From: Octopus sinensis
Taxonomy: Eukaryota
DNA: 9,990 nt
Assembly (NCBI RefSeq): GCF_006345805.1
Contig: NW_021827621.1
Coordinates: 1 to 9,990 of the forward strand
Direction of reading: 5' to 3'
This document shows positions 1 to 9,990 of the stretch, in pieces. Made by a program: the position numbers and the translations under genes. The stretch's first letter is position 1. Each line of letters opens with the position of its first letter. Below the pieces are notes generated by a model, which saw nothing but the letters and a program-made list of their open reading frames with translations, did no database searches and had not been told where the DNA came from.

Positions 1-28
1 CCCGAGCAACGCCGGGCGATACTGCTAG
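1..28 (+). mobile_element. 3' terminus of a Helitron (rolling-circle) element; the body lies upstream of the window
   Basis: GC-rich hairpin CCCGAGC-AAC-GCCGGG (1-16, one bulge), an 8-nt spacer, CTAG (25-28), then T (29). This is the canonical Helitron hairpin + CTRR end with an A|T target. Confidence 0.7.
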
Positions 29-897
29 TTTAAAATAAAGGACTCAATTAAACCGCTACTATCGTAGCTCTTGGGAACTTGAGAATCCACATGTTGCAGA
101 GTAACATCATGTTACATTACCAGGAGTTACAATATGATGCGGATTATCATGGAAAAAATTAGTCCGACCTCTCATTTTATGACTGACCCATCTCTGCTTG
201 AACTTTCTTATTTCTTTATTGCCCACAAGGGGCTACACACAAAGAGGACAAATAAGGACAGACAAAGTCGATTACATCGACCCGAGTGCGTAATTTATCG
301 ACCCCGAAAGGATGAAAGGCAAAGTTGGCCTCGGCGGAATTTGAACTCAGAACGTAACGGCAGACGAACTACCGCTTAGCATTTCGCCCGGCGTGCTAAC
401 GTTTCTGCCAGCTCAACGCTTTGAATTTTCTGCGACAATCTGTCATGCCAAGCAGTCAAGATGACTTTGAAGGTGTGGACATTGCCATGTAAGAGCCTAC
501 CTTAATAACATTTTGCCAAATTGGTGGATTGTACAAAAAGGTTCAATGGAATATTTTGTGTATACTGGACCTTACATTATTAGATACCATTTTTTGTTTG
601 TTATGGAGATACTTAAAAGATAAAATTTAGGGTACGAAACTGATAACAGTTGATAAATATCTGGTACTCATTGAACGAAAATGCATATAAATACCGAACA
701 AAATGTTTCATGATGTTTGCGATTCCAATGCTCCGCGTTATCAACAGAGCCTGGACCAAAATCATCATTTCAAAACCATGCGTTCACAAATATATTATAT
801 TCTGTCTGTTGTTTTGAAAATCAAATTTATTTTACTAAACACAGCCATTGCAATCATTCAATATGAGTATATGTACAGTTTTGGAGCCACTAACTAT
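29..897 (+). mobile_element. Decayed Tc1/mariner-superfamily DNA transposon (catalytic and C-terminal half of a transposase pseudogene), interrupted by a SINE at 209-420
   Basis: Manual translation: FKIKDSI(+1)NRYYRSSWELENPHVAE*HHVTLPGVTI*CGLSWKKLVRPLIL (29-179); after removing the SINE, LNFLRQSVMPSSQDDFEG (421-474); HCHVRAYLNNILPNWWIVQKGSMEY (480-554); LDLTLLDTIFCLLWRYLKDKI*GTKLITVDK...IERKCI*IPNKMFHDVCDSNAPRYQQSLDQNHHF (565-768). These follow in order the family motifs FKLNG-NRHN-W-ENPH, PGVTVWCG, RAYL-RWIG, SPDLTPLDFFLWGYLKDKVY. The FQQDGAP segment is deleted, and there are several stops and frameshifts. The right end (~897) is approximate. Confidence 0.85.
209..420 (-). mobile_element. 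tRNA-derived SINE, family A (near full-length, diverged)
   Basis: Reverse complement aligns with the copies at 973-1204 and 6385-6615. Flanked by an 11-bp TSD, TTGAACTTTCT (198-208) / TTGAATTTTCT (421-431), with 1 mismatch. Confidence 0.9.
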
Positions 898-900
898 AGC

Positions 901-1271
901 TATATTATAAACATTCATACATATGCACAAACACTTACATACACGAATATATATTAATATACATATATATAAGTCGGCGAGCTGGCAGAAACGTTAACGT
1001 GCCGGGCGAAATGCGTAGCTGTATTTCGTCGGCCATTACGTTCTGAGTTCAAATTCCGCCGTGGTCAACTATGCTTTTCATCCTTTGGGGGGTCGATAAA
1101 TTAAGTACCAGTTACGCACTGGGGTCGAAGTAATCGACTTAATCCGTTTGTCTGTCATTGTTTGTCCCCTCTGTGTTTAGCCCCTTGTGGGCAATAAAGA
1201 AATATATATTATGAACATTCATACACACACACACAGACACTTGCATACACCAATATATATTAATATACATA
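901..1271 (+). repeat. ~65-bp direct repeat pair (901-965 and 1205-1271) flanking the SINE
   Basis: tatattataaacattcatacatatgcacaaacacttacatacacgaatatatattaatatacata versus tatattatgaacattcatacacacacacacagacacttgcatacaccaatatatattaatatacata; roughly 85-90% identical by eye. Confidence 0.8.
973..1204 (+). mobile_element. tRNA-derived SINE, family A (full-length)
   Basis: A-box-like TGGCAGAAACG and B-box-like GTTCAAATTCC. Collinear with 6385-6615 and ends in AAAGAAATA. Confidence 0.92.
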
Positions 1272-1648
1272 CATTATTCTCACACGCAGCGCGCGTGCGC
1301 ACACACAGACAAAAGCGCACGGGGTGCATTTGTGAGTGATTATTATAATACATAAAACTTTTATTCACTCACATTAATTTATGAATGTACGTCGATTGTC
1401 TTTGAATGACGGATATATTCCCAGCAGGCCGTTCGTCTACTGCAGTACACACAATACAGCACACACACACACGCACACACATTCATAAAACATGCTTTAG
1501 TTTTTCTGGTAATTTCACTTCGTTTTACTTTTGTCTCGTAACCAGAGGTCATGGTGTCAGTTACGTTTATAACCGGGGTCAGGTGACAGTTTTCATTTAC
1601 ATACAGACTGCCCAGCAGCGAATATTGATAAAAGATATTGACTGAAAT

Positions 1649-1736
1649 TGTGTGTGTGTGTGTGTATGTGTGTGTGTGTGCGTGGTGTGTGTGTGTGTAG
1701 TAGTAGTAGTAGTAGTAGTAATAGTAGTAATAGTAG
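1649..1736. repeat. Compound microsatellite (TG)n-(TAG)n
   Basis: Directly visible. It produces the poly-Tyr and HT runs of ORF 1379..1831. Confidence 0.95.
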
Positions 1737-1852
1737 CTACAGTAGGCAGTTATGTGTACGAAAGAGAAAGGTGACGTCATGACATCAGGTGATTTCTTTG
1801 CTGCGGGGTTGCATTTTAACGGAAAGTTCAATAAGGAAAATCAACAGGAGTG

Positions 1853-1924
1853 GCAGCAGCCGCAGCAGCAGTAGCAGGAACTACGACAACAAAAGCAATA
1901 ACAAAATCCATAAACACAATAACA
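1853..1924. repeat. Degenerate CAG/CAA-rich low-complexity tract
   Basis: gcagcagccgcagcagcagtagcag followed by caacaa-type repeats. Confidence 0.7.
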
Positions 1925-2032
1925 AATAGTGTGTAACTTTTCTTTTCGCTTTACTAGGACTCATATTTGTCATAGTCCAACCGTGACCATTCCATCTATT
2001 TCTTTTTTTTTTTTGTTTTGTTTCTCAGGCAT

Positions 2033-2131
2033 CATTGCGTGTCACCTGGGTAAATGTCTTTTACTGTAGCTTCGGACCGACCAAAGCTTTGTAAGTGGAT
2101 TTGGTTGGCGGAAACTGAAAGAAGCCCGTCG
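2033..2131 (+). mobile_element. SINE family B, 5'-module fragment (tRNA head missing)
   Basis: cattgcgtgtcacctgggtaaatgtcttttactgtagcttcggaccgaccaaagctttgtaagtggatttggttggcggaaactgaaagaagcccgtcg aligns with ~9185-9280 of the full-length copy. Confidence 0.8.
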
Positions 2132-2571
2132 CATATTTAACGACTGTTATAGTTTCCATCCTTTGACACACATTGCTTACCGTTGCCTGCATTAATTATT
2201 TGGTATATTCATTAGCGATTCGCTAAATCGTTTACAGATTTCTATTGTGAAAGACATATATGCTAGCAATCATCTTCGTCCGAAAACAGCCGAGCCGAGC
2301 CGAGCCGAGCCGAGTCGACCCGACCCCACTGAAAAGACTACGGCGAAAAAGCCGAAAGTCAACGATCAGTCTGGGGATCTCTCGACTAATGCTTTTCGAG
2401 CGATTACCGCCCTTGTCAGCATGTATGTATACAATTATGTGCTTTGACTGCAGCATTAGAGCATTTAGCTCTTATTTCTAGCAATGTAGGTGTTTCTAAC
2501 ACCCTCAGTCGTATTTAATGACAATTATAGTTTTCCTTTTTGGTACACATTGCTTACTACTGCCTACATTA
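2128..2571 (+). repeat. ~65-bp diverged direct repeat pair (2128-2194 and 2508-2571) around ~310 bp of unassigned sequence that contains (AGCCG)5
   Basis: Shared core ttatagttt...acacattgcttac...tgcct.catta, with a 13-bp exact match at 2168-2180 / 2545-2557. Pentamer array AGCCG x5 at 2288-2312, decaying to AGTCG ACCCG ACCC. Confidence 0.7.
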
Positions 2572-2579
2572 TACATATA

Positions 2580-2785
2580 TCTATTATATAAAATCCATTC
2601 TGTCTGTCTGTGTGTGTGTCTTCTCGGATCTCGGGCATCCTCCATCCGATTGCGCTCAAATTTGATATGTAGATACCGACGGTATCAGGGCGTGTATAAG
2701 TCTTGAAAAATTTACAAAAATCGATTGCAGGTGAGAATGCGATCGATAAAGCTGTTCTCCCGGTCAACAGCCTTATCATTACTGG
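2580..2785 (+). mobile_element. Short non-autonomous Helitron-like element (candidate complete copy)
   Basis: A|TC start (TCTATTATATAAAA), followed by a short TGTC/TG microsatellite and CCGATT..AAATTT, as in non-autonomous Helitrons such as Lep1. 12-bp hairpin with 1 mismatch at 2745-2777, then CTGG|T (2782-2786). The 5' end is better supported than the 3' end. Confidence 0.6.
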
Positions 2786-2945
2786 TACTTTGAACTCTAC
2801 GGTTGCATATTTGTGTGAATAAAATCGTTTTTTCTTTGGAATAGAAAAAAAGTCTATCTTTATTTCTTCTTTTGCTGGTGTCTCAAATTTGGTAAAATCA
2901 GTGTTCTCAAAGGTGAGGCCATTGGACGGGAGGGCGTTTTGCTCG

Positions 2946-2961
2946 TATATATATATATCTA

Positions 2962-3008
<47 letters not shown>

Positions 3009-3049
3009 TATATTATAATATATTATAATGTATGTATATTATATATATA
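2946..3049. repeat. (TA)n microsatellite / AT-only tract
   Basis: Directly visible. Confidence 0.95.
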
Positions 3050-3051
3050 AA

Positions 3052-3172
3052 GTTAATCCAAACAAGAAAGCACAAAAAAAAACACAAACCAACGTGAGGA
3101 CGTGGGAAACAAATACTATTATTGTACGCTCAGGAAGAAGAAAAGAAGGAGGGTTTAACGTTTCGAACGGTG
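3052..3172 (-). mobile_element. Possible fragment of a Penelope-like element terminal repeat
   Basis: Minus strand reads ...ccgttcgaaacgttaaaccctccttcttttc...ctgagcgtacaataatagtatttgtt. This resembles recalled Penelope-type termini (GAAACG retained, CTGANGA absent). The assignment is from memory only. Confidence 0.3.
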
Positions 3173-3390
3173 CTAGCAGTTTGATTCAGTTTTCATGCTA
3201 CTTCAAGCTTCATAGCACTGGGCCCTAGCGTGGCTTGTCTCGTTTAGACTTCTGGAATAATCTAGCTATTCCAGAAGCGCTGGAAAGACAGGCTCCGATA
3301 TGGGCCTGCGGAACTTGAAATAGCGCGATAATTAAATCAAACTCTTACTAAATGCGTTGAGTGCCCTTTTCTTTCGTTAGTCTACTCACT

Positions 3391-3702
3391 TGTGTGCGTG
3401 TGTGTGTATGTATATATATATCTGTGTGCATGTGTGTGTTTGTGTATATACATATATATATATATATGTACATATGTATTTTGTATGTATGTGCTTCTTT
3501 GGTTATGTGTTTGTCCCCTTCTACCGCATGGCAAATTGTGTTAGTTTGTTTACGTCCCTTACATAAGCAATTCGGCAAAAAGAGACTGTTATAATAAGTA
3601 CAAGGCTTAAAATATGTAAATACTCTTCGACTAAACCAGTAAAGGCGGTGCCCAGCATGGCTGCAATCCAAAGCCTCAAACAAGCAAAAGATAAACGATA
3701 AA
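3391..3702 (+). mobile_element. SINE family B, microsatellite linker plus 3' module
   Basis: TG/TA linker (3391-3505), then tgtttgtcccc...gtttacgtccc...aaggcggtgcccagcatggc...aaacaagcaaaagataaa, collinear with ~9340-9565. Confidence 0.85.
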
Positions 3703-4189
3703 ACAAAAAAATCAGCTACAAGACTTTCAAACAACATATGGACCCTAAAAGAATTCCAAAACTTTTCACGTCATTACTCGGAATATTATTGAAAAGAGCA
3801 AATTATACAAACCAGCTTCCAAATTCTTTTCTATCTGAATATGCGAAAAAAGACATTTTTCAGTATTCTCAACACACTCAATCTAAAAAAAAAAAAAAAA
3901 AAACTAAACTAATTTCCCTTAGCACAGGCTCTGGGACCTTCTCATACTATAAAAACTTCAGCGCCTCATACCATCCATTAACCTAAAACTCCAACAAAGA
4001 CCCAACCAAACACCGCACCCATTCGTCTGTCACCACAGCCATACATGTCATGTCACTATCGTTTAAGCCTACACTGTAAACAAGCACCTAAAGCATAACT
4101 ATACGTGTAAAAAGGTTGTCTGTGTATGTATCTACATCTGTGCGAGTGTATGAGTTGGTAGGCATAGAAGGATGAGGATGCGTGCATTT

Positions 4190-4202
4190 ATGTATGTATA
4201 TC

Positions 4203-4293
<91 letters not shown>

Positions 4294-4330
4294 GTCTGTC
4301 TGTCTGTATGTCTGTCTGTCTGTCTGTCTT

Positions 4331-4392
<62 letters not shown>
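4190..4392. repeat. Compound (TATC)n-(TGTC)n-(TATC)n microsatellite
   Basis: Directly visible. Source of the LSIY repeats in ORFs 4172 and 4182. Confidence 0.95.
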
Positions 4393-4394
<2 letters not shown>

Positions 4395-4502
4395 ATTTCT
4401 TTACTACCCACAAGGGGCTAGCCACAGAGGGAACAAACAAGGACAGACAAACGGATTAAGTCGATTATATCGACCCCAGTGCGTAACTGGTACTTATTTA
4501 AT
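4393..4502 (-). mobile_element. SINE family A, 5'-truncated 3' fragment embedded in (TATC)n
   Basis: Reverse complement matches 6505-6615 (attaaataagtacc...gtaaagaaata). Confidence 0.9.
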
Positions 4503-4509
4503 AGCTAAG

Positions 4510-4575
<66 letters not shown>

Positions 4576-4786
4576 CCTACCTATCTGTCTGTCTGTCAGT
4601 CTTAAATGTCTACCTGTCTATCTGCCGATCTCTCTCTCTCTCTCTCTCTTTCTGAAGATATATATGCAGACACAGACACAGACACACATACATACAAACA
4701 CAAGCAAATTCGTATACGTGCACATACACACATACACACCCATACACACACACATCGTTTAGATTTGAATGCCGGGAAGAATAAAA

Positions 4787-4860
<74 letters not shown>

Positions 4861-4982
4861 ACTAACTAACTAACTAACTATCTATCTATATATCTGTCGA
4901 TCTATCTACAATTATGCGTGTGTATGTTTGTGTGTGTGAGTGAATGCATGTGTGTGTGTATGTGTGTGTGTGTGTGTGTGCA
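4510..4982. repeat. Microsatellite cluster: (TATC)n, (TC)n, (CA)n-like, (TATC)n(TAAC)n, (TG)n
   Basis: Directly visible at ~4510-4600, 4628-4650, 4665-4755, 4786-4890 and 4915-4982. Confidence 0.9.
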
Positions 4983-5211
4983 TACATATGGATACTCATA
5001 TCAACATGGAGTACCGTTCGGTATTCACGAACAAATTAGCTATATCTTCTGGTATTAATGTTCATGTAAACATTTTGTAACTCACGAGAGCAAAGAAATA
5101 TACACCAAACGTAGCAAATAGCCTTCCAAAGAACCGCCTCAAAAAGAAGCAGTTTCCCGGCATAGCAGCAATTCAATTACTGGATCCAGTAAAAGAAAAT
5201 TTAAAGACGCA

Positions 5212-5422
5212 ATGTATATATGTTTATATACATACATACATACATACACACACATATATATATATGTGCATATATATATGCATAATATATATCATATATT
5301 ATATAATATATAATATATTTATATATATTATATATATATAATATATATAATATATATTATATACATATATAATATATATATAGTATAATATAATTATACA
5401 CATATATATAATATATAATATG

Positions 5423-5457
<35 letters not shown>

Positions 5458-5498
5458 GATATATATATATATATATATAATATATATATATATATGTT

Positions 5499-5532
<34 letters not shown>

Positions 5533-5571
5533 ATCTAATATATATATATATATATATATACATATATATAT
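5212..5571. repeat. Long degenerate (TA)n tract
   Basis: ~360 bp that is almost exclusively A/T. Confidence 0.95.
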
Positions 5572-5575
5572 AAAG

Positions 5576-5876
5576 TGAAGGCGCATAGCTAAGTGGTTAA
5601 GCGTGAGGTTGTGAGCTCGAATCCCGGACCAGGCTGCGTGTTATGTTTCACGTTGCTCCAGTTCACTCAGCTGTAGAAATGAGTTGCGACGTCACTGGTG
5701 CCAAGCTGTATCGGCCGTTCCTTTTCCCTTGGATAACACCGGTGGCGTGGAGAGGGGAGGCTGGTATGCATGGGAAACTGCTGGTCTTCCATAAACAACC
5801 TTGCCCGGATTTGTGCCTGGGAGGGTAACTTTCTAGGTGCAATCCCATGGTCTGTGTCGTGACCGAAGGGGGTCTC
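5576..5876 (+). mobile_element. tRNA-derived SINE, family C
   Basis: A-box TAGCTAAGTGG (5586-5596) and degenerate B-box AGCTCGAATCCC (5614-5625) with a short spacing that suggests an internal deletion. GC-rich body inserted within (TA)n. Single copy in the window. Confidence 0.75.
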
Positions 5877-5892
5877 AGAATATATATATATA

Positions 5893-6116
5893 ACATACTT
5901 GGAAGAGGATGCGTGGCACTCTATAATATTACAATTTTACTTATCTCTGCTTAGTGCTCCCCCTCTGTACTCCAGATATTATCCAACCCTCTTGTTCTTG
6001 GTCTACTGCCGGCTAGCTCGGCTTCAATAATCCGCCTTGCAATTCTTTAATCCGACAGCCTAATCATATATCTGTAGTACCGCAGCTGTAAGCTTTCAAT
6101 GCGTTGGGATTAGAAT
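5893..6116 (-). mobile_element. RTE-clade-like LINE fragment: ORF C-terminus and 3' end
   Basis: Minus strand from 6106: QRIESLQLRYYRYMIRLSD*RIARRIIEAELAGSRPRTRGLDNIW, resembling the RTE C-terminal motif RIE-SQLRW(F/Y)GHV-RM-R-G-RPRGRPRTRWLDNI. Possible short tail CAAGTATGT. Confidence 0.7.
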
Positions 6117-7009
6117 CGGCCAGACGATATTTGCAAACGGTCTGACAATATTTGCAGAAGGCCAGACGATATTTGCAAACGGCCAGACAATATTTGCAAA
6201 CGGCCAGACGATATTTGCAAACGGCCAGACGATATCTGGAAACGGTCAGACGATATTTGCAAATGGCCAGACGATATTTACAAACAGCAAGACGATATTT
6301 GCAAACGGCCAGACAATATCTGCAAACGGTCAGGCGATATTTGCAAACAGCCAGATGATATTTGCAAACGGATGATATTTATAAGGCGGTGAGCTGGCAG
6401 AATCGTTAGCATGCTGGGCGAAATGCTTAGCAGTATTTCGTCTGCCGTTACATTCTCAGTTCAAATTCCGCCGAGGTCGACTTTGCCTTTCATCCTTTCG
6501 GGGTCGATTAAATAAGTACCAATTACACACTGGGGTCGATGTAATCGACTTAATCCGTTTGTCTGTCCTTGTTTGCCCCCTCTGTGTTTAGCCCCTTGTG
6601 GGTAGTAAAGAAATAGATATTTGCAAACGGCCAGACGATATCTGCAAACGGCCAGACGATATTTGCAAACGGTCAGACGATATTTGCAAACGGCCAGACG
6701 ATATCTGCAAACGGCAAGACGATATTGGCAAACGGTCAGAGGAAATTTGCAAACGGTCAGACGATATTTGCAAACGGTCAGGCAATATTTGCAAACTGCC
6801 AGACGATATCTGCAAACGGTCAGGTGATATTTGCAAACGGTCAGAGGATATTTGCAAACGTCCAGACGATATTTGCAAACGGCAAGACGATATTTGCAAA
6901 CGGCAAGACGATATCTGCAAACGGTCAGACGATATCTGCAAACGGTCAGACGATATTTGCAAACGGTCAAACGATATTTGTAAACAACCAGACGATACTT
7001 GCAAACGGC
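6117..7009. repeat. 21-bp minisatellite, consensus GATATTTGCAAACGGCCAGAC, ~31 units, split by a SINE
   Basis: Left arm: 11 exact-length units from 6126, one 17-nt unit (6357-6373) and a partial unit. Right arm: 18 units from 6616 plus a partial unit ending at 7009. Core palindrome TTTGCAAA. Confidence 0.97.
6385..6615 (+). mobile_element. tRNA-derived SINE, family A (full-length), inserted in the minisatellite
   Basis: A-box-like TGGCAGAATCG (6395-6405) and B-box-like GTTCAAATTCC (6459-6469). Candidate 11-bp TSD GATATTTATAA (6374-6384) / GATATTTGCAA (6616-6626). Confidence 0.93.
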
Positions 7010-7160
7010 ATGGTGTTTACTTGGCTCATCAGAGGTTTATTGCCAGTATACACTGAATAGGTTCGATGCTGAAAGCTGCAAGGCAGGGATGAGAATTAAT
7101 GTTGCGCGGACCGAGACACTGATCCTTTGGAAAAATTCTTCCCAGTGAACTCTGTATGCT
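6995..7160 (+). mobile_element. LINE reverse-transcriptase fragment, starting at the catalytic [Y/F]ADD position
   Basis: ILANGMV(+1 T at ~7016)LLGSSEVYCQYTLNRFDAESCKAGMRINVARTETLILWKNSSQ*TLYA aligns with the non-LTR RT motif LLFADD-VLL-SS---LQ--L-RF---C---GM-IN--KTE-L. Confidence 0.75.
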
Positions 7161-7587
7161 GGAGTGGGGGTGAAGGTTGGGGGTGGAAATCACTGCAAAG
7201 TTTATCTCAGAAAATCGCAACCCTGACATATTTAGACACTAACAGAATAACACTGACGTCATCAAAGTGACAAGGTAACAAAGGCAGAAGATCAGAGAGA
7301 ACATACTGGAATGTGTGAAACAAGGGATGTTATGGCGAACAACCAGGTGGAGTGGAATGTAACCAATATGATTCTAGCTAATAACATACATTCTTATCAC
7401 CAAACAGAACTGGTCTAGTTACTATCCGTTATAGGCATGCATGTATGCAGGGGAAGAGAGGGAAAGAGAGTTGAGTTAGTTAGTTAGGTAGATAGAAAGA
7501 AAAAAGGTAGTTGGATATAGGTAGAGATGAAGATAGCTAATAGAATGATACATAGATATATATTACGCAAAAAAAAAACACTAAAGG

Positions 7588-7589
<2 letters not shown>

Positions 7590-7624
<35 letters not shown>

Positions 7625-7773
7625 TGTGTGTGTGTGTGTGTGTGTATGTGTGTATATGTATATTATATATATCTATATATATATATATACACAAACACAC
7701 ATACATATATAAACATCTATATATGTATATATATATATATATATACACACAACACACATACATACATACATAT

Positions 7774-7825
<52 letters not shown>

Positions 7826-7925
7826 AAAACACATACATACATGCATACACATATATAGTGTATATTATATATAAACACAACACACAAAACACATACATAC
7901 ATATATAATTAGTATATAATATATT
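7590..7925. repeat. Compound (TA)n/(TG)n/(CA)n microsatellite block
   Basis: Directly visible. Source of six spurious ORFs in the track. Confidence 0.95.
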
Positions 7926-8289
7926 ACACAGGTGTGAATGTGTGTTGAGAGAGACAGACAGACAGAAGGGAAGATGTGGAAGGAAAAAGAGACAGACAAG
8001 GACAGACAGTCAGAAGGAGGGTGAAAGGGAGAGAGAAGGTGAGAGAGAGGCAGAGAGAGGGGGAAAAAGAACGAAGAATAAAAAAGTGAGAAAATACAAA
8101 AACTCAGTAGAATATCTAAAATAGAGTTACAAATGACAAGAAGCATTGCGTAATATGCCTGTCATTGTATGTACACTTAGGTGTATGTCCATCATATACT
8201 TACACACAAGTGAACATACACACACACACGCACACACACATGCGCGCGCACACACACACACATGCACACATACACACACCACACTCACC

Positions 8290-8665
8290 GTGGAGACGCA
8301 ATGGCCCAGTGGTTAGGGCAGCGGACTCGCGGTCGGAGGATCGCGGTTTCGATTCCCAGACTGGGCGTTGTGTGTGTTTATTGAGCGAAAACACCTAAAG
8401 CTCCACGAGGCTCCGGCAGGGGGGGTGGCGACCCCTGTTGTACTCTTTCGCCCCAACTTTCTCTCACTCTTACTTCCTGTTTCTTGTCCCCGACTTCCTA
8501 AGCAACCGCTGAGCCTGGATGCGCATTCATCCATCCGTCGATGCTCTCGGTGTCGGGGGTTGACCTGCTTTCTCTTCTGCGGGTCTTACAAATAGCAAAG
8601 GACCACGTTTCGGACTTCTCCCACTGGGACGAAGACCGCTTCGCTCGACAGCAACAGCAACAGCA
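8290..8665 (+). mobile_element. tRNA-derived SINE, family D (full-length, with (CAGCAA)3 tail)
   Basis: A-box TGGCCCAGTGG (8302-8312), B-box-like GGTTTCGATTCCC (8345-8357), tail at 8648-8665. 12-bp TSD ACCACACTCACC (8278-8289) / ACCACACTTACC (8666-8677), 1 mismatch. Inserted at the end of a (CA)n tract. Confidence 0.88.
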
Positions 8666-9126
8666 ACCACACTTACCAAATATATCATAGAGCATGTTGC
8701 TTGCTTGTTTGTTGATTTCTGTTTTAAAGCTGCAGCAAAGACATTTTTGATGAGAAAGCAGTGGTTATACTGAAAGAAGTGAAAATAGGCGAAAGCGGCT
8801 GAAACTGTGGTATCTCGTGATTTCAGTGTAATTTGCGCTTTCTCAGCAACAAGAACTCTGCTATCGAATGCCGCTGGATCGAAATTCCGTCAAACGGATA
8901 TAGTTTAACACTGACTCATCCATCAGTCAATGATGTCGCAAAAAGCTGGCAGGCGTCGAATAAATTTGCTATCAGTTAGGTAATTTTAGAGCTCAACATC
9001 TATACAAGGTGATTTTTCAGGCCGATTACCGCAGTTTACAGCGTTTAAAGCAACACATCCAAGTTAAGTTGGATGTACAAAATCATATTCATTAGAAAAA
9101 CTACTTCGGTCGTTAATAGTTTCGAT

Positions 9127-9565
9127 AGGAGCGGCTTTGTGGTAAGAAGTTTGCTTCCCAACCACATGGTTCCAGGTTCAATCCCATTGCGGGGCTACTG
9201 GATACATGTCTTCTACTACAGCCTCGGCCAAACAAAGTCTTGTGAGTAGAGTGGTAGGAGGAAACCGAAAGCCCATTGTATATACATATGTGTGAGCGTG
9301 TGAGTGTGTGCCTGCGTGTGCGTGCGCGTGTCTGTGTCTGTCTGTTTGTCTTGTTGTTTGTGCTTGTTCCCCACCACCACTTGCCAACTGGTATAGCTGT
9401 GTTTTGGTCCCCATAACTTTGCGGTTCGATAAAATAGATCGATAGAATAAGAACCAGACTTTAAAAAAATAAACAATAGGATCGATTCATTCAACTAAGA
9501 ATTTTCTAAGGCGGTGCCCCAGCATGGCCATAATCTAATTACTGAGACAAGTAAAAGATAAAAGA
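9127..9565 (+). mobile_element. tRNA-derived SINE, family B (near full-length, with internal TG microsatellite)
   Basis: A-box-like CGGCTTTGTGG (9132-9142), B-box GGTTCAATCCC (9175-9185). The two halves match the fragments at 2033-2131 and 3391-3702. Confidence 0.88.
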
Positions 9566-9577
9566 TATATACGAATG

Positions 9578-9722
9578 CATGTATGTGTGTGTATGTATGT
9601 ATGTATGTATGCATGTATGTATGTATGTACCTATGTATGTATGTATGTAGGCAGGTAGGTATGGAGATAGGTAGGTAGGTATATGTGAGTGTATGTATGT
9701 ATGTATGTATGTATGCCTACCT
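9578..9722. repeat. (TATG)n / (TAGG)n microsatellite
   Basis: Directly visible. Confidence 0.93.
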
Positions 9723-9780
9723 ACATATCTGTATGTGTCTGAGTAAATATGAGTCTATGTATATTTATATGTATATGAAT

Positions 9781-9936
9781 CAGGGCCCTTATTTTTGCGG
9801 CATTACAGGCCGCCGGGAAAATCAGTGCACTGGGCTCCATAACGTTTATTTATTAAAAGAACGCCAGGGCATATATAGATTCGAATTGTGGTCCTTGAAT
9901 AACTGCCCGGTGTACCCATGCCTTAAGACGGCGCTA
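9781..9936. mobile_element. hAT-type MITE (156 bp)
   Basis: Imperfect TIRs CAGGGCC--CTTA (9781-9791) / TAAGACGGCGCTA (9924-9936). 8-bp TSD ATATGAAT (9773-9780) / ATATGAAA (9937-9944), 7/8 identical. An 8-bp TSD is characteristic of hAT elements. Confidence 0.72.
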
Positions 9937-9990
9937 ATATGAAAACCCATATGTCTTTACACAATCATGTTTGTGTTTCCTCCACATGAC

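What the first reader, a model, noticed from the sequence alone, without database searches (positions are those of the whole stretch)
6117..7160. A 21-bp minisatellite apparently amplified from the reverse-transcriptase active-site codons of a LINE
Seen: one frame of the unit reads QTIFANG. The last partial unit (ATA CTT GCA AAC GGC, 6995-7009) runs without a gap into ATG GTG and then, after one extra T, into LLGSSEVYCQYTLNRFDAESCKAGMRINVARTETL. Established: non-LTR RTs have the motif LLFADD-VLL-SS-LQ-L-RF-GM-IN-KTE. The repeat's I-F-A-N-G therefore sits exactly where L-F-A-D-D should be, and AAC GGC is two transitions from GAC GAC. The unit also contains GACGATAT, so an origin from TTT GCA GAC GAT ATG plus a short insertion is an alternative route. 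Inference: the ~31-unit array is a tandem expansion of the RT catalytic motif region. That would be a traceable birth of a minisatellite from a retrotransposon ORF.
Basis: partly seen in the sequence, partly recalled or inferred. Interest (0 to 1): 0.75.

Follow-up and report, generated by a model that had tools for sequence, protein, structure and literature searches.

The report
Minisatellite born from LINE RT codons
A 31-unit, 21-bp tandem repeat in this window is seven codons of a dead LINE reverse-transcriptase gene (the catalytic FADD box) copied over and over in place, which is a clean but ordinary example of a transposon fragment seeding a minisatellite.

Summary

- **The array.** It runs 6121-7009 and holds 31 units of CAGACGATATTTGCAAACGGC. 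A 235-bp SINE (6381-6615) with a 7-bp target-site duplication splits it into two blocks.
- **The flanks.** Both flanks are reverse-transcriptase (RT) sequence, colinear with the closest relative found (P0003, on contig L001). The window reads GGG ATT AGA ATC GGC | [unit]n | ATG GTG (+1 T) TTA CTT GGC TCA TCA. L001 reads GGG TGT AGG ATC GGC | CGG CTG ATA TTT GCA GAC GAC | ATG GTG CTA CTT GGC TCA TCA.
- **The unit.** Its best match anywhere on L001, on either strand, is exactly the R-L-I-F-A-D-D codons (16/21; next best 13).
- **Collapse test.** Reducing the array to one unit gives one continuous alignment (75% identity, E 5e-35).

New here: the + strand RT piece begins only about 15-25 nt left of the first unit. 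There it abuts an inverted (− strand) C-terminal RT piece of the same LINE family (6103→5930). The layout looks like a twin-priming 5' inversion. All 31 units carry N-G instead of D-D, so amplification followed decay of the copy.

Transposon-derived minisatellites are well documented, so this is a new member of a known kind. I could not test whether the array is single-locus, because no eukaryotic genome database was available.

The parts
5930..6103 (-). 3' (C-terminal) RT fragment of an APE-type non-LTR retrotransposon. Read on the minus strand: RIESLQLRYYRYMIRLSD*RIARRIIEAELAGSRPRTRGLDNIWS...
   Evidence: tblastn: P0121 aa 172-220 against 6103->5969, E 3e-8. P0007 and P0041 extend the match to 5942 and 5930. 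blastn: L002:554-694 against 6103->5975, 67% identity, E 6e-16. The minus-strand match does not continue right of 6103 (4/24 matches).
6096..6105 (.). Inversion junction between the minus-strand 3' fragment and the plus-strand internal fragment. TCAATGCG (6096-6103) is included in both alignments, so TCAAT may be junction microhomology.
   Evidence: The alignments overlap here. Plus-strand similarity falls to chance left of 6097 (11/36), and minus-strand similarity falls to chance right of 6103 (4/24).
6106..6120 (+). Five RT codons, GGG ATT AGA ATC GGC (G-I-R-I-G), immediately upstream of the amplified unit. The relative has GGG TGT AGG ATC GGC (G-C-R-I-G).
   Evidence: 12/15 identical to L001 at the colinear position; P(>=12/15) = 1.2e-5.
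6121..6380 (+). Array block A: 12 full 21-bp units (CAG ACG ATA TTT GCA AAC GGC = Q T I F A N G) plus the start of a 17-nt unit. The last 7 nt (6374-6380, GATATTT) are the left copy of the SINE target-site duplication.
   Evidence: TRF; pattern matches; unit table.
6381..6615 (+). SINE copy inserted into the array after the array existed.
   Evidence: 86-92% identical to the copy at 963-1210. Two more copies lie on the minus strand of the window. The alignment of the four copies defines the ends. 7-bp duplication GATATTT at 6374-6380 and 6616-6622.
6616..7009 (+). Array block B: the right copy of the duplication, the rest of the interrupted unit, and 18 full units. The last unit (6989-7009) reads CAG ACG ATA CTT GCA AAC GGC.
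   Evidence: TRF.
7010..7175 (+). RT fragment downstream of the catalytic box: ATG GTG (M V), a 1-nt insertion in the T run at 7014-7018, then LLGSSEVYCQYTLNRFDAESCKAGMRINVARTETLILWKNSSQ*TLY... Homology fades after about 7167-7175.
   Evidence: phmmer: P0003, E 7e-5 against 1.84e9 proteins. tblastn: P0121 and P0003, 59-60% identity, E 1e-11. blastn: L001 and L002, 75-76% identity, E 5e-35 and 1e-30. Family HMM: 7017-7154, i-E 1.3e-9.
5873..5880 (.). Candidate left target-site duplication of the LINE insertion (TCTCAGAA), next to a (TA)7 run at 5881-5895 that may be the LINE 3' tail. The partner copy is at 7205-7212.
   Evidence: This is the only exact 8-mer shared by 7140-7300 and 5540-5960. 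About one such match is expected by chance, so it is only a candidate.
7205..7212 (.). Candidate right target-site duplication (TCTCAGAA). If real, it marks the end of the inverted RT fragment at about 7204.
   Evidence: Not statistically significant.

Best explanation
The array is a minisatellite that arose in place, inside a dead fragment of a non-LTR retrotransposon (LINE). It formed by tandem duplication and stepwise amplification of 21 bp: the seven codons R-L-I-F-A-D-D that hold the RT catalytic box.

Proposed order of events:
1. **Insertion (structure shown; mechanism inferred).** A heavily 5'-truncated LINE copy inserted with its sense on the minus strand. Its 5' part was inverted, most simply by twin priming. 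This left a direct 3' fragment (6103->~5896) joined to an inverted internal fragment (~6100->~7170-7204 on the plus strand).
2. **Decay (order inferred).** The dead copy mutated. The two catalytic Asp codons GAC GAC became AAC GGC, and R-L became Q-T.
3. **First duplication (inferred).** The 21 bp duplicated, plausibly by replication slippage or unequal exchange between the short direct repeat CGGC. That repeat now ends both the left flank (ATCGGC) and the unit (AACGGC).
4. **Growth (inferred from shared variants).** Repeated unequal exchange or slippage grew the array to at least several units.
5. **SINE insertion (shown).** A SINE inserted into the array with a 7-bp duplication.
6. **Divergence.** Units have diverged to a mean of 8% from their consensus.

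The array has no function that I can see. It is neutral repetitive DNA, and the 7-codon periodicity is a by-product.
For: - **Colinear RT on both flanks and in the unit.** Nucleotide comparison with L001 is. The collapsed-array alignment has E 5e-35.
- **Best match at the right place.** The 21-mer's best hit on L001 is exactly the RLIFADD codons, 16/21 against a next best of 13. P(>=16/21) at a fixed position is 1.2e-6.
- **Divergence fits.** The five differences between the unit consensus and L001 amount to 24%. The flanks differ from L001 by 25%. All five are shared by at least 27 of the 31 units, so they predate amplification.
- **The family conserves the box.** 103 relatives matched the motif pattern searched; about 87 read FADD, the rest FAND (13) or FADG (2). 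N-G in every unit therefore marks a copy that was already dead.
- **Stepwise growth.** Unit variants shared by several units and present on both sides of the SINE (A1 in 4 units, C11 in 7, T21 in 12) argue for stepwise growth before the SINE arrived.
- **SINE came later.** The SINE has a target-site duplication, and the restored empty site is continuous array.
- **Inverted arrangement.**. RT residues between about aa 52 and aa 172 of P0121 are absent from the window. A twin-primed insert would lack them; a simple 5'-truncated plus-strand copy would not.
- **Precedent.** Transposon-derived tandem repeats that start at or after insertion and grow by local duplication are common in human (PMC3389668).
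Against: - The closest relative is only about 75% identical in DNA and comes from an unrelated metagenome contig. No consensus of the window's own LINE family was available, so the ancestral state of the unit is inferred, not seen.
- I could not check whether the same 21-mer array occurs elsewhere in the source genome, or whether other copies of this LINE family carry it.
- Twin priming is documented mainly for L1 in human cells and was nearly absent for other LINEs tested (PMC4245944).
- The candidate 8-bp target-site duplication is no better than chance.
- The short-repeat slippage step is inferred from a 4-nt repeat only.
Confidence: 0.8

Rival explanations
1. The tandem duplication, or the whole array, was already present in the LINE template, or was made by the reverse transcriptase itself. 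In the second version the RT re-copied 21 nt repeatedly, by template slippage or jumping, close to the end of the second cDNA of a twin-primed insertion. The array would then have been born at insertion rather than afterwards.
For: The array starts only about 15-25 nt from the inversion junction, which is the point where the inverted cDNA ended. That proximity is otherwise a coincidence. For some LTR elements in human, tandem repeats existed in the element and spread by transposition (PMC3389668).
Against: - Every unit has N-G in place of the catalytic D-D. The RNA template would therefore have had to come from an already inactive copy.
- Variant subfamilies shared by several units indicate several rounds of duplication, not one burst.
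- The array is not at the very end of the fragment. About 15-25 nt of further RT sequence lie beyond it.
- No other copy of the element was available to look at.
Confidence: 0.1
2. The array belongs to a dispersed 21-bp satellite or minisatellite family, or to a composite mobile element that carries it. This locus would be either its founder or just one member. The RT origin could still hold, but the array would not be a single-locus event.
For: Nothing positive. It simply could not be excluded, because no eukaryotic genome collection was searchable. Transposon-derived repeats can spread (PMC9659126, listed; title and abstract only were seen).
Against: - Within the 10-kb window the 21-mer occurs nowhere outside the array.
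- A protein-level search with the array's longest ORF found nothing at E <= 0.001 among 5.8e9 proteins. This is weak evidence, because the window's own ORFs are not in that collection either.
Confidence: 0.08
3. An unrelated, pre-existing minisatellite happened to receive LINE fragments on both sides, and the resemblance of its unit to the FADD codons is chance.
For: LINE endonucleases often target AT-rich or repetitive DNA. The window is crowded with repeats.
Against: - The unit matches the RLIFADD codons at 16/21, in register with RT sequence on both sides. The left flank gives 12/15 and the right flank E 1e-30 or better.
- The collapsed array gives one continuous alignment.
- The joint chance of these matches at fixed positions is below 1e-10.
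Confidence: 0.02

Closest known systems
Transposon-derived minisatellites and satellites (for example the human survey of Ahmed and Liang 2012, PMC3389668)
   Same: An internal piece of a transposable element is duplicated in tandem at or after insertion. It then grows by local duplication, and short direct repeats at the unit edges fit slippage or unequal-exchange initiation.
   Different: - The unit here is exactly seven codons spanning the RT catalytic box, so its origin can be traced base by base on both edges.
- The host looks like an invertebrate genome rather than human. That is a guess from memory of its repeats and was not verified.
- The 31 units are far more than the two units typical of most human cases.
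LINE 5' inversion by twin priming (Ostertag and Kazazian 2001, as cited in PMC4245944)
   Same: An inverted internal segment lies upstream of a direct 3' segment. The inverted segment comes from further 5' in the element, the stretch between the two segments is missing, and there may be microhomology at the junction.
   Different: - The element is not L1.
- 5' inversions were almost confined to L1 in human cells in the experiments of PMC4245944.
- Target-site duplications and the 3' tail could not be established here.
Non-LTR retrotransposon reverse transcriptases with an upstream APE endonuclease (Pfam RVT_1, PF00078; Exo_endo_phos, PF03372)
   Same: The flanks are 59-60% identical in protein, and 75-76% in DNA, to RVT_1-bearing ORFs (P0003, P0121). 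A more distant relative (the P0041 locus, L004) has an Exo_endo_phos ORF upstream of the RT.
   Different: The window holds only two short, stop-containing and frameshifted fragments. The catalytic Asp-Asp is replaced by Asn-Gly. The clade (CR1, L2, Rex1, Jockey-like and so on) was not determined.

Membership tests
Non-LTR retrotransposon RT (Pfam RVT_1, PF00078) | Significant sequence similarity to proteins that carry the RVT_1 domain | tested here: met
   phmmer hit P0003, E 7e-5 in 1.84e9 proteins. P0003 and 100+ relatives carry PF00078. tblastn E 1e-11 (plus-strand fragment) and 3e-8 (minus-strand fragment). blastn E 5e-35 and 6e-16.
Non-LTR retrotransposon RT (Pfam RVT_1, PF00078) | The window's own fragment reaches the Pfam RVT_1 model | tested here: not met
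   hmmscan of the 52-aa frame-corrected fragment and of all plus-strand frames of the flanks gave no RVT_1 hit even at E <= 10. The fragment is short and decayed.
Non-LTR retrotransposon RT (Pfam RVT_1, PF00078) | Catalytic (F/Y)xDD box intact | tested here: not met
   All 31 units lack D-D. Most read A-N-G where relatives read A-D-D. The copy is dead, and stops and a frameshift are present.
Non-LTR retrotransposon RT (Pfam RVT_1, PF00078) | APE-type endonuclease encoded upstream in the same element | tested here: inconclusive
   Seen only in a distant relative's locus (L004: weak Exo_endo_phos ORF upstream of the RT). It is absent from the window because the copy is truncated.
Transposon-derived minisatellite | Head-to-tail array of units of about 10-100 bp, far beyond chance | tested here: met
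   TRF scores 377 and 564. 28 matches against 0 in 200 shuffles. 31 units.
Transposon-derived minisatellite | The unit is homologous to an internal transposon segment, and both flanks continue that element colinearly | tested here: met
   16/21 at the RLIFADD codons of L001, the best position on the contig. The collapsed array aligns continuously, E 5e-35. Left flank 12/15.
Transposon-derived minisatellite | The array arose at this locus and was not carried in by the element or present at many loci | not testable with these tools
   No eukaryotic genome collection was available. Searches of JGI metagenome contigs and GTDB genome contigs found nothing, and both collections are off-target.
Twin-priming 5' inversion of a LINE insert | The inverted segment derives from a more 5' part of the element than the adjoining direct 3' segment, and both come from one family | tested here: met
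   The plus-strand fragment spans about 13 residues before P0121 aa 1 to about aa 52. The minus-strand fragment starts at aa 172. P0121 is the best match for both.
Twin-priming 5' inversion of a LINE insert | Target-site duplication flanking the whole insert, and a 3' tail on the direct segment | tested here: inconclusive
   One 8-bp candidate (TCTCAGAA, 5873-5880 and 7205-7212) lies beside a (TA)7 run, but about one such match is expected by chance.
Twin-priming 5' inversion of a LINE insert | Microhomology at the inversion junction | tested here: inconclusive
   The two alignments overlap over TCAATGCG, 6096-6103. The ancestral sequences are unknown.
SINE insertion | Member of a multi-copy family with defined ends and a target-site duplication | tested here: met
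   Four copies in the window, 86-94% similar. The ends are defined by alignment. 7-bp GATATTT duplication. There is no tRNA or Rfam match, so the SINE class is unassigned.

The most novel reading that the evidence does not exclude
The array was seeded by the retrotransposition machinery itself. While finishing the second cDNA of a twin-primed insertion, the LINE reverse transcriptase slipped back repeatedly over 21 nt. That would explain why the array sits only about 15-25 nt from the inversion junction. It would be a retrotransposition-coupled route to minisatellite birth.
Probability: 0.07. Interest if true: 0.6.

Novelty: new member of a known kind. Interest (0 to 1): 0.3.

Why it matters
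This locus shows every stage of a minisatellite's life in one place:

- the donor codons survive on both edges;
- the mutations that came before amplification can be read off;
- variant subfamilies record stepwise growth;
- a later SINE insertion gives a relative time mark.

That makes it a neat teaching or benchmark case. Repeat annotators would probably mask the array as a simple repeat and miss the split LINE.

It does not open a new question. Transposable elements are already known to seed a large share of tandem repeats (23% of human minisatellites and satellites; PMC3389668). The closeness of the array to a LINE inversion junction is the only feature that hints at something less ordinary.

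Tried and rejected
- **Pfam on the RT fragment and flank frames:** nothing relevant.
- **Rfam and ARAGORN on the window:** nothing.
- **Word-indexed protein search with the 43-aa fragment:** no candidates.
- **Same search with the array's longest ORF (DDICKRP frame):** no hit at E <= 0.001.
- **Exact-ORF look-ups to identify the source assembly:** not on record.
- **SINE strings in the paper library:** no paper.
- **21-mer (1.25 units) in JGI metagenome contigs and GTDB genome contigs:** no match. Both collections are off-target for an animal genome.
- **Family HMM against all six frames:** found only 7017-7154, so it showed no RT residues between about aa 52 and 172 of P0121 and none elsewhere in the window; it also missed the minus-strand fragment that tblastn and blastn detect.
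- **My first reading of the left flank.** I took it as a long plus-strand continuation (...AAVSFQCVGIRIG aligned with ...GSGISIGGCRIG). This was rejected for everything left of about 6097. There the plus-strand similarity is at chance (11/36), and the minus strand carries a significant RT C-terminal match. Only the last 15-25 nt are plus-strand RT.
not needed. That part of the unit aligns with the R-L-I codons.
- **Hairpin or slipped-strand idea.** The D->N change creates the palindrome TTTGCAAA, and four units fold with z = -4.1. A tetramer of the relative's unit folds about as well (z = -3.9), so this does not discriminate.
- **Higher-order repeat structure among unit variants:** no regular pattern.

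Full report
**1. What is in the sequence**

Tandem Repeats Finder reports two 21-bp arrays, 6117-6371 (12.1 copies) and 6616-7009 (18.8 copies). The consensus CAGACGATATTTGCAAACGGC, with up to 3 mismatches, occurs 28 times, all in this region. It occurs 0 times in 200 shuffles.

The gap between the two blocks is a 235-bp SINE copy (6381-6615). It is 86-92% identical to another copy at 963-1210, and two more copies lie on the minus strand of the window. Aligning the four copies fixes its ends and shows a 7-bp duplication, GATATTT, at 6374-6380 and 6616-6622. Joining the flanks gives an uninterrupted array of 31 units, one of them 4 nt short.

The last unit runs into ATG GTG. After one extra T it continues as LLGSSEVYCQYTLNRFDAESCKAGMRINVARTETLILWKNSSQ*.

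**2. Is the right flank really a reverse transcriptase (RT)?**

Pfam did not see it, and the word-indexed protein search found no candidates. A full phmmer scan of 1.84 billion representatives with window:7002-7145 found P0003 (E 7e-5, 58% identity). P0003 is a 208-aa RT fragment reading ...GCRIGRLIFADDMVLLGSSEGDLRNALNGFAAECCKVGMRVSVAKTETLVLSRK....

P0003 and more than 100 relatives carry PF00078. One relative's locus (L004) has an Exo_endo_phos ORF upstream, so the family is an APE-type non-LTR retrotransposon. tblastn of these proteins against the window gives E 1e-11 for 7017-7157.

**3. The decisive comparison**

The DNA that encodes P0003 (L001) can be set beside the window around the catalytic box:

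| | five codons upstream | the 21 bp | downstream |
|---|---|---|---|
| L001 | GGG TGT AGG ATC GGC | CGG CTG ATA TTT GCA GAC GAC | ATG GTG CTA CTT GGC TCA TCA |
| window | GGG ATT AGA ATC GGC (6106-6120) | [CAG ACG ATA TTT GCA AAC GGC] x31 (6121-7009) | ATG GTG T TTA CTT GGC TCA TCA (7010-) |

- The unit matches the seven codons R-L-I-F-A-D-D at 16/21.
- Sliding the 21-mer over the whole 1,334-bp contig on both strands, this is the top position; the next best scores 13.
- In the second relative that has M-V after the box (L005), the same position ties for top at 13/21.
- In two more distant relatives the signal is lost (10-11/21), as synonymous divergence would predict.
- The left flank matches at 12/15. 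At fixed positions, P(>=12/15) = 1.2e-5 and P(>=16/21) = 1.2e-6.
- With the array collapsed to one unit, L001:916-1103 aligns continuously to window 6096..7153 (143/190 identical, E 5e-35). L002, the DNA of P0121, aligns to 7005..7167 (E 1e-30).

The unit is the R-L-I-F-A-D-D segment of the RT gene, amplified where it lay.

**4.

Left of 6103 it is the minus strand that encodes RT, and it is the C-terminal region. RIESLQLRYYRYMIRLSD*RIARRIIEAELAGSRPRTRGLDNIWS aligns with [49 protein letters not shown] (P0121 aa 172-220). tblastn gives E 3e-8 and blastn gives E 6e-16.

That minus-strand match stops at 6103 (4/24 beyond it). The plus-strand match stops at about 6097 (11/36 beyond it). On the right, RT similarity fades after about 7167-7175. 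Residues of about aa 52-171 of P0121 were found nowhere in the window.

So the LINE-derived DNA is two pieces joined head-to-head:
- an internal piece on the plus strand, from about 13 residues before the box to about aa 52;
- a 3' piece on the minus strand, from aa 172 onward.

Read on the minus strand, this is the layout of a 5'-inverted LINE insert made by twin priming. The eight bases TCAATGCG at the junction fall in both alignments, which may reflect microhomology.

Three cautions apply:
- 5' inversions were nearly restricted to L1 in human cells in the experiments of PMC4245944.
- The only candidate target-site duplication (TCTCAGAA, 5873-5880 and 7205-7212, the left copy beside a (TA)7 run) is what chance alone would give.
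- A later rearrangement cannot be excluded.

**5. Order of events**

- The five positions at which the unit consensus differs from L001 are shared by at least 27 of the 31 units, including both changes that turn D-D into N-G. Five in 21 equals the 25% divergence of the flanks.
- Of the 103 relatives that matched the motif pattern searched, about 87 read FADD; the rest read FAND (13) or FADG (2), none the window's FANG. The copy was therefore already dead and mutated when amplification began.
- Variants shared by several units (A at position 1 in 4 units, C at 11 in 7, T at 21 in 12) occur on both sides of the SINE. The array thus grew in several steps and had diversified before the SINE arrived.
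- Mean divergence of units from the consensus is 8%, with 39 transitions and 14 transversions.
- The first duplication plausibly used the short direct repeat CGGC that ends both the left flank and the unit. That fits the slippage or unequal-exchange model discussed for transposon-derived repeats (PMC3389668). This step is inference.

**6. Rivals**

- **Chance adjacency to an unrelated minisatellite.** Effectively excluded.
- **Origin inside the element or during reverse transcription.** This would explain why the array lies so close to the inversion junction. It is disfavoured by the N-G state of every unit and by the stepwise variant pattern.
- **Membership of a dispersed family.** Could not be tested, because none of the searchable DNA collections holds animal genomes. 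The 21-mer was absent from JGI metagenome contigs and GTDB genome contigs, which says little.

**7. Comparison with what is known**

Transposable elements are a documented major source of tandem repeats. At least 23% of human minisatellites and satellites derive from them, and they start at or after insertion and grow by local duplication (PMC3389668). This locus is a particularly legible instance and not a new kind of thing. It has no evident function.

Interest is modest (0.3). The one less ordinary possibility, that the RT itself seeded the array at a twin-priming junction, I rate at about 7%.

**8. Limits**

- The source organism is unknown. From memory only, the SINE families and the very high microsatellite density resemble octopus genomes; nothing here verifies that.
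- The LINE clade was not determined.
- The ancestral unit is inferred from a relative that is 75% identical, not from the family's own consensus.

Noticed in passing
window 963-1210 (+), 6381-6615 (+), ~203-450 (-), 4388-4502 (-): Four copies, one of them partial, of a ~235-bp SINE-like family, 86-94% alike. The copy inside the array has a 7-bp GATATTT target-site duplication. There is no tRNA or Rfam match.
   Followed up: partly
window 5575-~5872 (+): Another SINE-like element with a tRNA-like head (A box TAGCTAAGTGG; B-box-like GCTCGAATCCCGG). It ends next to a (TA)7 run at 5881-5895, tail-to-tail with the minus-strand LINE fragment. ARAGORN and Rfam are silent on it.
   Followed up: no
window ~8290-8520, ~2020-2100, ~9040-9110; also 3651-3700, 5156-5205, 9518-9567: Further tRNA-like or SINE-like stretches, and a three-copy repeat family (D15). 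The window is a mosaic of short interspersed repeats. From memory they resemble octopus genome repeats; this was not verified.
   Followed up: no
whole window (for example 1649-1736, 2946-3049, 4203-4393, 4510-4594, 4787-4980, 5215-5572, 7590-7930, 8214-8288, 9575-9715): Very high microsatellite density, 17 TRF rows in 10 kb: (TA)n, (TG)n, (TCTA)n, (TATC)n, (ATGT)n and (GTA)n.
   Followed up: no
window 5873-5880 and 7205-7212: An exact 8-mer, TCTCAGAA, placed where a target-site duplication of the inverted LINE insert would be expected. About one such match is expected by chance.
   Followed up: partly
window 6121-7009 (every unit): The G->A change that turned the first catalytic Asp codon into Asn (GCAGAC -> GCAAAC) also created the 8-bp palindrome TTTGCAAA in each unit. 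Multi-unit strands fold better than shuffles (z = -4.1), but a tetramer of the relative's unit does too (z = -3.9).
   Followed up: yes
L001 (ENA ERZ23491055), L003 (ERZ28614307), L005 (JGI 3300019863): Close relatives of this animal-type LINE RT sit on short contigs of assemblies labelled as metagenomes. These are presumably host or eukaryote DNA in those samples.
   Followed up: no
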